DNA from: a virus | Taxonomy: Duplodnaviria > Heunggongvirae > Uroviricota > Caudoviricetes | Length of the DNA stretch: 47,721 nucleotides | Virus record (IMG/VR): IMGVR_UViG_2684622772_000013 | Strand: one strand, 5' to 3' | Translations under genes and position numbers: made by a program | Shown: piece after piece, positions 1 to 47,721 of the stretch | Numbering within the stretch: position 1 is the stretch's first letter | Layout of the letters: every line of letters starts with the position of its first letter | The notes under the pieces: model-generated | Database searches by the model: none | The model's input: only the letters and a program-made list of their open reading frames with translations | Told to the model about the DNA's origin: nothing

Positions 1-1236
1 CTACGATAACCGCGCATTCAACATGGCTACCTGTTCGTCGTTCATGTCATCAATCCACATACCGTAAATTTCATACACCATCTGCGCAGTTTCATGCCCC
101 ATCTGGCTGGCTATAAACGCCGGGTTCGCTCCTGCCGTCAACAGCCAGCAGGCAAAAGTATGCCGCGTATGGTACGGATTACGGCGGCGAATACCAGCAC
201 GTTTTACTGCTGCATTCCATCTCGCACCCAAACTGCTTACCGAGTAATAAGGTTTCTGTTTTCCGTTACACACTCTGGGCATGAAAACAAAATGCAGTTT
301 TTGCTTTTCGGTTCTGCCGTACTCCCGATGATAAAAAGTGATTTCGCTTTTGCGATGATGCCCGGTCAGTTTGTATTGCTCCTTCAGTGCTTCAAGAGCA
401 GGCTGCAGTAGTGTTACCGTCCGGATCCCCGCATTTGTTTTTGGGGGACCGAACATATCCAGTATCGTCAGGTTTCTTCTGACATTCACAACTCCCTTCT
501 CGAAATCCACATCCTCCCACGCCAGAGCAGCCAGTTCCCCGTGACGAAGCCCGGAGTATACGGCAAATTTCCACAAGTTCTGGCTCTGTCCTTTTTCACT
601 TTCCATTAATGCATTGAATTCTGTTTTAGATAACGGGTCAGGCTTTATTCTGTTTCTCTGTAATTTCTTTACTCCTTCAAATGGTTTGGTTGATATAAAT
701 CCCGACTGATACGCAAAACGTAACAACGAACAGAGCAGGGCGATATAGTTATCAACTGTGCGCACGGTTCTTCCTTTTTTGTTGGATCTTGGATTATCCA
801 GGTAAAGCGTTTCTCCATGCAGCAGTTCATTCCGGTAGTTTAAGATATCGCTATAACGAATATGCGATATCGGAGTACTCTCACAAATTATTATCCTGAG
901 TGTTTTTAATTGTGATTTCGTTTTCTTCATTGTGTTTGTTGTTAACTCTGTTTCTTTAATTTTTGTCCAGATATCACAAAGCTCCCCGAACGTTTTTATG
1001 ACCCTCGTTGTCACCATTTTTGCCCCAGTGCTGGACTGGGGAAAACGTCTTAAATACTCAAACTCACCGGAATTGATTTCATGAACTATCAACGCTCTTA
1101 AATTCCCGGCTTTTTTAATGTTACTGTTAGTAACCTCCCAGCCTTTCAATGTTTCCCGACATCGTTTTCCTCGAAACATGAACCAGATGCGAATGTATTT
1201 ACCTCGAATCTCGACACCTGTTGGTAATTTAGACAT
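1..1236 (-). CDS. intR: Tyrosine site-specific integrase
   Basis: 411-aa ORF; N-terminus MSKLPTGVEIRGKYIRIWF and C-terminal HTRHTFACWLL...ASQMGHE catalytic region typical of tyrosine recombinases; ATG at 1234-1236; adjacent excisionase. Confidence 0.93.
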   Translation of the reverse strand: MSKLPTGVEIRGKYIRIWFMFRGKRCRETLKGWEVTNSNIKKAGNLRALIVHEINSGEFEYLRRFPQSSTGAKMVTTRVIKTFGELCDIWTKIKETELTTNTMKKTKSQLKTLRIIICESTPISHIRYSDILNYRNELLHGETLYLDNPRSNKKGRTVRTVDNYIALLCSLLRFAYQSGFISTKPFEGVKKLQRNRIKPDPLSKTEFNALMESEKGQSQNLWKFAVYSGLRHGELAALAWEDVDFEKGVVNVRRNLTILDMFGPPKTNAGIRTVTLLQPALEALKEQYKLTGHHRKSEITFYHREYGRTEKQKLHFVFMPRVCNGKQKPYYSVSSLGARWNAAVKRAGIRRRNPYHTRHTFACWLLTAGANPAFIASQMGHETAQMVYEIYGMWIDDMNDEQVAMLNARLS

Positions 1237-1237
1237 A

Positions 1238-1453
1238 TCATGAGTCTTTGATAAACTGATTTATCTTTGGATAGTTATACCAGATAATCCCTCGCTTACT
1301 GTCTGGCTTCCCTAAAGGAGATACTCGTTTGAAGTGGAAGCCTTCCACCCAACAGTTCTGGCGGTATGCTTCAATTTGTCTGGCCCCCAGACCAGTGCGA
1401 AGCATCAGGCCGTATTCAACCATCCACTCTTCATTAAAGATTACTTGTGCCAT
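1238..1453 (-). CDS. ydaQ: Excisionase (Xis-like)
   Basis: Small ORF directly upstream of int; start moved to internal ATG ([10 protein letters not shown]...) which has a GAGGTG ribosome-binding site 4-5 nt upstream; recalled as Rac YdaQ. Confidence 0.75.
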
Positions 1454-1552
1454 CGCATCACCTCTGGCAGGCGCCAATGTTAGACTTAAATTGACGCCCG
1501 ATGTTGATTATTAATAATCAGCTATGAAGTTTTAATTTGAATACAATGCAAT

Positions 1553-1741
1553 TCACGAGGACTGAAGTTTCTCGCAATTAAAATTTATCAGTTTTACTTT
1601 CTGCTCTCTGGAAACGCCTGCTTCTTTTTTACCTGAGAGCATTTTTTCGCATTCTGATTTCGTTAGTTTAGATTTTGAATATCTTGTCCAGTTAGTAGGA
1701 GTGCCACCTTCCTTTTCAATAGTGGCGGTAATTTTATACAT
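1553..1741 (-). CDS. ydaC: Rac-type small protein YdaC
   Basis: Track ORF 1553..1813 trimmed to internal ATG MYKITATIEKEGG...; overlaps the ralR reading frame in the K-12-like arrangement. Confidence 0.6.
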   Translation of the reverse strand: MYKITATIEKEGGTPTNWTRYSKSKLTKSECEKMLSGKKEAGVSREQKVKLINFNCEKLQSS

Positions 1742-1928
1742 GAACACCTCCATTATTATTTCCAGTGGTTCGTTTATTTCATCGTTCGAGTGCTTCTTTT
1801 TCACTTCCACCATAACCGGTTCGGGATTCGCATCCGTTACACTTCGCTCGGTAATATCCTGAAATGGCTTTCACCGTTACTGATGGACAACCACAAAATG
1901 GACATGGTTTAACATTGTCATATCTCAT
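1734..1928 (-). pseudogene. ralR: ralR-like restriction-alleviation/type I toxin gene, apparently truncated by an in-frame TGA at 1779-1781
   Basis: Minus-strand translation MRYDNVKPCPFCGCPSVTVKAISGYYRAKCNGCESRTGYGGSEKEALER then TGA; downstream codons in the same frame read NKRTTGNNNGGVHV-stop, matching the recalled 64-aa RalR C-terminus. Consistent with a single W-to-stop change. Positions hand-counted. Confidence 0.45.
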
Positions 1929-1983
1929 AATTTTTCTCATAAAAATATTTCAAGTTGGCGGTGCATTACACCGCCAGGCTGAA

Positions 1984-2793
1984 TTATTCCTCTGAATTAT
2001 CGATTACACTGTATTCCCCGGTTAATACAGAGGAATCTGCAGGATCGATTGTCAGTGGTTCCTTTTCATCCATTGATACTGCACGCTGGATCTCAATTGA
2101 TACGGGCAGATATTTGAACAGGCGACGAATAGCCGTTTTCTTTGCCATTTCTTCCCAGTGAGTTACCCACGGCCCGTTATTACCAGCTTTACTCTGGCTG
2201 CGCACCAGCTCAATCTGTTTGCGCGTCATAACTTCAAACTGAGTACCTCCGTCTTTCAGTCTTGCGACAGCATAGACGTGGGTAACAGGGGCATCTTCGT
2301 TTTCTCCTGGGCGGTGTATTAACTTTTCATCAAGGCCAAATTCGAAATTAAACTCGTCACCTTCACGGACAACACGGGCTGACAGGCTGGCGATTTGACC
2401 TGAACGGCGAGCCAGATCAATCATGCCGCGATAGCCAATGATTAGCTGAACGTTTTTTTTACCGCTCTTTTCGTTTTTATTACCAAAAGGCAGTAAATAT
2501 GCATGACCGAGGGCGCTACCGGGCTCAAGTCCGAGCTGTGAACACTGTACGATTGCACTGACAAAACTCATAGTGTCACAGTTTCCTAACGCCGGAACTT
2601 TACGAATTTCTGTGGTGGCGATACGGATCATACGTTCAGCCGTCATATGGCGTGGAAGAGCTGCTGCCAGTTGCTCTTTCATTGATGGCTGGTTAATAAA
2701 ACTAATCACGTCGTTATTTTTAATTGCTGCTGGTGCACGGTTTCCCTGAGTTTTTTGCAGATCGGCTTTTGCGATTGGTGGTTGCTTAGTCAT
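1984..2793 (-). CDS. recT: RecT single-strand annealing recombinase
   Basis: Track ORF trimmed to [23 protein letters not shown] (269 aa), matching recalled E. coli RecT; start overlaps recE stop by 8 nt. Confidence 0.96.
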
Positions 2794-5386
2794 TTGCATA
2801 TTCCTTAGCCCAGCGGGGCAGTGATAACGTCTTAATAGCTGGCCATTCATCGGTATTGAGGCAGTCAGCCAGGGTTCGCAGATTGCGGTGATATTCCAGC
2901 TGACCTGCCAGTTTTGCTTCTTCGCCCATCATGAAAATTTCAACCGGATAACGTCCGCATTCAATAGTTGTGCTGGCAACCAGAAAAACGAAAGTTGGCT
3001 GCACTCCAAACTGTGCTTCATAACCGTCACTGTAGAATGCATCCTGAACGTGATAGCGGTAGTCGTAATAAGCGGTTTTGAATCGTTGAATATCCGCCGT
3101 AGTTTTCACGTCCATGATCCAGTGAAATTCAGGGATAATTTTGTCCGGACGGCACCGACACAAAATTGCTGTTTCAGGATCTTCCCAGTAAATTGATGAT
3201 TCAGCGTGTCCGGCGCTTTCAACAAGCCATTGCCCCAGCGGCAAAGCCATAACGCTCTGATACATGAGTTCAATTTTCCGGCCTTCTTCGGCAGTGATAA
3301 CCGTTTTTCCTGTGCTTGCGCATTCCCTCAGAAACGCTTTCTCTTCTTCTTTTCCGGAGTTTGTCCGGCGGTTAAATTCAGGTGCTACGATAAAGCGGTT
3401 ACTGAATTCTTCCGGCTCAAGTACCCGGCAGTGGAAAGCGGTTCCTAAATCGAGCGTTTTTGTCTTTGTGGTGTCCACGGGGGCATTTTTACGCCACAAA
3501 TACAGTGCCGGAGTATCAGCAATGTCATCGAGCTGAGACTTACTGACACCGGGACCCGCGTGGTAATTCTCATTCGAAATTCCGTAATAAATACCTGGCT
3601 CTATGTCTTCTACGATTACGGGATCTGCGACTTCGCCAGTTTCATCACTGCAATCGCGATGCGGATCGCTGCCAGCATTCTCATTGTGCGGATGTTCAGC
3701 GCCTTCCATTTCCTCCGGATCATTTTCCTTAGCTTCAACCTGACTCTCTTCATCGAATGTTTCCTGGTATGTTGCGTCGCCCATCACCGCACCACAGTCA
3801 GGGCAGTTATCCCCGCCAGTCTGGCCGCAGGCATTGCAGGCTATTTCCGGTTCCTGTTGCACTACTGGCTCAGGTTGATTCATATCCGGGCTGGTTTTTT
3901 CCGTTTCTGGCTGGTTCTGGTACACACAATCGCGAGTCTGGATCCCCTTTACCCATTTCGGATCGTTCGGGTCGCTAATTCCGTCAACAAATTCACCACG
4001 TGATGCAGCAAGCAATTTATCGGCATCGACAGGATTTTTTGATGGAATGTTTTTCCGGGCTTCATGGAGTTCTGCCCGCAGTTCCTGATATTTCGCATCA
4101 ACAGAATTTACCTGTGACTGAGCATCCAGCGGCTGCGTGTCCTGATGATGTTCAGTTGCGTCCGGTTCCATTGTTTCAGCCTCTCCCTGTTCAACTGCCG
4201 TTGTTCCAGATGGTTGCGGTTTTTCTTCATCATCCTGTTTTCCTTCTTCTGTTACTCGCTGCGGCATCGGGGCAGAGGAGCGACCGCAGGCAATATCCAC
4301 GATTTCCGGATCAGGGTTGGCATGATCGGTTTCAGTCAGTACTTTGTTCAGATATTCAGTGACGTGCGCGGGGATGACCTCGATCCCAATTGGTGCTTCT
4401 TTTACGGACGCAACCACGATGGCGCGGGAATAATCCAGCCCGCCAGGCATGGTGATGAATTTGTCGCGGAAAACAGAAAAGGGCGGTTTATTTTCAGCGA
4501 TAATTTCCTCAATGCGTTTAGCGTGTGCCGGATGAAGGTTATAGATGTCCAGATCCATTGAACGGGCCAGTACGCCAGTGGCTACGTCCCGCGCCAGTGA
4601 CGTCAGATCGTGTACGAAACCTTCGCCGCGATCGGTGAGGTTTCCGCCGCCAGCATTAGCACCGGAAGCCGTGCGAGTGATGTGTGAAACACGATTACCC
4701 TTCATCCACTCTTTTGTCAGCAGTCCTCGATCGGTGTAGTCAGCGTTCAGGTATGCTTCGAAAAAAGCAGTTATCAGTCCCAGGTTTGAATTACCAGGAT
4801 TAGGGAAAACTTTGTCAGTGTCACGAACCAGTTTGTGGAGTTCGCGAATTTCCAGCGGGTCGAGCAGGCTGGTTTTGTGGGAAACAGCCAGGGCAGTAAC
4901 AGCCGGTAGTTCTTCAGCCCGAGCAATGTGTAATGCCTGGAGTCCGTCGCGTGAAACGTGCGTTACCGGTTTTTCGCTGCCGTGTTGAGCAAGCCAACGA
5001 ATGGGCAGTTCCTGGCCAGAAATTGGGAGTAGCATATTCTCCTCAATCTCAGTCATGTCTTCGCCGTTGACGTTGGTATTGCCTTGATAGTGAGCGTTGT
5101 CTGGTGCTGCTCCCGGTTTTAGTTCCCATGTCATGGAGTCTTTGCTGAGTTGATAGCGTTCACTCCAGGTAAAATCGATCTCACCTTCAGCGGGCAGGTC
5201 ATTAACGACAGGAAAATTCGTGGCAACAGCTTTAAAATAGCTGCTCAGTTTTTTACCTGACTTAACGATCAGGTAGTCCAGAGTGGCACAGGTCGATTCA
5301 AAATCGTTGCTTGCCCACAGGACGACGTCAGGTTCACCGGATGATTTTTTCGCTTTCCGTAACAGGAAGAGTGGTTTTGTGCTCAT
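2786..5386 (-). CDS. recE: Exodeoxyribonuclease VIII (RecE)
   Basis: 866-aa ORF, same length as E. coli RecE; begins [39 protein letters not shown]. Confidence 0.96.
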
Positions 5387-5487
5387 TGTTTTTTAACCTC
5401 AACTCAGATTAAAATTCGTTTTGTTCAGTGAATGATCTTGCCGGATACACACTGTTCATAGCCTGCGCCATACGCAGGCTATTTCTT

Positions 5488-5763
5488 TCAGATTTCACCT
5501 TTTAATTTCATTGCAATTAGAGTTGCCAGAAATTCGGCTTTTTTTTCTGCGGGCAGATTCTTTCCGATATGCACCAGGCACATTTTTTTGACACCTTCAT
5601 CAAGTGTTTTTACGTTGCCTGATGGACCATCGATATCAACCACAGTGAATGGGGTTTCTTTATTTTCTGTTTTAATTACGTAGCCAATGCGCTTTCCTTC
5701 CAGATTCACCTCGTGAACAATGTCATCGGTAGTTACAACAGTGGCTTCATAATTGGTAATCAT
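5488..5763 (-). CDS. racC: RacC protein
   Basis: Track ORF trimmed to MITNYEATVVTTDDIVHEVNLEGKRIGYVIKTENK (91 aa), matching recalled RacC. Confidence 0.85.
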   Translation of the reverse strand: MITNYEATVVTTDDIVHEVNLEGKRIGYVIKTENKETPFTVVDIDGPSGNVKTLDEGVKKMCLVHIGKNLPAEKKAEFLATLIAMKLKGEI

Positions 5764-5837
5764 GTTTTTCTCCTTAATTAAGGTTGAGCGAATACCTGCC
5801 ATTTCTGGCATAAATTCAGTTTCGAATAGTCAATTAA

Positions 5838-6008
5838 TTAAAGTTCATGTGCCATCTGGTCTTTTTCGGCACAAGCTTCACTGCAATATTTTCTCGGTTC
5901 GTCTTTTGATAAAATCCCGTGCATGAAGTGAAGCATTCTTTCAATAGCTTTGCTTTCTTCAACGTCTTTTTTGCAAAGGTGGTAAGCACATTTTATTTTC
6001 TTAGTCAT
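5838..6008 (-). CDS. ydaE: Small Cys/His-rich protein YdaE (metallothionein-like)
   Basis: 56-aa minus-strand ORF below the 60-aa track cutoff, translated by hand: [56 protein letters not shown]; start overlaps kilR stop. Confidence 0.7.
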   Translation of the reverse strand: MTKKIKCAYHLCKKDVEESKAIERMLHFMHGILSKDEPRKYCSEACAEKDQMAHEL

Positions 6009-6229
6009 CACCATGACTCCGCCTTTACAGGTAAACCATCACGACCGAGGAAGACTTTAATCATGCGGTCAGTAATGCATGTTTTTGTGGTCAGGTTACG
6101 AATATATAGTTTTCGCTTTTTAATATTGTTTGCCGAGGCAATATATGTCCGGCCTTCATGAAGAACATAATCGCCAGGAGTCACACACTGACGTGGTATT
6201 TCATCAGTTCCGAAGTGATGTGCAATCAT
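6008..6229 (-). CDS. kilR: KilR, cell-division (FtsZ) inhibitor
   Basis: Track ORF trimmed to [46 protein letters not shown] (73 aa), matching recalled KilR. Confidence 0.88.
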
Positions 6230-6670
6230 AATTATCTCCATTTTTACAAATGAACTTTGTTGATGCGGTGCCTGGTGCCTCCAGGTGACTGCAACCAGTT
6301 AACAATTACAGTCGGCTTTCCCACCCAAACCAATAAGGACTAACATGACTTTTAACTGTGCCACGTGCGCTTAGCCGCATTCACCGCATCACAAAATTCA
6401 CTTTAAAAAGGGCGGACATCAGCCGAACTTCAAGAAAAAAACTGATGCCGCCAGGACTACACACAGCAATGTCGTTATTTACAACCGGAGGCGCACTCCC
6501 ACCATTTAAATTTAACAGACAAGACCGACTCTTTATGGATATCGGAAATGCGCCTTCGTGTTGTGCCCGGTTTTATTTCACCACCTCCGGGCTTCGGTGG
6601 TCTCGGCTATACCCCTACAGCGAGAGCTTGTGTTAACATTTCAATACCCTTACAGTTGAGAGTTATTGAT

Positions 6671-7159
6671 ATGTTGGATGTATTTACTCCATTGTTGAAA
6701 CTTTTTGCTAACGAGCCACTCGAAATACTTATGTATACGATTATCATTTTTGGTCTCACTCTCTGGCTGATACCGAAAGAGTTTACTGTCGCATTCAATG
6801 CTTATACTGAAATACCTTGGCTCTTTCAGATTATCGTTTTTGCCTTTTCTTTCGTGGTCGCCATTTCCTTCTCAAGATTGCGAGCACATATTCAAAAGCA
6901 TTATTCATTACTACCAGAGCAACGAGTATTGCTTCGTTTATCTGAGAAAGAAATCGCTGTATTTAAAGATTTCCTTAAAACAGGAAATCTTATTATCACT
7001 TCTCCTTGCCGTAACCCGGTTATGAAAAAATTAGAACGGAAGGGCATCATTCAACATCAGAGTGATAGCGCAAACTGTTCTTATTATCTCGTCACCGAAA
7101 AATACTCCCATTTTATGAAGTTATTCTGGAACAGCAGGAGTAGACGTTTTAATCGTTAG
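6671..7159 (+). CDS. sieB: Superinfection exclusion protein B
   Basis: Track ORF trimmed to ATG at 6671: MLDVFTPLLKLFANEPLE...FWNSRSRRFNR (162 aa), matching recalled SieB; hydrophobic N-terminal segment. Confidence 0.88.
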   Translation: MLDVFTPLLKLFANEPLEILMYTIIIFGLTLWLIPKEFTVAFNAYTEIPWLFQIIVFAFSFVVAISFSRLRAHIQKHYSLLPEQRVLLRLSEKEIAVFKDFLKTGNLIITSPCRNPVMKKLERKGIIQHQSDSANCSYYLVTEKYSHFMKLFWNSRSRRFNR

Positions 7160-7311
7160 CTTACTGTGTGCTTCTCCAACCATCGGCGCGCACCAGTTTC
7201 GGTTTTAAATGTTTTGCTTTTGGTATACGTCATGGCAGTGAACGTTCCATCCTGGTTGGGGAACACGCCGCACACCAGGGATTCGTTGTTGCCGAGGTCG
7301 ATTTTTTGCAT
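7156..7311 (-). CDS. ydaF: Small protein YdaF
   Basis: 51-aa minus-strand ORF below the track cutoff, translated by hand: MQKIDLGNNESLVCGVFPNQDGTFTAMTYTKSKTFKTETGARRWLEKHTVS; convergent 4-nt overlap with sieB stop. Confidence 0.7.
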   Translation of the reverse strand: MQKIDLGNNESLVCGVFPNQDGTFTAMTYTKSKTFKTETGARRWLEKHTVS

Positions 7312-7321
7312 TTTGCGAATC

Positions 7322-7456
7322 TCACATCTTGTTGCTGTGTATAGCGACTTCTGCCTGCCAGAGATCCCAGTCGTTGCTGCGTAAAGCCTGCACAGCCTGG
7401 TTGTAAGTGATACCGCAACAATCCATCAAATACTGAACTACTTCGTAATGCACCAT
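7322..7456 (-). CDS. ydaG: Small protein YdaG
   Basis: Track ORF 7322..7504 trimmed to MVHYEVVQYLMDCCGITYNQAVQALRSNDWDLWQAEVAIHSNKM (44 aa). Confidence 0.7.
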   Translation of the reverse strand: MVHYEVVQYLMDCCGITYNQAVQALRSNDWDLWQAEVAIHSNKM

Positions 7457-7620
7457 CTTATCTCTCCCCTTAACGCCGGGTGGCGGAACTGAAACCTGCT
7501 GCACTGCAAAATCTGAACCCTGCCGTCATGTTCATACGCCTCGGGCTGGCTACTTAACCCCTGACCACTGCCTGGTAACTCGAAGTATTGCCCTGCGTTC
7601 TGTGGGGCGGGGTGGGTTGG

Positions 7621-7680
7621 TAGGTATATAATGTACTTTGTGTTCATTGATGTAAAGTACTATAAGTACATTTTGTGTGT
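7621..7680. promoter_or_regulatory. Candidate leftward early promoter with operator-like ATGTACT / AGTACAT repeats
   Basis: Copies of ATGTACT (7631-7637) and its complement AGTACAT (7656-7661, 7664-7671) lie between the repressor 3' end and ydaG; the same motif recurs in the repressor/cro intergenic region. Confidence 0.4.
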
Positions 7681-7746
7681 AAAAAAATGAGATGGGATAA
7701 AGTGAAGCACAAACCCGGAGGGGGACGCTACCGGATTTATGCTGGT

Positions 7747-8184
7747 TTAAGAGGCTTTTTGTTTTTTCTTTCGTGCTAGCTCTTCGTAAATTGCATTGTA
7801 CTTCTGTTTTTTCTCCTCAAGAGTTTTTAAAAGTTCATCTGTCTCACTGTCAGGGAGCTCGTCCAGAAGGTCAATGATGATTTTTTGTCTTGGATTTAAC
7901 TCCTGATAGAAACGTACCTGTCCACTTTCTTCTGTATCCTCTCCCAAAAGATAGGTTGGTGTTGTTCCAATGAGTGTTGCTAATTCCCTTAATTTCTCTC
8001 GGCGAGGAATTGTTTCGCCATTAAACCATTTGCTAACCGCTTTTGGTGTTAATTTCATTCGACGGGCAATTTCTGCCTGCCTTCCATGTTGTTCATAACC
8101 AGCGTTTTCACAGGCTAGCGCAAGCCTACTGGCGAACTCTTTACGCGCTTTATCTTCATGAACCATAAGTTCAATGATATTCAC
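7747..8184 (-). CDS. Prophage repressor, XRE/cI-type HTH (RacR-equivalent position)
   Basis: HTH segment RQAEIARRMKLTPKAVSKWFNGETIP; divergent from a Cro-like gene. Track start is GTG at 8182-8184; an in-frame ATG lies 18 nt downstream, so the start is ambiguous. No C-terminal S24 peptidase motif seen. Confidence 0.7.
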   Translation of the reverse strand: MNIIELMVHEDKARKEFASRLALACENAGYEQHGRQAEIARRMKLTPKAVSKWFNGETIPRREKLRELATLIGTTPTYLLGEDTEESGQVRFYQELNPRQKIIIDLLDELPDSETDELLKTLEEKKQKYNAIYEELARKKKQKAS

Positions 8185-8245
8185 TCTTGAATGTACTGTC
8201 AGTTCTGTTATAGCATGTACTCAAAGTTCACATTGTGAGGGTGAT
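8185..8245. promoter_or_regulatory. Divergent repressor/cro promoter-operator region
   Basis: Two ATGTACT copies (8191-8197, 8215-8221) overlap a candidate rightward promoter (TTGAAT, ~17-nt spacer, TATAGC) upstream of the Cro-like gene. Confidence 0.45.
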
Positions 8246-8500
8246 ATGAACCAGAAAACACTTGAAGATGTAATCAAAACTGTTCGCGTTTCTGTTGTGG
8301 CCGACGTTTGTGGTGTCAGCCAAAGAGCAATCTACAAATGGATGGATAACGGAAAATTGCCTCGCACAGAATATACCGGCGAAACAAATTACGCTGAAAA
8401 AATCGCTCATGCATCAAACGGATTATTTTCTGCTGATGTAATTTTAACTATTGGCAGAAATAAAACTACTACGAAAAAGCTGATGGGAGTTGATTCATGA
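8246..8500 (+). CDS. Cro/YdaS-like HTH regulator
   Basis: 84 aa from ATG at 8246 (MNQKTLEDVIKTVRVSVVADVCGVSQRAIYKWMDNGKLPR); GAGGG ribosome-binding site upstream; divergent from the repressor. Confidence 0.75.
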   Translation: MNQKTLEDVIKTVRVSVVADVCGVSQRAIYKWMDNGKLPRTEYTGETNYAEKIAHASNGLFSADVILTIGRNKTTTKKLMGVDS

Positions 8501-8919
8501 AAATCAAGCATGAGCACATCGAGTCAGTGTTGTTAGCCCTGGCAGCCGAAAAAGGGCAGGCATGGGTAGCCAATGCCATTACTGAAGAATATCTGCGCCA
8601 GGGGGGCGGCGAATTGCCCCTGGTACCAGGCAAGGACTGGAATAATCAGCAGAATATCTATCACCGTTGGTTGAAAGGTGAAACGAAAACGCAAAGAGAA
8701 AAAATTCAGAAGCTGATCCCAGCAATTCTGGCAATCCTTCCGCGCGAGCTGCGTCACCGACTCTGCATCTTCGATACCCTGGAACGCCGTGCATTACTGG
8801 CGGCGCAGGAAGCGTTAAGTACGGCAATTGATGCGCATGATGATGCAGTCCAAGCCGTTTACCGGAAAGCGCATTTCAGCGGCGGCGGGTCTTCCGACGA
8901 TTCTGTCATTGTTCATTAA
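8497..8919 (+). CDS. ydaT: YdaT-like protein (toxin/cII-like regulator of the YdaS-YdaT pair)
   Basis: 140 aa, MKIKHEHIESVLLALAAEKGQAWVANAITEEYLRQ; start overlaps the Cro-like stop (ATGA); matches recalled Rac YdaT length and N-terminus. Confidence 0.65.
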   Translation: MKIKHEHIESVLLALAAEKGQAWVANAITEEYLRQGGGELPLVPGKDWNNQQNIYHRWLKGETKTQREKIQKLIPAILAILPRELRHRLCIFDTLERRALLAAQEALSTAIDAHDDAVQAVYRKAHFSGGGSSDDSVIVH

Positions 8920-8931
8920 GCAAAAGTTTCC

Positions 8932-9789
8932 ATGCTGTTTGTGCTTATTCTAAGCCACCGGGCAGCATCATACGGGGCAATTATGGCCGCATTACCATAC
9001 ATGCAACTGTACATAGCTGATTACCTGGCTGACACCATGCATTTGTCAGCAGAGGAGCATGGTGCGTATTTGTTGCTGATGTTCAATTACTGGCAAACAG
9101 GAAAGCCAATACCTAAAAACAGGCTGGCAAAAATTGCCCGTCTGACTAACGAGCGATGGGCTGATGTTGAACCATCCTTGCAGGAGTTTTTTTGCGATAA
9201 CGGCGAGGAATGGGTGCATCTTCGGATTGAGGAAGATCTGGCATCAGTCAGGGAAAAATTAACCAAAAAATCAGCCGCAGGAAAAGCATCTGTTCAGGCC
9301 AGAAGAAGCAGAAAGGAAGCAGATGTTCAAACAAAACAAGAGAGAAATTTAACAGGTGTTCAAACAGATGTTGAAGTGGTGTTTGAACATGATGTCAACA
9401 CAAAGGCAACTAATAAAGATACAGATAAAGATCTAAAAACAGATCCCCCCCTAAATCCCCCCCGGGGGAATCGAGGTGTCAAAAAGTTTGACCCTCTGGA
9501 TATTGCTTTGCCGAACTGGATTTCTGTCTCGCTTTGGCGTGAGTGGGTTGAATTTCGCCAGGCATTGCGAAAACCGATTCGAACGGAGCAGGGCGCTAAC
9601 GGGGCGATACGGGAGCTGGAAAAATTCCGCCAGCAGGGTTTTTCACCTGAGCAGGTGATTCGACACAGCATCGCCAATGAATACCAGGGCTTGTTCGCGC
9701 CGAAAGGTGTTCGACCTGAGACGTTACTCCGACAGGTTAACACCGTCTCGTTACCGGATAGTGCGATCCCGCCAGGCTTCAGGGGGTAA
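8932..9789 (+). CDS. ydaU: Replication initiation protein, YdaU-like (DUF1376)
   Basis: 285 aa, same length as recalled Rac YdaU; sits upstream of the DnaC-like loader; contains iteron-like repeats and an AT-rich tract in its central linker. Confidence 0.75.
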   Translation: MLFVLILSHRAASYGAIMAALPYMQLYIADYLADTMHLSAEEHGAYLLLMFNYWQTGKPIPKNRLAKIARLTNERWADVEPSLQEFFCDNGEEWVHLRIEEDLASVREKLTKKSAAGKASVQARRSRKEADVQTKQERNLTGVQTDVEVVFEHDVNTKATNKDTDKDLKTDPPLNPPRGNRGVKKFDPLDIALPNWISVSLWREWVEFRQALRKPIRTEQGANGAIRELEKFRQQGFSPEQVIRHSIANEYQGLFAPKGVRPETLLRQVNTVSLPDSAIPPGFRG

Positions 9790-9795
9790 CTGACC

Positions 9796-10542
9796 ATGAA
9801 AAATATTGCGACAGGCGACGTTCTTGAACGTATCCGCAGACTGGCCCCGTCACATGTAACCGCGCCATTCAAGACGGTAGCGGAGTGGCGCGAGTGGCAA
9901 CTTTCCGAAGGCCAGAAACGTTGTGAGGAGATCAACCGTCAGAATCGTCAGTTGCGGGTGGAAAAAATTCTGAATCGCTCTGGCATCCAGCCATTGCACC
10001 GCAAATGCTCGTTTTCGAATTACCAGGTGCAGAACGAAGCGCAGCGATACGCGTTGAGTCAGGCGAAATCCATCGCTGATGAACTGATGACCGGGTGTAC
10101 AAATTTTGCGTTCAGCGGAAAACCTGGTACCGGGAAGAACCACTTAGCGGCAGCTATCGGGAATCGCCTGCTGAAAGACGGTCAGACAGTGATTGTGGTT
10201 ACCGTGGCTGATGTTATGAGTGCCCTGCACGCCAGCTATGACGATGGGCAGTCAGGCGAAAAATTTTTGCGGGAACTATGCGAAGTGGATCTGCTGGTTC
10301 TTGATGAAATTGGCATTCAGCGCGAGACGAAAAACGAGCAGGTGGTGCTGCACCAGATTGTTGATCGCCGGACAGCGTCGATGCGCAGCGTGGGGATGCT
10401 GACAAACCTGAACTATGAGGCCATGAAAACATTGCTCGGCGAGCGGATTATGGATCGCATGACCATGAACGGCGGGCGATGGGTGAATTTTAACTGGGAG
10501 AGCTGGCGTCCGAATGTCGTCCAGCCAGGAATTGAGAAGTAA
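9796..10542 (+). CDS. ydaV: DnaC-like helicase loader (AAA+ ATPase)
   Basis: Walker [16 protein letters not shown] and Walker B LLVLDEIG; 248 aa. Confidence 0.88.
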
Positions 10543-10564
10543 TTTTTACCGGGAGGAAATTTTT

Positions 10565-11326
10565 ATGGAGACTGTTTTTGACGCACTGAAAGCAATGGGA
10601 AAAGCCACATCCATAGAACTTGCTGCGCGACTTGATATCAGTCGTGAAGAAGTGCTGAACGAACTATGGGAACTGAAAAAAGCTGGTTTCGTTGATAAAA
10701 GCGCGTACACCTGGCGTGTGGCTGATAACAACGTTCAGCAGGAACAGCCAATGCAGGCAGAACTGCCGGAAGAAACCACCACGGCAACTGTAGTGAAAAT
10801 CTCAGAGTGCGATTTAACCGCGACGATTGAACAACGCGGACCACAAACGGCGGATGAACTGGCTACGCTGTTCGGTACAACATCCCGCAAAGTTGCTTCA
10901 ACGCTGGCAATGGCAATCAGCAAAGGACGCCTGATTCGCGTAAACCAGAACAGTAAATTTCGTTACTGCATGCCGGGCGATAATTTACCAGCAGAGCCGA
11001 AAGCTGCATCGGTAGCGGAAACTGATGGTAAAGCCTTTCCTCAGCCAGCCGGTGTTGCGTTACCAGTACAGGAAGCGGCAACACAGGAAGATATTAAAAC
11101 AGAAACTGTGGCGGACATTGTGCAGTCGCTGCCATCGTTTACTGAAACGCAAGCGGATGACCTAGTTTTACCATCGCTGCATATGGCAAACCGCGAACTG
11201 CGTCGGGCGAAAAATCATGTCCAGAAGTGGGAGCGAGTCTGCGCCGCGCTGCGGGAGCTGAACAAGCACCGGGATATTGTCCGACAGATTGTCGATTCCT
11301 CCAGTCGTATTGTGTCGGAAAAGTGA
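10565..11326 (+). CDS. Hypothetical phage protein (YdaW-like position)
   Basis: Track ORF trimmed to ATG at 10565 ([23 protein letters not shown]), which has a GGGAGG ribosome-binding site; this avoids overlap with ydaV. Confidence 0.6.
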
Positions 11327-11341
11327 TTGCCGGAGGCGCTT

Positions 11342-11758
11342 ATGGCAAAAGTTTTTACACAGGAAGAGCGTGAAAAAATTAAGGAGCAGGTTGTTGAGTT
11401 GGTACGCCAGAGTGGGCGCGAGACGTTAAGGCAACTGGAGGCCAAGACAGGTGCGACAAGATATCTGATGAGCATTCTTGCCAGAGAGTTGGTTGCCAGT
11501 GGCGATGTATACAACTCTGGCTATGGGTTATTCCCGTCTGAACAGGCTCGTAAGGATTGGAAAAACGCCCGCAAAAAACTATCCAGGGCAAAGGTGAAAA
11601 AAACGGTTGTGGTTGATCCTGACCTTATCTGGTCATTACCAGACGGAGAAATACGCCGCTATGACAGGCGTCAGAACATAATCTGTCGCGAGTGCCGGAA
11701 GAGTGAAGTTATGAAACGTGTACTGGCATTTTATCAAGGAAATCTTCGGTATTTATAG
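11342..11758 (+). CDS. Hypothetical phage protein
   Basis: ATG at 11342 preceded by GGAGG; 138 aa, MAKVFTQEEREKIKEQVVELVRQ; the track start at 11327 is TTG. Confidence 0.55.
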   Translation: MAKVFTQEEREKIKEQVVELVRQSGRETLRQLEAKTGATRYLMSILARELVASGDVYNSGYGLFPSEQARKDWKNARKKLSRAKVKKTVVVDPDLIWSLPDGEIRRYDRRQNIICRECRKSEVMKRVLAFYQGNLRYL

Positions 11759-11914
11759 ACGTTACTAGATCAAAGAGCATTAGTTCATATGTAAATTGAC
11801 ATTTTTCTGGCACAGGGGAGAGCTAGCGTGGTTGTCCGCTTTGTGCCAATAGCGGACATTGCTGGCTCATGGTATGTTAGTTTAAGGAGGCAGGTTATGC
11901 CCTGTATTTCGCTG

Positions 11915-11923
11915 TGGTATAAT
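11915..11923 (+). promoter_or_regulatory. Extended -10 promoter element (TGgTATAAT) upstream of the accessory cassette
   Basis: TG at 11915-11916 and TATAAT at 11918-11923, followed about 20 nt later by AAGGGAG and a GTG start at 11957. Confidence 0.45.
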
Positions 11924-11956
11924 AGTTGCGCAATTGATACAAGGGAGCGTTACATC

Positions 11957-12919
11957 GTGAAAATTGTTTTCGAGGTTAATGGAAAGAAAGTTCCACTAAA
12001 ATCTTTAAAATACATAAGCAAAAAAGATCAACTCGAAGTAATGAAAAACTGGTTCTTTGAAAACTTTGAAGATCCGGCAAATGCTTGTCCGTATGAAAGT
12101 AGAGAAGGTGGCTATGCTTACATATATGGCGGGCCGTATGATGCGAGCGAAGAACTACAATCCATCTTCGGTCAATATGTTAAATCTGAGTATATTGAGG
12201 AATTAGTAGATGAATTACAAACACAATGTTTTGACTGGTCTGGAAACTCAAATAATATAGATGATTGGTACGATGATGATATCTACGACGCTGTAACGTC
12301 TTCCGGTAATCCGTATTTAAAATTCATTGATAATATCGATAAAATAAAAAAACTTGCAAAAGATAAAACTGAACAACAGCAAAAAAACCACTTGCTTAGT
12401 TTGCTCTACACGAATGTTATTACAGCTTTGGAAACGCTTTATGTTGAGCTATTCATTAATTCTATAGAGAAAGATGATGTCTACATAGCCAATTGTATAG
12501 AAAAAGGTAAGACTGAATTTAAAGTAAGCAAAGATATTGCTGCGTTGCCTTTCAAGGGTGAACCCATCGAGAAAATTAGGGGAGAGCTAATCAGGTCAAT
12601 CAAGGAACACTTGATCAGTGCAAGCTGGCATAGCACTAAAAAGGTAATCGACCGCTATGAAGCTACATTCGATATAAAAGTACAAAAAGACTGTCCGATA
12701 GAAGCTATTGAATTGGCAACCCTCAATCGAAATCACTTAGTGCATCGTGGTGGAAAGGATAAAGAAGGGAACCTCGTAGTGATTACAGACCAGGATCTTG
12801 AAACGCTGATTGAAAATGCATCGAACCTGGCAATTATGCTCTACAACAGTTTAAATGTAGCAACGAATAAAACCACCATTTTGCAACCAGATGACAAACC
12901 GTTCATTCATGAATTTTAA
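11957..12919 (+). CDS. Accessory protein A with HEPN-like R-x4-H motif; candidate abortive-infection/RNase effector
   Basis: AT-rich ORF; proposed GTG start at 11957 (AAGGGAG 9 nt upstream), alternatives ATG 11897 or the track start 11828; C-terminal motif ELATLNRNHLVHRGG fits HEPN R-[N]-x3-H; no other family recognised. Confidence 0.55.
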   Translation: MKIVFEVNGKKVPLKSLKYISKKDQLEVMKNWFFENFEDPANACPYESREGGYAYIYGGPYDASEELQSIFGQYVKSEYIEELVDELQTQCFDWSGNSNNIDDWYDDDIYDAVTSSGNPYLKFIDNIDKIKKLAKDKTEQQQKNHLLSLLYTNVITALETLYVELFINSIEKDDVYIANCIEKGKTEFKVSKDIAALPFKGEPIEKIRGELIRSIKEHLISASWHSTKKVIDRYEATFDIKVQKDCPIEAIELATLNRNHLVHRGGKDKEGNLVVITDQDLETLIENASNLAIMLYNSLNVATNKTTILQPDDKPFIHEF

Positions 12920-12934
12920 TAGCGCAGGTCATAC

Positions 12935-13936
12935 ATGGATATTCGCACACGAAAGACAAAATTTTTAGAGTCGTTAGATTCAACTGAAGTGATACGCAAA
13001 GCAGTAAGTCTCGCTATAGATTGCATTATTGATAATCATAATAGTAATGAAGATACCCCCTTAGTTATTACCAGCTATGATGATCTCTGTAGAATCCAGG
13101 TGCTAAATTATGTACAGGAGTTTTGCGAAGCTGCATTCCCTGATATGGATGAATATTACTTTAGTCCTAACATACTTCGCATCAACGGCAAGACTAGTGA
13201 AGAAGCTTGTATTAACTTAATTAAACTCTTAAGAAGTACAAAAGGCATGCTATTCTGGTCCGATGCCCCATCGTGGTTCGCTAGCCTCCCCGACGGATTA
13301 TTCCATGTTGTTAACATTGATCAAAAAATCGTTACTCGCGGCCTTAATAAGAAAAACTCTAAGCCGACAATAATCAATAAAGATTACAGTGTAGATACAC
13401 TACTATCAGAGCTATTTTTGAATGGCGCACACATGGAGCAACCCAACGTACACAACGTTTCTGAGGGAAACATGAAGTTCTATGATGAATGCCATGCTGG
13501 ATTAATCAGACCAATACCCGCTCCAATAGGCGCGTCATACGATGAAGAGATCACAATTAATTCTCCAGATTGGCAAAAGCTCGCGTGTGTAGCTTTACGC
13601 CGCTATCAGTCGAAGGAATGTCATGACGGAATGCAATGGGATACAACCGATCATGGTTGGACTGATGTAATCGCGTATCCATTCGTCGAAGAAATACAAT
13701 CAATGGATAATAGTGGTTATCGACAATGTTTAGTTGGGCTGGTCACAATAAACAATTCAAATGCAAATTCTCCGTACCTATCTACCGTTTGGATACATCC
13801 ATTTTATCGCAGGAGAGGGTTATTAAGTAAGTTATGGCCAAAATTACAAGAGTTATATGGAAGTAACTTCGAAATTGAGCGACCTAATGAAAATATGAAA
13901 GCATTTCTGAAAAGTGCGAAACACGCAGATTACTAA
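12935..13936 (+). CDS. Accessory protein B with GNAT-like C-terminal region; candidate acetyltransferase partner
   Basis: 333 aa, AT-rich, 15 nt after gene A; C-terminal segment CLVGLVTINN...VWIHPFYRRRGLLSKLWPKL resembles GNAT motif A; N-terminal ~190 aa unrecognised. Confidence 0.55.
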   Translation: MDIRTRKTKFLESLDSTEVIRKAVSLAIDCIIDNHNSNEDTPLVITSYDDLCRIQVLNYVQEFCEAAFPDMDEYYFSPNILRINGKTSEEACINLIKLLRSTKGMLFWSDAPSWFASLPDGLFHVVNIDQKIVTRGLNKKNSKPTIINKDYSVDTLLSELFLNGAHMEQPNVHNVSEGNMKFYDECHAGLIRPIPAPIGASYDEEITINSPDWQKLACVALRRYQSKECHDGMQWDTTDHGWTDVIAYPFVEEIQSMDNSGYRQCLVGLVTINNSNANSPYLSTVWIHPFYRRRGLLSKLWPKLQELYGSNFEIERPNENMKAFLKSAKHADY

Positions 13937-14113
13937 TTTATGAATCAGTCTGTGGAGTTAGGGTTGGTGTGAACAAGTAGGGTAAGAGCCTCAACGTGAT
14001 GCTATGCCGACCTGCTCCCTGAGAATTCACACAGAAGGCTGCTAGCAATGTCTGCAGATCGCTCAAAGCGGACTAAAATGTTGGCTTGTTTCTGACTTAG
14101 AGCATTTAAGGAA

Positions 14114-14338
14114 GTGCTGGTGGTGACTGGTTGTTGTGTTCCATTTCTACAGAATAAAATCACAGAAACTATACCCAATAGTTGTATTGAATCACTGACG
14201 AGACAGCCTCATATTTATCAGGACTGGTGTGCGTCTAATACAGGGGGTTGTCGTGCTGGTTCTCAAATGTGCGCTGGCTATTGCGGCTGTAATGGCAATT
14301 TATTGTCTTGCTGTTGTTCTTATGGAGCGGCTTTCTGA
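14114..14338 (+). CDS. Possible small cysteine-rich protein (74 aa, about 12 Cys)
   Basis: ORF VVTGCCVPFLQNK...CAGYCGCNGNLLSCCCSYGAAF with an AAGGA-like ribosome-binding site before a GTG start; may be spurious. Confidence 0.25.
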   Translation: MLVVTGCCVPFLQNKITETIPNSCIESLTRQPHIYQDWCASNTGGCRAGSQMCAGYCGCNGNLLSCCCSYGAAF

Positions 14339-14556
14339 TTGATTACATACTGGCTAGAAAAAAGGTGTTACCTTGGTTTATCTTTGTCCGGCAAGGTGCG
14401 CTCATTAATCTTAAGTAAATTTATTGCTCAAGTATTCAGATTACTTCTTATGGTTGAAGTCTCCTGTCAATGTAGAACCAATATATTTACAAAAATGAGA
14501 CCCGTCGGGGATAGCCCTGCCGGGTCTGACTGTTAAAGCATTTTTAATATGATCAT

Positions 14557-14895
14557 CTATTTTTTGGTGCTATAGACTTTTTCGCCCGAAAAGTCTGGAG
14601 CGACCCAAAAGTTAATATTAAACTGAGCATCATCGCTTAGTTCAACACGGTGCCAGTATTGTGGTGGGCTTGTTGCAAAAGCGCCAGCATTAATGACTAC
14701 TTTTATCTCCGGTTCAGTAGCATTCTCATCAGTAAAACCATAATATGTTACAGTGCCTTCCATTACGCACAACTGCCCAAAAACACCTGCTGCTGTATTA
14801 TGATGTGTTAATAACGCTGAAGGTACGTTCTCTTTTGTGAAGAACGGAGTTGAGCGTTTGATTACCCAATCTTTAGGAATTCTCTTGTGTGTCAT
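14557..14895 (-). CDS. DUF1971 (YeaR-like) protein
   Basis: Track ORF trimmed to ATG with GGAGG ribosome-binding site (MTHKRIPKDWVIKRSTPFFTKENVPSALLTHHN...); resembles recalled E. coli YeaR. Confidence 0.65.
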   Translation of the reverse strand: MTHKRIPKDWVIKRSTPFFTKENVPSALLTHHNTAAGVFGQLCVMEGTVTYYGFTDENATEPEIKVVINAGAFATSPPQYWHRVELSDDAQFNINFWVAPDFSGEKVYSTKK

Positions 14896-15708
14896 AACCA
14901 CCTCCTCCAAAACATGCATTAAAAATGCATCTTTTGGAGGGTTATGTCAAGCTGTTATGAAACACATAATTGATATGTTGATTAGAGGAGAAGATAGAAT
15001 AAATATGGTTGTTTTTCGTATAACTATTTGTTTTACTTTTAGTTTATGCATTCTGTGTGTTAGGAATAAGTTATTAAAGTTTAATCAAAAAATCTCGATG
15101 TAGTCCACATAGATTACTGTTACTGAACCTTATTGTGTGTATTAGTTGTGTTCTGAAATTTCAGCTTAATTATTTATGATGTATTTTTTAACGATAAATA
15201 TTTTCCCAGGATACCTTTACTGTGTATATAAATAAATTATATACGCATAAATAATGTAAAGGCGTCCTTTTAGATATATCTTATCAAATGTTAATGACTT
15301 GAGTGGGAAATATGATTCCAGCAACTTATCATGTGGCTACTTTATAAAAATAATGCCCATATAAAACAACAAGCGAAAAGGATTACGGATAAAAAAGGAG
15401 CGAGATGTGCGAACTTGTTATTTTCCATGTTTAACCACCTTAAATAATTGATGATGACGGGATGATTGCATCTGTAATGCTTTTATTGAAATGTTATGAT
15501 AAAAAAGAACTTTTGCATAACATTAAAATGTAATTTATCTAATCGTTTTTAATAATAAGTGTCGTATTTCTATCCTTGTACCAGCTATTTGATATGTAGT
15601 GTTTGTTCATGCTATGTGGGGCTTTACACCATAGCCAGTTTATTTATACTTTATTCGTCAGCCTGAACAACTGGCATCTGCTGCGCTGCGCCATCGAGAG
15701 ATTGAGAA

Positions 15709-16308
15709 ATGGCGCATATACAACTGGTCAAACAAACCTCTTCTGGTTTACTTCTCCCGGCGACGCCGGAGAGTTGCGATTTTCTGCATCAAATCAAAAT
15801 AGGTGAGTGGATACACGCAGACTTTAAGCGTGTGCGTAACTACGCATTCCACAAGCGTTTTTTCAAACTCCTGCAACTGGGATTCGATTACTGGACTCCG
15901 GTCGGTGGGGCGATCACGCCTCGCGAACGAGAACTGCTGTCTGGTTTCGTTGATTACCTGTGCGAATCAGTTGGTCGGGAACACACGCCAGCCCTGAGTG
16001 ATGCCGCAGAGCAATACCTTAACACCGTTGCGACTCGTAGAACCCGGGATACGGCGTTGCTAAAGTCGTTTGAGGCTTTCCGCGAGTGGGTAACCATTCA
16101 GGCCGGATTTTACACCGAGCATATTTATCCGGACGGTAGCCGTGGGCGTCGGGCAAAATCCATCGCTTTTGCGAATATGGACGAAGTCGAGTTTCAGCAG
16201 GTTTATAAATCTGTACTGAATGTGCTGTGGAACTGGATTCTGTTCCGTAAATTCTCCTCTCAGGAGGAAGTTGAAAATGTGGCCGCACAACTACTGGAGT
16301 TTGCGTAA
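15709..16308 (+). CDS. DUF1367-family phage protein (nin-region)
   Basis: 199 aa, MAHIQLVKQTSSGLLLPATPESCDFLHQIKIGEW; position upstream of DUF1364 and Q. Confidence 0.6.
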   Translation: MAHIQLVKQTSSGLLLPATPESCDFLHQIKIGEWIHADFKRVRNYAFHKRFFKLLQLGFDYWTPVGGAITPRERELLSGFVDYLCESVGREHTPALSDAAEQYLNTVATRRTRDTALLKSFEAFREWVTIQAGFYTEHIYPDGSRGRRAKSIAFANMDEVEFQQVYKSVLNVLWNWILFRKFSSQEEVENVAAQLLEFA

Positions 16309-16598
16309 TGGTGAATTTACGTAAAGCGGCTAAAGGCCAGATGTGCCAGATCAGAATCCCTGGCTACTGCAATCACAATCCCGAAACCTCTGTGCTGGCG
16401 CATTACAGGCTGGCGGGGACGTGCGGAACAGCGACAAAACCACATGATATGCAGGCGGCGATAGCCTGTAGCTCATGCCACGATCTAATCGACGGGCGGG
16501 TAAAAACCAGCGATTACACCAAAGAAGAATTGCGCCTGATGCATGCTGAAGGGGTTTTTCGCACACAAGAAATCTGGAGAAAGAAAGGTCATTTATGA
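16308..16598 (+). CDS. DUF1364 (YbcO-like) protein
   Basis: 96 aa, MVNLRKAAKGQMCQIRIPGYCNHNPETSVLAHYRLAG...SSCHDLIDGR, matching the recalled YbcO Cys-rich pattern. Confidence 0.7.
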   Translation: MVNLRKAAKGQMCQIRIPGYCNHNPETSVLAHYRLAGTCGTATKPHDMQAAIACSSCHDLIDGRVKTSDYTKEELRLMHAEGVFRTQEIWRKKGHL

Positions 16599-17137
16599 TT
16601 TACCCAACGAATACAGGAAAAAGCGGAGAACACCTTCGCCTCACCACGCTGGAAAGTGTCTGGATTCAGGGAAAACTACGTATGTGGGGGCGCTGGTCGT
16701 ATATTGGCGGTGGCAGGTCAGGGAATATGTTCAATCAGTTGTTGGCATCCAAAAAACTGACGAAAACAGCCATTAATGAAGCCCTGCGCAGAATGAAAAA
16801 AGCGGGAATAGAGAAAGCTGAGCTGGAAGCGTTTTTGCGAGAGATGATCAACGGCAAGCAAAAGAGCTGGCTGGCGCATTGTACTGATGCAGAGGCGTTA
16901 TGTATTGATCGAGTCATAAGTGAGGTGCTGGCAGAGCATCCAGGATTGATTTGCATTCTCCGGCAACGCTATGAAGGGCGGGGGATGACTAAGCGCAAAA
17001 TGGCTGAATTGCTAAATGATGCACACCCAGAGTGGTGTTTTAGCACATGCGAAAAACGGATTGCTAATTGGTTAGCTGTTGCTGAGTATGCCCTATATAT
17101 TCCCATGCGTGAATCATTTGCTGAGAAAATGGCTTGA
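16595..17137 (+). CDS. Late-gene antiterminator Q (phage 21-like)
   Basis: 180-aa protein immediately upstream of a short promoter region, an intrinsic terminator and the phage-21-type lysis cassette. Confidence 0.65.
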   Translation: MIYPTNTGKSGEHLRLTTLESVWIQGKLRMWGRWSYIGGGRSGNMFNQLLASKKLTKTAINEALRRMKKAGIEKAELEAFLREMINGKQKSWLAHCTDAEALCIDRVISEVLAEHPGLICILRQRYEGRGMTKRKMAELLNDAHPEWCFSTCEKRIANWLAVAEYALYIPMRESFAEKMA

Positions 17138-17217
17138 TTTCTTACGTATAAACTGCTTCAATTTTGCTATGCTTCGCAAAGCTGTATCGCGAGGCGGATT
17201 GCAGACATGGACATCGT

Positions 17218-17245
17218 AAAAAAACCGCTTAATGCGGTTTTTTTA
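17218..17245 (+). terminator. Intrinsic terminator (tR'-like) downstream of Q
   Basis: AAAAAAACCGC-TTAAT-GCGGTTTTTTT hairpin plus T-run about 80 nt after the Q stop. Confidence 0.7.
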
Positions 17246-18181
17246 CGTCAGGAAAGCAGGGGAGAATGCTGCTAGTTGGGCAACTGGTCTTTCTGCTCCA
17301 AATTATAACAGAGACCAGTTATAGTTTCGGTGCTGTGTTTTTTTTACAATATTGTGATAACACATTGCTGGCGGGAGTTTTGATATTTCTTGGCAGGGGC
17401 TGATGATGCGTTATCCTGATGTCGTCAACTCATATAAAATGAGATGAGAGATCATTGCAGGGTGGTTTGTAATTCGCTGTTTAGCGGGACAATATGTTGT
17501 CTGATACAAGACACCCGACGCCTCAGATTACTATAATAAAGACGAAGCATCCTTTGTATTGACCAACCGCCTGTTTAGGCGGTTCTTTTTGGGCTGGTTT
17601 ATTGTATGCCAAATGATTATTAAAAAGGTTGTGTTAATAACAAGATCCGAAATAATATGCCTGCATATTTTTATCTTGCTTATATTCTGCATATTGTGCA
17701 TAGCAGGCTCATCCCTGCAATCAAAACTGTATGATGAGTATTTTTTGTTTTCCTTTTTTCCAGTCATCTGATGATGACCTGCTTCTTTTTAATCCGGATC
17801 GACATCAGTTTTTTAAGATAATTCCTGCGAGTTATATGCATAAATGCCACAAACTCCGCATTTTATGTGGTTGGGAGTTGCCGGGCGCGCAGTGAGTTTG
17901 CTAAGAAAACTCCTGCATGGTGAATCCCCCTGTGCGGTGGGGTGATACCATTAACCTTTTCTGTCGCCGACAGGTATCACGAACATTTTGTTCACCGGGA
18001 GGCACCCGGCACCATGCACTTCAATAGATTCTCTCCACATTATGGATATTCTTTCAGAATATCCCACGCAGACTTTGTGTAAATGTTAACAAATGTGCGT
18101 TTTATTTGATCTGATTCGCTGTTTGAGCGTCCAAAACAACGGTATATATAATCCTTTACTATATGACATATGTGAGGAAAA

Positions 18182-18610
18182 ATGGGTTTTCGTAGCGCAT
18201 CAATTCTTACGTTGATTATTAGTGGGATTATTATCGGGTGCACTGATGCTGTATCGACAAATTATCATGACCGTACATCATATTACTCCGATAAAGCAAT
18301 AGAGACACAGTATGTGAGTTCATCTGAACGTACTTCTGATGTTAGTGAGGATATCCGTCTGTATGCCCATCAAATCAAGAGCGCCATCGAAAAACAGTTC
18401 GGGGATGCGAGTAAGTATTCAGGAAAAGAGTGTACACTGAGAATGCATATGGCCCCGAATGGCCTTCTACTGGAGGTTAAAAGAGAAAGTGGAGACCTCG
18501 ATTTATGTCGTGAAGCGATGAATGCGATAAAGAATGCTGATATACCTGCCCCCCCTTCGCCGGAAGTATATAAAGTATTTCAAAATGGGGTGCTGGATTT
18601 TAAACCCTGA
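18182..18610 (+). CDS. Lipoprotein with TolA domain III-like mature region
   Basis: Signal peptide with lipobox IIGC; C-terminal ~85 aa (YAHQIKSAIEKQFGDASKYSGKECTLRMHMAPNGLLLEV...PSPEVYKVFQNGVLDFKP) closely resembles the recalled TolA C-terminus. Confidence 0.7.
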   Translation: MGFRSASILTLIISGIIIGCTDAVSTNYHDRTSYYSDKAIETQYVSSSERTSDVSEDIRLYAHQIKSAIEKQFGDASKYSGKECTLRMHMAPNGLLLEVKRESGDLDLCREAMNAIKNADIPAPPSPEVYKVFQNGVLDFKP

Positions 18611-18760
18611 TATTTATTGTTTTGTAATAAACGGTTTCGGCTTAGGTTTGTTCTGACACAGCTACGGCACTGAGCTAAATTTAGCGGATAGTCAGCTCTG
18701 AGCCAGTGGCGGACGTAACAACTACTATTGCTGAGATTTTAATGGATTGAGGAGCAAGAA

Positions 18761-19156
18761 GTGGGATTAAAGAAAATCGTTATGTTGACTTTTTGGGTCG
18801 GTTTTGTTGCGGGATGCACACCTTTACACCCTTCAGATTGCCACAAAACTACTGCTACAGGTAGTTGCAGTTCAGGACGCTGGGATGATCAGGATGAATG
18901 GGGGGCGCAAGCGCGGGGAATCAGAGCTGCAATTAATGCCAAACTTGATGAGCCGCATAACTGGAAAGGGAAAAAATGCAGGTTGCATATGGAATTCTCT
19001 CAGGATGGCACGGCGTTAAAAATATCTACCAGTAACGGTGATAAAGCCTATTGCGAAGCGATAAAGTCCGCAGCTCATAAAGCCAAATTTCCGGCCTTCA
19101 ACAATCCGGAAGTCTACAGAGATTTTCAGAAATCTGGCTTTGACATGCGAGGTTAG
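18761..19156 (+). CDS. Second, more divergent TolA-III-like lipoprotein (paralogue)
   Basis: GTG start with GAGGAG ribosome-binding site; lipobox VAGC; shares the conserved CxLxM...GD..C...A...P..NPEVY..FQ pattern. Confidence 0.6.
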   Translation: MGLKKIVMLTFWVGFVAGCTPLHPSDCHKTTATGSCSSGRWDDQDEWGAQARGIRAAINAKLDEPHNWKGKKCRLHMEFSQDGTALKISTSNGDKAYCEAIKSAAHKAKFPAFNNPEVYRDFQKSGFDMRG

Positions 19157-19407
19157 CTCTTCAATTACTATATCTCATTCATAGCAAACTGACAGATTTG
19201 ATGATGTTCTATATACGAAACCTGTGATGTCAAGTCTGAGCTAATACAAATAAACATAATATCAGAGAAATACATTTTATTAGCTCGCTACGGCGAGCTT
19301 TTTATATTGCATCGTCTCCAGCATATATATCAATTAAGGCTCTGATTGATGTGTCTGAAAGCCTACACATAATAACTATGCCATCCGTTCCGTGCGGAGG
19401 TGAGGCT

Positions 19408-19623
19408 ATGAAATCCATGGACAAAATTTCAACAGGCATTGCCTACGGCACCTCCGCAGGCAGTGCTGGCTACTGGTTTTTACAGTTGCTCGATAGAGTA
19501 ACTCCGTCACAGTGGGCTGCAATCGGTGTGCTGGGTAGTCTGGTATTTGGCCTGCTGACGTACCTGACAAACCTTTATTTCAAGATTAAAGAAGATAAGC
19601 GCAAGGCTGCGAGAGGTGAATAA
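19408..19623 (+). CDS. Class II holin (S21-like pinholin), dual-start
   Basis: 71 aa, [29 protein letters not shown]...; two Met codons (M1, M4); GGAGGTGAGG ribosome-binding site; stop overlaps endolysin start. Confidence 0.85.
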
Positions 19624-20072
19624 TGCCTCCATCATTACGAAAAGTCGTTGCTGCTGCTATTGGTGGCGGAGCAATTGCTATAGCATCAGTGTTAATCACT
19701 GGCCCAAGTGGTAACGATGGTCTGGAAGGTGTCAGCTACATACCATACAAAGATATTGTTGGTGTATGGACTGTATGTCACGGGCATACAGGAAAAGACA
19801 TCATGCTCGGTAAAACGTATACCAAAGCAGAATGCAAAACACTCTTGAATAAAGACCTTGCCACTGTCGCCAGACAAATTAACCCGTACATCAAAGTCGA
19901 TATACCGGAAACAACGCGCGGCGCTCTTTACTCGTTCGTTTACAACGTGGGCGCTGGCAATTTCAGAACATCGACGCTTCTTCGCAAAATAAACCAGGGC
20001 TATATCAAAGGCGCATGTGATCAGCTACGTCGCTGGACATATGCTGGCGGTAAGCAATGGAAAGGTCTCATG
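19623..20072 (+). CDS. SAR endolysin (R21-like lysozyme), 3' end lost in gap
   Basis: N-terminal signal-anchor-release segment [27 protein letters not shown] then lysozyme region [24 protein letters not shown]; runs into N-gap at 20073. Confidence 0.85.
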
Positions 20073-20322
20073 NNNNNNNNNNNNNNNNNNNNNNNNNNNN
20101 NNNNNNNNNNNNNNNNNNNNNNNNNNNNNNNNNNNNNNNNNNNNNNNNNNNNNNNNNNNNNNNNNNNNNNNNNNNNNNNNNNNNNNNNNNNNNNNNNNNN
20201 NNNNNNNNNNNNNNNNNNNNNNNNNNNNNNNNNNNNNNNNNNNNNNNNNNNNNNNNNNNNNNNNNNNNNNNNNNNNNNNNNNNNNNNNNNNNNNNNNNNN
20301 NNNNNNNNNNNNNNNNNNNNNN
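20073..20322. other. Assembly gap (250 N)
   Basis: Run of N; truncates the endolysin 3' end and the Rz/Rz1 5' ends. Confidence 1.
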
Positions 20323-20505
20323 CGAAAGCTGAAAATGATGCTCTGCGTGATGATGTTGCCGCTGGTCGTCGTCGGTTGCACATCAAAGCAGTCTGTCAGT
20401 CAGTGCGTGAAGCCACCACCGCCTCCGGCGTGGATAATGCAGCCTCCCCCCGACTGGCAGACACCGCTGAACGGGATTATTTCACCCTCCGGGAACGACT
20501 GGTAA
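20323..20505 (+). CDS. Rz1 o-spanin lipoprotein embedded in Rz (+1 frame), 5' end lost in gap
   Basis: KLKMMLCVMMLPLVVVGCTSKQSVSQCVKPPPPPAWIMQPPPDWQTPLNGII, lipobox VVGC and Pro-rich segment, matches recalled Rz1. Confidence 0.8.
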   Translation, partial: RKLKMMLCVMMLPLVVVGCTSKQSVSQCVKPPPPPAWIMQPPPDWQTPLNGIISPSGNDW

Positions 20506-20564
20506 TGATGCAGGCCCAACTTGAAGGTGCTCAGCAATACATAACCGAGCAGTGTTTAAAGTAA
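20323..20564 (+). CDS. Rz i-spanin, 5' end lost in gap
   Basis: C-terminal sequence AENDALRDDVAAGRRRLHIKAVCQSVREATTASGVDNAASPRLADTAERDYFTLRERL matches recalled lambda Rz. Confidence 0.85.
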
Positions 20565-20701
20565 AATCTTAACTACAATATGATTCATTTTGATGATTGT
20601 TTCATAAGGAACAGTGAAGTAAGATCTAAGAGGAGTTAAATTTTATACAGTATAATCATAATATTGCAGCAAGGTGGTTATAATTGAAAGAATATTTAGA
20701 T

Positions 20702-22159
20702 ATGAATACATCTCATGTAAGAGTTGTTACTCATATGTGTGGGTTCCTGGTTTGGCTCTATAGTCTTTCAATGTTGCCACCAATGGTTGTAGCATTGTTT
20801 TATAAAGAAAAAAGCCTGTTCGTTTTCTTTATAACTTTCGTTATATTTTTTTGCATTGGTGGCGGAGCGTGGTATACAACTAAGAAATCTGGCATTCAAT
20901 TACGTACCCGTGATGGGTTTATTATAATTGTAATGTTTTGGATTTTGTTTTCTGTTATTAGTGCATTCCCTTTATGGATTGACTCAGAACTTAATTTAAC
21001 GTTCATTGATGCTCTGTTTGAAGGGGTTTCTGGAATAACAACAACAGGAGCAACTGTAATTGATGATGTTAGTTCATTACCTCGGGCATATTTGTACTAT
21101 CGGTCACAGTTAAATTTTATAGGTGGTTTAGGAGTTATTGTTCTGGCGGTTGCAGTATTGCCATTATTGGGTATTGGTGGTGCAAAGCTTTATCAGTCAG
21201 AAATGCCGGGGCCATTTAAGGATGACAAACTCACTCCCCGCCTGGCCGATACGTCACGGACACTGTGGATAACTTATTCTTTATTAGGTATTGCTTGTAT
21301 TGTCTGTTATAGACTTGCAGGAATGCCTTTGTTTGATGCTATTTGTCACGGGATTTCCACAGTTTCGCTTGGTGGTTTCTCAACTCATAGCGAGAGTATC
21401 GGATATTTTAATAACTATTTGGTTGAGCTGGTGGCTGGTTCTTTTTCCCTGCTATCGGCTTTCAACTTCACTCTTTGGTATATTGTTATTAGCAGAAAAA
21501 CGATAAAACCTTTAATCAGAGATATTGAACTTCGTTTCTTTCTGTTAATAGCCTTAGGGGTGATCATTGTTACCTCTTTCCAGGTCTGGCATATAGGTAT
21601 GTATGACTTGCATGGAAGTTTTATTCATTCGTTTTTTCTTGCCAGCTCCATGCTCACTGATAATGGTTTAGCTACGCAGGATTATGCAAACTGGCCCACG
21701 CACACGATAGTGTTTTTGCTGTTGTCAAGTTTCTTTGGGGGATGTATAGGTTCAACCTGTGGTGGAATTAAGTCACTTCGATTTCTTATACTTTTCAAAC
21801 AAAGCAAACACGAGATAAATCAGCTTTCTCATCCCAGAGCGTTGTTGAGTGTAAATGTAGGAGGGAAGATAGTTACAGATCGTGTAATGAGGTCTGTATG
21901 GAGTTTCTTTTTTCTTTATACTCTCTTCACGGTGTTTTTTATACTGGTGTTAAATGGTATGGGATATGATTTTCTTACATCATTTGCAACAGTGGCTGCA
22001 TGTATTAATAATATGGGATTAGGTTTTGGGGCTACTGCATCGTCATTCGGAGTGCTTAATGACATTGCAAAATATTTAATGTGCATAGCTATGATTCTTG
22101 GTCGCCTTGAAATTTATCCTGTTATTATATTGTTTTCAGGTTTTTTTTGGCGCTCCTAA
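20702..22159 (+). CDS. trkG: TrkG potassium uptake protein (prophage moron)
   Basis: Track ORF trimmed to MNTSHVRVVTHMCGFLVWLYSLSMLPP (485 aa), matching recalled TrkG; multi-pass membrane protein; AT-rich relative to flanks. Confidence 0.92.
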   Translation: MNTSHVRVVTHMCGFLVWLYSLSMLPPMVVALFYKEKSLFVFFITFVIFFCIGGGAWYTTKKSGIQLRTRDGFIIIVMFWILFSVISAFPLWIDSELNLTFIDALFEGVSGITTTGATVIDDVSSLPRAYLYYRSQLNFIGGLGVIVLAVAVLPLLGIGGAKLYQSEMPGPFKDDKLTPRLADTSRTLWITYSLLGIACIVCYRLAGMPLFDAICHGISTVSLGGFSTHSESIGYFNNYLVELVAGSFSLLSAFNFTLWYIVISRKTIKPLIRDIELRFFLLIALGVIIVTSFQVWHIGMYDLHGSFIHSFFLASSMLTDNGLATQDYANWPTHTIVFLLLSSFFGGCIGSTCGGIKSLRFLILFKQSKHEINQLSHPRALLSVNVGGKIVTDRVMRSVWSFFFLYTLFTVFFILVLNGMGYDFLTSFATVAACINNMGLGFGATASSFGVLNDIAKYLMCIAMILGRLEIYPVIILFSGFFWRS

Positions 22160-22296
22160 TATATGGCTGATTTATAATTGTGAGTTTAATATTATGTTGA
22201 CTCACTCATTGATCCAATACCTAACTTTACCAGCAACACCTCCGCCCCCAGTAGCACTGGCTGCTGGGGTGCGTTTTATTCATAAAGCAAGGCTGT

Positions 22297-23085
22297 ATGA
22301 GCGAGAAATTAAAGATAGTCTATCGCCCATTACAAGAATTGTCACCGTATGCGCACAACGCCAGGACGCACAGTACTGAGCAGGTGGCACAACTGGTAGA
22401 AAGTATTAAGCAATTCGGCTGGACTAATCCGGTGCTGATTGACGAAAAGGGCGAAATTATTGCGGGTCACGGTCGTGTTATGGCGGCTGAAATGCTCAAA
22501 ATGGATTCTGTTCCGGTCATTGTTCTGTCTGGCCTGACGGATGAGCAGAAAAAGGCGTACCGCCTGGCAGATAATCGCCTGCCGATGAATGCTGGCTGGG
22601 ATGAAGATCTGTTGCGGATGGAGCTGTCGGACCTAATCAATGCTGATTTTGATGTCTCCCTGACAGGCTTCATCCCGGCAGAAATTGATGAACTGTTGAC
22701 GGATGTTTTGCCCGGTACAGGAAATGAGGAGGAGCCGTATACGACGAAAATTGATACGCCTGTTTATGAGCCGTCAGGCGGTAAACCGGATATCAGTGAA
22801 CTGTACGACGATACGAAAACTCAGGAGCTGATCAGCCGGATACGTTCGGCGTCCCTTGATCCTGATATTGAGAAATTCCTCCTGTGTGCAGCAGAACGTC
22901 ACACGGTGTTTAATTTCAGCAGAATTGCGGACTATTACGCTCATGCCCCCGCTGAAATTCAGTGCCTTTTCGAGGAGTCGGCGCTGGTGATCATTGATTA
23001 TCAGCAGGCTATTGAAAATGGATTTGTCCGAATGACGCAGCGCATGGTGGAGATCATGCATGGCGGGGAGGAGGAATATGCGTGA
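22297..23085 (+). CDS. ParB N-terminal domain (ParB/sulfiredoxin-like) protein
   Basis: N-terminal KIVYRPLQELSPYAHNARTH...NPVLIDEKGEIIAGHGRVMAAEM resembles the ParB box region; 262 aa with unassigned C-terminal half. Confidence 0.65.
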   Translation: MSEKLKIVYRPLQELSPYAHNARTHSTEQVAQLVESIKQFGWTNPVLIDEKGEIIAGHGRVMAAEMLKMDSVPVIVLSGLTDEQKKAYRLADNRLPMNAGWDEDLLRMELSDLINADFDVSLTGFIPAEIDELLTDVLPGTGNEEEPYTTKIDTPVYEPSGGKPDISELYDDTKTQELISRIRSASLDPDIEKFLLCAAERHTVFNFSRIADYYAHAPAEIQCLFEESALVIIDYQQAIENGFVRMTQRMVEIMHGGEEEYA

Positions 23086-24010
23086 TGATTTTTGCGCCTT
23101 TATTCTGACTCACGGGCGACCGGACAAAGTTCTGACTTACCGGACGTTGCGTCGTGCTGGCTATACCGGGAAAATTTTTATCGTTGTTGATGATGAAGAT
23201 AAGACACGGCATCAGTACATGGCTGAATTTGGTGAACAGGTGCTGGTATTTTCCAAAGCCGATATTGCTAGTCGTTTTGACGAAGCCGATAATTTTAGTG
23301 ACCGCCGCTCAATTTTTTACGCCCGTAATGCCTGTTTCGACCAGGCAAAACTGGTCGGGTGTAAATACTTCATTCAGCTCGATGATGATTATCACGAGTT
23401 CCAGTTTCGGGTGGATCGCAACTATGACCAGGCCTATTTCCCGATAAGGAAACTGGATGAGATCCTTTCTGAAATGCTTGCGTACTACGAATCAATACCT
23501 GCTCTTTCCATCGCTATGTCGCAGGGCGGGGATTTTCTTGGTGACAATGGCGGCCATGCTTCGTGGGTGAAACGCAAGGCAATGAACAGCTTTATCTGTT
23601 CGGTTGATCGACCGTTCTCATTCATGGGGCGCATTAACGAGGATGTGAATACGTACACGAATCTCGGTCGCTGTGGTGAATTGTTTATGACGATCGGTGC
23701 TGTCCAGTTAGGGCAGAAACAGACGCAGAAAAACAGCGGCGGAATGACCGAGCTGTATCTGGATTCCGGAACCTACGTTAAAAGTTTTTACTCCGTCATG
23801 TATGCGCCGTCGTGCGTAAAAATCTCACTTATGGGTGCCAGTCATAAACGCATTCACCATCAGGTCACCTGGAACAACGCTGCAGTAAAAATCCTTCACG
23901 AAAAATACAGGAAGAAGACACCCTGCATATCAATGGGGGTGACAAATGATTCCGTATTCGAAAGTCGAGTCTCTGGCAGCGTGCCGGATGACTGCACAAC
24001 AAATCGCTGA
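23078..24010 (+). CDS. Putative GT-A-fold glycosyltransferase-like protein
   Basis: Start chosen at second ATG with GGAGG ribosome-binding site, overlapping the upstream stop; AFILTHGRPDKVL...KIFIVVDDEDK and a DxD-like QLDDDY motif. Confidence 0.4.
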   Translation: MRDDFCAFILTHGRPDKVLTYRTLRRAGYTGKIFIVVDDEDKTRHQYMAEFGEQVLVFSKADIASRFDEADNFSDRRSIFYARNACFDQAKLVGCKYFIQLDDDYHEFQFRVDRNYDQAYFPIRKLDEILSEMLAYYESIPALSIAMSQGGDFLGDNGGHASWVKRKAMNSFICSVDRPFSFMGRINEDVNTYTNLGRCGELFMTIGAVQLGQKQTQKNSGGMTELYLDSGTYVKSFYSVMYAPSCVKISLMGASHKRIHHQVTWNNAAVKILHEKYRKKTPCISMGVTNDSVFESRVSGSVPDDCTTNR

Positions 24011-24197
24011 CGTTCTGGATGTTGATCTGAACCGACTGAAAGAAAATCGGGAAGCAATGACAGATTTTTATGCGGCCATCCGTAAGGGCAGAGCGAAAGG
24101 TGAAGCCGAGTTACGAGCGGCATTGTTTAAGCTTGCCAGAAAAGGGGATGCCTTTGCTCTGCGCGAACTACTCAGGGTGGATAAAAATCAGGACTAA
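23988..24197 (+). CDS. Small putative DNA-binding protein upstream of terminase
   Basis: 69 aa from internal ATG (MTAQQIADVLDVDLNRLKENREAM...); overlaps the upstream gene end. Confidence 0.45.
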   Translation: MTAQQIADVLDVDLNRLKENREAMTDFYAAIRKGRAKGEAELRAALFKLARKGDAFALRELLRVDKNQD

Positions 24198-24200
24198 CTG

Positions 24201-25295
24201 ATGAGCAGACCGGACTGGGGGGCGTTGCAGCAGGAGTATATTGCTGAATACACCCGCTCCGGTATATCTCCGGTGGCATGGTGTGAAGCAAGGGGACTGA
24301 ATTACGCAACAGCCCGTCGTTACATCAAAAAAACTCCGAAAAATGCGCAGACAGAAATGTGCAAAACTGCGCAAAAAAGTGCGCAGAAAAAATCTGCGCA
24401 GACTGCACAAAAGCGGAACGAAAAATCTCAGGAAAAAAAGCCAGTATTCGATGCGGGCCTGAATGAGGGCGACGCGGAGGAATTTTCGTTCTGTCCCGAT
24501 GAATTCGGCATTTCTGACCAGCAGGCTAAGTTTGCGATGCTTGTTGCTCAGGGTAAAAAGCCGACAGAGGCGTACCGACTAGCCGGTTATGAGGGGCAAG
24601 GTGCGACAGCTAACAGCAACGCCAGTCGTATGCTTAGAAATGCCAGGGTTTTTCGCGCTATCAGCTACTTCCGCAATCAGTACCAGAAACGCTATACCGC
24701 AGACCTGGATTTACTAGTGAGTCAGTTGATGGCTATTGTCCTGGCCGACCCCAATCAGCTTGCACAATTTCGCCGTGTTAACTGCCGTTATTGCTGGGGC
24801 GAGAATCATCTCTACCAGTGGCGCGATATAGCAGAATTCGACAAGGCAGCGGCGCAGGCTTCCAGAGATGGCAAACCCGAACCGGAATATGGAGGCCTCG
24901 GCTTTGTTGATAACGCCATACCCAATCCGGACTGCCCGAAGTGCTGCGGTGAGGGAACGGGACAGCTTTATATGGCTGATACCACTCTGCTTGATGGGGA
25001 TGCGCGGCAATTATATGCAGGGGCAAAATTCGGAAAATTCGGCGTTGAGATCCTGCTGGAGGATAAGGCTGCCGCCCGGCGTGAATTGTTGCGTTTGTTT
25101 TCTGCTGGCGGGGCTTTATGTGCAGATAAGCGGCTACGGGAACTGGAAATTGAACGGCGCAGAATGGAAAACCAGAAGCTGCGCAAAGAGATCGAAACGG
25201 TGGAAGATAATGAACATCCCCAGCCTGTGGCGATCAATATTAATGTGGTTGATGCCAGAGTAAGGAGTGATGAAGATGATCTCTCCGACGCTTAA
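24201..25295 (+). CDS. Terminase small subunit-like protein
   Basis: Segment QQAKFAMLVAQGKKPTEAYRLAGY...NASRMLRNARVFRAI typical of small terminases; C-terminal Cys cluster (CRYC...CPKCC); immediately upstream of the large terminase. Confidence 0.65.
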   Translation: MSRPDWGALQQEYIAEYTRSGISPVAWCEARGLNYATARRYIKKTPKNAQTEMCKTAQKSAQKKSAQTAQKRNEKSQEKKPVFDAGLNEGDAEEFSFCPDEFGISDQQAKFAMLVAQGKKPTEAYRLAGYEGQGATANSNASRMLRNARVFRAISYFRNQYQKRYTADLDLLVSQLMAIVLADPNQLAQFRRVNCRYCWGENHLYQWRDIAEFDKAAAQASRDGKPEPEYGGLGFVDNAIPNPDCPKCCGEGTGQLYMADTTLLDGDARQLYAGAKFGKFGVEILLEDKAAARRELLRLFSAGGALCADKRLRELEIERRRMENQKLRKEIETVEDNEHPQPVAININVVDARVRSDEDDLSDA

Positions 25296-26577
25296 TGTGC
25301 CTCAGGCGCGATTTCTTTCAATGCCCCATAAATTTAAAGCCTATATTGCTGGTTTTGGCTCGGGCAAAACATGGGTTGGGTGTGGCGGCATATGCAAGGG
25401 GATTTGGGAGCATCCAGGTATAAATCAGGGATATTTTGCGCCAACGTATCCCCAAATTCGCGATATTTTTTACCCTACAGTGGAAGAAGTTGCTGCTGAC
25501 TGGGGATTGAACGTAAAAATTAATGAGGGAAATAAAGAGGTTCACTTTTATTACGGACGCCAGTATCGGGGAACCACTATCTGCAGATCGATGGAGAAGC
25601 CACAAACGATCGTCGGTTTCAAAATTGGTAATGCGTTGGTGGATGAACTGGACATTTTGCCGAAGGAAAAAGCCAGAACGGCGTGGCGCAAGATAATTGC
25701 ACGTATGCGTTATAAGATTGATGGACTTCGCAACGGTATTGACGTTACAACCACGCCGGAAGGATTCAAATTTGTCTACGAGCAGTTTGTTAAAGCCGTG
25801 CGTGAAAAAACAGAGCTGGCCTCACTGTATGGTCTGGTGCAGGCATCTACTTTCGATAATGAAAAGAACCTGCCAGCAGATTACATTCCTTCGCTTCTTG
25901 AATCATACCCTCCAGAGCTGATTAAAGCCTATCTTCGAGGACAGTTTACTAACCTGACAAGTGGTACTGTTTACCATCAGTTTGACCGGAAACTGAATAA
26001 TTGCGAAGAAGTGGAGCAGCCAGGGGAGCCGATTTATATTGGGATGGATTTTAACGTTGGAAAGATGGCGGGAATCGTCCATGTGCTGCGTTTGGGGCTT
26101 CCATGTGCGGTAACTGAAATCATCAATGCCTACGATACGCCGGATATGATCCGCATCATTAAAGAACGCTTCTGGCTGTATGATGGGAATGATTACCGGA
26201 AAGTGAGGGAAATTTATATTTATCCAGATGCTTCCGGGGATTCCAGAAAATCAAGTAACGCAAGTACGACGGATATAGCCCAGCTTAAGCAGGCTGGTTT
26301 TAACGTTGTGGTGAACAGCTCGAACCCGCCAGTAAAAGATCGCGTTAACTCAATGAATGCAATGTTCTGCAATGCCAATGGTGAGCGTCGCTATAAAGTT
26401 AATGTGAAGCGTTGCCCGTTATATGCCGAATCTCTGGAGCAACAGGTCTGGGATGAGAAGGGGGAGCCTGATAAAAAATCTGGCAATGATCACCCGAATG
26501 ATGCCGGAGGTTATTTCATCGTTAAGCAATTCCCTATTGTCAAACCGACCGGAAGAGTCACATCACTTCGGATTTAA
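25276..26577 (+). CDS. Terminase large subunit
   Basis: Walker A IAGFGSGKTW near N-terminus; start placed at ATG 8 nt after AAGGAG (alternatives at 25267 GTG and 25270 ATG). Confidence 0.85.
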   Translation: MISPTLNVPQARFLSMPHKFKAYIAGFGSGKTWVGCGGICKGIWEHPGINQGYFAPTYPQIRDIFYPTVEEVAADWGLNVKINEGNKEVHFYYGRQYRGTTICRSMEKPQTIVGFKIGNALVDELDILPKEKARTAWRKIIARMRYKIDGLRNGIDVTTTPEGFKFVYEQFVKAVREKTELASLYGLVQASTFDNEKNLPADYIPSLLESYPPELIKAYLRGQFTNLTSGTVYHQFDRKLNNCEEVEQPGEPIYIGMDFNVGKMAGIVHVLRLGLPCAVTEIINAYDTPDMIRIIKERFWLYDGNDYRKVREIYIYPDASGDSRKSSNASTTDIAQLKQAGFNVVVNSSNPPVKDRVNSMNAMFCNANGERRYKVNVKRCPLYAESLEQQVWDEKGEPDKKSGNDHPNDAGGYFIVKQFPIVKPTGRVTSLRI

Positions 26578-26579
26578 TT

Positions 26580-27986
26580 ATGGCTGATATATCAACACCC
26601 AACCTCGACTATAACGATATGCTGGAGGCGTGGGATATTAACGACGCACTGATGGGCGGTACGCTTGAAATGCGCAGGCAGGGGGAAAATTATCTCCCAA
26701 AATGGCCTAACGAAGATGAAGACGCTTATAAAAAACGCCTGTCTGTGGCTACGCTACTTCCTGTGTATGAAGAAAGCATCAAGCAAAATATTGGGCGCAT
26801 ATTTGCAGAGCCGACAGTATTGAGTGAGGAAACGCCGGCAAAAATCAGGGAATATGCAGAAAATATCGACATGGAGGGGAGCCGACTGGATGTGTGGGCG
26901 CAGCAATTTTTCAGCCTCGCATTTCAGTATGGTGTGGCACATGCGCTGGTGGACTATCCACGAACGGATATGAAAGAGATTCGGACAAAAGCCGATGAAA
27001 ACGCGACCGGTGGTCGTCCGTACGTTACGATGCTGAATCCACGCCAGGTTATTGGATGGAAATCGAAAGTTGAAAAAGGGAAAGTTGTTCTCACTGATTT
27101 GCGTATAAAAGAGGTCATCATTATTGATGGTGATGATTTCGGGCAGAAGAAGGTGGAGCAGATCCGCCATATTATGCCCCGTCGAGTTGAAATTTATCGA
27201 CGTAGCGAAGGCACTAATGGCGAATCTGTCTGGACGCTTCATGAGTCATGGAATACCAGCCGTGATGATATTCCTCTGGTAACACTGTACACGAAGAAAA
27301 CAGGATTTATGCGTGGTACACCGCCATTGCTTAATCTTGGCTTGCTGAATATCAAGCACTGGCAAAGCCAGAGCGAGCAGGACAATATTCTTCATGTTGC
27401 CCGCGTTCCATTGCTGGTGGCCTACGGGCTGGACAGGAATGAAGAACTGACGGTTGGTGCATCCACCGCTACGATTTTTGAGGACAGAACAAAAAATGGC
27501 CTCGAATATGTTGAACATAGTGGCGCAGCGATAGAATCTGGCGAAACATCACTTGAGAAGCTGGAAAATCAGATGCGTCATGCCGGCGCTAAACTTCTGC
27601 GTGCTGAAAATACATCCACCAAATCTGTTGATCAGACTAATGAAGAGCGAATGCAGGAAAACTCGCCGCTTTATACAATGGCGAACTCCCTCGAAGATGC
27701 CCTCGATAATATTCTCCAGATAATGGCGGAATGGATCGGAGAGAGTTGCGGTGGCAATGTGGATGTGCGCACTGAACTGGATGTATCTGCCCAGGTGTTT
27801 GACTCATCCTCCGCGCTGGCTGTTCAGTCATTGCGTCAGGGCGGTGATATACGTCAGATTGATGCGGTTCGGGTGTTGCAGGCGTTGAAATTTATCGATC
27901 AGGATTCCCGTCCAGAGGAAGTGATCGATGAATTAAAAAATCAGAGTGTAATGCTGATGGAAATCAATGATGCAAACCGTGAATGA
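26580..27986 (+). CDS. Portal protein
   Basis: 468-aa ORF between the large terminase and a Mu-F-like head morphogenesis gene. Confidence 0.7.
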   Translation: MADISTPNLDYNDMLEAWDINDALMGGTLEMRRQGENYLPKWPNEDEDAYKKRLSVATLLPVYEESIKQNIGRIFAEPTVLSEETPAKIREYAENIDMEGSRLDVWAQQFFSLAFQYGVAHALVDYPRTDMKEIRTKADENATGGRPYVTMLNPRQVIGWKSKVEKGKVVLTDLRIKEVIIIDGDDFGQKKVEQIRHIMPRRVEIYRRSEGTNGESVWTLHESWNTSRDDIPLVTLYTKKTGFMRGTPPLLNLGLLNIKHWQSQSEQDNILHVARVPLLVAYGLDRNEELTVGASTATIFEDRTKNGLEYVEHSGAAIESGETSLEKLENQMRHAGAKLLRAENTSTKSVDQTNEERMQENSPLYTMANSLEDALDNILQIMAEWIGESCGGNVDVRTELDVSAQVFDSSSALAVQSLRQGGDIRQIDAVRVLQALKFIDQDSRPEEVIDELKNQSVMLMEINDANRE

Positions 27987-29082
27987 ACGGCTGCGTGATG
28001 AATCAATTGCTCATGCAGTCTGGATATCCCGCTATAGCACTGGCGTGGCTGCCAGAATGGTGAAAATACTGAATGACAGCGATGCGGAACTTACTGCTCG
28101 CCTGCTGATAGCACTGGACAGCCTCGATCCAGGTAGTTTTACCGTTAAGCGCCTGGAGTCACTTCTGGCGAGCGTCAGAGAGGTTAACCGCACTGCTATT
28201 AACAGCATGTTTACCAGTCTCTCCGGAGAGCTGAACGAGCTGGCAATTTATGAGGCTGGTTATCAGTTAAGTCTGTTTGATTCTATGCTACCTGATTTTG
28301 TTGCTGATGTTCACCCTCTGGTTGGTATCTCTCCTGATGCACTTTATGCCGCTGCAATGGCGCGACCATTCCAGGGACGACTGCTCAGTGAGTGGGCCTC
28401 AGATCTTGAGGCGGATCGGCTCAGACGCATAACAAATACAGTGCGTCAGGGTTTTTTGCTGGGGGATACCAATGAGCAGATCGCAAGAAAAATTCGGGGA
28501 CATGTCAGTAAGGGATTTCAGGATGGTGCATTGCAGATGAGCCGGGCTAATGCGGCCAGCATTGCAAAAACAGCGGTTGGACATCTTGCTGCTACTGCCC
28601 GTGAGAGTTTTGCCAGCGCGAATAATGATTTGATTAAGGGTAAGCAATGGTTATCAACGCTTGATAATCGTACTACGCCACAATGTCGAATCAGGGATCG
28701 CCTCAAATATACGCTGAATAATAAACCTGTAGGTCACAGCGTGCCTTATTTGCAGGGGCCGGGAAAAATTCATTTCTGCTGCCGCTCAACGGAAACGTTC
28801 ATTCTGAAATCAGCGAAGGAACTGGGTATTGATGTTCGCGATATTTCCCCGGCTGAGCGGGCCAGCATGGATGGCGTGGTGGCCGGAGATACAACCTACA
28901 GGGAATGGTTTTTGCGTCAGCCTTACACCAGACAAAAACAGATTGTGGGGGAAAGCCGAGCAAAGCTGATTCGGGATGGTGGTATGTCGCCAGATGAATT
29001 TTACACCGATAAAGGCGAATGGCTGACGCTGAAGCAGCTCCGTGAGCGTGATGCACAGGTATTCAGAAAAGCAGGGATTTAA
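27967..29082 (+). CDS. Head morphogenesis protein (Mu F / SPP1 gp7-like)
   Basis: 371 aa downstream of portal with overlapping start; composition and position typical of the Mu-F family. Confidence 0.6.
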   Translation: MMQTVNERLRDESIAHAVWISRYSTGVAARMVKILNDSDAELTARLLIALDSLDPGSFTVKRLESLLASVREVNRTAINSMFTSLSGELNELAIYEAGYQLSLFDSMLPDFVADVHPLVGISPDALYAAAMARPFQGRLLSEWASDLEADRLRRITNTVRQGFLLGDTNEQIARKIRGHVSKGFQDGALQMSRANAASIAKTAVGHLAATARESFASANNDLIKGKQWLSTLDNRTTPQCRIRDRLKYTLNNKPVGHSVPYLQGPGKIHFCCRSTETFILKSAKELGIDVRDISPAERASMDGVVAGDTTYREWFLRQPYTRQKQIVGESRAKLIRDGGMSPDEFYTDKGEWLTLKQLRERDAQVFRKAGI

Positions 29083-29101
29083 ATAAATCATTTATTACAA
29101 C

Positions 29102-29128
29102 AGGCTACCTTCGGGTGGCCTTTTTTAT
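29102..29128 (+). terminator. Intrinsic terminator-like hairpin
   Basis: AGGCTACC-TTCG-GGTGGCCT followed by TTTTTTATT. Confidence 0.55.
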
Positions 29129-29186
29129 TGCTGCGATCCGGATGGTGAGCAGCGTAACTGTCGGAAGACTTAAACCAGGTACTAAT

Positions 29187-29951
29187 ATGAAACTGAAAAC
29201 GGTCGAGATTAACGGAAAACAATACGCAGAAATTGATACTGCTGGCCTGCCAGTTTATGTGCACGACGATGGTAAAGAAATTGGCTTCGATGCACCGCTG
29301 GCGACAAAAAAAATTACAGAGCTTAATGGCGAGGCAAAAAATCATCGCCTGGCTAAAGAAGCTGCAGAGGAAAAACTGGCTAAGTTTGCCGCTATCGAAG
29401 ACCCGAAGAAGGCGATCGAGGCACTGGAAATGCTGTCAAAAATCGACCAGAAAAAGCTGCTCGATGCGGGACAGGTTGACCAGGTTAAGGCAGAAATTAC
29501 GAAAAATTTTCAGCAGCAATTAGATGAAGAAAAGCAACGCTCTCAGATGCTGGAGAAGCAGCTTTACGATTCTATGATTGGCGGTAGTTTTGCGGGTTCA
29601 AAATATATTGCCGATAAAATTGCGATCCCGGCAGATTTATTACAAGCCCGCTTCGGGCAGGCATTCAAAGTGGAAGAAGGGAGGATCGTTGCTTATGACG
29701 CTTCCGGCAACAAAATTTATTCCCGCGCGAAGCCTGGCGAACTGGCGCAGTTTGATGAGGCGCTGGAGTTCCTTGTCGAAAATTACCCTCAGAAAGACTA
29801 CATCCTGAAAGCCAGTGGCAACAATGGCGGCGGCTCCCGTCCGACACAGCATGATATTGGTCAGAAAACGATGAAACGCTCTGCTTTTGATGCACTGGAT
29901 GTTGCAGGTAAGCAAAACGCATTGAAAGACGGTATCACAATCGTTGATTAA
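29187..29951 (+). CDS. Scaffolding protein
   Basis: Internal ATG (MKLKTVEINGKQ); helical, charge-rich (AKEAAEEKLAKFAAIEDPKKAIEALE); directly upstream of the major capsid gene. Confidence 0.6.
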   Translation: MKLKTVEINGKQYAEIDTAGLPVYVHDDGKEIGFDAPLATKKITELNGEAKNHRLAKEAAEEKLAKFAAIEDPKKAIEALEMLSKIDQKKLLDAGQVDQVKAEITKNFQQQLDEEKQRSQMLEKQLYDSMIGGSFAGSKYIADKIAIPADLLQARFGQAFKVEEGRIVAYDASGNKIYSRAKPGELAQFDEALEFLVENYPQKDYILKASGNNGGGSRPTQHDIGQKTMKRSAFDALDVAGKQNALKDGITIVD

Positions 29952-30049
29952 CACATTTGTCAGCTTCCGGATGGGAGCTGGTGTCAGGGCTGGATAGCTC
30001 ATTACTCCATCTATTCACAATTACGCAAATTTTTAAGGAATATTTAATT

Positions 30050-31189
30050 ATGGCTGGAAATACCCTGACCGGGTTGATCCCGACTATTTATACCGCCCTG
30101 GATGTTGTATCCCGTGAGCAGGTAGGTTTTATCCCTGCGGTAGCAAAAAACGCAAAAGCTGACGCCGCAGCAAAAGATCAGACGGTAACCGCGCCAGTTG
30201 CGCCTGAGGCGAAAACCGAAGATATCGTACCGGGGCCGTCAGCTCCGAATACCGGTGATCAAAATATTGGCACTGTTGATGTAAAAATTACTAAATCCAA
30301 AATGGCACCGGTTAAATGGAATGGTGAAGAACAACTGGCTCTTGGCCCTTCAGGGACTTACAACACCATTCTGGCTGATCAGTTCAAGCAGGCTTTTCGC
30401 GCCCTTGCAAACGAGGTTGAGGCTGATCTTGGTGCGTTGTATTTCGGTGCTTCCCGCGCCGTGGGAACCGCAGGGACAACGCCGTTTGGTGTTAAAGATG
30501 ATCTTTCTGATGCTGCTCTGGCTCGTCAGGTTCTGGAGGATAACGGCGCACCGACAACCGATCTGCAGATGGTGCTTGGCTCCACTGCCATTGCTAATTT
30601 GCGCGGAAAACAGTCTGTATTGTTTAAAGTGAATGAATCCGGCACTGAACAGCTACTGCGTGAGGGCGTGTTGGGGCGTCTGGAGGGATTCAATATTCAC
30701 AGTTCGGCAGGTGTGAAACGAGCGCCAAAGGTTGCTGCAACTGGTTATCTCGTGAATGGAGAGAAAAAAGAAGGCGATGTTCTTATTTCCATTGATACTG
30801 GTTCGGGGAGTATTTCTGCAGGTCAGATTGTTACGTTCGCTGGTGATCCGAATCAGTATGTTGTGGCAGCAGCGACCAGCAATCTGATTACTCTTGCAGC
30901 GCCCGGACTGCGTCAGGATCTGGCCGATGATACTGCCATCACAGTTGTTGGGGCCTTTACTGCAAATATGGCGTTTGATCGCAACGCGTTTCTGCTGGCA
31001 TCCCGTACTCCGGCAATGCCGGAAGGTGGCGATAATGCTGATGATGTAATGAATGTTACGGACCCGATTTCAGGGATTACGTTCCAGATTGCACTGTATC
31101 GTCAGTATCGCCAGGTGCGCTATGAAGTTGGACTGGCATGGGGTGTTTCATCAGTGAAGCCGGCACATGGTTGTCTGATTCTTGGTTAA
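30050..31189 (+). CDS. Major capsid protein
   Basis: ATG at 30050 with AAGGAA ribosome-binding site (MAGNTLTGLIPTIYTALD); about 379 aa; follows scaffold and is followed by a terminator. Confidence 0.7.
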   Translation: MAGNTLTGLIPTIYTALDVVSREQVGFIPAVAKNAKADAAAKDQTVTAPVAPEAKTEDIVPGPSAPNTGDQNIGTVDVKITKSKMAPVKWNGEEQLALGPSGTYNTILADQFKQAFRALANEVEADLGALYFGASRAVGTAGTTPFGVKDDLSDAALARQVLEDNGAPTTDLQMVLGSTAIANLRGKQSVLFKVNESGTEQLLREGVLGRLEGFNIHSSAGVKRAPKVAATGYLVNGEKKEGDVLISIDTGSGSISAGQIVTFAGDPNQYVVAAATSNLITLAAPGLRQDLADDTAITVVGAFTANMAFDRNAFLLASRTPAMPEGGDNADDVMNVTDPISGITFQIALYRQYRQVRYEVGLAWGVSSVKPAHGCLILG

Positions 31190-31198
31190 ACATTCAAA

Positions 31199-31220
31199 CG
31201 GGGCTTCGGCCCCATTTTTA
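31199..31220 (+). terminator. Intrinsic terminator after the capsid gene
   Basis: GGGGCTTCGGCCCC hairpin followed by ATTTTTAAT. Confidence 0.6.
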
Positions 31221-31231
31221 ATGGGGGGCAT

Positions 31232-31408
31232 ATGGCCGGATTAACTAAAGAGCAAAGAGCACAGCGTGAAGCCGCACAAAAAACGCAAATTGAGTTAGTG
31301 GTTATGGTGACCGATTATCAGATGTTTCCCGGCGCACCAACTATCGCTAATGTTCATCCTGATGAAGTTGACAACTGGAAGGCTATGGGCTGGAAAACTC
31401 AGGAGTAA
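31232..31408 (+). CDS. Small hypothetical protein (58 aa)
   Basis: Below track cutoff; hand translation MAGLTKEQRAQREAAQKTQIELVVMVTDYQMF... with a G-rich ribosome-binding site. Confidence 0.35.
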   Translation: MAGLTKEQRAQREAAQKTQIELVVMVTDYQMFPGAPTIANVHPDEVDNWKAMGWKTQE

Positions 31409-31411
31409 CAC

Positions 31412-31807
31412 ATGATCACTTACGTGACCTGTGATGACGTTGATAATGCGTTTGGGAACGCCTGGACGAGTGAGAACGCTAAAAATAAAGCTGTTTTAAT
31501 GGCTAATGCCTGGCTTAATGGCTTCAACCTGAAAATTAACCCATCCCGTATTCCGGAAGAGGTAAAACTTGCGGGAGCATATGCAGCCAGAATTGCCTCA
31601 TTCGGTAAGTTGTTTCAGCAGAAAAATGATTCTGGCGTTGTTATCAGTAAAGCCGTGTCGGCTGACGGGGTCAGTGTATCGAAATCATTTTCTGAGTTGC
31701 CAGCAAACAGCACTGCATTGCTTGAACCCGATTTACAGCTTGCGATAGCACTGCTGAAACCGTACGGACTTAGTCGCTCACAAGTCAGGGTTGTGAGGGG
31801 GGGATAA
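31412..31807 (+). CDS. Head-tail joining protein (connector/adaptor, uncertain)
   Basis: 131-aa ORF in the head-tail joining block; tightly packed with neighbours. Confidence 0.45.
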   Translation: MITYVTCDDVDNAFGNAWTSENAKNKAVLMANAWLNGFNLKINPSRIPEEVKLAGAYAARIASFGKLFQQKNDSGVVISKAVSADGVSVSKSFSELPANSTALLEPDLQLAIALLKPYGLSRSQVRVVRGG

Positions 31808-32190
31808 TGGGGCTTCGTGAAGAGATTCAGTCAGAGGTTGCCGCTGCTTTTGATGAGGATTTAGCGGACGCCGTGAGTGATTTTTCTGGTTCTTACGTTA
31901 CGCACCGGCACTGGGATCCTGTGACGGAAACTGGCGGCGAATCCACCGCAATCTATACCGGGCGAGGCGTGTTGACACGTTATAAGCTGGGCAGAATTGA
32001 TGGGATTAATATTTTGCATGGTGACCTTAAATTAACCGCTCTGGTATGCGAGGTTACGGATAAACCAGCTGTCGACCATATTATTGAGATTTATGATCCT
32101 GTATCAAGGCAGTTACAACGATACGAGGTAATTACAGCAAGTGTAGATCCTTCCGCATCAGTTTACTCTATCCAGTTAAGGAGAGCGTAA
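31807..32190 (+). CDS. Head-tail joining protein (uncertain)
   Basis: 127-aa ORF; start overlaps the upstream stop (ATAATG). Confidence 0.45.
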   Translation: MGLREEIQSEVAAAFDEDLADAVSDFSGSYVTHRHWDPVTETGGESTAIYTGRGVLTRYKLGRIDGINILHGDLKLTALVCEVTDKPAVDHIIEIYDPVSRQLQRYEVITASVDPSASVYSIQLRRA

Positions 32191-32571
32191 ATGGCAAAGG
32201 CATGGGATATAGAACCGTCAATATTTGCCGGGATGATTGAGGAAGATGTAGGGCTGAAGATTCGCTACATCGCTATGCAGATTCTTACTGCTATTGATAT
32301 TGCTGCTCCGGTTGATACCGGACGTTTCAGAAATAACAACCTGGTGTCGTTACAGCATCCCGATTTTGGTATATCTGATAACGTGGATCCGAACGGTACG
32401 ATTGCTGTTCAGCGTGGGATCGGGGTTATTTCGAAAGCTGCAAATTACGGGGTTATTTATATCCAGAATAACCTTCCTTATGCAGAGGCTCTTGAAAACG
32501 GTCATTCACAACAAGCGCCAACTGGCGTGTATGCCAACGCTTTTCATGGTGTTTTACAGGCTTACAAATGA
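32191..32571 (+). CDS. Tail completion / neck protein (uncertain)
   Basis: 126-aa ORF in the structural operon. Confidence 0.45.
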   Translation: MAKAWDIEPSIFAGMIEEDVGLKIRYIAMQILTAIDIAAPVDTGRFRNNNLVSLQHPDFGISDNVDPNGTIAVQRGIGVISKAANYGVIYIQNNLPYAEALENGHSQQAPTGVYANAFHGVLQAYK

Positions 32572-32960
32572 AGTTTACTGAAATCAGAAATACGGTTATT
32601 TCCAGAATGACGGCACAGACGATTATTGATGGAAAAGACGTATTGTATCCGAACGGGCCAACGTTCGATCCTTCCGGTAAGTTAATCTGGGCGCGGTTAA
32701 GTAATATTCCCGGGCAGGCTGGAGTTAATGAAATTGGCGCGGGGCCGGTTGTTTATCGCACGGGGATAATCATTATTCAGTTATTTGTCCCCGCAGGTTC
32801 TGGTTCAAAACTCATTACTGAGACAGCCGATAAATTGCGGGAACTGTTTGAGTTTCAGGATGACGATCGTCTCAGTTACCAGGCTGTTTCCTCAATAGCC
32901 GTTGGCGAAAAGAATGGCTGGTTCCAGCTTAATCTTCAAATTCCATATCGCGCGCTCTAG
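32568..32960 (+). CDS. Tail terminator-like protein (uncertain)
   Basis: 130-aa ORF with ATGA overlap, directly upstream of the major tail gene. Confidence 0.45.
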   Translation: MKFTEIRNTVISRMTAQTIIDGKDVLYPNGPTFDPSGKLIWARLSNIPGQAGVNEIGAGPVVYRTGIIIIQLFVPAGSGSKLITETADKLRELFEFQDDDRLSYQAVSSIAVGEKNGWFQLNLQIPYRAL

Positions 32961-32986
32961 CGCAATTAATGACATAGGAGGCTCCT

Positions 32987-33949
32987 GTGAGTTCAGGTGC
33001 AAAGGTTATCTCGGCATTTATCCGGGAGACGGTTGCAGGCACTACGCCAGCAAGTGGTGACTGGAGTTTATTAAAACGCACAAGCTGGGGAGTAAAACCC
33101 ACCCAGAATAAAGGCGAAAATAATGAGATTGGTGGCTCCCGGATGGCTCAGGGGGCGACGCCTGGCACTGTGGATGTCGGCGGTGATGTTGGTACCAAAT
33201 TTCGCTGGGGTCAACATGATGATTTTCTTGCATCCTGTTTCGGCGCGGAATGGTCAGGCGATTCTCTGACAATGGGGAATGAGCGAATAACATTTTCTCT
33301 GGCGACCTATGCGTCCGATGTCGGAATTGCCTCTGTCGTCAGAGGAGCGCAGGTTGGCTCATGGAAAATGCAGATCCCTAACGACGGCGATATTACAGCG
33401 ACCGTAACCTTTGCCGGACTGGACTGGGAATCAAAGGCCGATGATACGAATTTTATCAAAGGCGAACCTGTGGATAGTGCAGGAAAGCTACGTTATTCGT
33501 TTAAGGAGGTTTCAGCAGTAAGCCTGAATGGTGTTGCCGGAGGTAACGGTTTTTGTATCGACAGTTTTGATATTCAGTTCGATAACAAACTCCAGACACA
33601 GCGTTGTATCGGGACTGGCTCGCCTTATGCAGGAGCAAATATTCCGACTACTTTTACACCGTCCGGTACGGTGACGCTTTCATGGTCTAAAGCCGCGTGG
33701 GAAATCTGGAGTAAAACACTGACTGGAGAAACAGTTCCGTTCAGCTTCACGCTTTCGAATGGAGAGGGGGCATACACTTTCAGTTTCCCGAAGGTTCAGG
33801 TGTCAGGTGAATGGCCTGATGGGGGTAATAGCGACATTATCCAGGTTCAATTGAGCATTACCGCAGCAGATGAAGCACCTACGATAACCAGAAAAAAAAA
33901 TTCCCCGGCTGCCGTGATCGCAAAAGCCAGTGCTGAGGCGATTAGTTGA
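32987..33949 (+). CDS. Major tail (tube) protein
   Basis: 320-aa ORF, GTG start with TAGGAGG ribosome-binding site; position upstream of the G/GT chaperone and tape measure. Confidence 0.6.
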   Translation: MSSGAKVISAFIRETVAGTTPASGDWSLLKRTSWGVKPTQNKGENNEIGGSRMAQGATPGTVDVGGDVGTKFRWGQHDDFLASCFGAEWSGDSLTMGNERITFSLATYASDVGIASVVRGAQVGSWKMQIPNDGDITATVTFAGLDWESKADDTNFIKGEPVDSAGKLRYSFKEVSAVSLNGVAGGNGFCIDSFDIQFDNKLQTQRCIGTGSPYAGANIPTTFTPSGTVTLSWSKAAWEIWSKTLTGETVPFSFTLSNGEGAYTFSFPKVQVSGEWPDGGNSDIIQVQLSITAADEAPTITRKKNSPAAVIAKASAEAIS

Positions 33950-33997
33950 TTTTCCGTTATTCCTCCTGTGGTACTGCCCTACAGGGGGACGCATTGA

Positions 33998-34459
33998 ATG
34001 AGGTTATGGATGTTTATTCTTAATCAGAAAATTATCATTGGTGGAGAACGCTGGTTTACGCCAATGAAGGACTTAAAACCTGTAGACGGGTTAAAACTGT
34101 TGGTGGCAAGCAGCGATAACGATCAGTATCGCTCCCGTAATGCATTAATCCGTCGCCACATTGAGAAAATGGATGCCAGTTTGCACGTCGGAACGAAGGA
34201 GTTTGATATTTCAAAGGTTTCCGAGGTGGATTCTGTTGATGATTTACTCATTGATAATGCCGCTCGTTATCTGCTGAAAGACTGGAAAGGGGTTGGTGAA
34301 CTGGTTAATGGTGTTGAGGTTGCACTGGAATATACGGCAGAACGAGGGATCGCGCTGCTTAAGCAGAATCCAGAGTTGTACTGGCAGATCCTTGCAGAAG
34401 CAGCCAGCATCGCCCAGGGTAAAGAGCAGCAGAAGCAGGATACGATAAAAAAGCCATAG
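33998..34459 (+). CDS. Tail assembly chaperone (G-like)
   Basis: 153-aa ORF ending just after an A_AAA_AAG slippery heptamer; immediately upstream of the tape measure gene. Confidence 0.7.
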   Translation: MRLWMFILNQKIIIGGERWFTPMKDLKPVDGLKLLVASSDNDQYRSRNALIRRHIEKMDASLHVGTKEFDISKVSEVDSVDDLLIDNAARYLLKDWKGVGELVNGVEVALEYTAERGIALLKQNPELYWQILAEAASIAQGKEQQKQDTIKKP

Positions 34460-34767
34460 CTGCCCAGCGGTGGTTATCGGAGTTCGGGGGAGAAAGGGGG
34501 GAAAAGGCAAGATGGAAGCGAGAAAAACTCAGGTTGCCACCGATACCGGAACCAGAAATAGACCCGGTGCTTAAGGAGTTGTTGTACGCCTATTCGGTAA
34601 TATCCCGTGCCCGACGTTATGCTGGAATGGCTGGGGTGCCTTTGCCTTTATCTCTGACAGAGATAAATGAATATTTAGCCACTCATCCGGTATTGATTGA
34701 GCGCGATGAATTTGAAGCAGTGATCTTTGCACTGGATGACCAGTATTTTCAGGAGCAGTGTGTGTAG
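33998..34767 (+). CDS. Tail assembly chaperone frameshift fusion (GT-like) by programmed -1 frameshift
   Basis: The -1 frame is open from 34453 to the stop at 34767; slippery heptamer A_AAA_AAG at 34447-34453. Confidence 0.65.
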
Positions 34768-34932
34768 TTGTTAATTACGTACACTCTGTTACAGAGATGT
34801 GATGGTGTCTTTAATTAAATCGATGATGCTCCTGGAGAAAAGCATTGCGTGGCCTCGTAATCGCTATATCTACTATTATGTCGCCTGAAACCCACTTCGC
34901 GGTGGGTTTTTTGTTGTCAGGAGTTTTAATAA

Positions 34933-37900
34933 ATGGCAGAGCAAACCTCGCGTCTCGCAATAATTATTGATAGCACTGGAGCGAAAAATAATGCTGACAA
35001 TCTGACCTCCTCATTAGTCAAAATGACGCAGGCTGGGGAAACTGCTGCAAATAGCGCAGGGAAAGTGACTAAGGCAACAGAAGATGAGAAGAACGCGCTC
35101 GCAAAATTAAAAGCAGCTATTGATCCAGTTGGTGCCGCAATTGATACTGTCGGTCGACGCTATTCTGAATTAAAGAAATTTTTCGATAAAGGGCTTATTG
35201 ATAAAGAAGAATATGAATTTCTTGTCCGTAAACTTAATGAAACCACAGAGGAATTGAGCGGGGTTGCGCAAGCGCAGAGAGAAGCCGAGAAGGCCGGAAA
35301 ACTTGCTGCCGCCCAGCAGGAAGCGCAGGCTCAGGCCTTTCAAAGAATGCTGGACAAGATCGACCCTCTGGCTGCGGCGCTAAGAAATCTTGAACAACAG
35401 CATGATGAACTTAATGCTGCGTTTGCATCCGGGAAAATAAATGGTTCTCAGTTTGAGAATTATAGCCGAAAAATACAGGAAACACGGCGAGAGCTTACCG
35501 GAGAGGCTCAGGCAGAGCGAGAAGCAGCAAAAGCGCATGATGAACAGGTTGTTGCTTTGCAACGTCTGATTGCTCAACTTGATCCTGTCGGAACTGCTTT
35601 TAATCGTCTGGTAGAACAACAGAAACAGCTCAATGAAGCAAAAGCTAAGGGGATGCTTTCTCCTGAAATGTATGAGGAGCTTTCTGGAAAACTTCGTGCT
35701 ATGCGGAGTGAGCTTGAGGTTACTCAATCACAATTAAGCAAAACCGGAATGTCGGCAAAACAAACGGCTTTTGCTATGCGCATGTTGCCTGTACAAATGA
35801 CGGATATTGTTGTTGGGTTGTCCACTGGTCAGTCGCCATTTATGGTGTTAATGCAGCAGGGCGGCCAGCTAAAAGATATGTTCGGTGGGATTGGCCCGGC
35901 GATCAAAGGTGTAGGTTCTTATGTGCTGGGATTAATTAATCCTTTTACCCTGGCCGCAGCAGCCGTTGGGGTCTTAGGACTGGCTTACTATAAAGGCTCT
36001 CAGGAGCAGGACGAATTTAATAAATCTCTTATTCTTACCGGAAATCAGTTGGGGACAACCAGCGGGCAATTGGGCGATATAGCTCAACGTGCCGGGAATG
36101 CGGCTGATTCGACAACTGGTGCTGCGGCGGCAGTATTAAATCAGCTTGTGCGTTCGGGAAAGGTAGCGAGCAGTTCGCTGGAGCAAGTGACGACAGCGAT
36201 AGTAAAAACGAGCGAAGTAACAGGAATATCAACCGAACAACTGGTTAATGACTTCAATGAAATTGCAAAGGATCCTGTCAGTGCCATATCAAAACTTAAT
36301 GATCAGTACCATTTTCTGACACTTGCGACTTATAACCAGATTAAGGCGCTACAGGATGAAGGGAACCAGCAGGAGGCCGCCCGCATTGCGACAGAAGAAT
36401 ACTCATCCTCAATGATCCAGCGCACCAACCAGATTAAAGAAAATCTTGGTTATCTTGAGACTGCATGGAAAGCTGTCGCAGACTCCGCAAAATGGGCATG
36501 GGATTCCATGCTGGATATTGGCCGTGAGGCCTCCCTTGATCAAAAAATCTCAGATGTTCTCCGTCAAATTGATGAAATAGAAAAAAATACCCGACCCGGA
36601 GTTTTCGGGTTAGGTGGCATTGGAGATGGCGGAGCTCAAAATAAAAGGCTGGCACGATTAAAGCAGCAATTGGGCGTACTTCAAGCAGAAAAAATTGCTC
36701 AGGACGTACTAAATTCATCAATAAACGATTACAACAAGCGACAACAGGAAGGAATTGAACTCAGACAGAGAGCAGATGCCTTTTCAAAACAATATCAGAC
36801 CCGGGAGCAGCAGAGAGCTAGTGAACTTGCAAAACTGGAAAAGCTAAAGAATCAGTATTCAAAGGAAGAATATAATAATCTTATCGCTCAAATAAATGAG
36901 CGTTATAAAGATCCAAAGCAACCAAAGGCGAAAGGTTATTCTGATGATGCAGCCCAACGAATGATTGATCATCTGAATCAACAGAATGCGTTACTAAGTT
37001 CACAAGCTGAGTTGACCGTTAAATTAAGTTCCTCTGAACAGGAACTGGTTAAGTGGCGTCAGCGGATTGCCGACCTAGAGTCACGACCATCATCGAAATT
37101 AACCCAGGATCAGAAATCGCTTCTCTTACACCGGGAAGAAATAACCACGTTGATGGAGAAAAATGTTGCGATTGAAAAAAATAACAGGCTAATCAAGGAA
37201 TCCGCCGAAATAACAGCATGGCGTGATTCATTGCAGGCTTCGATTGATAATCGTCAGCAGGGGTATGATATTCAGATTGCTGGTTATGGGGTTGGCGATA
37301 AAAATCAGCAACGCCAGCAGGAATTACTGCGGATTGAACATGGATATAACAATCAGCGTCTGCAACTTGAACGTGACTATGCAGATAAATCCCGTGGAAT
37401 GTCAGATCATGTTTTTCAAGAGAAAATGCAGGCTCTGAATGATGCTCTGGAACGGGAAAAAGAAATTGTCAGACAGAAAAACGAGCAGCTCGATATTCAG
37501 GCAGGAGACTGGGTTAGTGGTGCCTCCCAGGGATTCAATAACTGGCTGGATGACACTAAGGATATCAGTGAGCAGATAAAATCAACCACGACTCAGATGT
37601 TTGATGGGATGACCGATGCGCTGGGTGATTTTGTCACGACAGGCAAGGCAAATTTTCGTTCTTTCGCTACTTCCGTGATTTCGGATCTTAGTCGAATAGC
37701 ATTAAAGGCTTCAATTACTGGGATTTTCGACAGCATTAGTAACAGTTCTTCTGGGGGGATTTTAGGAACTATCGGGAGTGCTATTAGTAAATTTATTCCG
37801 AATGCAAAGGGCGGTGTTTATGAGTCTCCGTCATTGAGCACGTATTCGAACGGTATTTATGATTCCCCGCAATTTTTTGCTTTTGCAAAAGGGGCTGGTG

Positions 37901-38166
37901 TTTTTGGTGAGGCTGGACCGGAAGCCATTATGCCATTAACACGAACTTCCGATGGTTCTCTTGGTGTCAGAGCTATTAATAGTAAAAGTGGTAATGGAGG
38001 CGGAGATATTACCTATGCCCCTGTATACCAAATCACTATTCAAAATGACGGCCAGAATGGAGAGATTGGCCCTCAGGCAATAAAAGCACTTATGGGGATG
38101 GTTGATCAGCGGGTGCAGGGCAATCTGTTAAATATGCGACGTGATGGGGGAATGTTAAGTGGCTAA
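34933..38166 (+). CDS. Tail tape measure protein
   Basis: 1077 aa, coiled-coil-rich, AGGAG ribosome-binding site; upstream of gpM/gpL homologues. Confidence 0.9.
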
Positions 38167-38497
38167 TACGGAAGAATTTCACTGGTTACCAGAGGATGGA
38201 ATGAAAACAGAAAATAAACCATCGATAAAAACTGTAAGATTTGGTGATGGTTATGAGCAACGAAGTCCAAATGGACTTAATCATTCTCTGCGCGTTTTCA
38301 CCTGTGATTTCAAAGTTGAGGCGAATGAACGTGATTCATTTGAAAAATTTTTAGCCCGGCATGAAGGCTATAAATCTTTTTTTTGGCGCCCGCCGGGTAT
38401 TAACAGAAAAATCAGAGTGGTGTGTCGAACGTGGTCAGCGACAGAACATATCACCTATACCGATTTTTCGTGTCAGTTTGACGAAGTGGTGATCTGA
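38159..38497 (+). CDS. M: Minor tail protein M
   Basis: 112 aa; [22 protein letters not shown]...FDEVVI resembles recalled lambda gpM. Confidence 0.85.
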
Positions 38498-39082
38498 TGC
38501 AGGACATACAACAGGAAACGCTGAATGAATGCATTCGTGCGGAGCAGTCGGCCAGCGTGGTGCTCTGGGAAATCGACCTGACCGAGGTAGGCGGGGATCG
38601 CTACTTTTTCTGCAATGAGCAGAACGAGAAAGGAGAGTCTGTCACCTGGCAGAGTCGGCAGTATCAGGCCTATCCCATTCAGGGGAGTGGATTTGAGATG
38701 AACGGCAAAGGTGCCAGTGCAAGGCCAACGCTGAAAGTCTCTAATCTGCACGGCATGGTCACCGGGATGGCGGAAGACCTGCAGAGTCTGGTCGGCGGAA
38801 CGGTGGTCAGGCGTAAGGTTTACGCCCGTTTTCTGGATGCGGTGAACTTCGTCAACGGAAACAGTGACGCCGATCCGGAGCAGGAGGTGATCAGCCGCTG
38901 GCGTATTGAGCAGTGCAGCGAACTGAGCGCGGTCAGTGCCTCCTTTGTACTGTCCACGCCGACGGAAACGGACGGCGCTGTTTTTCCGGGGCGCATCATG
39001 CTTGCTAATACCTGCACCTGGACCTATCGCGGTGATGAGTGCGGTTATCACGGTCCGGCTGTCGCGGATGAATATGACCAGC
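38497..39082 (+). CDS. L: Minor tail protein L, 3' end lost in gap
   Basis: [47 protein letters not shown] matches recalled lambda gpL; runs into N-gap. Confidence 0.9.
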
Positions 39083-39332
39083 NNNNNNNNNNNNNNNNNN
39101 NNNNNNNNNNNNNNNNNNNNNNNNNNNNNNNNNNNNNNNNNNNNNNNNNNNNNNNNNNNNNNNNNNNNNNNNNNNNNNNNNNNNNNNNNNNNNNNNNNNN
39201 NNNNNNNNNNNNNNNNNNNNNNNNNNNNNNNNNNNNNNNNNNNNNNNNNNNNNNNNNNNNNNNNNNNNNNNNNNNNNNNNNNNNNNNNNNNNNNNNNNNN
39301 NNNNNNNNNNNNNNNNNNNNNNNNNNNNNNNN
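39083..39332. other. Assembly gap (250 N)
   Basis: Run of N between the L and K homologues. Confidence 1.
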
Positions 39333-39950
39333 CCGGAGGAGTATTTCCGGATGGCTCCGGAGGACTGGCTGCAGGCAGAGATGCAGGGTGAGATTGTGGC
39401 GCTGGTCCACAGCCACCCCGGTGGTCTGCCCTGGCTGAGTGAGGCCGACCGGCGGCTGCAGGTGCAGAGTGATTTGTCGTGGTGGCTGGTCTGCCGCGGG
39501 GCGATTCACAAGTTCCGCTGTGTGCCGCATCTCACCGGGCGGCGCTTTGAGCACGGGGTGACGGACTGTTACACGCTGTTCCGGGACGCTTACCATCTGG
39601 CGGGAATTGAGATGCCAGATTTTCATCGTGAGGACGACTGGTGGCGTAATGGTCAGAATCTCTATCTGGATAATCTGGAGGCTACAGGGCTGTATCAGGT
39701 GCCGTTGTCAACGGCGCAGCCGGGCGATGTGCTGCTGTGCTGTTTTGGTTCATCGGTGCCGAATCATGCCGCCATTTACTGTGGTGACGGCGAGCTGCTG
39801 CACCATATTCCTGAACAACTGAGCAAACGAGAGAGGTATACCGACAAATGGCAGCGACGCACACACTCCCTCTGGCGTCACCGGGCATGGCACGCATCTG
39901 CCTTTACGGGGATTTGCAGCGATTTGGCCGCCGCATCGACCTTCGTGTGA
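39333..39950 (+). CDS. K: Tail tip assembly protein K (JAMM/MPN + NlpC/P60), 5' end probably in gap
   Basis: JAMM motif HSHPGG-x7-SEAD and a Cys-containing C-terminal peptidase region. Confidence 0.8.
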   Translation, partial: PEEYFRMAPEDWLQAEMQGEIVALVHSHPGGLPWLSEADRRLQVQSDLSWWLVCRGAIHKFRCVPHLTGRRFEHGVTDCYTLFRDAYHLAGIEMPDFHREDDWWRNGQNLYLDNLEATGLYQVPLSTAQPGDVLLCCFGSSVPNHAAIYCGDGELLHHIPEQLSKRERYTDKWQRRTHSLWRHRAWHASAFTGICSDLAAASTFV

Positions 39951-40495
39951 AAACGGGGGCCGAAGCCATCCGGGCACTGGCCACACAGCTCCCGGCATTT
40001 CGTCAGAAACTGAGCGACGGCTGGTATCAGGTGCGCATTGCCGGGCGTGATGCAGGCGAAAATGAATTATCTGCCCGTCTTAATGAACCGCTGGCAAATG
40101 GTGCCGTGATCCACATCGTTCCGCGTCTGGCGGGTGCCAAAAGTGGCGGTGTGTTTCAGGCGGTGCTGGGTGCGGCGCTGATTGCGGTGGCATGGTGGAA
40201 CCCTGTGGGCTGGCTGGGGGCCGCGGCTGTATCGGGTATGTATGCAGCAGGGGCCAGTATGATCCTGGGTGGTGTGGCGCAGATGCTGGCACCGAAAGCC
40301 AGGACGCCCACGGCAGCCAGTACAGATAACGGCAAACAGAACACGTATTTCTCGTCACTGGATAACATGGTTGCCCAGGGTAATGTTCTGCCTGTTCTGT
40401 ACGGGGAAATGCGCGTGGGGTCACGTGTGGTTTCTCAGGAGATCAGCACGGCAGACGAAGGGGATGGTGGTCAGGTTGTGGTGATTGGTCGCTGA
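39848..40495 (+). CDS. I: Tail tip assembly protein I
   Basis: MAATHTLPLASPGMARICLYGDLQRFGRRIDLRVKTGAEAIRALATQLP and C-terminus ...GGQVVVIGR match recalled lambda gpI; overlaps K. Confidence 0.85.
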   Translation: MAATHTLPLASPGMARICLYGDLQRFGRRIDLRVKTGAEAIRALATQLPAFRQKLSDGWYQVRIAGRDAGENELSARLNEPLANGAVIHIVPRLAGAKSGGVFQAVLGAALIAVAWWNPVGWLGAAAVSGMYAAGASMILGGVAQMLAPKARTPTAASTDNGKQNTYFSSLDNMVAQGNVLPVLYGEMRVGSRVVSQEISTADEGDGGQVVVIGR

Positions 40496-40555
40496 TGCAA
40501 AATGTTTTATGAGAAACCGCCTGCGGGCGGTTTTGTCGTTTATGGAGCGTGAGGA

Positions 40556-43500
40556 ATGGGTAAAGGCAGCAGTAAGGGGCATACCCCGCGCGAAGCGAAG
40601 GACAACCTGAAGTCCACGCAGCTGCTGAGTGTGATCGATGCCATCAGTGAAGGGCCGGTTGAAGGTCCGGTGGATGGATTAAAAAGCGTGCTGCTGAACA
40701 GTACGCCGGTGCTGGACAATGAGGGGAATACCAACATCTCCGGCGTCACGGTGGTGTTCCGGGCAGGTGAGCAGGAGCAGTCACCGCCGGAGGGGTTTGA
40801 ATCCTCCGGCTCCGAGACGGTGCTGGGTACGGAAGTGAAATATGACACGCCGATCACCCGGACCATCACGTCGGCAAACATCGACCGTCTGCGCTTTACC
40901 TTCGGTGTACAGGCACTGGTGGAAACCACCTCAAAGGGAGACAGGAATCCGTCGGAAGTCCGCCTGCTGGTTCAGATACAGCGTAACGGTGGCTGGGTGA
41001 CGGAAAAAGACATCACCATTAAGGGCAAAACCACCTCGCAGTATCTGGTCTCGGTGGTGGTGGATAACCTGCCTCCGCGCCCGTTCAGTATCCGGATGCG
41101 CAGGATGACACCGGACAGCACCACAGACCAGCTGCAGAACAAAACGCTCTGGTCGTCATACACCGAAATCATCGATGTGAAACAGTGCTACCCGAACACT
41201 GCACTGGTCGGCGTACAGGTGGACTCGGAGCAGTTCGGCAGCCAGCAGGTGAGTCGTAATTATCATCTTCGCGGGCGCATTCTGCAGGTGCCGTCGAACT
41301 ATAACCCGCAGACGCGACAATACAGCGGTATCTGGGACGGAACGTTAAAACCAGCATACAGCAACAACATGGCCTGGTGTCTGTGGGATATGCTGACCCA
41401 CCCGCGCTACGGCATGGGGAAACGTCTTGGTGCGGCGGATGTGGACAAATGGGCGCTGTATGTCATCGGCCAGTACTGCGACCAGTCAGTGCCGGACGGC
41501 TTTGGCGGCACGGAGCCGCGCATCACCTGTAATGCGTACCTGACCACACAGCGCAAGGCGTGGGATGTGCTCAGTGATTTCTGCTCGGCGATGCGCTGTA
41601 TGCCGGTATGGAACGGGCAGACGCTGACGTTCGTGCAGGACCGACCGTCGGATAAGGTGTGGACCTATAACCGCAGTAATGTGGTGATGCCGGATGATGG
41701 CGCGCCGTTCCGCTACAGCTTCAGCGCCCTGAAAGACCGCCATAATGCCGTTGAGGTGAACTGGATTGACCCGGATAACGGCTGGGAGACGGCGACAGAG
41801 CTTGTGGAGGATACGCAGGCCATTGCCCGTTACGGTCGTAACGTCACGAAGATGGATGCTTTTGGCTGTACCAGCCGGGGGCAGGCACACCGCGCCGGGC
41901 TGTGGCTGATTAAAACAGAACTGCTGGAAACGCAGACCGTGGACTTCAGCGTGGGCGCAGAAGGGCTTCGCCATGTGCCGGGCGATGTCATTGAAATCTG
42001 TGATGATGACTATGCGGGTATCAGCATCGGCGGGCGCGTGCTGGCGGTAAACAGCCAGACCCGGACGCTGACGCTCGACCGTGAAATCACGCTGCCATCC
42101 TCCGGTACCATGCTGATAAGCCTGGTTGACGGAAGTGGCAATCCGGTCAGCGTGGAGGTTCAGTCCGTCACCGACGGCGTGAAGGTGAAAGTGAGCCGTG
42201 TTCCTGACGGCGTTGCTGAATACAGCGTGTGGGGGCTGAAGCTGCCGACGTTGCGCCAGCGCCTGTTCCGCTGTGNNNNNNNNNNNNNNNNNNNNNNNNN
42301 NNNNNNNNNNNNNNNNNNNNNNNNNNNNNNNNNNNNNNNNNNNNNNNNNNNNNNNNNNNNNNNNNNNNNNNNNNNNNNNNNNNNNNNNNNNNNNNNNNNN
42401 NNNNNNNNNNNNNNNNNNNNNNNNNNNNNNNNNNNNNNNNNNNNNNNNNNNNNNNNNNNNNNNNNNNNNNNNNNNNNNNNNNNNNNNNNNNNNNNNNNNN
42501 NNNNNNNNNNNNNNNNNNNNNNNNNNNNNNNNNNNNNNNNNNNNNNNNNNNNNNNNNNNNNNNNNNNNNNNNNNNNNNNNNNNNNNNNNNNNNNNNNNNN
42601 NNNNNGCTGACAGTCCGGGCGGTAAATGCCTGGGGACAGCAGGGCGATCCGGCGTCGGTATCGTTCAGGATTGCCGCACCGGTAGCACCGTCGCGGATTG
42701 AGCTGACGCCGGGCTATTTTCAGATAACTGCCACGCCGCATCTTGCGGTTTATGATCCGACGGTACAGTTTGAGTTCTGGTTCTCGGAAACGCGGATTAC
42801 CGATATCAGGCAGGTTGAAACCACAGCCCGCTACCTTGGCGCGGGGCTGTACTGGATAGCCGCCAGTATCAATATCAAACCGGGCCATGATTATTACTTT
42901 TATATCCGCAGTGTGAACACCGTTGGCAAATCGGCATTCGTGGAGGCCGTCGGTCGGGCGAGCGATGATGCGGAAGGTTACCTGGATTTTTTCAAAGGCA
43001 AGATAACCGAATCCCATCTCGGTAAAGAGCTGCTGGAAAAAGTTGATCTGACGGAGGATAACGCCAGCAGACTGGATGAGTTTTCGAAAGAGTGGAAGGA
43101 CGCTAACGATAAATGGAATGCGATGTGGGGCGTCAAAATTGAGCAGACCAAAGACGGCAAACATTATGTCGCGGGTATTGGCCTCAGCATGGAGGACACG
43201 GAGGAAGGCAAGCTGAGCCAGTTTCTGGTTGCCGCCAATCGTATCGCGTTTATTGACCCGGCAAACGGGAATGAAACGCCGATGTTTGTGGCGCAGGGCA
43301 ACCAGATATTCATGAACGACGTGTTCCTGAAGCGCCTGACAGCCCCCGCCATTACCAGCGGTGGCAGTCCTCCGGTATTTTCCCTGACATCAGACGGAAA
43401 GCTGACCGCTAAAAATGCGGATATCAGTGGTAGTGTGAATGCGAACTCAGGAACGCTCAACAATGTCACGATTAACCAGAACTGTACGATTAAGGGCATG

Positions 43501-43953
43501 CTGGAGGCGACCCAGGTCAGAGGGGATTTCGTTAAAGCTGTATCAAAAGCCTTCCCGAAAAAAGTCGGTACGTGGGGTAACACGGAAACACCAGACGGTA
43601 CGGTTACAGTCACCATCAGCGATGATCATAACTTTGACCGCCAGATTATTATTCCGCCCATTATTTTTAACGGTATAGCGTATGACGATCCGGGGAGCGG
43701 AAATAACCCGGGAGGCACGCGATACACGGGTTATGGTTTTGAAGTTCGCAAAAACGGCGTATTAATCGCATCCAGAGAAACTAAAGGTGCCATTCCCGGT
43801 AGTTACAGTGCAGTTATTGATATGCCTAGTGGTGGTGGTAGCGTCACTCTGGAGTTTAAGATTTTCCAGAAAGGCAATCAGGGGGCAGGCAATATCACCG
43901 ACTGTACGGTGATTGTGACCAAAAAAGCGGCTTCCGGCATCAGTATTCGTTGA
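40556..43953 (+). CDS. J: Tail tip / host-specificity protein J (interrupted by gap 42276..42605)
   Basis: N-terminus [37 protein letters not shown] matches recalled lambda J; a J-like C-terminal region follows the gap; frame continuity across the gap cannot be checked. Confidence 0.85.
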
Positions 43954-43975
43954 AATATTTATAACCCCAATAAAT

Positions 43976-44000
43976 GGCGTCAGGAATGACGCCTTTTTTA
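43976..44000 (+). terminator. Intrinsic terminator after J
   Basis: GGCGTCA-GGAA-TGACGCC followed by TTTTTTATT. Confidence 0.65.
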
Positions 44001-44023
44001 TTGCAGAAAAGCGAGAGGTAATT

Positions 44024-44828
44024 ATGCGTAAAGTTTGTGCCGCCATTTTGTCCGCAGCCATTTGTCTGGCCGTATCCGGTGCGCCTGCATGGGCGTCTGA
44101 ACATCAGTCCACGCTGAGCGCGGGGTATCTTCATGCCCGGACCAACGTTCCCGGCAGTGATGATCTGAACGGGATTAACGTGAAATACCGTTATGAGTTT
44201 ACGGATACGCTGGGGCTGGTGACGTCATTCAGCTATGCAGGAGACAAGAATCGCCAGCTGACCCGTTACAGCGATACCCGCTGGCATGAAGATTCCGTGC
44301 GTAACCGCTGGTTCAGCGTGATGGCGGGGCCGTCTGTGCGCGTGAATGAATGGTTCAGCGCGTATGCGATGGCGGGTGTGGCTTACAGCCGTGTGTCGAC
44401 TTTTTCCGGGGATTATATCCGCGTAACTGACAATAAGGGGAAAACGCACGATGTGCTGACCGGAAGTGATGACGGTCGCCACAGCAACACNNNNNNNNNN
44501 NNNNNNNNNNNNNNNNNNNNNNNNNNNNNNNNNNNNNNNNNNNNNNNNNNNNNNNNNNNNNNNNNNNNNNNNNNNNNNNNNNNNNNNNNNNNNNNNNNNN
44601 NNNNNTTTCTCCGGGGATTATCTCCGCGTAACTGACAACAAGGGGAAAACGCACGACGTGCTGACCGGAAGTGATGACGGTCGCCACAGCAACACGTCTC
44701 TGGCGTGGGGAGCTGGCGTGCAGTTTAACCCGACCGAATCCGTGGCCATTGATATTGCTTATGAAGGCTCCGGCAGTGGCGACTGGCGCACTGACGGTTT
44801 CATCGTGGGTGTCGGTTATAAGTTCTGA
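44024..44828 (+). CDS. lom: Outer membrane protein Lom (Ail/Lom family), interrupted by gap 44491..44605
   Basis: Signal peptide MRKVCAAILSAAICLAVSGAPAWA and C-terminal ...GFIVGVGYKF beta-barrel terminus; the gap is flanked by a near-identical ~90-bp duplicate. Confidence 0.85.
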
Positions 44829-44854
44829 TTAGCCAGGTAACACAGTGTTATGAC

Positions 44855-44882
44855 AGCCCGCCGGTTCAGGCGGGCTTTTTTG
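44855..44882 (+). terminator. Intrinsic terminator after lom
   Basis: AGCCCGCC-GGTTCAG-GCGGGCT followed by TTTTTTG. Confidence 0.7.
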
Positions 44883-44886
44883 TGGG

Positions 44887-47721
44887 GTGAATATGGCAGT
44901 AAAGATTTCAGGTGTACTGAAAGACGGCACAGGAAAACCGGTACAGAACTGCACAATCCAGCTGAAAGCAAAACGTAACAGCACCACGGTGGTGGTGAAC
45001 ACGCTGGCCTCAGAAAATCCGGATGAAGCCGGGCGTTACAGCATGGACGTTGAGTACGGTCAGTACAGCGTTATTCTGTTGGTGGAAGGATTCCCGCCGT
45101 CACATGCCGGGACCATCACTGTGTATGAAGATTCCCGACCCGGTACGCTGAATGATTTTCTCGGTGCCATGACGGAGGATGATGCCCGTCCGGAGGCACT
45201 GCGCCGTTTTGAGCTGATGGTGGAAGAGGTGGCGCGTAACGCGTCCGCGGTGGCACAGAACACGGCAGCCGCGAAGAAGTCAGCCAGTGATGCCGGCACA
45301 TCTGCCCGTGAGGCGGCAACCCATGCGACTGATGCTGCAGGCTCAGCGCGTGCAGCCAGCACGTCAGCCGGACAGGCCGCGACTTCGGCTCAGGAGGCGT
45401 CTTCCAGCGCAGGAACGGCATCAACAAAGGCCACTGAAGCATCAAAAAGTGCTGCCGCTGCAGAGTCCTCAAAAAGCGCGGCGGCCACCAGTGCCGGTGC
45501 GGCGAAAACGTCAGAAACGAATGCTGCAGCGTCACAAAAATCAGCAGCCACTTCTGCATCCACTGCGACAACGAAAGCGTCAGAAGCCGCCACTTCAGCC
45601 AGAGATGCGGCGGCCTCCAAAGAGGCGGCAAAATCATCAGAAACGAACGCCTCCACAAGCGCCAGCAGTGCAGCCTCCTCGGCAACGGCGGCAGGAAATT
45701 CCGTGAAGGCGGCAAAAACGTCCGAGACGAATGCTAAGTCTTCTGAAACGGCAGCGGAACAGAGCGCCTCAGCTGCGGCAGACTCTGAGACAGCAGCTGC
45801 ATCATCGGCCCGTGAGGCGTCCATTAAGGCAGAGGAGGCAGCAGTCAGTGCCACCGCCGCCGGAAAATCGGCAGAAAGCGCCGCATCATCCGCTTCAACA
45901 GCCACAACGAAGGCTGGCGAAGCCACTGAACAGGCCAGCGCAGCAGCGAGGTCTGCTTCCGCAGCGAAGACATCCGAAACGAACGCGAAAGCGTCGGAAA
46001 CCAGCGCAGAATCCTCAAAAACGGCTGCCGCATCGTCCGCCAGTTCGGCGGCGTCATCGGCATCATCTGCGTCTGCTTCAAAAGATGAGGCGACCAGACA
46101 GGCGTCAGCAGCGAGGGGCAGCGCCACGACGGCATCCACGAAGGCGACAGAGGCTGCTGGCAGTGCGGCAGCGGCAGCACAGAGCAAAAGTACGGCGGAA
46201 TCCGCGGCAACGCGCGCCGAGACAGCAGCAAAACGGGCAGAGGATATTGCATCCGCCGTGGCGCTTGAGGATGCGAGCACGACGAAAAAGGGGATAGTAC
46301 AGCTCAGCAGTGCGACCAACAGCACTTCCGAGTCACAGGCGGCAACGCCAAAAGCCGTTAAGGCCGCGTATGACCTGGCTAACGGGAAATACACCGCACA
46401 GGACGCTACGACAGCACAAAAAGGAATTGTCCAGCTCAGTAGTGCAACCAACAGCACATCTGAAACGCTTGCTGCGACACCGAAAGCAGTGAAAGCAGCT
46501 AATGACAATGCGAATGGTCGGGTACCTTCTGCCCGTAAGGTGAATGGTAAGGCGCTTTCAGCGGATATAACACTGACGCCGAAAGATATTGGTACGCTTA
46601 ACTCAACAACAATGTCATTCAGCGGTGGTGCTGGTTGGTTCAAATTAGCAACGGTAACCATGCCACAGGCGAGTTCTGTTGTTTCAATTACGTTGATTGG
46701 TGGCGCTGGATTTAACGTGGGGTCACCTCAACAGGCAGGTATATCTGAACTTGTTTTACGTGCAGGTAATGGTAATCCGAAGGGGATTACTGGTGCTTTA
46801 TGGCAGCGCACATTGACAGGGTTTACAAATTTTGCCTGGGTTAATACATCTGGTGATACTTACGATATTTACGTTGCAATCGGAAATTATGCGACTGGTG
46901 TAAATATTCAATGGGATTATACCAGTAATGCCAGCGTGACGATTCATACGTCACCAGCATATTCTGCTAATAAGCCGGAAGGGTTAACGGACGGTACAGT
47001 TTATTCACTCTATACGCCATCAGAGCAGTTTTATCCGCCTGGCGCACCAATCCCGTGGCCATCAGATACCGTTCCGTCTGGCTATGCCCTGATGCAGGGG
47101 CAGGCTTTTGACAAATCTGCATACCCGAAACTTGCAGCGGCTTATCCGTCAGGCGTGATCCCTGATATGCGTGGCTGGACGATTAAGGGCAAACCTGCCA
47201 GTGGTCGGGCCGTATTGTCTCAGGAACAGGACGGCATTAAATCGCATACCCACAGCGCCAGCGCATCCAGTACGGATTTGGGGACGAAAACCACATCGTC
47301 GTTTGATTACGGCACTAAATCCACGAATAACACTGGTGCGCATACCCATAGTTTAAGTGGCAGCACGAATGCAGCTGGTAATCACAGCCATAGAGATGGC
47401 CGTCGATTTAACCCCAGTGTTTTTAAAGATACTTATCAATATGGTTATACAAGCTCAGGTCAAAATACCTGGGGTGTACAAGGCTCAGTAGGTATGTCTA
47501 CGGGGTGGTTAGCGAATACCAGTATAGATGGTAATCATAGCCATTCACTGTCCGGCACAGCAGCATCTGCAGGTGCACACGCGCATACTGTCGGTATTGG
47601 TGCTCATACGCACTCCGTTGCGATTGGTTCACATGGACACACCATCACCGTTAACGCTGCTGGTAACGCGGAAAACACCGTCAAAAACATCGCATTTAAC
47701 TATATTGTGAGGCTTGCATAA
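44887..47721 (+). CDS. stf: Side tail fibre protein (Stf-like)
   Basis: 944 aa; long Ala/Ser/Thr-rich repeat region; duplicated [15 protein letters not shown]...ATPKAVKAA segment; C-terminal HxH repeats (GAHTHS, GNHSHS, GAHAHT, GAHTHS, GSHGHT); stop at window end. Confidence 0.85.
45250..46520 (+). repeat. Low-complexity imperfect tandem repeats inside stf
   Basis: Recurrent units such as AAAACGTCAGAAACGAA (KTSETNA) and a ~130-bp duplicated block (46286-46387 vs 46418-46518); produce long spurious ORFs in other frames. Confidence 0.7.

Follow-up and report, generated by a model that had tools for sequence, protein, structure and literature searches.

The window, by which we mean the whole 47,721-nt stretch of phage DNA analysed here, carries an immunity region in which a repressor gene (7747-8166, minus strand) stands back to back with a gene for a Cro-like protein of 84 aa (8246-8500, plus strand), the latter preceded by a GAGGG ribosome-binding site at 8237-8241. 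The Cro-like protein belongs to a PHROG family of transcriptional repressors; it shares 59% identity with HK022 Cro and 44% with phi24B Cro, but only 23% with the YdaS-type protein of CFT073. Downstream of it, in the context of the PR operon, lies the gene for a YdaT/CII-like regulator (8497-8919, plus strand), which matches Pfam YdaT_toxin and a PHROG of CII-like activators. On the other side of the repressor gene, the leftward genes under the predicted PL promoter include a DUF1391/ydaF-like gene and a kil homologue (assigned as kil by PHROGs).

The repressor was originally taken to start with a GTG at 8184, but this codon is not conserved, the plus strand reading CGC in all five relatives; we place the start at the ATG at 8166, which gives a protein of 139 aa, and Tritos and RefSeq likewise annotate 420 nt. 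An HTH domain takes up aa 1-74 of the protein; a disordered linker follows, and the C-terminal part is a helical hairpin, spanning aa 92-138 in an AlphaFold2 model with a pLDDT of 81.8. Pfam recognizes HTH_3 only: no Pfam family covers the tail, and Peptidase_S24, which is present in the homologue from E. coli ET846, was not found by Pfam in the repressor. The protein thus lacks the C-terminal S24 peptidase domain with cleavage site that marks a lambda-type CI, while its length and architecture fit the short repressors of the DicA/Gifsy type (~135-150 aa, HTH at the N-terminus, S24 domain absent). The NCBIfam DicA model scores 56.6 bits over aa 35-143, which is below its cut-off of 101 bits. 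In CFT073, the same tail is joined to an unrelated DNA-binding domain. A sequence search of the PDB with the repressor returned only the N-terminal domain of P22 C2 (E 0.006), and Foldseek of the AlphaFold2 model against the PDB gave only generic HTH_XRE matches (E 1e-3 or weaker) and was uninformative for the tail; a literature search found no paper on the repressor protein, on phage Tritos, or with the sequence of the operator OR3 described below. Homologues occur in Salmonella as well (P0012 and P0015).

The DNA-binding domain is easier to place, being 69% identical to that of an S24-type CI of E. coli ET846, 56% identical to that of HK022 CI, and 46% identical to that of phi24B CI. Its recognition helix (TPKAVSKWFNGE) is near-identical to that of HK022 CI (TPKAISKWFNGE), and residues K42, S45 and K46 are invariant in the repressor alignment; with a homologous domain and a conserved recognition helix, the protein has the features expected of a cognate HTH repressor.

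Predicted promoters and RNA elements around the repressor gene

The original prediction that the repeated motif ATGTACT overlaps -35 and -10 elements is borne out by a consensus scan and by gap-free alignment to the annotated pR and pL hexamers of HK022. The PL-like promoter (7628-7656, minus strand) has a -35 element TTTACA (7656-7651), a 17-nt spacer and a -10 element CATTAT (7633-7628); it scores 9/12 in the consensus scan, and is collinear with the annotated pL of HK022 (TTTACA / CATCAT). The PRM-like promoter (8174-8202, minus strand), scoring 10/12, has a -35 element CTGACA (8202-8197, within the operator site OR2 described below), again a 17-nt spacer, and a -10 element TATCAT (8179-8174). 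A -10-like hexamer (TATGAT, TATAGT or TATCAT) is kept at this site across enterobacterial loci, and because the -10 element ends 7 nt before the ATG, a leaderless repressor mRNA is implied, given the predicted transcription start. The PR-like promoter (8187-8214, plus strand) was read from the sequence and is absent from the output of the strict consensus scan; it has a -35 element TTGAAT (8187-8192), a 16-nt spacer with a TG at 8206-8207, and a -10 element TATAGC (8209-8214), is collinear with the annotated pR of HK022 (TTGACT / CATAAT), and is predicted to drive cro and the ydaT/cII-like gene.

Just beyond the stop codon of the repressor gene, an RNA hairpin (7706-7743, minus strand) is considerably more stable than expected (-19.4 kcal/mol, z -5.6, 0/200 shuffles equally stable). 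It has no adjacent U-run, and no canonical terminator was found; the hairpin could form the 3' end of the repressor transcript or act as its stabilizer. Rfam returned no RNA family in the immunity region, whether the whole window was scanned at gathering thresholds or 7300-8700 at E<=1. A put-like element in the PL leader is likewise unsupported: the segment 7470-7627 (minus strand) folds less stably than its shuffles (z +1.7), and 7460-7627 shares only a 13-nt match with putL of HK022 and HK75.

The repeated heptamer and the 15-bp dyad

The repeated ATGTACT words that drew attention to this locus are real, with exact copies at 7631-7637 (+), 7665-7671 (-), 8191-8197 (+) and 8215-8221 (+). A further copy that had been listed at 7656-7661 is not exact; it is AGTACT within AAGTACT at 7655-7661, a one-mismatch copy of ATGTACT, and together with 7665-7671 it makes up the two halves of a single site, OL2. 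Apart from the four exact copies, the window holds one more, at 23214. Over the window as a whole, the heptamer is no more frequent than chance allows (5 copies vs 3.84 expected; 35/100 shuffles reach 5). A motif frequency not above chance elsewhere in the prophage had been named as grounds for refuting the original prediction; the count is indeed at chance, but this test is not diagnostic, because operators should be confined to OL and OR, as they are here.

What is non-random is the clustering: four ATGTACT copies fall within ~121 nt of two intergenic stretches, where 0.01-0.02 would be expected (Poisson P ~4e-10 using the window composition, ~7e-9 using the local AT-rich composition). The statistics rest on this clustering test, which is post hoc and thus to be read together with the comparative evidence given below. 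The extended pattern ATGTACT-N4-GTWC, also chosen post hoc, occurs four times in the window, each time at the OL/OR clusters, against an expectation of 0.01.

ATGTACT can be read as A+TGTAC+T, that is, as one half of a 15-bp dyad TGWAC-N5-GTWCA, a pattern that we derived from the HK022 annotation. The HK022 operator sequences were taken from GenBank annotation, where oR1-3 and oL of HK022 (X16093) and its relative HK75 (HM173637) are given as TGAACCATAAGTTCA, TGTACTATCAGTTCC, TGTACTTAAAGTTCA and AAGTACCAATAGTACA. The heptamer as originally described is thus a genuine part of the signal but not its unit; the recognition unit is the 15-bp dyad, of which each ATGTACT is the better-conserved half. 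With at most one mismatch, the dyad is found 14 times in the window vs 4.56 expected, a number reached in 0/100 shuffles. Five of these are located at OL and OR, three of them exact and two with one mismatch, and in the two imperfect sites the mismatches are confined to the outer positions 1 and 15; the set as a whole has two-fold symmetry over 15 bp, each half having a G2-W3-A4-C5 core, with 5 bp between the halves.

To the left of the repressor gene, OL1 (7632-7646, TGTACTTTGTGTTCA) is an exact match, aligns with the HK022 oL sequence TGTACTTAAAGTTCA, and is located between the -35 and -10 elements of PL, overlapping the -10. OL2 (7656-7670, AGTACTATAAGTACA), whose start is 24 bp from that of OL1, has one mismatch at position 1, aligns with HK022 oL AAGTACCAATAGTACA, and lies over the PL -35. 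Between the repressor gene and cro, OR1 (8216-8230, TGTACTCAAAGTTCA), an exact match aligning with HK022 oR TGAACCATAAGTTCA, is found directly downstream of the PR -10, its start 24 bp from that of OR2 (8192-8206, TGTACTGTCAGTTCT). The latter has one mismatch at position 15, aligns with HK022 oR TGTACTATCAGTTCC, and lies over both the PR -35 and the PRM -35-like element, with its centre ~33 bp upstream of the predicted PRM start. One site had been overlooked in the original prediction: OR3 (8159-8173, TGAACCATAAGTTCA), built of TGAAC halves, is an exact match centred on the repressor ATG (8166-8164, minus strand), and is identical at 15/15 positions to annotated HK022 oR sites.

In the resulting layout, the space between cI and the divergently oriented cro holds three sites, over PR and PRM and with OR3 on the start codon, and two more sites lie at PL. 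Since the OR and OL regions of the window align without gaps to the operators and promoters of HK022, with identical spacing and with the promoter hexamers in register, we regard the OL/OR arrangement that had been proposed around the repressor as supported. Two additional candidates were not accepted: the best for a third OL site, 7678-7692 (TGTAAAAAAATGAGA), has 4 mismatches, while 15595-15609 (TGTAGTGTTTGTTCA), considered as a sixth site, has a G at the invariant position 5, and is moreover 100% identical in strain 181.1, whose prophage has another immunity region.

Conservation of the sites and their likely ligand

We consider it roughly 90% probable, judging from sequence comparison, that the ATGTACT copies are half-sites of five HK022-type repressor operators flanking the repressor gene. 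What the analysis shows directly is where the sites are and how they are arranged, that they are homologous to annotated HK022 operators, and that they co-vary with the DNA-binding domain. Among 38 loci encoding an HK022-type domain (from 20-odd genera, covering Enterobacterales, Pasteurellaceae and Pseudomonas), most have the dyad at -64, -40 and -7 from the start codon, the positions of OR1, OR2 and OR3, respectively. In about half of these loci, matches are also present downstream of the repressor gene, and in most of these they include a pair 24 bp apart. The dyad density in the OR zone is ~52-fold that elsewhere in the 38 loci; as the loci are interrelated, such counts do not represent independent events. 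In six relatives that are 96-99% identical, operator substitutions all fall in the N5 spacer and none in the half-sites: OL1 varies at base 7641 only, OL2 at 7662, 7664 and 7665 only, and OR1 has a single variant at 8222.

The strongest competing view, though still very unlikely, assigns the sites solely to the Cro-like protein or another early regulator, with the 139-aa HTH protein binding elsewhere. Lambdoid Cro proteins do bind these operators, and since repressor and Cro are both HK022-type wherever the dyads occur, their joint co-variation with the sites cannot separate the two proteins. At the level of single residues, however, the co-variation follows the repressor helix: where S-S precedes K42, operator position 1 is a C in 13 of 22 half-sites, while for repressors with T-P at this position, that of the window included, this is the case in only 1 of 154. 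The almost complete identity of the recognition helix with that of HK022 CI, and the location of OR3 on the repressor's own start codon, argue in the same direction, as do the experiments that identified this type of dyad as a CI site in 933W (PMC3317979) and in HK022 (PMC8053113, citing Carlson and Little 1993).

It is a little less probable still that the 7-mer itself is the recognition unit, in independent or directly repeated copies, rather than the 15-bp dyad. Three of the four exact ATGTACT copies do share the same orientation, and their partner halves are weaker matches (GTTCT, GTTCA, GTACT); yet no site is better conserved than OR3, which contains no ATGTACT. In a set of 69 distinct sites, G2, A4 and C5 are retained in the two halves, and the distance between the halves is constant at 5 bp; this is in part selected by the search pattern, but positions 6 and 8 are also symmetric although they are outside this pattern. 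In addition, the target of the homologous repressor of 933W is a 15-mer with rotational symmetry.

A role for chance or composition, in which the repeats are AT-rich promoter sequence or a duplicated PL/PR segment with no protein-specific function, could be suspected from the low GC content of both clusters (35-37% vs 46% for the window), from the chance-level heptamer count in the whole window, and from a 22-nt direct repeat that connects the OL1 and OR1 regions. Against this, the clustering retains a P of ~1e-8 even with local composition, and, among close relatives as well as between genera, the spacers and the DNA between sites have drifted but the half-sites have not. The motif is also gone where the DNA-binding domain has been replaced and the flanks kept: the CFT073 prophage, which shares the repressor tail and the left flank but has an unrelated DNA-binding domain, has zero dyads in 5.3 kb, and carries TACCYRYRGGTA repeats at the OL and OR positions in their place. 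ET846, with the same DNA-binding domain and an S24 tail, keeps three OR and three OL dyads. We see almost no room for an origin by chance, which the comparative sequence data already contradict. A similarly negligible probability attaches to the sites being targets of the YdaT/CII-like protein encoded just downstream: YdaT of CP-933P does bind DNA at an inverted repeat (PMC9986795), but this repeat is TTGATT-N6-AATCAA, a different sequence, the dyads are present in HK022, HK75 and ET846, where CII bears no relation to YdaT, and CFT073 has a YdaT gene without any of these dyads.

We thus favour the reading of the five dyads as repressor operators. The proposal that the motif reports the specificity of the repressor is supported by the homology to annotated HK022 operators and the co-variation with the DNA-binding domain; by the same comparison, this specificity appears to be one that is already characterized, matching the HK022 type and, more distantly, that of 933W.

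A predicted switch and its relatives

In the switch that we propose, the start of PRM, the physical binding of the operators, the order in which they are filled, and any cooperativity or looping between OL and OR are inferred. Based on its homologues, dimers of the 139-aa repressor would bind the sites through the HK022-CI-type HTH domain. Occupied OL1 and OL2 would block leftward PL, the driver of kil and other early genes, and as PL of this module controls a kil homologue, the predicted sites would keep a toxic early operon silent. Occupied OR1 and OR2 would block rightward PR, the driver of cro and the ydaT/cII-like gene. Because OR3 sits on the repressor start codon and the PRM start is predicted to be leaderless, high levels of repressor should stop repressor synthesis. 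The HK022-Cro-like protein is a probable second ligand of the same operators, most likely binding them in the lytic state. The analysis thereby provides exact operator and promoter coordinates for a module that is also found in the active temperate phages Tritos and vB_EcoS-666R9.

HK022 (X16093, AF069308) and the window have in common the 15-bp dyad TGWAC-N5-GTWCA, a 33-bp OR3-OR2 spacing, 24-bp OR2-OR1 and OL1-OL2 spacings, and the cI ATG at the centre of OR3. They differ in the repressor tail, in that HK022 CI is a 235-aa (708-nt CDS) self-cleaving protein of the S24 (LexA-like) type whose C-terminal domain mediates cooperativity, while the repressor here ends in a ~50-aa helical, DicA-like hairpin. 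The extra OFR operator of HK022 has no equivalent that we could find downstream of cro, and in contrast to the HK022 sites there is no convincing third OL site in the window; the flanking genes are Rac-type (ydaF, kil, sieB, ydaT, ydaU, ydaV), where HK022 has nun and cII. In HK022, CI occupies neighbouring operators cooperatively and forms loops between OL and OR (PMC8053113, citing Carlson and Little 1993); since these properties reside in the S24-type C-terminal domain, which is missing here, occupancy order, cooperativity and looping are not transferable.

In the 15-bp dyad recognized by the 933W repressor, position 2 is G, position 3 A/T, position 4 A, position 5 C and position 6 T/C, and the central base is A/T; base contacts have been modelled for S41, K42 and K46, and of the mutants tested, S41A and K46A, the latter lost all specific binding (PMC3317979). 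These rules agree with a logo from 138 half-sites, including positions 6 and 8, which are outside the search pattern. 933W/phi24B (EF517298) thus resembles the window in its symmetric 15-bp site with a G-W-A-C core, T/C at position 6 and an A/T centre, in the conserved K42, S45 and K46, and in an OR3 that overlaps the cI start. In contrast, the 933W sites begin with a C (CGTAC), the residues before K42 are S-S and not T-P, the DNA-binding domains are only 46% identical, and the 933W repressor is S24-type and reportedly non-cooperative. The PaaR2/YdaS/YdaT system of CP-933P in E. coli O157:H7 is likewise the immunity region of a Rac-like cryptic prophage, in which a short HTH repressor is made from a leaderless mRNA, the operators form an OR and an OL set, and a YdaT regulator is encoded downstream; however, its operators have another consensus, being 18-bp palindromes based on GTTTAGTAA, a YdaS-type protein takes the place of Cro, and paaR2 is co-transcribed with a toxin-antitoxin pair (PMC8630535).

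With DicA (of Qin) and the Gifsy repressors GfoR, GfhR and GtgR, the repressor shares a length of ~135-150 aa, an N-terminal HTH, the lack of an Ala-Gly/S24 module, and an OL/OR layout around a divergent cro-like gene; its helical C-terminal segment is similar to DicA, and the best NCBIfam match is the DicA model. The score is nonetheless below the DicA cut-off, and because the DNA-binding domain is HK022-type, so are the operators, unlike those of DicA and Gifsy. Short repressors of this type are not cleaved, but are inactivated by antirepressors (PMC3121763; bioRxiv 10.1101/2023.04.14.536235). As the C-terminal half of our repressor is DicA/Gifsy-like and has no S24 domain, RecA-stimulated self-cleavage is unlikely, and we infer that inactivation by a small antirepressor would be the favoured route of induction. 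No antirepressor gene was found in the window, and none is annotated at the prophage right end in strain EC2. Such small antirepressors are often under LexA control; the LexA box CTGT-N8-ACAG has no match in the window.

It is tempting to speculate, although we would put this at somewhat below even odds, that the repressor is a natural chimera, in which a DNA-binding domain of HK022 specificity, with its operators, has been joined to an antirepressor-targeted tail of the DicA/Gifsy type. The junction maps to the linker, at about aa 68-101, and the module is carried by ~19% of complete E. coli genomes (1047/5426). If this view is correct, module-bearing E. coli would be immune to HK022-family phages, the prophage would be induced by antirepressors acting in trans and not by RecA cleavage, and domain shuffling would uncouple immunity specificity from the induction signal. 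The comparison itself shows that lambdoid repressors are rebuilt by swaps of DNA-binding domain and tail at the linker, with the operators following the DNA-binding domain; such swapping predicts cross-immunity with HK022-type phages combined with an induction route unlike that of HK022. Seen against these relatives, the locus is a genetic switch of the ordinary kind, from a common Rac-like prophage of E. coli, and is set apart only by the unusual tail domain of its repressor; the result overturns nothing in the current understanding of such switches, but extends a well-known design.

The heptamer as half of a 15-bp dyad

By sequence reading and a search of the window, exact copies of ATGTACT lie at 7631-7637 (+), 7665-7671 (-), 8191-8197 (+) and 8215-8221 (+), and the fifth and last copy in the window is at 23214. 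This confirms the original prediction, except that its entry at 7656-7661 is AGTACT, within the one-mismatch AAGTACT at 7655-7661. Over the whole window the heptamer is not over-represented (5 copies vs 3.84 expected); its clustering is non-random, with four copies within ~121 nt where 0.01-0.02 are expected (P ~4e-10 with window and ~7e-9 with local composition), but we take these P values as supportive only, since the heptamer was picked after its repetition had been seen.

When the copies are aligned, all four have a fixed partner half five bases off, giving predicted operators at OL1 (7631 copy, ATGTAC-TTTGT-GTTCAT), OL2 (7665-7671 copy, minus strand, ATGTAC-TTATA-GTACTT), OR2 (8191 copy, ATGTAC-TGTCA-GTTCTG) and OR1 (8215 copy, ATGTAC-TCAAA-GTTCAC). 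The pattern ATGTACT-N4-GTWC has four matches, all at these two clusters, vs 0.01 expected, and the starts of paired sites are 24 bp apart in either cluster. A symmetric model adds a fifth site that lacks ATGTACT, OR3 at 8158-8174 (ATGAAC-CATAA-GTTCAA). The two clusters hold three exact and two one-mismatch matches to the palindrome TGWAC-N5-GTWCA; allowing up to one mismatch, the whole window has 14 matches vs 4.56 expected, a count reached in 0 of 100 shuffles. A near-operator at 15595-15609 (TGTAGTGTTTGTTCA), in AT-rich DNA upstream of a DUF1367 gene, was rejected: it has G at invariant position 5, and it is probably a chance match, since the identical sequence occurs in a prophage of strain 181.1 that has a different immunity region.

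Correspondence with HK022 and 933W

In tblastn searches against phage genomes, the first ~100 residues of the repressor resemble CI of HK022/HK75 (47%), and residues 1-73 match CI of 933W-like Stx phages (51%). Reference operators were taken from the annotation of GenBank X16093 (HK022) and HM173637 (HK75), where oR1 and oR3 read TGAACCATAAGTTCA, oR2 TGTACTATCAGTTCC and the oL sites TGTACTTAAAGTTCA and AAGTACCAATAGTACA; phi24B OR1 is CGTACTGAAAGTACG. The OR and OL regions of HK022 align with those of the window without gaps, OR3 is the same at 15/15 bases, and the spacings are equal (OR3-OR2 33 bp, OR2-OR1 24 bp), which bears out the proposed OL/OR layout. The annotated HK022 pR hexamers (TTGACT / CATAAT) coincide with TTGAAT (8187-8192) and TATAGC (8209-8214), and those of pL (TTTACA / CATCAT) with TTTACA (7656-7651) and CATTAT (7633-7628); the PL pair was also found independently by a consensus scan, so that the suggested overlap of the motif with -35 and -10 elements is upheld. 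The same scan gave a PRM-like promoter, CTGACA-17-TATCAT, ending 7 nt ahead of ATG 8166.

Within residues 1-80 the repressor shares 69% identity with an S24-type CI from E. coli ET846, 56% with HK022 CI and 46% with phi24B CI; K42, S45, K46, W47, F48 and N49 are among the invariant positions, and the recognition helix is TPKAVSKWFNGE, compared with TPKAISKWFNGE in HK022. Between the Cro-like protein and HK022 Cro, identity is 59%. For the 933W repressor, experiments defined a rotationally symmetric site of 15 bp in which position 2 is G, position 3 A/T (preferably T), positions 4 and 5 an invariant A and C, position 6 T/C and the centre A/T. Base contacts are modelled for S41, K42 and K46, and of the tested mutants S41A and K46A, K46A abolishes specific binding (PMC3317979). 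The window's predicted sites, judged by sequence, fit these rules, by which the heptamer's final T is position 6 of the site.

Co-variation of dyad and DNA-binding domain

Natural swaps support the claim that the motif reports repressor specificity. In ET846 the DNA-binding domain is retained on an S24 tail, and OR and OL have three dyads each. The E. coli CFT073 prophage shares the left flank and the tail (83% nucleotide identity), with an unrelated DNA-binding domain lacking any Pfam match and a YdaS-type Cro, and a dyad search found none in 5.3 kb of this locus. Together the swaps show that the dyad goes with the DNA-binding domain, not with tail or flanks. In CFT073 the OL and OR positions are occupied instead by TACCYRYRGGTA repeats spaced 24-25 bp apart (locus coordinates 2576-2612 and 3110-3150), a candidate uncharacterised operator set of this heteroimmune sibling module. 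Across six close relatives, 96-99% identical, all in-operator substitutions fall in N5 spacers (7641; 7662, 7664, 7665; 8222) and none in half-sites, while neighbouring non-operator bases vary.

Scanning one genome per species with the DNA-binding-domain alignment gave 38 loci, from Escherichia/Shigella, Klebsiella, Enterobacter, Kluyvera, Salmonella, Pantoea, Brenneria, Pectobacterium, Providencia, Proteus, Xenorhabdus, Arsenophonus, Haemophilus, Gallibacterium, Pseudomonas and others. Dyads with no more than one mismatch recur in most of them at -64, -40 and -7 relative to the start codon, whereas the Pasteurellaceae positions are about -84 and -27. Roughly half of the loci have further matches downstream of the repressor gene, mostly including a pair 24 bp apart. 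OR zones hold 79 matches in 3,458 bp vs 65 in 146,672 bp elsewhere, a ~52-fold enrichment that is no probability, the loci being interrelated. In a logo of 138 half-sites, position 6 is T/C and the centre A/T in 130 each, both positions outside the search pattern. Operator position 1 is C in 13/22 half-sites where S-S precedes K42, and in 1/154 where T-P does. Enterobacterial loci have a -10-like hexamer immediately before OR3 and keep a -35-like CTGAYA in the OR2 spacer, as would fit a conserved PRM. Where OR3 lies over the ATG, the proteins start MV(H/Q), with codons ATG-GTW-CAn; in the window, repressor codons 1-3 (8158-8166, -) are the OR3 centre and right half. Pasteurellaceae homologues, with OR3 upstream of the ribosome-binding site, have other N-termini, and the MV(H/Q) start appears to be constrained both as coding sequence and as operator.

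The module, its switch and its relatives

For the minus-strand ORF 7747-8184, Pfam reports HTH_3 but not an S24 peptidase domain. Its GTG 8184 was rejected as start because it is not conserved among relatives and 420 nt are annotated in phage Tritos and RefSeq; the gene is thus 7747-8166 (-; 139 aa, ATG 8166). A very stable hairpin at 7706-7743 (-), from 4 nt past the stop (-19.4 kcal/mol, z -5.6), varies among close relatives in its loop only, and is not a canonical terminator, as no U-run adjoins it. Rightward follow the Cro-like gene (8246-8500, 84 aa) and a YdaT/CII-like gene (8497-8919). Leftward genes are a 44-aa UBA-like ORF, a ydaF-like (DUF1391) gene and a homologue of the septation inhibitor Kil (6008-6241, -) within the PL operon, so that lost repression at OL should be toxic to the host; sieB lies on this side on the opposite strand. 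The first ~60-160 nt of the PL transcript (7465-7622) are conserved in >3,700 E. coli records, among them prophages with other types of immunity; this leader has no unusual structure (z +1.7), no Rfam match, and just 13 nt in common with HK022 putL. Elsewhere, Rfam gathering-level matches are RalA (1557-1735, +, 225 bits), antitoxin sRNA of the Rac RalR/RalA pair, and STnc100 (17885-18071, +, 86.6 bits); masked N runs lie in the late/tail gene region (20073-20322, 39083-39332, 42276-42605, 44491-44605).

The module (7560-8520) occurs at at least 97% identity in 1047/5426 complete E. coli genomes, and in phages Tritos and vB_EcoS-666R9/673R7/613R10. In the complete genome of strain EC2 the immunity region is 99.9% identical over 7100-8950, and the prophage adjoins uspF/ompN, the Rac site. 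Past the window's right end (EC2 locus coordinates 5095-8544), the prophage ends with stfR-tfaR and then sitABCD iron/manganese transporter cargo, beside uspF/ompN.

A lambdoid model is the best-supported mechanism: repressor dimers on OL1/OL2 and OR1/OR2 would occlude PL and PR, OR3, over the repressor ATG and the presumed leaderless PRM start, would allow negative autoregulation, and Cro would act on the same operators. We infer that the repressor binds, and likewise its order of affinities, its cooperativity and looping between OL and OR, which lie 584 bp apart. In HK022, CI is cooperative and forms loops (PMC8053113), but it does so by means of a C-terminal domain absent from this repressor. 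In an AlphaFold2 model (pLDDT 81.8), residues 1-74 form a five-helix HTH domain, 79-86 a low-confidence linker and 92-138 a helical hairpin, and a fold search gave generic HTH matches only. The tail resembles that of DicA, the top NCBIfam match of the repressor (under cut-off), and is shared by short repressors of Salmonella, Arsenophonus and Xenorhabdus. In Salmonella enterica, loci of short-repressor relatives (62-65% identical) have a higB/higA-like toxin-antitoxin pair inserted between repressor gene and OL pair (L049 4588-5255, L051 4553-5220), analogous to CP-933P paaA2-parE2.

Rather than being cleaved, DicA and the Gifsy repressors are inactivated by small antirepressors, and one antirepressor can also target heteroimmune repressors (PMC3121763; bioRxiv 10.1101/2023.04.14.536235); by analogy, this repressor may be under antirepressor control. 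We found no LexA box in the window and no antirepressor annotated at the right end of the EC2 prophage. A literature search found no paper on the protein or its predicted operators, and the records examined for the module, including Tritos and RefSeq, list no operator features. Operator type, layout and short-repressor class were all previously known, and the original prediction correctly read an uncharacterised member; new beyond it are a third site at OR, the identification with HK022 and a candidate chimeric repressor, in which cross-immunity with HK022 may be combined with antirepressor-driven induction.

Follow-up and report, generated by a model that had tools for sequence, protein, structure and literature searches.

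A candidate replication origin within ydaU, the putative initiator gene of a Rac-type prophage

Since the late 1970s, a replication origin of the Rac prophage of Escherichia coli K-12, oriJ, has been known from its function. The literature credits Rac with an active origin of its own (PMC3945230), and oriJ has been used for plasmid construction, as indicated by an entry in the reference list of PMC11014345. However, a 2026 preprint reports that excised K-12 Rac is replication-defective and is lost on division, a statement at odds with that of an active oriJ (PMC3945230). The genes ydaUVW are still entered as uncharacterised in papers from 2023 to 2026, and no base-pair location or anatomy of oriJ was found in the literature searched.

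In bacteriophage lambda, iterons and an AT-rich tract lie in the middle of the initiator gene, O (PMC7466680). In the RepA_N initiators, the N-terminal domain binds Rep boxes that are central in the initiator's own gene, and the ori-encoding central region specifies a dispensable linker (PMC5703833). The principle of an origin inside an initiator gene is old, and the existence of a Rac origin was already known. What appears to be new here is the base-pair anatomy of such an origin, the domain logic of the YdaU protein, and how generally the layout holds among DUF1376 initiators, a family in which the origin-in-gene design seems never to have been mapped before.

The window, by which we mean the whole stretch of viral DNA that was analysed (47,721 bases), contains a region that is 99.9% identical to the ydaU region of K-12 Rac; the gene is ydaU of a Rac-type prophage. 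Positions 9291-9468, within the part of ydaU that codes for a disordered linker between two domains, very probably form the origin from which this Rac-type prophage replicates, which in K-12 Rac is oriJ. No base-pair map of oriJ was found, and the identity of this segment with oriJ is accordingly inferred.

The YdaU protein and its gene neighbourhood

The genes and the parts of the protein discussed here are as follows.

8983-9789, + strand: ydaU, putative replication initiator, 268 aa from the ATG at 8983
YdaU aa 1 to ~110: DUF1376 domain, a predicted winged helix
YdaU aa ~110-165: linker, predicted to be disordered
YdaU aa ~166-268: DnaT-like C-terminal domain
9796-10542, + strand: ydaV, DnaC/IstB-like AAA+ helicase loader (Pfam IstB_IS21, E 1.7e-20; Bac_DnaA, E 7e-9)

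Pfam DUF1376 (PF07120) matches YdaU at aa 5-87 with an E value of 2.4e-26 and a score of 92.4 bits, against a gathering cutoff of 30.1, and it is the only Pfam family found. RefSeq labels the protein 'YdaU family protein', with one record reading 'phage replication initiator YdaU family protein'. Among the PHROG families, matches are to 'primosomal protein' and to 'replication initiation O-like', the latter limited to residues 95-242. (The first protein search with YdaU returned near-identical E. coli proteins alone and was of no use for diversity.) In RefSeq, YdaU has 285 aa and starts at the ATG at 8932. Orthologues from Citrobacter to Pseudomonas all start with MAALPYM, which corresponds to the ATG at 8983, with GGGG ahead of it, and the Pfam domain begins 5 residues on. 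The annotated RefSeq start is probably 17 codons too far upstream (window 8932-8983).

Modelling of YdaU residues 1-110 by AF2 with a 92-sequence alignment gave a pLDDT of 93; the topology is H-b-H-H-b-b, with a long helix after it. A single-sequence AF2 model, with a pLDDT of 49, was too poor for use. When the DUF1376 domain model was compared with the PDB by Foldseek, weak winged-helix matches alone were obtained (E > 0.07), and a DUF1376 profile search against PDB sequences yielded nothing meaningful. From the model, the domain can confidently be predicted to be a winged helix resembling those of replication initiators, with scores that are modest and a fold that does not in itself establish the target.

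At the other end of the protein, the YdaU C-terminus matches the PDB DnaT chains 2ru8 and 9zbt weakly (E 0.003-0.009). The window's own C-terminus has no Pfam or NCBIfam match, falling below the thresholds of the DnaT models PF17948 and NF002770, while the allelic C-terminal halves at loci L002 and L003 match the DnaT DNA-binding domain PF17948 with E values of ~1e-17 to 1e-18. The product of the next gene, ydaV, matches the PHROG family 'DnaC-like helicase loader' (E 4e-85). In order, the genes encode a RacR-like repressor (minus strand), YdaS (HTH), YdaT, YdaU, YdaV, and DUF1627 and DUF977 proteins, the neighbourhood of a classic early-right operon.

Repeats, A-rich tract and G+C-rich boundary in the linker-coding segment

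The features of the candidate origin are listed below in order of position.

9291-9402 (gene nt 309-420): whole repeat field, exact and degenerate copies, inside the top repeat cluster of the window
9291: degenerate copy, TGTTCAGGCC
9324-9333, + strand: iteron-like site 1, exact TGTTCAAACA
9357-9366, + strand: iteron-like site 2, exact TGTTCAAACA
9369: degenerate copy, TGTTGAAGTG
9380-9389, - strand: iteron-like site 3, TGTTTGAACA, the exact reverse complement of TGTTCAAACA
9389-9444, + strand: A-rich low-stability tract, AATAAAGATACAGATAAAGATCTAAAAACAGATC, strand-asymmetric, a candidate DNA-unwinding element
9393: degenerate copy, TGTCAACACA
9443-9468, + strand: G+C-rich boundary, ATCCCCCCC twice (9443-9451, 9455-9463), then the palindrome CCCCCGGGGG (9459-9468)

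Along the + strand of the window, the repeats and the sequences around them read GAAGCAGA TGTTCAAACA AAACAAGAGAGAAATTTAACAGG TGTTCAAACA GATGTTGAAGTGG TGTTTGAACA TGATGTCAACACAAAGGCAACTAATAAAGATACAGATAAAGATCTAAAAACAGATCCCCCCCTAAATCCCCCCCGGGGGAAT. Exactly three exact copies of TGTTCAAACA are present on both strands of the 47,721-base window. The preliminary description had reported two direct copies and one inverted copy; all three are indeed exact, but the second lies at 9357-9366 and not, one base off, at 9358-9367. Each 10-mer is a near-palindrome, TGTT-YR-AACA, and the direct and inverted copies differ in the central dinucleotide alone. Across the exact and degenerate copies, the start-to-start spacings are 33, 33, 12, 11, and 13 bp, near whole helical turns. 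The exact repeats occupy nt 342-407 of ydaU, between the parts coding for the N-terminal domain (the helix ends at aa ~109) and the C-terminal domain.

Strict plasmid-type iterons, which are direct repeats of ~17-22 bp with regular spacing and at least four copies, were considered as a description and rejected. The Rac repeats are 10-14 bp long, with three perfect sites, one of them inverted, and an irregular spacing of 33 and 23 bp; the arrays of relatives are tidy, with a step of 11 bp. 'Iteron-like' is a fair label, but the repeats are not iterons as the term is strictly used for plasmids.

As sources of the repeats, chance and protein coding can each be rejected. Among 300 Markov-1 simulations of the window, none (0/300) contained a 10-mer at least three times within 100 bp. 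Resampling of the synonymous codons 5000 times, with the YdaU protein sequence unchanged, gave a mean of 0.9 and a maximum of 9 8-mer repeat pairs in gene nt 301-480, where 16 are observed, and the 10-mer triple arose in 0/5000 of these recodings. The segment 9301-9450 is the top short-repeat cluster of the 47.7-kb window, with 15 pairs versus 8 for the runner-up.

The runner-up cluster, at 20721-20870, has a GC of 0.37; its 8 pairs are mostly inverted, and it adjoins an N run. Four such runs (masked or unresolved) are present in the window, at 20073-20322 (the adjoining one), 39083-39332, 42276-42605, and 44491-44605.

If the repeats were instead a by-product of the protein, without function as DNA, they would go back either to short linker peptide repeats (VQT...VQT) or to duplications that arose by slippage where the segment is disordered and unconstrained. 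Sites 1 and 2 are in frame, 33 bp apart, and both code for V-Q-T. Disorder is predicted for the linker, the family often has simple hexanucleotide tracts, (GATACA)n for example, and ~60% of the direct-pair spacings in the family are multiples of 3, some of which could be in-frame duplications. Site 3, however, is a reverse complement and codes for V-F-E-H, and a peptide repeat therefore cannot account for it. The failure of every synonymous resampling to regenerate the repeats also speaks against a peptide origin, as does the invariance of sites 2 and 3 while the amino acids of the surrounding codons change. Moreover, Escherichia and Pseudomonas have the motif in common despite different linker peptides, and the 11-bp arrays of relatives pass through all three frames of the coding region, which points to DNA-level sites. 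We attach hardly any probability to a by-product of the protein.

The AT-rich stretch that had been noted after the repeats is borne out by its composition and its stability. GC is 0.28 at 9380-9439, and 9389-9438, with a dG of -58.1 kcal/mol, is the least stable 50-bp segment in ydaU and falls in the lowest 2.2% of the whole window. The coding strand of 9389-9438 is 55% A and 16% T.

Beyond this tract, a C-run/G-run palindrome had been placed at ~9445-9475, and it too is present, as the two ATCCCCCCC units and CCCCCGGGGG at 9443-9468. CCCCCGGGGG, at 9459-9468, is a perfect palindrome, and 9443-9468 codes for DPPLNPPRG, the start of the C-terminal module. A second type of allele (L004-type, described below) has C5-TAAAT-C5 in common with the window, and the G-run is absent from it. 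As other alleles do not conserve the palindrome, the origin can probably do without it.

Within ydaU, 9445-9463 contains two C7 homopolymer runs. A ydaU frameshift reported from a K-12 strain evolved under heat (PMC10044804) affects codon 178/285, which maps onto the C-runs, within 9443-9468. The C7 runs may be a hotspot of slippage, by which the initiator is inactivated.

Signals of other kinds were also sought. GATC sites are present at 9430 and 9442, 12 bp apart, which is not unusual for the window. No DnaA box with one mismatch or fewer was found in 8100-11000, and matches to the oriC-type 13-mer (one weak match at the site, 28 in the window) are not significant. An origin controlled by DnaA or by Dam/SeqA was dropped, as DnaA boxes, 13-mers, and GATC clustering are all non-significant in the window. 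Promoter, terminator, and Rfam scans gave nothing at the site, and with these scans empty, RNA-level explanations were dropped as well.

Allelic modules and the DUF1376 family

The Rac-type set consists of 44 distinct ydaU haplotypes, and across these the gene varies most in its linker. At repeats 2 and 3, none of the positions vary (0/20), compared with 21/60 nearby (Fisher p 0.001); with repeat 1 added, the values are 3/30 versus 21/60 (p 0.012). Window positions 9347-9366 (gene nt 365-384), which hold repeat 2, are invariant in 44/44 haplotypes. Gene nt 397-407, which hold repeat 3, are likewise invariant in 44/44, with variable positions on either side. Repeat 1 varies in 5/44 haplotypes, where it reads TGTTCAAAAA, TGCTCAAACA, or TGTTCGAACA, and the A-rich tract at 9389-9444 is almost invariant across the 44.

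Recombinant ydaU genes are found in E. coli genomes, and their partial matches break at window ~9426-9439, in the A-rich tract. The genes at L003 and L088 have a Rac-type N-terminal half, complete with the same three 10-mers, and continue from this place into a different C-terminal half that matches DnaT (PF17948), after which there is a short P-like gene. These breaks, and the joining of one N-terminal half to either a YdaU-type or a DnaT-type C-terminal half, speak for a site that is mainly a recombination joint, with the A-rich ACAGATCTAAAA between exchangeable modules kept for shuffling and the repeats incidental. Such a joint, however, leaves unexplained the 10-mers upstream, their invariance, their helical spacing, and their link to the N-terminal clade, and as the main role of the site we hold it to be very improbable. 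Lambdoid origins double as module boundaries, and for this reason an origin and a recombination joint are compatible rather than exclusive.

Other alleles carry other repeats. At L001, L004, and L005, a different N-terminal module, without a Pfam family but matching the PHROG family 'replication initiation protein', is combined with a YdaU-type C-terminal half and ydaV. In the equivalent place this module has the repeats GGTAACGCTG-CCAGCGTTAC...AGCGTTACC, then a purine-rich tract, then CCCCCTAAATCCCCC; the L004-type repeat is AGCGTTAC. At L002, L107, and L114, DUF1376 is accompanied by an inserted T5orf172 domain, and the repeats are CGTAGCTACG/ACTAC. The repeats thus change with the N-terminal part, while the A-rich junction is common to the allele types. 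That the repeat sequence follows the N-terminal part is as expected if this part reads the repeats. An exception is L002, whose first 83 residues are those of Rac and whose repeats are different; there, the inserted domain may supply the recognition.

The T5orf172/MUG113 insert at these three loci comes after the winged helix, and the repeats CGTAGCTACG and AACTAC/GTAGTT lie partly within the sequence coding for the insert (gene nt ~310-560 at L002).

Among the E. coli alleles, the type of C-terminal domain and the type of loader go together. Across genera they do not: DnaT-type C-terminal domains occur 8 times with P-like loaders and 6 times with DnaC-like loaders. The pairing of C-terminal domain and loader was discarded as evidence because it is inconsistent across genera.

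For the wider DUF1376 family, one genome per species was scanned, which gave 80 loci, 69 of them non-redundant. In the 69 loci, direct-repeat pairs are enriched ~8-fold in the interval from +300 to +500 nt of the gene (Wilcoxon p 3e-10), and loci with a direct pair amount to ~60% in this interval versus ~22% elsewhere; inverted pairs show no enrichment (p 0.68). Pair spacings peak at 11 bp (24 pairs), 12 bp (37 pairs), 18 bp, 22-24 bp, 33 bp, and 36 bp; the peaks at 11-12, 22-24, and 33 bp correspond to turns of the DNA helix. At least one pair is out of frame, with a spacing that is not a multiple of 3, at 41 of the 58 loci having any pair.

Three to five copies of CGTT(C/G)AAC(G) or GTTTGAAC are present in genes of Citrobacter, Enterobacter, Pantoea, Serratia, Rahnella, Pseudomonas, Azotobacter, and Propionivibrio, and in a Pseudomonas phage. 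In those genera the repeats are followed by a tract of (GATACA)n or AAAGATCTAAAAGA, and often then by a C-run. The core of the motif, GTT(S)AAC/GTTYRAAC, occurs 1.4 times per 310-nt linker versus 0.076 in the flanks in the clade that is at least 55% identical to the Rac domain. In the distant clade, which has other 11-12-bp repeats, it is found at 1/34 loci. Among these sequences, then, the motif core tracks the clade of the N-terminal domain. From this tracking of N-terminal clade and module, and from the predicted winged-helix fold, we infer that the repeats would be bound by the N-terminal domain of YdaU.

Simple tracts are themselves a recurrent feature. In many relatives (L110, L118, L120, L125, and L130 among them), 4-8 units of (GATACA)n, coding for (TD)n, come right after the repeats, at gene nt ~400-450; Rac retains just GATACAGATAAAGAT in this place (window 9417-9431). 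Distant clades have other simple tracts, such as (GAACAG)n, (CATAAC)n, and CCTTCACCTGCA x4. The simple tracts after the repeats might be an unwinding element or a length-variable spacer.

The loci L133-L168 belong to the distant DUF1376 clade and come from Kordiimonas, Geminicoccus, and other Alphaproteobacteria. Up to 2.6 kb from the gene start, neither a DnaC-like nor a P-like gene was detected there, and the C-terminal halves have no relationship to YdaU or DnaT; the context in which these genes work may be a different one. Five metagenomic DUF1376 proteins (P0189, P0196, P0205, P0217, and P0220) also match the HNH-endonuclease families PF13395, PF01844, and PF14279, which suggests that they are HNH-DUF1376 fusions.

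True protein-binding sites could still have some other job at this locus, such as autoregulation of ydaU/ydaV, a roadblock, or incompatibility/handcuffing, with initiation at oriJ taking place elsewhere in the prophage. Plasmid iterons also serve copy-number control, and an AT-rich intergenic stretch is present at 8421-8470; both count in favour of another job. Against it, the 47.7-kb window has no second iteron-like cluster, and the site itself has no promoter-like or terminator-like signal. Furthermore, the least stable tract of the gene comes directly after the repeats, in the same order and position as in lambda, and this two-part layout is repeated across genera. We consider it improbable that the sites serve another job with initiation elsewhere.

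Proposed initiation and comparison with known systems

That the origin lies inside the gene of its initiator, as it does in lambda O, was the central proposal of the preliminary description, and all of the computational tests run support it: the lambda control, the family peak over 69 loci, the haplotype footprint, the tracking of the N-terminal part, the predicted winged helix, and the DnaC-like loader. On this reading, YdaU would bind the repeats and the origin would fire at the site. Weaker points are the substitutions tolerated at repeat 1, the mere three perfect sites with their irregular spacing, the family-wide enrichment of direct pairs alone, the lack of a nearby DnaA box, and the description of excised K-12 Rac as replication-defective.

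Initiation could then proceed as follows. Rightward transcription from an early promoter repressed by RacR would supply YdaU and YdaV. Dimers of the YdaU DUF1376 winged helix would bind the palindromic TGTT-YR-AACA sites, which lie on roughly one helix face, and would form a nucleoprotein complex like the lambda 'O-some'. The resulting stress would melt the adjoining A-rich tract at 9389-9444, with the C-runs as a G+C boundary. Finally, the DnaT-like C-terminal domain would hold single-stranded DNA and/or recruit YdaV with host DnaB to the bubble.

A broader reading, which we put forward tentatively and regard as somewhat doubtful, is that DUF1376 (YdaU-type) initiators define a class of prophage origins that is widespread in Proteobacteria and beyond and has gone undescribed until now. 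Members of such a class would have ~11-bp-phased sites in the linker-coding part, often out of frame, and a simple tract, e.g. (GATACA)n, as the unwinding element. The length of the tract and the nearby C-runs could vary by slippage, tuning or switching off origin and initiator together.

The analysis provides a base-pair-level candidate for oriJ in the most-studied bacterium and assigns putative roles to the three parts of YdaU. It would also extend the origin-inside-initiator-gene design to a third sequence-unrelated family, beside lambda O and RepA_N, and it offers a simple rule for finding candidate origins in many prophages, namely to search a DUF1376 gene 300-500 nt from its start. Induction of Rac-type and related prophages in pathogenic E. 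coli requires that they replicate, which makes the origin and its initiator useful handles. The gain is incremental, not conceptual.

Several described systems resemble this locus in part. With oriJ of K-12 Rac, described as an active origin and used for plasmids, it shares the nearly identical ydaU region noted above. The E. coli dnaT-dnaC genes have the same order, a protein with a DnaT-like domain followed by a DnaC-like AAA+ loader; unlike YdaU, DnaT is without DUF1376 and acts in PriA-dependent restart, not at a sequence-specific origin. The RepA_N initiators of Gram-positive plasmids (pSK41 and pTZ2162 Rep) have the same three-part plan as YdaU. They are without sequence similarity to it (16% identity in a structural alignment) and differ in host range, in being of plasmid rather than prophage origin, in the C-terminal domain, and in being without a dedicated downstream loader gene.

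The comparison with lambda is the most extensive, since lambda O served as the positive control in the same pipeline as Rac ydaU. Assignment of YdaU to the lambda O family by homology was ruled out, because the N-terminal domain of lambda O has no detectable counterpart in the YdaU sequence; the C-terminal part of lambda O gave no tblastn match in any locus. The Rac sites are 10 bp long rather than ~18-19 bp, with three perfect copies rather than four, and are irregularly spaced. The window allele combines a DnaT-like C-terminal domain with a DnaC-like loader in place of lambda P. The measured properties of the two genes are as follows; the lambda record annotates four iterons at nt 349-433 of the O gene.

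Repeat-pair peak from gene start: lambda O, +300 to +500 nt; Rac ydaU, +300 to +400 nt
Repeat positions in the gene: lambda O, nt 349-433; Rac ydaU, nt 342-407
Start of the least stable 50-bp segment: lambda O, nt 438; Rac ydaU, nt 407
dG of that segment: lambda O, -57.2 kcal/mol; Rac ydaU, -58.1 kcal/mol
A/T of the A-rich tract: lambda O, 57%/17%; Rac ydaU, 55%/16%

Lambda O and Rac ydaU are thus identical in the order, the position, the orientation to transcription, and the composition of these elements. In both, the origin (for Rac, the candidate origin) is in the middle of the initiator gene, with repeats of internal dyad symmetry at gene nt ~340-430, directly after them a purine-skewed, A-rich tract on the coding strand, and then a G+C-rich or palindromic element. 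In lambda O, the N-terminal half of the protein is the origin-binding part and the C-terminal half is turned towards the loader, and the same division is predicted for YdaU. In both, the loader gene lies directly downstream, in a module under an immunity-controlled early promoter.

What the first reader, a model, noticed from the sequence alone, without database searches (positions are those of the whole stretch)
11760..13936. AT-rich two-gene cassette with its own promoter: candidate undescribed defence or toxin module
Two tightly linked genes (11957..12919 and 12935..13936) are much more AT-rich than the flanking phage genes, sit between the replication module and the nin-like region, and are preceded by an extended -10 element (TGgTATAAT, 11915-11923) and a ribosome-binding site. 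Protein A has a C-terminal NRNHLVH motif fitting HEPN R-x4-H; protein B has a GNAT-like C-terminal segment (IHPFYRRRGLLSKLWPKL). I do not recognise this pairing as a known system. Variable cargo at this position in lambdoid prophages often encodes anti-phage functions.
Basis: partly seen in the sequence, partly recalled or inferred. Interest (0 to 1): 0.88.

Follow-up and report, generated by a model that had tools for sequence, protein, structure and literature searches.

The report
Known phage-defence cassette DS-33 (HEPN plus acetyltransferase)
The two genes are real and do protect E. coli from phages, but this exact cassette was published in 2026 as defence system DS-33, where the first gene (a HEPN-fold, predicted RNA-cutting protein) proved sufficient and the second (an acetyltransferase) dispensable.

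Summary
In detail: two AT-rich genes lie at the stated coordinates, behind a conserved extended -10 promoter, in a variable slot of a Rac-like lambdoid prophage.

Gene A is 100% identical to DS-33A, and gene B differs by one residue from DS-33B (DeWeirdt et al., Science 2026, PMC13092281). That study cloned the cassette with its predicted native promoter. It gave 2-6 logs of protection against T7, T3, Bas67 and Bas26. Deleting A, or mutating R258 of its R-x4-H motif, abolished defence. Deleting B did not.

My analyses agree:
- A is a HEPN/RES-NTD1 domain joined to a HEPN fold, and it usually occurs alone.
- B is a rare family with a unique N-terminal domain joined to a GNAT fold. It is co-inherited with A in Enterobacterales and Aeromonas, but it also survives intact after A is deleted.

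So this is a known defence system driven by one gene, not an undescribed two-component one.

Still open:
- the trigger and the RNA target;
- B's role; the published B allele carries L289 where every other sequence has P;
- 24-nt hairpin repeats that bound this cassette and about 15 other cargoes at the same hotspot, several of them defence genes. I found no description of these repeats.

The parts
11834..11863 (+). Left boundary repeat of the cassette: GTCCGCTTTGTGCCAATAGCGGAC, a hairpin with a 9-position stem (8 pairs here) and loop GTGCCA, followed by ATTGCT.
   Evidence: It is the inverted partner of 14044-14073 (0 chance matches expected). Sequence in unrelated contexts diverges exactly outside GTCCGC. 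DNA fold energy is -9.3 kcal/mol, z = -3.5.
11870..11883 (+). Upstream copy of the motif TGGTATnnTAGTT (TGGTATGTTAGTTT). It may be an older -10-like element.
   Evidence: It is conserved in A+B cassettes, and a related form is present upstream of solo-A genes in Yersinia, Dickeya and E. coli. Function is inferred only.
11915..11923 (+). Extended -10 promoter element, TGgTATAAT.
   Evidence: The sequence is read directly. TGn+TAnAAT is kept in all 19 cassette variants. [quoted passage not shown] It has no -35 hexamer, so the consensus scan missed it.
11942..11948 (+). Ribosome-binding site AGGGAG of gene A.
   Evidence: The sequence is read directly. CAAGGAG/CAAGGGAG is conserved in paired and solo A loci.
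11957..12919 (+). Gene A, identical to DS-33A (WP_014639476.1), 320 aa. It has an N-terminal HEPN/RES-NTD1 domain (about residues 20-100) and a C-terminal HEPN domain carrying R258-x4-H263.
12935..13936 (+). Gene B, DS-33B-like (WP_000354966.1), 333 aa. It has an N-terminal alpha/beta domain unique to this family and a C-terminal GNAT acetyltransferase fold (about residues 175-330).
   Evidence: Foldseek gives probability 0.99-1.0 to many GNAT, HAT1 and MYST structures. PF00583 scores 19.9 bits against a cut-off of 20.7 and matches 16 of 43 members. The N-terminal domain finds only 20 proteins among 1.84 billion representatives; all are about 330-aa proteins or short, presumably truncated, ones. 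dN/dS is 0.25-0.43. Published deletion of B keeps defence.
13799..13801 (+). Codon for P289 of B. The experimentally tested DS-33B allele has L here.
   Evidence: This is the only difference from the published sequence. P289 is invariant in 43 homologues and in 70 of 70 loci held here.
13937..14043 (+). Conserved 3' untranslated stretch that travels with gene B.
   Evidence: It aligns across A+B cassettes and solo-B cassettes down to about 80% B identity. Its function was not examined.
14044..14073 (-). Right boundary repeat. The minus strand reads GTCCGCTTTGAGCGATCTGCAGACATTGCT.
   Evidence: It is the inverted partner of 11834-11863. Flanks diverge right after GCGGAC. In this window the stem is degenerate and the fold is weak, -5.3 kcal/mol, z = -0.7. 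Other cassettes have a clean 9-bp stem.

Best explanation
**What it is.** The cassette is anti-phage defence system DS-33, carried as mobile cargo in a Rac-like lambdoid prophage and transcribed from its own extended -10 promoter.

**Protein A does the defending.**
- Its N-terminal HEPN/RES-NTD1 domain is the presumed sensor or regulatory part.
- Its C-terminal HEPN domain, with R258-x4-H263, is the effector.
- Infection by T7-like and some T5-like phages is thought to switch on the HEPN ribonuclease.
- The nuclease is presumed to cut RNA and stop phage production, probably by aborting the infected cell.

**Protein B is an accessory.**
- It is a GNAT-fold acetyltransferase with a family-specific N-terminal domain.
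- It is co-transcribed and co-inherited with A, but A's defence does not need it.
- It appears to have a selected function of its own.

**Shown, by published experiments.**
- The defence phenotype.
- The need for gene A and for R258.
- The dispensability of B.

**Shown here.**
- Sequence identity to DS-33.
- The folds and the conserved residues.
- The conserved promoter.
- Separability of A and B, and purifying selection on both.

**Inferred only.**
- RNase activity and the RNA target.
- A sensor role for NTD1.
- An abortive-infection outcome.
- Any role for B.
For: **Identity with DS-33.** A is 320/320 identical and B 332/333 identical to the sequences in Table S8. The coding span is the same 1980 bp as in Table S6.

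**Published plating data**, as -log10 efficiency of plating for T7 / T3 / Bas67 / Bas26 in two replicates:

| Construct | Replicate 1 | Replicate 2 |
|---|---|---|
| Wild type | 3.8 / 3.3 / 4.0 / 5.0 | 2.6 / 2.4 / 2.0 / 5.9 |
| Delta-HEPN | 0.1 / -0.5 / 0 / 0.5 | -0.3 / 0 / -0.2 / 0.3 |
| R258A | 0.8 / -0.3 / 0.5 / 0.7 | 0.5 / 0.3 / 0 / 0.4 |
| Delta-GNAT | 4.8 / 3.3 / 4.0 / 5.0 | 4.3 / 3.3 / 3.3 / 4.9 |

The first screen gave the same phage range. The clone used the predicted native promoter on a low-copy plasmid.

**Fold and motifs of A.**
- R258, H263 and R264 are invariant.
- PF18870 and PF18735 match across the family.

**Modular N-terminal domain.**
- Here it is also joined to PIN_8, and possibly to S1 plus RNase E/G in one stop-to-stop reading frame that may be a read-through.
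- Anantharaman et al. 2013 report it joined to RES and to an ABC ATPase.

**A works alone in nature.**
- No B lies near A in 78 of 80 genome loci.
- Solo A sits in a P4-like island in E. coli and next to a ParE-family toxin gene and an HTH gene in Dickeya.

**B.**
- GNAT fold.
- Co-divergence with A: r = 0.98 over 23 pairs, with a 15-nt spacer in 22 of them.
- dN/dS 0.25-0.43, the same in lineages that deleted A.

**Cargo status.**
- GC 0.36-0.39 against 0.49-0.50 in the flanks.
- The intact cassette occurs in different prophages and in an Aeromonas mobilisable island.
Against: - No RNA cleavage, target, trigger or abortive-infection test is reported for DS-33 in the text I could read, and none can be run here.
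- The window's A protein itself scores below Pfam's cut-off for PF18870 (22.2 against 27.4 bits) and does not hit PF18735 directly.
- PADLOC models gave no hit, including those for PD-T4-2, assuming the library holds them.
- Foldseek against the PDB found nothing for A.
- 'B is dispensable' rests on an allele with L at the otherwise invariant P289, and on the five phages used in the mutant assays. B may matter for other phages or in the lysogen.
- Delta-GNAT defended somewhat better than wild type against T7 (by 1.0 and 1.7 logs), and in one of the two replicates against T3 and Bas67. This could mean B modulates A rather than being independent.
- The tight 15-nt spacing and strict co-inheritance also argue for some functional link.
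Confidence: 0.75

Rival explanations
1. B regulates A. The acetyltransferase damps or gates the HEPN nuclease, for example by acetylating A, its trigger or its RNA substrate. This would limit self-damage or spare the element that carries the cassette.
For: - Delta-GNAT defends as well as or better than wild type: T7 by +1.0 and +1.7 logs, T5 by +1.0 and +0.5, and Bas67 and T3 by +1.3 and +0.9 in one of the two replicates.
- The 15-nt spacing and r = 0.98 co-divergence point to a functional link.
- B family members of 73% identity or more are nearly always found with A, or derive from an A+B cassette.
Against: - The effect is small, comes from two replicates, and could reflect mRNA or polarity changes in the deletion construct.
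- For Bas26 the difference goes the other way in one replicate.
- A homologues live without B in most genomes.
- B stays intact and under the same purifying selection after A is deleted, and is solo in marine Gammaproteobacteria.
- A+B also occurs outside prophages, so protection of the carrying phage is not a general explanation.
Confidence: 0.13
2. This is an obligate two-component HEPN+GNAT defence system in which both enzymes are needed.
For: - The two genes form a tight operon and are co-inherited across genera.
- Both are under purifying selection.
- The tested B allele carries L at the invariant P289, so the published wild type may already have lacked B function.
Against: - Delta-GNAT keeps full defence against all five phages tested.
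- A is solo in 78 of 80 genome loci.
- B is solo in distant lineages.
- DefensePredictor itself scored B low, at log-odds 1.08 against 9.45 for A.
Confidence: 0.05
3. This is a toxin-antitoxin module: a HEPN toxin neutralised by the GNAT protein, or a GNAT toxin neutralised by the HEPN protein.
Against: - Each single-gene deletion strain was viable and could be assayed.
- Each gene occurs alone in many genomes.
- There is no small DNA-binding antitoxin and no MNT nucleotidyltransferase partner.
- B is 333 aa with an extra domain, unlike the roughly 160-175-aa GNAT toxins (size from memory).
Confidence: 0.03
4. These are two unrelated cargo genes that merely sit side by side. B has no role in phage defence at all and serves, for example, host metabolism or resistance.
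For: - B alone (the Delta-HEPN construct) gave no protection against five phages.
- B has no hit in PADLOC.
- The B family is small and mostly marine, and its neighbours there were not characterised.
Against: - Both genes share one promoter and one pair of boundary repeats, and they diverge in step.
- B's neighbours in Enterobacterales include restriction-type nuclease (McrA-like HNH, Mrr), Fic, SymE and ParE-family toxin genes.
- The same hotspot holds known defence genes in other prophages.
Confidence: 0.04

Closest known systems
DS-33 (working name 'GNAT'), DeWeirdt et al., DefensePredictor, Science 2026, PMC13092281
   Same: It is the same system. A is 100% identical (WP_014639476.1), B is 332/333 identical, and gene order, spacing and the 1980-bp coding span match. 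It was experimentally validated against T7, T3, Bas67 and Bas26, with a weak effect on T5.
   Different: The window's B has P289, the family consensus, where the tested allele (WP_000354965.1) has L. The paper gives no mechanism for DS-33 in its main text; searches for 'DS-33' and 'GNAT' there returned nothing. In the text and tables I searched, it does not mention the boundary repeats or the separability of A and B.
PD-T4-2 (Vassallo et al. 2022), component PD-T4-2_B, a RiboL-PSP-HEPN protein
   Same: It was the best remote hit for A in the authors' HHblits table: probability 96.1 over 55% of A, which is the HEPN half. Both are E. coli defence systems. PD-T4-2 was confirmed by deletion in its native strain.
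   Different: The relation is remote only. No PADLOC model reached E <= 1 on A. No shared N-terminal domain was detected. PD-T4-2 was isolated on T4, whereas DS-33 shows no T4 effect in the tables I read. I could not read the partner gene of PD-T4-2 here.
Single-protein HEPN abortive-infection proteins: AbiD/AbiF/AbiJ/AbiV, HepS of Gifsy-1, and Tha of S. aureus prophages
   Different: The N-terminal domain (HEPN/RES-NTD1) and the HEPN subfamily are different. HepS and Tha are activated by phage tail proteins (PMC13043305, PMC11087260), while DS-33's trigger is unknown. RNA targets are unknown for DS-33.
HEPN-MNT and GNAT-type (TacT/AtaT) toxin-antitoxin systems
   Different: There is no MNT or RHH partner. 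Each gene tolerates loss of the other. B carries an extra 170-aa domain.
Integron gene cassettes (attC-bounded) and REP/BIME-type palindromes, as comparators for the boundary hairpins
   Same: Short conserved palindromes bound single promoter-plus-gene units. These units occur in tandem arrays and carry defence genes.
   Different: The hairpins are 24 nt, whereas attC sites are about 57-141 nt with R''/L''/L'/R' cores. The two ends are inverted rather than direct. No integron integrase was noticed in the annotated loci, and no GTTRRRY core sits at the junction. The sequence is unlike E. coli REP. No target-site duplication was seen. The attC and REP features come from established knowledge and were not modelled here.

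Membership tests
DS-33 (DeWeirdt et al. 2026) | Component A matches WP_014639476.1. | tested here: met
   320/320 identical to the sequence printed in Table S8. RefSeq annotates the same accession on identical DNA.
DS-33 (DeWeirdt et al. 2026) | Component B matches WP_000354965.1, lies directly downstream, and the coding span is the same. | tested here: met
   332/333 identical, with P289 here against L289. The gap is 15 nt. The span 11957-13936 is 1980 bp, the same as 6922-8901 in Table S6.
DS-33 (DeWeirdt et al. 2026) | Protects E. coli against phage when expressed from its own promoter. | not testable with these tools
   This is published for the near-identical clone. The promoter region of the window is the conserved one.
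HEPN superfamily (RiboL-PSP-HEPN, PF18735) | A conserved R-x4-H motif, usually R-x4-6-H. | tested here: met
   R258-N-H-L-V-H263. R258, H263 and R264 are invariant in 51 sequences.
HEPN superfamily (RiboL-PSP-HEPN, PF18735) | The all-alpha HEPN fold. | tested here: met
HEPN superfamily (RiboL-PSP-HEPN, PF18735) | A match to the Pfam profile PF18735. | tested here: inconclusive
   The window protein has no hit at E <= 1. 25 of 51 aligned homologues match, with best E 7e-11.
HEPN superfamily (RiboL-PSP-HEPN, PF18735) | Metal-independent RNase activity. | not testable with these tools
   There is only indirect support: R258A abolishes defence.
HEPN/RES-NTD1 (PF18870) | An N-terminal domain of about 100 aa that matches the profile. 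| tested here: inconclusive
   The window protein scores 22.2 bits against a cut-off of 27.4, E 2e-4, over residues 26-92. 49 of 51 homologues match at E <= 0.01. The core motif is WFxxNFEDPxxxxPYxxxEGGYxYIYGGPYDA.
GNAT acetyltransferases (PF00583) | The GNAT fold. | tested here: met
   The model has mean pLDDT 90. Foldseek gives probability 0.99-1.0 to many GNAT, MYST and HAT1 chains, aligning about 145-160 residues with TM about 0.5 on the target.
GNAT acetyltransferases (PF00583) | A profile match above the curated cut-off. | tested here: inconclusive
   19.9 bits against a cut-off of 20.7. 16 of 43 homologues match at E <= 0.01.
GNAT acetyltransferases (PF00583) | Acetyl-CoA-binding motif A, Q/R-x-x-G-x-G/A. 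| tested here: inconclusive
   R292-R-R-G295-L-L. R292 is invariant and G295 common, but the last G/A is absent.
Type II toxin-antitoxin module | The two genes depend on each other: the toxin is lethal without its partner, and the genes are always linked. | tested here: not met
   A is without B in 78 of 80 loci. B is without A. Both single deletions are viable.
Integron cassette (for the boundary repeats) | An attC site with R''/L''/L'/R' cores in direct orientation, plus an IntI integrase. | tested here: not met
   The hairpins are 24 nt and in inverted orientation, and the junction flanks do not fit GTTRRRY. No integron integrase was noticed among the annotated neighbours. No attC covariance model was available.

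The most novel reading that the evidence does not exclude
**Reading.** DS-33 may be one member of a family of mobile gene cassettes, each bounded by a pair of inverted 24-nt hairpins.

**The elements.**
- The shared stem is GTCCGCTTT/AAAGCGGAC.
- The left loop is GTGCCA and the right loop is TCGCTC.
- The inner flanks follow ATTG...CAAT.

**Where the pair is found.**
- It flanks about 15 different cargoes at the DUF977-hokD hotspot of lambdoid prophages.
- Cargoes include PD-T7-1, AbiH, a ThsB-like TIR protein, PDC-S33 and PDC-S39.
- It forms tandem arrays in other Enterobacterales contigs.
- It travels with its cargo into unrelated contexts, where the flanks diverge exactly at the hairpin edges.

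**Why it would matter.** This would point to a dedicated, so far undescribed cassette-exchange mechanism that shuttles defence genes between mobile elements.

**A second open reading.** B is an active acetyltransferase whose role was masked because the tested allele carries L at the invariant P289.
Probability: 0.3. Interest if true: 0.7.

Novelty: already known. Interest (0 to 1): 0.3.

Why it matters
As a defence system the cassette is already on record, so the finding adds no new system.

It still matters in three smaller ways:
- **Independent support.** Comparative data back the published genetics. The HEPN protein is a self-contained defence gene found across many phyla, and the GNAT gene is a separable accessory.
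- **A caveat on the published result.** The B allele that was tested carries a substitution at a residue that is otherwise invariant, so 'GNAT not required' says little about what an intact B does. B is under purifying selection even after A is lost, so it has some function.
- **A possible route for cassette exchange.** The hairpin repeats that bound this cassette and many other defence cargoes bear on an open question stated in a 2026 NAR paper (PMC13586616): how do defence systems move between unrelated mobile elements, when transposons are rare in these hotspots and flanking homology is lacking?

Tried and rejected
**Searches that gave nothing useful**
- PADLOC and NCBIfam gave no meaningful hit for either protein.
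- PHROGs only returned two families of unknown function.
- Profile searches of PDB sequences found nothing for A or B.
- The phage GenBank collection holds no copy of the cassette, only the 100-bp backbone flank.
- The RefSeq accessions do not occur in any searchable main text. They appeared only in supplementary tables.
- The boundary-repeat sequences occur in no searchable paper, apart from unrelated primer matches.

**Ideas considered and dropped**
- *A+B pairing is specific to prophages and B protects the carrying phage.* Dropped as a general explanation, because Aeromonas carries A+B in a relaxase-bearing island.
- *Solo B in Enterobacterales is an independent cassette.* Rejected. These copies keep the A promoter and the last roughly 70 nt of gene A, so they are deletion derivatives.
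- *B is a decaying hitchhiker.* Rejected by dN/dS of 0.25-0.43.
- *The hairpins are intrinsic terminators.* No T-run follows on either strand.
- *The hairpins are IS200/IS605-type ends.* The two ends are true inverted repeats rather than same-strand hairpins.
- *Target-site duplications flank the repeats.* None seen in 68 boundary pairs.
- *An empty hotspot site exists.* None found. One scan of viral contigs gave 0 matches. Of 2478 E. coli genomes with the backbone flanks, only one had them close together, and that is a 271-bp remnant of another cassette.
- *The N-terminal domain of B occurs in other architectures.* It does not. There were only 20 hits, all about 330-aa proteins or short, presumably truncated, ones.
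Full report
**1. The observation**

Gene A runs 11957 (GTG) to 12919 (320 aa) and gene B runs 12935 to 13936 (333 aa), 15 nt apart.

- GC is 0.361 for A and 0.391 for B. The replication genes upstream are 0.498 and the DUF1367/DUF1364/DUF1133 genes downstream are 0.491.
- TGGTATAAT lies at 11915-11923, and AAGGGAG lies just before the GTG start.
- The consensus promoter scan did not report this site because it has no -35 hexamer.
- In an alignment of 19 different versions of the A+B cassette, TGn+TA(T/C/A)AAT is kept throughout while neighbouring bases change.

**2. What the proteins are**

*Protein A.*
- It weakly matches Pfam HEPN/RES-NTD1 (PF18870, residues 26-92, 22.2 bits, below the cut-off).
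- Across an alignment of 51 homologues reaching 26% identity, 49 match PF18870 and 25 match RiboL-PSP-HEPN (PF18735).
- Invariant residues include R258, H263 and R264 (the R-x4-H motif), plus E159, W224 and H225. The N-terminal domain carries a conserved core, WFxxNFEDP...EGGYxYIYGGPYDA.

*Protein B.*
- Its C-terminal half is a GNAT fold. Foldseek gives probability 0.99-1.0 to many acetyltransferases. PF00583 scores 19.9 bits against a 20.7 cut-off and matches 16 of 43 homologues.
- Its N-terminal 170 residues form a confident alpha/beta domain. That domain finds only 20 proteins among 1.84 billion representatives. All are about 330-aa proteins or short, presumably truncated, ones.

**3. It is already published**

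The intact cassette occurs in 205 of 5426 complete E. coli genomes, annotated as two hypothetical proteins, WP_014639476.1 and WP_000354966.1.

WP_014639476.1 appears in the supplementary tables of DeWeirdt et al., 'DefensePredictor', Science 2026 (PMC13092281). Under the working name 'GNAT', this is DS-33: WP_014639476.1 plus WP_000354965.1, 1980 bp, flagged defensive.

The window's A is 320/320 identical to DS-33A. B is 332/333 identical, with P289 here against L289 in the tested clone.

Systems were cloned with their predicted native promoter on a low-copy plasmid in MG1655 and challenged with 24 phages.

Table S7 gives these protection values, as -log10 efficiency of plating:

| Construct | T7 | T3 | Bas67 | Bas26 | T5 |
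|---|---|---|---|---|---|
| Wild type, replicate 1 | 3.8 | 3.3 | 4.0 | 5.0 | 0.8 |
| Wild type, replicate 2 | 2.6 | 2.4 | 2.0 | 5.9 | 0.1 |
| Delta-GNAT, replicate 1 | 4.8 | 3.3 | 4.0 | 5.0 | 1.7 |
| Delta-GNAT, replicate 2 | 4.3 | 3.3 | 3.3 | 4.9 | 0.5 |

Delta-HEPN and R258A each gave between -0.5 and 0.8 on all five phages in both replicates. The first screen gave Bas26 4.7, T7 3.0, T3 3.5 and Bas67 2.3.

From memory of the BASEL collection, Bas67 is T7-like and Bas26 is T5-like.

No H263 or RRRG mutant appeared in the parts I read. The HEPN gene and its catalytic arginine are required, and the GNAT gene is not.

The paper's main text does not discuss DS-33 beyond counting it among four HEPN-containing systems. 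Its HHblits table lists PD-T4-2_B, a RiboL-PSP-HEPN protein, as A's best remote hit (probability 96.1, 55% coverage) and gives nothing for B.

**4. Are A and B a system? Comparative evidence**

*A without B.*
- I fetched 80 genome loci that encode A homologues. 24 of them share only the N-terminal domain. Only two carry B, and one of those is probably E. coli DNA in a MAG.
- Relatives as close as 63-76% identity lack B, in Aeromonas taiwanensis, Yersinia alsatica, Pantoea and an unnamed Enterobacteriaceae isolate. A is often flanked by genes on the opposite strand.
- A 71%-identical E. coli paralogue sits alone in an island with an integrase, an AlpA-type regulator and a replication gene, resembling a P4-like satellite.
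- A Dickeya one sits alone beside a ParE-family toxin gene and an HTH gene.

*B without A.*
- B homologues of 56% identity or less, mostly marine Gammaproteobacteria, have no A in any locus that holds sequence upstream of B. Several are flanked by opposite-strand genes.
- A 62% Serratia B lies in a conjugative element.

*Where they are paired.*
- Both genes diverge in step: r = 0.98 over 23 distinct pairs, A 85-100% and B 78-100% identical. The spacer is 15 nt in 22 of 23 pairs.
- The pair also occurs outside prophages, in an Aeromonas island with a relaxase, next to SIR2 and cREC genes.

*Solo B in Enterobacterales.*
- These copies (86% identity; L102, L103, L124) keep the left boundary repeat and the last roughly 70 nt of gene A. 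L102 and L124 also keep the promoter.
- They are therefore A+B cassettes that lost A, through at least two independent deletions.
- B is intact in all of them.

*Selection.*
- dN/dS is 0.12-0.21 for A.
- It is 0.25-0.43 for B, and 0.26-0.41 in the lineages that lost A.

A is therefore a self-sufficient gene. B is a separable accessory with a selected function of its own.

**5. How it most likely works**

The N-terminal domain of A recurs with other effectors.
- Here it is joined to PIN_8, and possibly to S1 plus RNase E/G. The latter comes from a stop-to-stop reading frame that may be a read-through.
- Anantharaman et al. 2013 report it fused to RES toxin domains and to an ABC ATPase. They predicted that such NTD-HEPN fusions act like abortive-infection proteins: the N-terminal domain meets a phage component and the HEPN domain degrades RNA.

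Together with the R258A result, the best model is a single-protein sensor-effector. Infection by T7-like and some T5-like phages activates the HEPN RNase, presumably as a dimer as in other HEPN enzymes, which is established knowledge. RNA cleavage then stops phage production.

The phenotype, the need for A and R258, and the dispensability of B are shown by experiment. The RNase activity, the target, the trigger, the sensor role and the abortive outcome are all inferred.

**6. The role of B**

B is not an antitoxin, because strains lacking either gene were viable.

Delta-GNAT defended slightly better than wild type. The gain was 1.0 and 1.7 logs for T7, up to 1.3 for Bas67, up to 0.9 for T3, and 0.5-1.0 for T5. 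This is compatible with a mild damping role, but equally with an expression artefact.

One caveat has not been raised before, as far as I can see. The tested B allele has L at position 289, at the start of the helix that follows strand beta-4 in the model, in the WIHPFYRRxG segment. Every one of 43 aligned homologues and all 70 loci held here have P at this position. The published negative result may therefore describe an impaired B.

**7. Position and mobility (outside the original finding)**

*The repeats.*
- The cassette is bounded by an imperfect inverted repeat, 11834-11863 and 14044-14073. By the repeat finder it extends to 46 nt at 72% complementarity. A 30-nt pattern matches twice in the window, against 0 expected by chance.
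- Each arm is a hairpin with a 9-position stem, GTCCGCTTT/AAAGCGGAC. The left loop is GTGCCA and the right loop is TCGCTC. The inner flanks follow ATTG...CAAT.
- The left hairpin folds well (-9.3 kcal/mol, z = -3.5). The window's right one is degenerate.

*The same pair around other cargo.*
- It flanks other cargo at the same DUF977-hokD slot: a 444-aa gene in phage Tritos, two tandem cassettes in strain DJH_183sputum, a hypothetical gene plus AbiH, and a DUF4209 gene.
- Among 80 viral contigs with an exact left element, 61 have a right element within 9 kb. These delimit about 15 different cargoes of 0.5-3.7 kb, plus copies disrupted by insertion sequences.
- Five of ten cargo proteins tested match PADLOC models: a ThsB-like TIR protein, PDC-S33, PD-T7-1, PDC-S39 and AbiH.

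*Behaviour across contexts.*
- In 13 or more distinct non-lambdoid backbones, the flanking sequence diverges exactly at the outer edge of the hairpins. No target-site duplication is visible.
- Tandem arrays occur, with 14-18 nt between a right and the next left element.
- No empty site was found.
- The repeat sequence is absent from the searchable literature.
- A 2026 NAR paper on P2/P4 hotspots states that the route by which defence genes move between elements is unresolved.

I could not identify an enzyme or show movement. The repeats may be substrates of a dedicated recombination process. They may equally be short homologies used by phage recombinases.

**8. Verdict**

- The defence interpretation is right, but the system is already known and validated as DS-33.
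- It works through the HEPN protein alone rather than as a HEPN-GNAT pair.
- Novelty of the finding as given: already known.
- Still open: the trigger and RNA target of A, the function of an intact B, and the hairpin-bounded cassette architecture.

Noticed in passing
window 11834-11863 and 14044-14073; also L163, L171-L173, L102, L119, L123, L127, L159, L174-L253: The cassette is bounded by inverted 24-30-nt hairpin repeats with stem GTCCGCTTT/AAAGCGGAC and loops GTGCCA (left) and TCGCTC (right). The same pair bounds about 15 other cargoes at the DUF977-hokD prophage hotspot, including PD-T7-1, AbiH, a ThsB-like TIR protein, PDC-S33 and PDC-S39. It forms tandem arrays elsewhere, and flanks diverge exactly at the hairpin edges. 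No target-site duplication, empty site or literature match was found.
   Followed up: partly
window 13799-13801 (codon 289 of gene B): The published, experimentally tested DS-33B allele (WP_000354965.1) has L289. The window, 43 of 43 aligned homologues and 70 of 70 held loci all have P. The 'GNAT not required' result may therefore come from an impaired allele.
   Followed up: partly
L102 7817-8009, L103 6378-6511, L124 1424-1616 (compare window 11834-11965 and 12860-12939): Solo-B cassettes in Enterobacterales are A+B cassettes with gene A deleted. They keep the left hairpin and the last roughly 70 nt of A, and L102 and L124 also keep the promoter. At least two independent deletions occurred. 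B stays intact, with dN/dS 0.26-0.41.
   Followed up: yes
window 13937-14043: The 107-nt stretch after the stop codon of B is well conserved across A+B and solo-B cassettes down to about 80% B identity. Some variants carry a roughly 45-nt insertion. No terminator-like site was called there.
   Followed up: no
window 11870-11883 and 11915-11928: The motif TGGTATnnTAGTT occurs twice, 45 nt apart. The upstream copy has a counterpart before solo-A genes in Yersinia, Dickeya and E. coli. The downstream copy, the strong extended -10, was seen in all cassettes that carry B except one solo-B deletion derivative (L103).
   Followed up: partly
L155-L158 (E. coli), gene at 6001-6942 of L155: E. coli also carries a 71%-identical solo paralogue of A (P0017, 313 aa). 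It lies in an island with an integrase, an AlpA-type regulator and a replication gene, resembling a P4-like satellite, next to an unannotated 227-aa gene on the opposite strand.
   Followed up: partly
L164-L166 (Aeromonas caviae), about 6026-7993: Here the A+B pair lies in a relaxase-bearing island rather than a prophage, beside a SIR2-domain gene and a cREC_REC gene. These may form another defence system.
   Followed up: no
L071 7941-10043, L076 376-1623: The HEPN/RES-NTD1 domain is also found with other RNase-type domains. In L076 a PIN_8 domain precedes NTD1. In L071 NTD1 is followed by S1 and an RNase E/G segment; that reading is stop-to-stop and may be a read-through.
   Followed up: partly
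window 1557-1735 and 17885-18071: Rfam finds the RalA antitoxin sRNA of the RalR/RalA type I toxin-antitoxin pair and the sRNA STnc100. This fits a Rac-like prophage (compare).
   Followed up: no
window 14557-15708: Downstream of the cassette lie a reverse-strand DUF1971 gene (14557-14919) and a very AT-rich stretch (GC 0.27-0.31 at 14800-15600) holding only short unannotated ORFs (67-88 aa). No hokD was seen here, unlike the S88 and other prophages at the same slot.
   Followed up: no
NZ_CP073936.1 2539790-2544416 (hit H9): In E. coli strain MB56 the cassette matches in three pieces spread over 4.6 kb, with an IS3-family ISSen4 element inside. This is a natural disruption of DS-33.
   Followed up: no

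Follow-up and report, generated by a model that had tools for sequence, protein, structure and literature searches.

Two prophage lipoproteins with a TolA domain III fold as candidate outer-membrane decoys

Two lipoprotein genes between the Q-position gene and the holin

The window, the whole 47,721-nt stretch of viral DNA analysed here (IMG/VR record IMGVR_UViG_2684622772_000013), comes from a Rac-type E. coli prophage that carries two small lipoprotein genes, P1 and P2. Both were recovered on the plus strand at exactly the coordinates at which the original prediction, made from the DNA letters and their translations, had placed them. P1 (18,182–18,610) encodes 142 amino acids from an ATG start, with GAGGA 5 nt upstream. 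Its N terminus, MGFRSASILTLIISGIIIGC followed by TD, conforms to the lipoprotein pattern of a positively charged n-region, a hydrophobic h-region and a lipobox [LVI][ASTVI][GAS]C, with R4 in the n-region, SILTLIISGIII as the h-region and then the lipobox IIGC, whose Cys20 codon lies at 18,239–18,241. A disordered linker (residues 21–54) leads into a domain resembling domain III of TolA (TolAIII; residues 55–142, from nt 18,344), and the translation ends in ...VFQNGVLDFKP, the C terminus that had been read from the DNA. A C7 homopolymer lies inside P1 at 18,549–18,555, within the codons for PAPPS, and a frameshift there removes helix 3 and strand β3. The tract is C7 at 82 of 83 loci and C8 at the remaining one, reading frames are intact at 82 of 83 loci, and the frameshifted variants P0009–P0017 stem from this tract in some assemblies.

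P2 (18,761–19,156, plus strand) encodes 131 amino acids from a GTG start preceded by GAGGAG. This start is confirmed by alignment to a plasmid copy, which has ATG at the same codon and is homologous from about 35 nt upstream of it; with the start chosen by PGAP, ATG at 18,782, no n-region would remain. From the GTG, the N terminus reads MGLKKIVMLTFWVGFVAGC followed by TP, again in the lipoprotein pattern (K4K5 in the n-region, IVMLTFWVGF as the h-region, then VAGC, with the Cys19 codon at 18,815–18,817). The linker contains a conserved Cys27–Cys36 pair and is followed by the TolAIII-like domain (residues 45–131, from nt 18,893). The translated N termini of P1 and P2 thus carry the two lipoboxes, IIGC and VAGC, that had been named beforehand.

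Residue +2 is Thr in both proteins. Under the E. coli +2 rule, lipoproteins without Asp at this position are sorted to the outer membrane; outer-membrane sorting is therefore expected, and by this sequence rule P1 and P2 should reside there. A lipobox is present in 42 of 47 distant short relatives, with Asp at +2 in none of the 42, and we therefore regard the lipid anchor as a conserved feature of the family.

The placement of the pair between Q and the holin, as originally described, is right by position: a DUF1133 protein gene occupies the Q position (16,595–17,137) and a class II, EssD-like holin gene follows at 19,408–19,623 (plus strand). Comparison by blastn with six loci delimited a module, from 17,894 to 19,624, that is common to different prophage backbones. 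Its left edge is an STnc100-family sRNA (17,885–18,071, plus strand; Rfam RF02076, 86.6 bits against a gathering score of 47), which is probably the leader of the late transcript and whose 3′ hairpin has no U-run here; its right end is the holin, with homology ceasing at 19,624. In DLP12 of E. coli K-12, shared sequence begins only at the holin ribosome-binding site (around 19,397), and the slot between Q and holin holds nmpC. An intrinsic terminator between P2 and the holin (19,282–19,307, plus strand; 7-bp GC-rich stem, loop of 4, UUUUUAU) is part of the cassette DNA and not of the holin module. P1 and P2 thus have the arrangement of a moron, cargo set between homologous neighbours with a terminator of its own. 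They share the slot of the Q-to-holin morons of lambdoid phages (stx, nmpC/lc porin), which encode different proteins with different functions.

A sigma-70 promoter-like site (TTGAGC-18-TATAAT, 18,123–18,152, plus strand; 10/12 in a consensus scan) lies about 30 nt upstream of P1. It is a weak candidate: the region holds 11 promoter-like sites against 6.5 ± 2.4 by chance, a count within about 2 s.d., and of the promoter-like sequence only TTTACTATAT is conserved upstream of a 66% variant of P1. A P1 variant is also found downstream of tRNA-Ile/Arg genes and upstream of a SASA-family esterase gene, a layout like that of stx in Stx phages.

Homology to TolA domain III and its binding surfaces

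Both proteins exceeded the 25-bit gathering score of Pfam PF06519 (TolA_C), P1 with E = 2.4e-23 (82.6 bits, profile positions 4–96 of 96) and P2 with E = 1.3e-14 (54.6 bits, positions 10–92 of 96). Searches with phmmer against the TolA chains of the PDB gave 5e-28 for P1 and 5e-9 for P2, and BLASTP against residues 334–421 of E. coli TolA gave 60% identity over 86 residues and 34% over 77 residues, respectively. The similarity of both proteins to TolA domain III, proposed in the original prediction, is far above chance. AlphaFold (AF2) models of both proteins predicted the order H-H-E-E-H-H-E with pLDDT >90 over the domain, and the best Foldseek matches to these models were the E. coli TolAIII structures 3qdp, 3qdr, 2x9a and 1tol, at TM(target) of 0.85–0.96. 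Pairwise alignment and structure prediction against domain III, the computational part of the check that had been proposed for the pair, both confirm the similarity. The two cysteines of the TolAIII disulfide are invariant across 19 sequences. Pfam detected only TolA_C and TonB_2 in the two proteins, plus a sub-threshold But2 match in P2; a profile search of the PDB returned TolA chains only, with no solved structure of a TolAIII lipoprotein, and a BFVD fold search returned nothing at E ≤ 0.001.

The PGAP annotation of P1 as "tolA" follows from its passing the TIGR02794 equivalog cut-off on domain III alone (75.6 against 59.45; P2, at 47.2, is below it). Against the NF007065 equivalog both fall short of the cut-off of 213 (107.8 for P1 and 53.7 for P2), and the matches are confined to profile positions 293–386 of 387 in NF007065 and 265–362 of 362 in TIGR02794. 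Neither protein has the architecture of full-length TolA (transmembrane domain I, helical domain II and domain III), and the name is wrong for P1 because domains I and II are absent. The lipoprotein signal, the presence of domain III alone and purifying selection led us to reject the idea that either protein is a genuine TolA or a piece of the host's tolA. Compared with E. coli TolAIII (residues ~330–421; 1tol, 1s62, 2x9a, 3qdp/3qdr), P1 and P2 have the same predicted fold and the same disulfide; lacking domains I and II, they would be uncoupled from TolQR and the proton-motive force, and the lipoprotein signal and short tether would place the domain at the opposite membrane.

The ligand-binding surfaces of E. 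coli TolAIII have been mapped: TolB, ColN-T and g3p-N1 all bind by β-strand addition to β3 (A415–K420), the helix 334–349 makes an additional g3p contact, and the ColA site is 375-LLDIKP-380 (Ridley & Lakey 2015, PMC4339652). Blocking the TolA–TolB interaction produces a full tol phenotype (Ridley & Lakey 2015, PMC4339652). ColN and g3p bind TolAIII at about 1 µM as against 40–250 µM for TolB, and TolAIII also serves as co-receptor for g3p from the filamentous phage IF1 (PDB 2x9a). In P1, β3 reads FQNGVLDFKP, with 7 of 10 residues identical to TolAIII, LDFKP unchanged and no proline within the strand; 11 of 16 residues of the g3p-contact helix are identical, and the ColA site is LLEVKR where TolA has LLDIKP. 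At the level of sequence, all three mapped epitopes are kept in P1. P2 retains 4 of 16 identities in the helix, 2 of 6 at the ColA site and 2 of 10 in β3. It has thus diverged at each epitope and yet is strongly conserved within its own family; as a mimic of E. coli TolAIII it is therefore poor, and its ligand may be other than that of the E. coli domain. The earlier description of the pair as mimics of TolA domain III holds in that lipoprotein-anchored copies of the domain are present on a prophage, but suits P2 less well than P1. In the models of both proteins β3 is predicted to be an open edge strand.

Lineages, distribution and selection

The original prediction had also taken the second gene for a diverged copy of the first. 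P1 and P2 are 29% identical and P1 resembles TolA more closely than it does P2, so we rejected a recent tandem duplication; the two genes represent separate, deep-branching lineages within a broad family of TolAIII lipoproteins of about 120–150 amino acids. Dozens of clusters at 50% identity have the same architecture of a lipoprotein signal plus TolAIII. The P1–P2 pair occurs in 775 of 5,426 complete E. coli genomes (~14%), as a mosaic module with a holin, and at 80 of 80 IMG/VR loci the pair and the holin lie together as the one module of 17,894–19,624; among 50,697 deposited phage genomes a single one, mEp460_ev081, has the genes. The family is no prophage-specific invention. On MPF_I IncK2/Z conjugative plasmids a P2-type gene immediately follows the relaxase gene; P2-type genes are also found on pO157 and, as single genes, at many unrelated chromosomal sites in at least 14 further genera of Enterobacterales, and a third lipoprotein lineage is carried by MPF_F (IncF) plasmids of Klebsiella. 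A family gene in Serratia adjoins GmrSD/HEPN genes.

Estimates of dN/dS were 0.06–0.16 for P2, denoting strong purifying selection, and 0.29 for the domain of P1; the P2 linker is as constrained as the domain (dN 0.035–0.1 with dS >1). Values so far below 1 indicate that both genes are maintained. They bear directly on a very improbable reading, in which the genes are functionless tolA fragments that arose by illegitimate recombination and are merely carried with the holin module. Such a reading could draw on the PGAP label of P1 and the C7-derived frameshifts, but the genes have complete lipoprotein signal peptides that are absent from TolA, ribosome-binding sites and all but universally intact frames, and the clusters that share this architecture number in the dozens. 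The selection and architecture data effectively refute it.

A second alternative is that these are lipoproteins with a TolAIII- or TonB-C-like domain but an unrelated ligand or role, such as serum resistance or adhesion (as for Bor and TraT), peptidoglycan or porin binding, or, for the plasmid copy, conjugation, so that the likeness to TolA would reflect ancestry. Bor and other outer-membrane lipoprotein morons have host-interaction roles. P2 and its clade form the most divergent branch of the family and possess an extra conserved, disulfide-bracketed linker (CHKTTATGSC, GRWDDQDEWG) whose constraint equals that of the domain, and the family domain is fused to other domains in P0176, P0178 and P0205, all of which would suit such a role. 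P1 and most short relatives, however, keep a TolA-like C-terminal strand, ..FKNAxLDFKP, and 45–60% identity to true TolAIII. So close a likeness would be surprising if TolA-type ligands no longer mattered, and we consider the alternative improbable.

The strength of selection on P2, linker included, would also fit a conserved host partner, which leads to an alternative that we judge unlikely but somewhat more credible: that P1 and P2 modulate the host Tol–Pal system. A tethered TolAIII would bind the TolB N terminus (or Pal) and stop TolQRA from separating TolB and Pal, loosening the link between outer membrane and peptidoglycan, so that late expression would ease final lysis or increase vesicle formation and low-level expression would alter the envelope. 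In the late operon the pair immediately precedes the holin, with which it travels as one module at all 80 IMG/VR loci, the TolB-binding β3 is intact in P1 and modelled as an open edge in both proteins, and a block between TolA and TolB is enough for the full tol phenotype noted above. Set against this, the phage already has a complete holin–endolysin–spanin set, and no lysis genes lie beside the plasmid and chromosomal P2-type genes or the P1 variant at locus L124. The low affinity of TolB for TolAIII means that large amounts of protein would be needed, and imposing a leaky envelope constitutively would be a burden for a plasmid or a chromosome.

The lipoproteins as candidate receptor decoys

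The reading we favour, with slightly less than even confidence, is that P1 and P2 are outer-membrane-anchored decoys that intercept TolA-binding invaders. Both would be exported, acquire a lipid anchor and end up on the periplasmic face of the outer membrane, where each would display TolA domain III on a tether of 25–35 residues with no link to the TolQR motor. The tethered domain would expose the edge strand and the surfaces by which invaders engage TolA itself. Group A bacteriocins, through their translocation domains, and filamentous phages, through the N1 domain of g3p, bind TolAIII at about 1 µM and could then be caught unproductively just after crossing the outer membrane, leaving the host tolerant. 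P1 would act as the close mimic of E. coli TolAIII, and P2 as an older, separately conserved lineage of different specificity. As the TolB N terminus binds TolAIII at least 40 times more weakly, a moderate dose of decoy need not cripple Tol–Pal. Homology, fold, lipoprotein signals, the epitopes of P1, purifying selection and carriage on mobile elements were all computed here; from them we infer the localisation, lysogen expression, binding and phenotype that the decoy reading entails. It fits the distribution of the genes, as host-protective cargo in the Q–holin slot and on mobile elements. The original suggestion, that a lipid-anchored decoy could bring about superinfection exclusion, colicin tolerance or envelope modulation, is consistent with the epitopes kept in P1, with the expected outer-membrane sorting and with carriage on mobile elements, among them conjugative plasmids, to whose pili TolA-dependent filamentous phages are drawn.

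An artificial counterpart exists: Levengood-Freyermuth, Click and Webster (J Bacteriol 1993) are reported to have found that a periplasmic TolA C-terminal domain renders E. coli colicin-tolerant but leaky. The proposed mechanism is the same, free TolAIII competing with native TolA. The exported domain was artificial, overproduced and soluble, whereas P1 and P2 are natural, diverged, borne on mobile elements and predicted to be lipid-anchored.

Several considerations weigh against decoys. P2 differs from TolAIII at every mapped epitope, and its strong conservation between genera points more to a constant binding partner than to an arms race. The promoter-like sites do not exceed chance and give no ground for assuming expression in lysogens; as members of the late operon, P1 and P2 may be made mainly after induction, when protection of the cell is of little use. 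A periplasmic TolAIII would also compete for TolB, possibly at some cost. Hosts of I-complex plasmids are classically sensitive to If1, and whatever protection a decoy gave would therefore be incomplete at most, or limited to certain conditions.

Filamentous phages that depend on TolA have I-type and F-type pili as their primary receptors. A wider proposal, which we advance more tentatively than the decoy reading itself, is that TolAIII lipoproteins form a widespread class of receptor-decoy immunity in Enterobacterales, carried by lambdoid prophages, I-complex and F-type plasmids and genomic islands. Each lineage (P1-like, P2-like and Klebsiella-plasmid-like) would be adapted to its own targets among the Tol-dependent bacteriocins and pilus-specific filamentous phages, and on plasmids such proteins would offset the vulnerability that the element's own pilus creates.

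Phages and plasmids are known to encode small outer-membrane lipoproteins that shield the cell carrying them by impairing the function of an entry receptor, among them Cor (phi80, N15, HK022 and mEp phages), Llp (T5) and TraT (F). P1 and P2 resemble them in being small phage or plasmid lipoproteins, and the likeness extends to the proposed role only; neither protein is related to Cor or Llp in sequence or fold (Pfam gives TolA_C and TonB_2, and PHROG gives phrog_5772). For Cor and Llp the target is the receptor itself, FhuA, which they bind and block; P1 and P2 would instead pose as a receptor domain and so titrate away the invader. Another parallel is offered by Ff-infected cells, in which g3p in the envelope occupies TolA and confers immunity to filamentous phages and colicins. 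The same interaction between g3p-N1 and TolAIII would be exploited to block entry, with the roles exchanged: there an invader's ligand blocks the receptor, and here a copy of the receptor would block the ligand.

We rejected assignment to a known anti-phage defence system, as neither protein matched the models of PADLOC-DB v2 at E ≤ 0.1. PHROG places both in phrog_5772, of "unknown function", and a full-text search of mainly openly accessible literature found no description of proteins of this type. These results agree with the earlier remark that no characterised phage TolAIII lipoprotein was known. A variable region of 1,355 bp associated with prophage is listed in one paper as "TolA protein, hypothetical protein", the proteins not being studied there, and the terms 'paralog' and 'homologue of TolA' are absent from a 2020 review of Tol–Pal.

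If P1 and P2 are decoys, a mobile element would have copied a domain of a host entry co-receptor for use against competitors' toxins and rival phages, a strategy distinct from receptor blocking (Cor, Llp), receptor loss and intracellular defence. Such decoys would matter for the ecology of colicins in the gut, given the frequency of the pair in complete E. coli genomes and the relative on pO157, and for how conjugative plasmids cope with the pilus-specific phages that have been proposed as anti-plasmid therapeutics. For work on Tol–Pal they would be a natural source of TolAIII variants whose partner specificity has changed. Function aside, thousands of database entries for lipoproteins of 130–150 amino acids are misnamed 'cell envelope integrity protein TolA' or 'colicin import membrane protein'.

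TolA domain III in two prophage lipoproteins

Two plus-strand ORFs, P1 (18182-18610, 142 aa) and P2 (18761-19156, 131 aa), lie where the original prediction placed them, between a DUF1133 gene at the Q position (16595-17137) and an EssD-type holin gene (19408-19623). Each has a Shine-Dalgarno sequence at proper spacing and encodes the predicted classical lipoprotein signal peptide, ending in IIGC before TD in P1 and in VAGC before TP in P2. RefSeq/PGAP starts P2 at an internal ATG (18782; 124 aa), which leaves its signal peptide without an n-region. The GTG at 18761 is confirmed as the start by cross-genus DNA comparison: homology to P2-type genes of a plasmid and three other genera sets in about 35 nt 5′ of it and ends at the stop codon, and the plasmid copy has ATG in its place. 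The reverse annotation error occurs in other genera, with P2-type N-termini extended (144-153 aa).

The proposed similarity to TolA domain III (TolAIII), the C-terminal domain bound by colicins and the filamentous phage protein g3p, was borne out for both proteins. Pfam TolA_C matched above threshold (2.4e-23 for P1, 1.3e-14 for P2), E. coli TolA chains were the only significant phmmer matches among PDB sequences (5e-28 and 5e-9), and BLASTP aligned both with TolA 334-421 without gaps, P1 at 60% identity and P2 at 34%; P1 and P2 share 29% with each other. AlphaFold models have domain pLDDT >90, with linkers disordered in P1 and partly ordered in P2. Their top Foldseek matches were E. coli TolAIII structures (TM(target) 0.85-0.96; rmsd to the crystal structures 0.6-2.9 Å), and both cysteines that form the TolAIII disulfide bond are invariant. 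Matches to the NCBIfam TolA equivalogs were confined to the last ~95 profile positions. P1 exceeds the TIGR02794 cut-off and so receives the PGAP name 'cell envelope integrity protein TolA', which is wrong because domains I and II are absent; their absence also rules out P1 as a genuine TolA.

TolAIII strand beta3 (A415-K420) is engaged through beta-strand addition by the TolB N-terminus, colicin N and g3p-N1, with binding there abolished by D418P or K420P; g3p also contacts helix 334-349, and the opposite side is bound by colicin A, at 375-LLDIKP-380 (Ridley & Lakey, PMC4339652). Read off the ungapped alignments, P1 retains 7 of 10 residues at beta3 (FQNGVLDFKP, with LDFKP identical) and 11 of 16 in the g3p-contact helix (SEDIRLYAHQIKSAIE), and has LLEVKR at the colicin A site. 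These retained epitopes make mimicry of E. coli TolAIII by P1 credible. In P2 the corresponding identities are 2 of 10 (FQKSGFDMRG), 4 of 16 (QDEWGAQARGIRAAIN) and 2 of 6 (ALKIST); P2 keeps the predicted fold and an open edge strand but not the TolAIII side chains.

The best-supported reading of these sequences is that P1 and P2 may act as motorless TolAIII decoys anchored in the outer membrane, where they would sit at the point at which colicin translocation domains and g3p first enter the periplasm. TolAIII exported to the periplasm is reported to confer colicin tolerance. Reported affinities also favour a decoy, at ~1 μM for ColN and g3p against 40-250 μM for TolB, and phage IF1 g3p uses TolAIII as co-receptor (PDB 2x9a). 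Protective outer-membrane lipoproteins encoded by mobile elements are a known kind, to which we propose P1 and P2 belong; what sets them apart from known examples is that they apparently consist of a captured domain of a host co-receptor. Databases already hold them, under a Pfam domain, PGAP names and PHROG 5772 ('unknown function'). In agreement with the earlier impression that no such phage lipoprotein had been characterised, full-text literature searches turned up no study of P1/P2-type proteins; the terms 'paralog' and 'homologue of TolA' are absent from a 2020 Tol-Pal review, and no matching model was found in PADLOC.

A cassette upstream of the holin

The window holds a Rac-type lambdoid prophage, with intR (1-1236, minus strand) at its start and tail genes at the far end. 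Over positions 1-24832 it is 99.9% collinear with the Rac copy that E. coli FORC_081 carries at ttcA, apart from 9787-11157, mostly missing there, and it runs on past the end of the FORC_081 copy into structural genes. An RalA antitoxin sRNA (1557-1735, plus strand; Rfam RF02694, 225 bits) belongs to the RalR/RalA type I toxin-antitoxin pair expected in Rac, and the potassium transporter gene trkG (20684-22159, plus strand) lies directly 3′ of the lysis genes, as in K-12 Rac. Full holin, endolysin and spanin genes, with terminase and morphogenesis genes downstream, make this prophage far more complete than the K-12 Rac remnant. Runs of N (250, 250, 330 and 115 nt) occupy 20073-20322, 39083-39332, 42276-42605 and 44491-44605; the first breaks the endolysin and spanin genes, hence the X runs in ORFs listed there.

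Of 5426 complete E. coli genomes, 775 carry the full length of P1-P2 at ≥99%. Throughout the IMG/VR loci (80/80), P1 and P2 are adjacent and followed by the same holin, at equal spacing except in one (L018), with varying antiterminator genes upstream and endolysins downstream. The common block (17894-19624) comprises an STnc100 sRNA, P1, P2, a terminator and the holin. Shared sequence in K-12 DLP12 begins only at the holin ribosome-binding site, and the porin gene nmpC occupies the slot. The pair occurs in 1 of 50,697 deposited phage genomes, and BFVD, a library of viral protein models, yielded no similar fold. Another prophage (L124) carries a lone 66% variant of P1 (4933-5361 of that locus), in the order Q, DNA methylase gene, tRNA-Ile/Arg, P1 variant, SASA-family esterase gene, the slot of stx in Stx phages; the variant has its own hairpin 3′, followed by an STnc100 copy (about 5490-5680).

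Linkage to the holin speaks for the main rival explanation, that the proteins modulate Tol-Pal through TolB, for example to make the outer membrane looser at a late stage of infection; the many copies without lysis genes nearby speak against it.

The window STnc100-family element (17885-18071, plus strand; Rfam RF02076, 86.6 bits) lies ~110 nt 5′ of P1, coincides with the left edge (17894) of the module common to prophages with different Q genes, and probably serves as leader to the late transcript. Both the Rfam consensus and the copy in L124 have a U-run at the 3′ hairpin that is missing from the window element. A canonical terminator 3′ of P2 (19282-19299 plus U-run) is part of the cassette DNA. 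One possibility is that late-promoter transcripts traverse P1-P2 and end 5′ of the holin even without Q; once the prophage is induced, both genes would be co-transcribed with the lysis genes. A 10/12 promoter match at 18123-18152, from a region not significantly enriched in such matches, is not conserved at the locus of the 66% P1 variant. Expression of P1 and P2 in the lysogen is thus only presumed, which counts against a decoy. Two terminator-like hairpins, at 17212-17248 (flanked by A- and U-runs in the shape of a bidirectional terminator; −19.7 kcal/mol, z −7.6; ~80 nt 3′ of the DUF1133 gene) and 17565-17596, are each candidates for the late-operon terminator.

Relatives on plasmids and chromosomes

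On IncK2/Z (MPF_I) conjugative plasmids, an 88% (amino acid) P2 variant lies directly 3′ of a NikB-type relaxase gene and 5′ of trbC, an arrangement common to all four sampled conjugative carriers (genes behind the relaxase at L093 3613-4044, L122 7001-7432 and L125 4995-5426). Some 600 PLSDB plasmids carry this variant (≥95% identity to it), and on pO157 of E. coli O157:H7 it lies intact beside a truncated nikB remnant. A third lineage of TolAIII lipoproteins is encoded by Klebsiella IncFIB/FII (MPF_F) conjugative plasmids: a protein of 144 aa with lipobox ITAC and C-terminus NAALDFRL (L123 4812-5246), its gene adjoining one for a thioredoxin-fold protein. The query matched 252 records of Klebsiella plasmids, and those examined carry this lineage. 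Filamentous phages use the pili of conjugative plasmids as primary receptors; carriage of TolAIII lipoprotein genes on such plasmids fits the decoy reading. Counting against it, hosts of I-complex plasmids are classically If1-sensitive.

P1-type proteins were seen in Escherichia and Shigella only, with variants down to 65% identity. P2-type proteins form >368 clusters at 78-89% identity; named cluster hosts are Citrobacter, Enterobacter, Serratia, Klebsiella, Raoultella and Shigella, and a genome scan added Leclercia, Pantoea and seven more genera. Chromosomal P2-type genes in other genera are single and have no phage genes nearby; their site is constant within Leclercia, numbers at least three in Enterobacter and varies across genera, adjoining GmrSD/HEPN genes in Serratia. 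Searched with a profile, 1.84 billion representatives yielded 580 matches; roughly every second one among the best 150 is a protein of 110-160 aa aligned from the signal peptide on. A lipobox is present in 42 of 47 short relatives inspected, with Asp at +2 in none; those with named hosts (Serratia, Rahnella, Kosakonia, Dryocola) are all automatically named TolA.

A rough NJ tree built on the domain groups true TolA sequences together and places lipoprotein forms in many deep branches, the most divergent being the P2 clade, whose linkers have two additional cysteines. P1 and P2 fall in different deep branches and so are not a local duplication, contrary to the original view of P2 as a diverged copy of its neighbour. 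Proteins P0176, P0178 and P0205 are longer secreted or lipoprotein forms in which an Ala/Lys-rich linker joins TolAIII to a second TonB-C/TolA-like domain or an unrelated N-terminal domain, so the captured domain occurs in other architectures too.

The dN/dS values point to maintained genes: 0.06-0.16 for P2 against 13 chromosomal copies (dS 0.75-1.7), with the linker (aa 20-44) as constrained as the domain, and 0.35 for P1 against its 66% variant (0.29 in the domain). This conservation pattern of P2, together with its divergence at every epitope, counts against a decoy; on a third reading, the P2 clade may have gained an unrelated ligand. A C7 homopolymer in P1 (18549-18555, codons PAPPS) is present in 82 of 83 loci and is C8 in the other (L057). 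A frameshift at this tract deprives several database clusters (P0009-P0017, 156-163 aa) of the final helix and strand; the length variation may reflect either a switch or a sequencing artefact. Enterobacter quasiroggenkampii WCHECL1060 carries a P2-type pseudogene (L114 6001-6387) with a W-to-stop change in GRWDDQDEWG.

What the first reader, a model, noticed from the sequence alone, without database searches (positions are those of the whole stretch)
22297..24010. ParB-like protein translationally coupled to a glycosyltransferase-like protein upstream of terminase
A 262-aa protein with a ParB N-terminal-type domain is followed, with an 8-nt overlap and a GGAGG site, by a ~310-aa protein with GT-A-like features (hydrophobic strand before VVDDEDK, DxD-like LDDDY). 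ParB-fold proteins occur in DNA-modification pathways and soluble GT-A enzymes in phages can glycosylate DNA or proteins, so this may be an epigenetic or anti-restriction module. The equivalent K-12 position holds only remnants.
Basis: inference. Interest (0 to 1): 0.6.

Follow-up and report, generated by a model that had tools for sequence, protein, structure and literature searches.

The report
Phage sugar-transferase with obligate acidic partner
A Rac-type E. coli prophage carries, just before its DNA-packaging genes, a soluble sugar-transferase of the family that sugar-coats phage DNA together with an always-present acidic partner protein, yet nothing that makes the usual attachment point for the sugar, so its target is unknown and could be a new DNA or protein modification.

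Summary
ORF1 (22297-23085, 262 aa) has a ParB/Srx N-terminal domain. ORF2 (23078-24010, 310 aa) overlaps it by 8 nt behind a GGAGG site. It is a GT-A glycosyltransferase of Pfam TAGT (E 3.7e-34) with intact R...DDD...ED motifs. K-12 keeps only an 87-aa ynaK stump.

New here: the constant partner of this TAGT clade is ORF1's C-terminal ~115-aa acidic domain, not the ParB domain. That domain carries the motif Y-[TS]-x-K-[IV]-x-x-P-x-Y. Of 234 related loci not cut at a contig end, 230 encode it upstream of TAGT. All 76 loci fetched with the domain alone have TAGT downstream. It often stands alone (~130 aa). ORF1's N-module is the one fused to phage DNA methyltransferases.

The pair sits before terminase or inside replication modules, in phages of Enterobacteria, Lactobacillus, Vibrio and Nocardia and in a haloarchaeal virus. 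The pair is ≥80% covered in 889 of 5,426 complete E. coli genomes, under purifying selection. No TET/JBP or hydroxymethylase was found with it.

Best reading (0.45): late-expressed, partner-dependent glycosylation of phage DNA. Main rival (0.25): protein glycosylation, possibly of the partner. This is a new variant of a known kind. Interest 0.6.

The parts
22246..22269 (+). Terminator-like hairpin (10-bp stem, 7 G-C pairs, then a T-rich tail) between trkG and ORF1. No good sigma-70 promoter match lies between it and ORF1.
   Evidence: Inference: the pair is read from the phage late transcript, not as a lysogenic moron.
22297..23085 (+). ORF1, full-length YnaK, 262 aa. An acidic partner protein (pI 4.5, net charge -24).
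   Evidence: dN/dS is 0.09-0.13.
22297..22716 (+). ORF1 aa 1-140: ParB/Srx NTP-binding-type N-module. Box II reads G57-H-G-R60 and box III reads D92-N93. A short helical extension follows.
22732..22776 (+). ORF1 aa 146-160, PYTTKIDTPVYEPSG. A conserved linear motif, Y-[TS]-x-K-[IV]-x-x-P-x-Y-E-P, in a segment predicted disordered.
   Evidence: pLDDT is below 50 for aa 136-156. Both tyrosines are 100% conserved, T/S 98% and P 97% in 192 sequences below 80% identity.
22777..23082 (+). ORF1 aa 161-262: helical acidic C-terminal domain (AAxRH...SALVIIDxxxAIExG). Together with the motif it is the constant TAGT partner.
   Evidence: It has no Pfam match and no meaningful PDB sequence match.
23066..23074 (+). 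Shine-Dalgarno sequence GGGAGGAGG for ORF2, inside the 3' end of ORF1.
23078..24010 (+). ORF2, 310 aa: soluble GT-A glycosyltransferase of the TAGT family (RefSeq name 'GREB1-related protein'). The last ~22 aa are an Escherichia-lineage extension, also seen in close relatives down to ~75% identity (L058, L059, L062), with low model confidence.
23381..23392 (+). Codons for D102-D103-D104-Y105, the DxD metal and nucleotide-sugar motif. These residues are invariant in the close family.
23946..24197 (+). 83-aa ORF overlapping the 3' end of ORF2. It resembles a TerS-type helix-turn-helix protein. Context only.
   Evidence: phrog_309 at 8e-23. A homologous 82-aa gene follows the pair in Yersinia.
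24201..26577 (+). Terminase small subunit (24201-25295) and large subunit (25267-26577). This is the conserved downstream context of the pair.
   Evidence: A TerL-like gene lies about 1.4 kb downstream in 58 of 80 diverse loci.

Best explanation
ORF1 and ORF2 form a self-contained two-gene module, made late in lytic growth, that glycosylates phage DNA after replication and before or during packaging.

ORF2 is the catalyst. It is a soluble GT-A enzyme of the TAGT family that uses a nucleotide-sugar held by its DDD motif.

ORF1 is its obligate partner. Its C-terminal acidic domain, together with the Y-[TS]-x-K...P-x-Y motif, binds and activates or positions ORF2. Its N-terminal ParB/Srx nucleotide-binding module is the same module that phages fuse to DNA methyltransferases. 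That module couples the enzyme to DNA or gates it by NTP binding, in the way a ParB-like protein activates its cognate phage thymine dioxygenase on double-stranded DNA.

Progeny DNA would then carry sugars that blunt restriction in the next host, while the prophage copy stays unmodified.

Shown here: fold, catalytic motifs, family membership, strict two-way gene coupling, overlapping reading frames, position in the late and replication modules, and purifying selection. Inferred: the physical ORF1-ORF2 complex, DNA as acceptor, the identity of the sugar, the timing, and the anti-restriction benefit. Because no hydroxymethyl-pyrimidine source exists in this phage, the acceptor would have to be a canonical base or the backbone, or a site made by an unrecognised activity.
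For: ORF2 family and fold:
- Pfam TAGT at 118.9 bits.
- R14, D102-104 and E188-D189 are conserved. They match the R...DDD...ED active-site pattern described for DNA-acting phage GT-A enzymes and JGT (preprint 10.1101/2023.12.21.572611).
- Family members with a described activity act on DNA (PMC13216743, PMC13390438).

ORF1 N-module:
- It is homologous to the N-terminal module of phage DNA methyltransferase fusions.

Precedent:
- Phage ParB-like proteins with an NBD, a disordered linker and a CTD, and without an HTH, activate a cognate DNA-modifying enzyme on dsDNA (PMC13229309). ORF1 is predicted to have the same layout.

Coupling:
- A partner lies upstream of TAGT in 85/85, 79/79 and 66/70 loci.
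- TAGT lies downstream of the C-terminal domain in 76/76 loci.
- Stop/start overlaps of 8-26 nt recur from E. coli to a haloarchaeal virus.

Context:
- The module lies directly before terminase genes, or among primase, exonuclease, helicase, PolA and RecA genes.
- A terminator and no promoter precede ORF1.

Glycan building in relatives:
- Relatives are fused to a second TAGT, a SAM methyltransferase or a sulfotransferase.

Selection:
- dN/dS is about 0.1 for both genes.
Against: - No TET/JBP, thymidylate-synthase-type hydroxymethylase or other hydroxylase is annotated or detected in the prophage.
- None was found among the recurrent neighbours, or among the 25 top Pfam families of 139 neighbour clusters, in the diverse loci. 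The precomputed Pfam annotation of the ±8-9 kb contexts lists none either.
- From general knowledge, lambdoid phages replicate with host enzymes and canonical dNTPs, so DNA offers no ordinary hydroxyl acceptor. No glycosyltransferase is known to act on unmodified DNA bases.
- The partner is strongly acidic throughout (pI 4.5, net -24) and has no recognisable HTH. That is odd for a DNA-loading factor.
- The ParB module is dispensable in many relatives. 115 of the 120 best C-terminal-domain hits are stand-alone proteins.
- GREB1, a TAGT-family member, is reported to O-GlcNAcylate Thr/Ser of a protein (PMC7968844).
Confidence: 0.45

Rival explanations
1. ORF2 glycosylates a protein, not DNA. The most economical version is that its acceptor is its own partner. 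A Thr/Ser or Tyr of the invariant Y-[TS]-x-K...P-x-Y motif, in the disordered linker of ORF1, receives a sugar. In relatives that sugar is extended, methylated or sulfated. The glycosylated acidic protein then acts in packaging, is carried into the next host, or serves as a decoy. Other versions have ORF2 modify virion proteins or a host protein.
For: - The enzyme is coupled to one small protein and to nothing else.
- The motif lies in a predicted disordered segment. Its two tyrosines are 100% conserved and the second position carries a hydroxyl in 98% of 192 diverse sequences.
- The partner is acidic and the enzyme mildly basic.
- No DNA acceptor pathway was found.
- GREB1 of the same family is reported to modify Thr/Ser of ERalpha.
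Against: - Strong conservation of about 20 further residues across the helical domain fits a docking or regulatory subunit better than a mere acceptor peptide.
- ORF1's N-module is the one attached to DNA methyltransferases.
- The module sits in replication and packaging contexts rather than among structural genes.
- Most characterised family members act on DNA.
Confidence: 0.25
2. The pair does act on DNA, but on a hydroxylated base supplied by an activity that was not recognised. The conserved R-H...D residues of the ORF1 C-terminal domain could make the acceptor. Alternatively, rare oxidised bases or ribonucleotides in DNA could be the target.
For: - The C-terminal domain has invariant polar residues: R201 99%, H202 97%, E226 99%, D234 100%.
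- It has no known fold match.
- It always accompanies the transferase.
Against: - A ~100-aa helical acidic domain does not resemble any known DNA hydroxylase, and no cofactor-binding motif was found.
- The low-confidence model gives no pocket to inspect.
Confidence: 0.08
3. The pair is a lysogenic-conversion cargo. ORF2 alters a cell-envelope glycan (O-antigen, ECA or capsule precursor) in the lysogen, as the gtr and tarP prophage genes do. The ParB-like gene is incidental.
For: - The pair lies next to the trkG moron, between the lysis and packaging genes, which is a common cargo site.
- TarP and GT2 enzymes are among the structural neighbours.
Against: - There are no membrane segments and no GtrA/GtrB partners.
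- A terminator and no promoter lie upstream.
- The same pair occurs in phages of Gram-positive bacteria and in a haloarchaeal virus, whose envelopes differ entirely.
- The coupling to the partner protein is strict.
Confidence: 0.04
4. ORF1 is a conventional ParB used for prophage or plasmid partition, or for pac-site recognition, or it is a 'ParB-like nuclease'. ORF2 is an unrelated neighbour.
For: - Databases name ORF1 a partition protein or nuclease.
- It lies next to the terminase genes.
Against: - It scores below the TIGR00180 cut-off (38.1 bits against 58.45).
- There is no ParA gene and no ParB-type HTH hit, and the phage integrates into the chromosome.
- The ParB module is absent from many partners, while the link to TAGT is kept.
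Confidence: 0.03

Closest known systems
TET/JBP-associated glycosyltransferases (Pfam PF20691): phage GT-A enzymes acting on 5hmC, kinetoplastid base-J glucosyltransferase JGT, and the T2/T6 beta-glucosyl-HMC-alpha-glucosyltransferase
   Same: Same Pfam family, same GT-A fold, same R...DDD...ED active-site pattern, soluble, phage-encoded. Relatives carry extra sugar-tailoring domains.
   Different: No TET/JBP, C5-methyltransferase, dCMP/dUMP hydroxymethylase or first-step alpha/beta-GT accompanies it. The T-even enzymes are too distant for tblastn at 1e-3: only Aeromonas phage 65 was hit, at 22% identity. This clade instead has its own obligate partner protein.
ParB-dependent phage thymine dioxygenases (5mYOX/ParB pairs; O'Toole et al. 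2026, PMC13229309)
   Same: A ParB-like protein with a nucleotide-binding domain, a disordered linker and a C-terminal domain, without an HTH, is encoded next to a post-replicative DNA-modifying enzyme that needs it. Glycosyltransferase and terminase genes often co-occur.
   Different: The enzyme here is a glycosyltransferase, not a dioxygenase, and no dioxygenase is present. In this system the ParB module is often absent and the C-terminal domain alone is kept.
ParB-N / DNA methyltransferase fusion proteins of phages and prophages (phrog_498; PADLOC MTase_II; Kaljevic et al. 2025, PMC12704722)
   Same: ORF1 aa 1-144 is homologous to their N-terminal module (E 6e-51 and 1.5e-38).
   Different: In place of a fused methyltransferase domain, ORF1 carries the TAGT-partner domain, and the enzyme is a separate polypeptide.
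GREB1 (animal TAGT-family O-GlcNAc transferase of ERalpha; PMC7968844)
   Same: Same glycosyltransferase family. RefSeq names ORF2 'GREB1-related protein'. It is a precedent for a protein Thr/Ser acceptor.
   Different: GREB1 is a 1,949-aa multidomain eukaryotic protein. It shares no partner and no genomic context with ORF2.
Phage Mu Mom (late, post-replicative adenine modification)
   Same: Proposed logic only: a late-expressed enzyme modifies canonical bases of progeny DNA before packaging, leaving the prophage unmodified.
   Different: Unrelated protein (acetyltransferase-like fold) and different chemistry. The resemblance is recalled from general knowledge, not tested.

Membership tests
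TAGT (Pfam PF20691) DNA-base glycosyltransferases | Sequence match above the curated threshold | tested here: met
   118.9 bits against a cut-off of 27.5, aa 8-222. phrog_842 at 7.5e-104.
TAGT (Pfam PF20691) DNA-base glycosyltransferases | GT-A fold with R...DDD...ED catalytic pattern | tested here: met
TAGT (Pfam PF20691) DNA-base glycosyltransferases | Genomic association with a TET/JBP dioxygenase or a hydroxymethyl-pyrimidine pathway | tested here: not met
   None in the prophage. None among recurrent neighbours or the top Pfam families in diverse loci. None in the precomputed Pfam annotation of the ±8-9 kb contexts examined.
TAGT (Pfam PF20691) DNA-base glycosyltransferases | Transfers a sugar to 5hmC, 5hmU or glucosyl-5hmC in DNA | not testable with these tools
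   Needs LC-MS of DNA or an enzyme assay.
T2/T6 beta-glucosyl-HMC-alpha-glucosyltransferase (the PHROG and RefSeq label) | Acts after a first glucosyltransferase on hmC-containing DNA in T-even phages | tested here: not met
   No alpha-GT, beta-GT or hmC pathway in the window. T2/T6 were not retrieved by tblastn. The label is a family-level transfer.
ParB/Srx N-terminal (CTPase-type) fold | Pfam ParB_N match and fold | tested here: met
ParB/Srx N-terminal (CTPase-type) fold | Box II arginine (GxxR) and box III (D/E)N phosphate-binding residues | tested here: met
   G57-H-G-R60 aligns with GERR of Noc, and D92-N93 with EN. These residues are invariant in the close family.
ParB/Srx N-terminal (CTPase-type) fold | Binds or hydrolyses an NTP | not testable with these tools
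   Needs DRaCALA or ITC.
Canonical partition ParB (ParABS) | Full-length ParB model, HTH DNA-binding domain, ParA partner, parS sites | tested here: not met
   TIGR00180 at 38.1 bits against a cut-off of 58.45. No HTH family hit. No ParA gene in the prophage. No repeat cluster near the gene.
ParB-dependent DNA-modifying enzyme pairs (5mYOX/ParB) | ParB-like NBD, disordered linker and CTD without an HTH, encoded next to the enzyme | tested here: met
   AF2 model: NBD aa 1-92, helices 103-134, disordered 136-156, helical CTD 166-255. Adjacency.
ParB-dependent DNA-modifying enzyme pairs (5mYOX/ParB) | The cognate enzyme is a 5-methylpyrimidine dioxygenase | tested here: not met
   The cognate enzyme is TAGT. 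No dioxygenase is present.
ParB-dependent DNA-modifying enzyme pairs (5mYOX/ParB) | The partner is required for activity on double-stranded DNA | not testable with these tools
   Needs co-expression and in vitro assays.
ParB-N / DNA methyltransferase fusions | N-terminal ParB module plus a fused N6/N4 or SAM methyltransferase domain | tested here: not met
   The N-module is shared, but ORF1 has no methyltransferase domain.
Seroconverting prophage glycosyltransferases (Gtr-type) | Membrane-associated GT with flippase and other partners, expressed in the lysogen | tested here: not met
   Maximum 19-aa hydropathy is 1.08. No gtr genes. A terminator and no promoter lie upstream.

The most novel reading that the evidence does not exclude
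The pair installs a sugar directly on canonical DNA, on an unmodified base or the backbone, without any prior hydroxymethylation. A previously unrecognised ~115-aa acidic cofactor domain would make the site accessible or reactive. This would be a new chemistry of DNA modification. It would be present in lambdoid prophages of about one in six complete E. coli genomes, and in phages of many bacterial phyla and of haloarchaea.
Probability: 0.25. Interest if true: 0.9.

Novelty: new variant of a known kind. Interest (0 to 1): 0.6.

Why it matters
TAGT enzymes without a hydroxymethyl-pyrimidine pathway have been noticed but left unexplained. One 2026 survey found them 'solitary' in 288 of 753 phage genomes. 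Another study set aside about 65% of glycosyltransferase contigs for lacking 5mYOX or ThyS.

This locus places one such enzyme in a tractable setting, an inducible Rac-type prophage of E. coli. It also supplies a concrete handle, because the enzyme always comes with one small acidic partner domain.

If the target is DNA, this widens the known chemistry of phage DNA modification. It would also affect restriction, CRISPR and sequencing of common temperate coliphages. If the target is the partner protein, it is a new phage protein-glycosylation system. It would also be an independent microbial case bearing on the debated protein activity of GREB1. Either outcome is reachable with a two-gene co-expression and mass spectrometry.

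Tried and rejected
- PDB sequence searches with the TAGT profile found nothing meaningful.
- PDB sequence searches with the C-terminal-domain profile found nothing meaningful either. In one search the N-domain columns dominated the profile.
- The afdb50 fold library was unavailable, so structural closeness to JGT and GREB1 could not be measured.
- Iyer et al. 2013, which defined TAGT and discussed ParB linkage, is not held. What it says is cited only through later papers.
- A 'ynaK' text search returned noise.
- NCBIfam has no specific model for either protein. PADLOC has none for ORF2.
- Searching IMG/VR with the P-loop-kinase/TAGT fusion P0267 found no locus that keeps the N-terminal kinase-like part. 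I therefore could not test whether that domain substitutes for the ParB module.
- Literature on HHTV-2 gave no information on DNA modification.
- The supplement of the 5mYOX/ParB paper is not held, so ParB176 could not be compared with ORF1.
- Repeat scans gave no parS-like cluster near ORF1.
- Considered and rejected: a partition ParB, a ParB nuclease, Gtr-type seroconversion, and the literal database label 'beta-glucosyl-HMC-alpha-glucosyltransferase'. Reasons are given in the rivals and the membership table.
Full report
WHAT IS THERE

The window is a Rac-type lambdoid prophage of E. coli. Its gene order is recT/recE, racC, kilR, sieB, the immunity and replication genes, a Q-like gene, the lysis cassette, the trkG cargo gene, then the finding, then terminase, portal, head and tail genes.

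ORF1 runs 22297-23085 (262 aa). ORF2 starts at ATG 23078, 8 nt inside ORF1, behind GGGAGGAGG, and ends at 24010 (310 aa). Nearly all of the homologues shown begin at or within a few residues of M-R-D-D-F, which supports the 23078 start rather than the ATG at 23060.

K-12 MG1655 keeps only an 87-aa 5' fragment, ynaK, followed by ydaY and ynaA. In a set of 5,426 complete E. coli genomes, 1,580 have a match and 889 have at least 80% of the pair. Ten phage records carry it, nine of them Escherichia phages named vB_EcoS-...R. Both genes are under purifying selection, with dN/dS of 0.07-0.13.

ORF2

It matches Pfam TAGT (TET-Associated Glycosyltransferase) at 118.9 bits and PHROG 842 at 7.5e-104. 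RefSeq calls it 'GREB1-related protein'.

R14, D38/D41, D102-D104-Y105, Q149-G-G-D152 and N187-x-D189-V190 are invariant in the close family, and E188 is at least 90% conserved. The core of this pattern persists at 41% mean identity. It corresponds to the R...DDD...ED pattern described for DNA-acting phage GT-A enzymes and JGT.

ORF2 has no membrane segment.

ORF1

Residues 1-144 are the same module that phages fuse to DNA methyltransferases. The evidence is phrog_498 at 6e-51, PADLOC MTase_II at 1.5e-38, and 433 phage records by tblastn, many annotated as methylases.

ORF1 is not a canonical partition ParB. It scores below the TIGR00180 cut-off, has no HTH hit, and has no ParA partner.

After a helical hairpin comes a segment predicted disordered (aa 136-156). 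It holds the conserved PYTTKIDTPVYEPS, and a helical C-terminal domain follows (aa 166-255). The whole protein is acidic, with pI 4.5 and net charge -24. ORF2 is mildly basic.

THE MAIN NEW RESULT: THE PARTNER IS THE C-TERMINAL DOMAIN

An ORF1 homologue lies immediately upstream of the TAGT gene in three sets of loci:
- 85 of 85 close loci.
- 79 of 80 diverse IMG/VR loci. The exception is cut at the contig end.
- 66 of 70 further loci.

In roughly a fifth of the diverse loci the upstream protein is only 135-166 aa. It corresponds to ORF1 aa ~140-262 alone. Searching with that domain alone gave two results:
- 76 of 76 newly fetched viral loci have TAGT downstream.
- In the 5.8-billion-protein collection there were 3,573 hits, and 115 of the best 120 are stand-alone ~130-aa proteins with no Pfam domain.

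In 192 sequences below 80% identity the motif is Y(100%)-[T 76%/S 22%]-x-K(88%)-[I/V]-x-x-P(97%)-x-Y(100%)-E-P. In the helical part, R201, H202, Y214, Q222, E226, D234 and G242 are 97-100% conserved. The domain has no detectable relative among solved structures.

Stop/start overlaps of 8-26 nt between partner and TAGT recur in Yersinia, soil and marine phages, Lactobacillus phage phi jlb1 and the haloarchaeal virus HHTV-2.

The unit is therefore 'acidic domain + TAGT'. The ParB/Srx module is a frequent N-terminal addition, present and conserved in E. coli.

CONTEXT AND WHAT IS MISSING

The only recurrent neighbours in 80 diverse loci are a large terminase (58 loci, about 1.4 kb downstream) and a small HTH or TerS-like gene (28 loci).

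In large lytic phages the module sits among replication genes instead:
- Between primase, exonuclease and helicase genes in Vibrio phage SRILMA, where the upstream 139-aa protein aligns with the acidic C-terminal domain.
- Between PolA and RecA, with a HAD phosphatase and a cytidylyltransferase, in a 144-kb contig.

No TET/JBP dioxygenase or hydroxymethylase was found in any of these places:
- Nowhere in the prophage.
- Not among the 25 top Pfam families of 139 neighbour-cluster representatives.
- Not in the precomputed Pfam annotation of the ±8-9 kb contexts examined.

Relatives of ORF2 are fused to a second TAGT, to a class-I SAM methyltransferase (also found as a separate gene between partner and TAGT), to a sulfotransferase, or to a P-loop kinase-like domain. 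This points to the building of tailored glycans.

In the window a strong terminator-like hairpin (22246-22269) follows trkG, and no sigma-70-like promoter precedes ORF1. By inference, the pair opens the Q-dependent late transcript together with the packaging genes.

HOW IT MOST LIKELY WORKS

I commit, at 0.45, to a partner-dependent, late, post-replicative glycosylation of phage DNA. The arguments are these:
- Family membership of ORF2 and the DNA activity of most characterised members.
- The methyltransferase-type N-module on the partner.
- The published precedent that a phage ParB-like protein with the same NBD-linker-CTD layout activates its cognate thymine dioxygenase on dsDNA.
- The replication and packaging context.

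The weak point is chemical. Without hydroxymethyl-pyrimidines there is no ordinary acceptor. This reading therefore implies either glycosylation of canonical DNA, which would be new, or an unrecognised acceptor-forming step.

The partner's acidity and the frequent absence of the ParB module also fit poorly with a DNA loader.

The main rival (0.25) is protein glycosylation, most simply of the partner's own invariant Tyr/Thr motif. It has GREB1 as a family precedent, and glycogenin, ppGalNAc-T and SunS among the structural neighbours.

Minor rivals are an unrecognised hydroxylase role for the C-terminal domain (0.08), envelope seroconversion (0.04) and a conventional ParB role (0.03).

COMPARISON WITH WHAT IS KNOWN, AND NOVELTY

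Both families are named in databases. Recent papers note 'solitary' TAGT homologues (288 of 753 phage genomes). They also note that most GT-A contigs lack 5mYOX or ThyS, and that ParB genes accompany DNA-hypermodification clusters. The existence of such genes is therefore known.

I did not find the following described:
- The strict two-way coupling of this TAGT clade to a specific ~115-aa acidic domain with a Y-[TS]-x-K...P-x-Y motif.
- The modular relation of that domain to the methyltransferase-type ParB module.
- The point that in a lambdoid coliphage the pair stands without any acceptor-making enzyme.

I rate this a new variant of a known kind, with interest 0.6. The most novel reading not excluded is direct glycosylation of canonical DNA, with probability about 0.25 and interest 0.9 if true.

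LIMITS

- All functional statements beyond fold, motifs and synteny are inference.
- The model of ORF1 is of modest confidence (pLDDT 66.7).
- Locus counts come from tblastn and HMM hits on metagenomic contigs, many of them short.
- The Pfam survey of neighbours shows only the 25 commonest families, so a rare TET/JBP neighbour cannot be excluded.
- Iyer et al. 2013 could not be read.

Noticed in passing
window 20684-22159 (trkG) and 22246-22269: trkG has 37.7% GC against 47% for the window. It sits as a cargo gene between the lysis cassette and the late genes and has its own strong terminator-like hairpin. Late transcripts must read through that hairpin to reach ORF1, ORF2 and the terminase genes.
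   Followed up: partly
window 24326-24402 (inside the terminase small-subunit gene): There are three to four direct repeats of AAAAA-N-TGCGCAGA, spaced 15-36 nt apart. They could be TerS binding or pac-site repeats.
   Followed up: no
window 11828-12919 and 12935-13936: Two adjacent ORFs of 363 and 333 aa lie between the replication and nin-like regions. They have only sub-threshold Pfam hits (HEPN/RES N-terminal domain at 2e-4; GNAT at 9e-4) and no PADLOC hit. The second is annotated as frameshifted in strain EC2. They may be cargo or a defence pair.
   Followed up: partly
window 14557-14919 (- strand): A DUF1971 (TehB/YeaR-like) gene lies on the opposite strand to its neighbours, a typical moron arrangement.
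   Followed up: no
window 18182-18610 and 18761-19156: Two ORFs lie just upstream of the holin gene. The first has a TolA C-terminal domain by Pfam. RefSeq annotates both in strain EC2 as TolA-type, one as a partial tolA gene.
   Followed up: no
window 23946-24197 versus 23078-24010: The E. coli ORF2 carries a ~22-aa C-terminal extension absent from most homologues below ~85% identity (typical length ~288 aa), though close relatives down to ~75% identity (L058, L059, L062) also match nearly full length. The extension overlaps the next 83-aa ORF by 65 nt and has very low model confidence. It looks like read-through after loss of the ancestral stop codon.
   Followed up: partly
window 20073-20322, 39083-39332, 42276-42605, 44491-44605: Four runs of N (250, 250, 330 and 115 bases) mask parts of the lysozyme/Rz region and of tail genes. 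ORFs spanning them are unreliable.
   Followed up: yes
L004 2180-3332 (Yersinia enterocolitica prophage): Genes for a heat-labile-enterotoxin-like A subunit (Enterotoxin_a/Scabin-like) and a type II B subunit (LT-IIB) lie directly upstream of the ParB-like/TAGT pair. They are absent from the otherwise matching locus L005.
   Followed up: no
L088, L095, L097 (IMG/VR contigs); proteins P0248, P0254, P0280, P0265: A ~255-aa class-I SAM methyltransferase ending in WNNRP is either inserted between the partner and TAGT or fused to TAGT at either end. Its substrate, sugar or base, is unknown.
   Followed up: partly
L301 3179-6280 (144-kb viral contig): Two TAGT genes lack the acidic partner. They are interleaved with a HAD-like phosphatase and a cytidylyltransferase-like gene, between PolA and RecA genes. 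This looks like a partner-independent variant with its own sugar activation.
   Followed up: partly
protein P0081 (381 aa): This is the single case of a partial partner C-terminal domain (aa 3-73) fused in frame to TAGT (aa 80-357). It may be a real fusion or a sequencing or gene-calling artefact.
   Followed up: no
L001 (strain EC2), 20001-20258: PGAP annotates the intact 262-aa ORF1 as a partial ynaK pseudogene ('missing C-terminus'), apparently because the reference protein is the truncated K-12 YnaK. This is an annotation artefact that hides the full-length gene in many genomes.
   Followed up: partly
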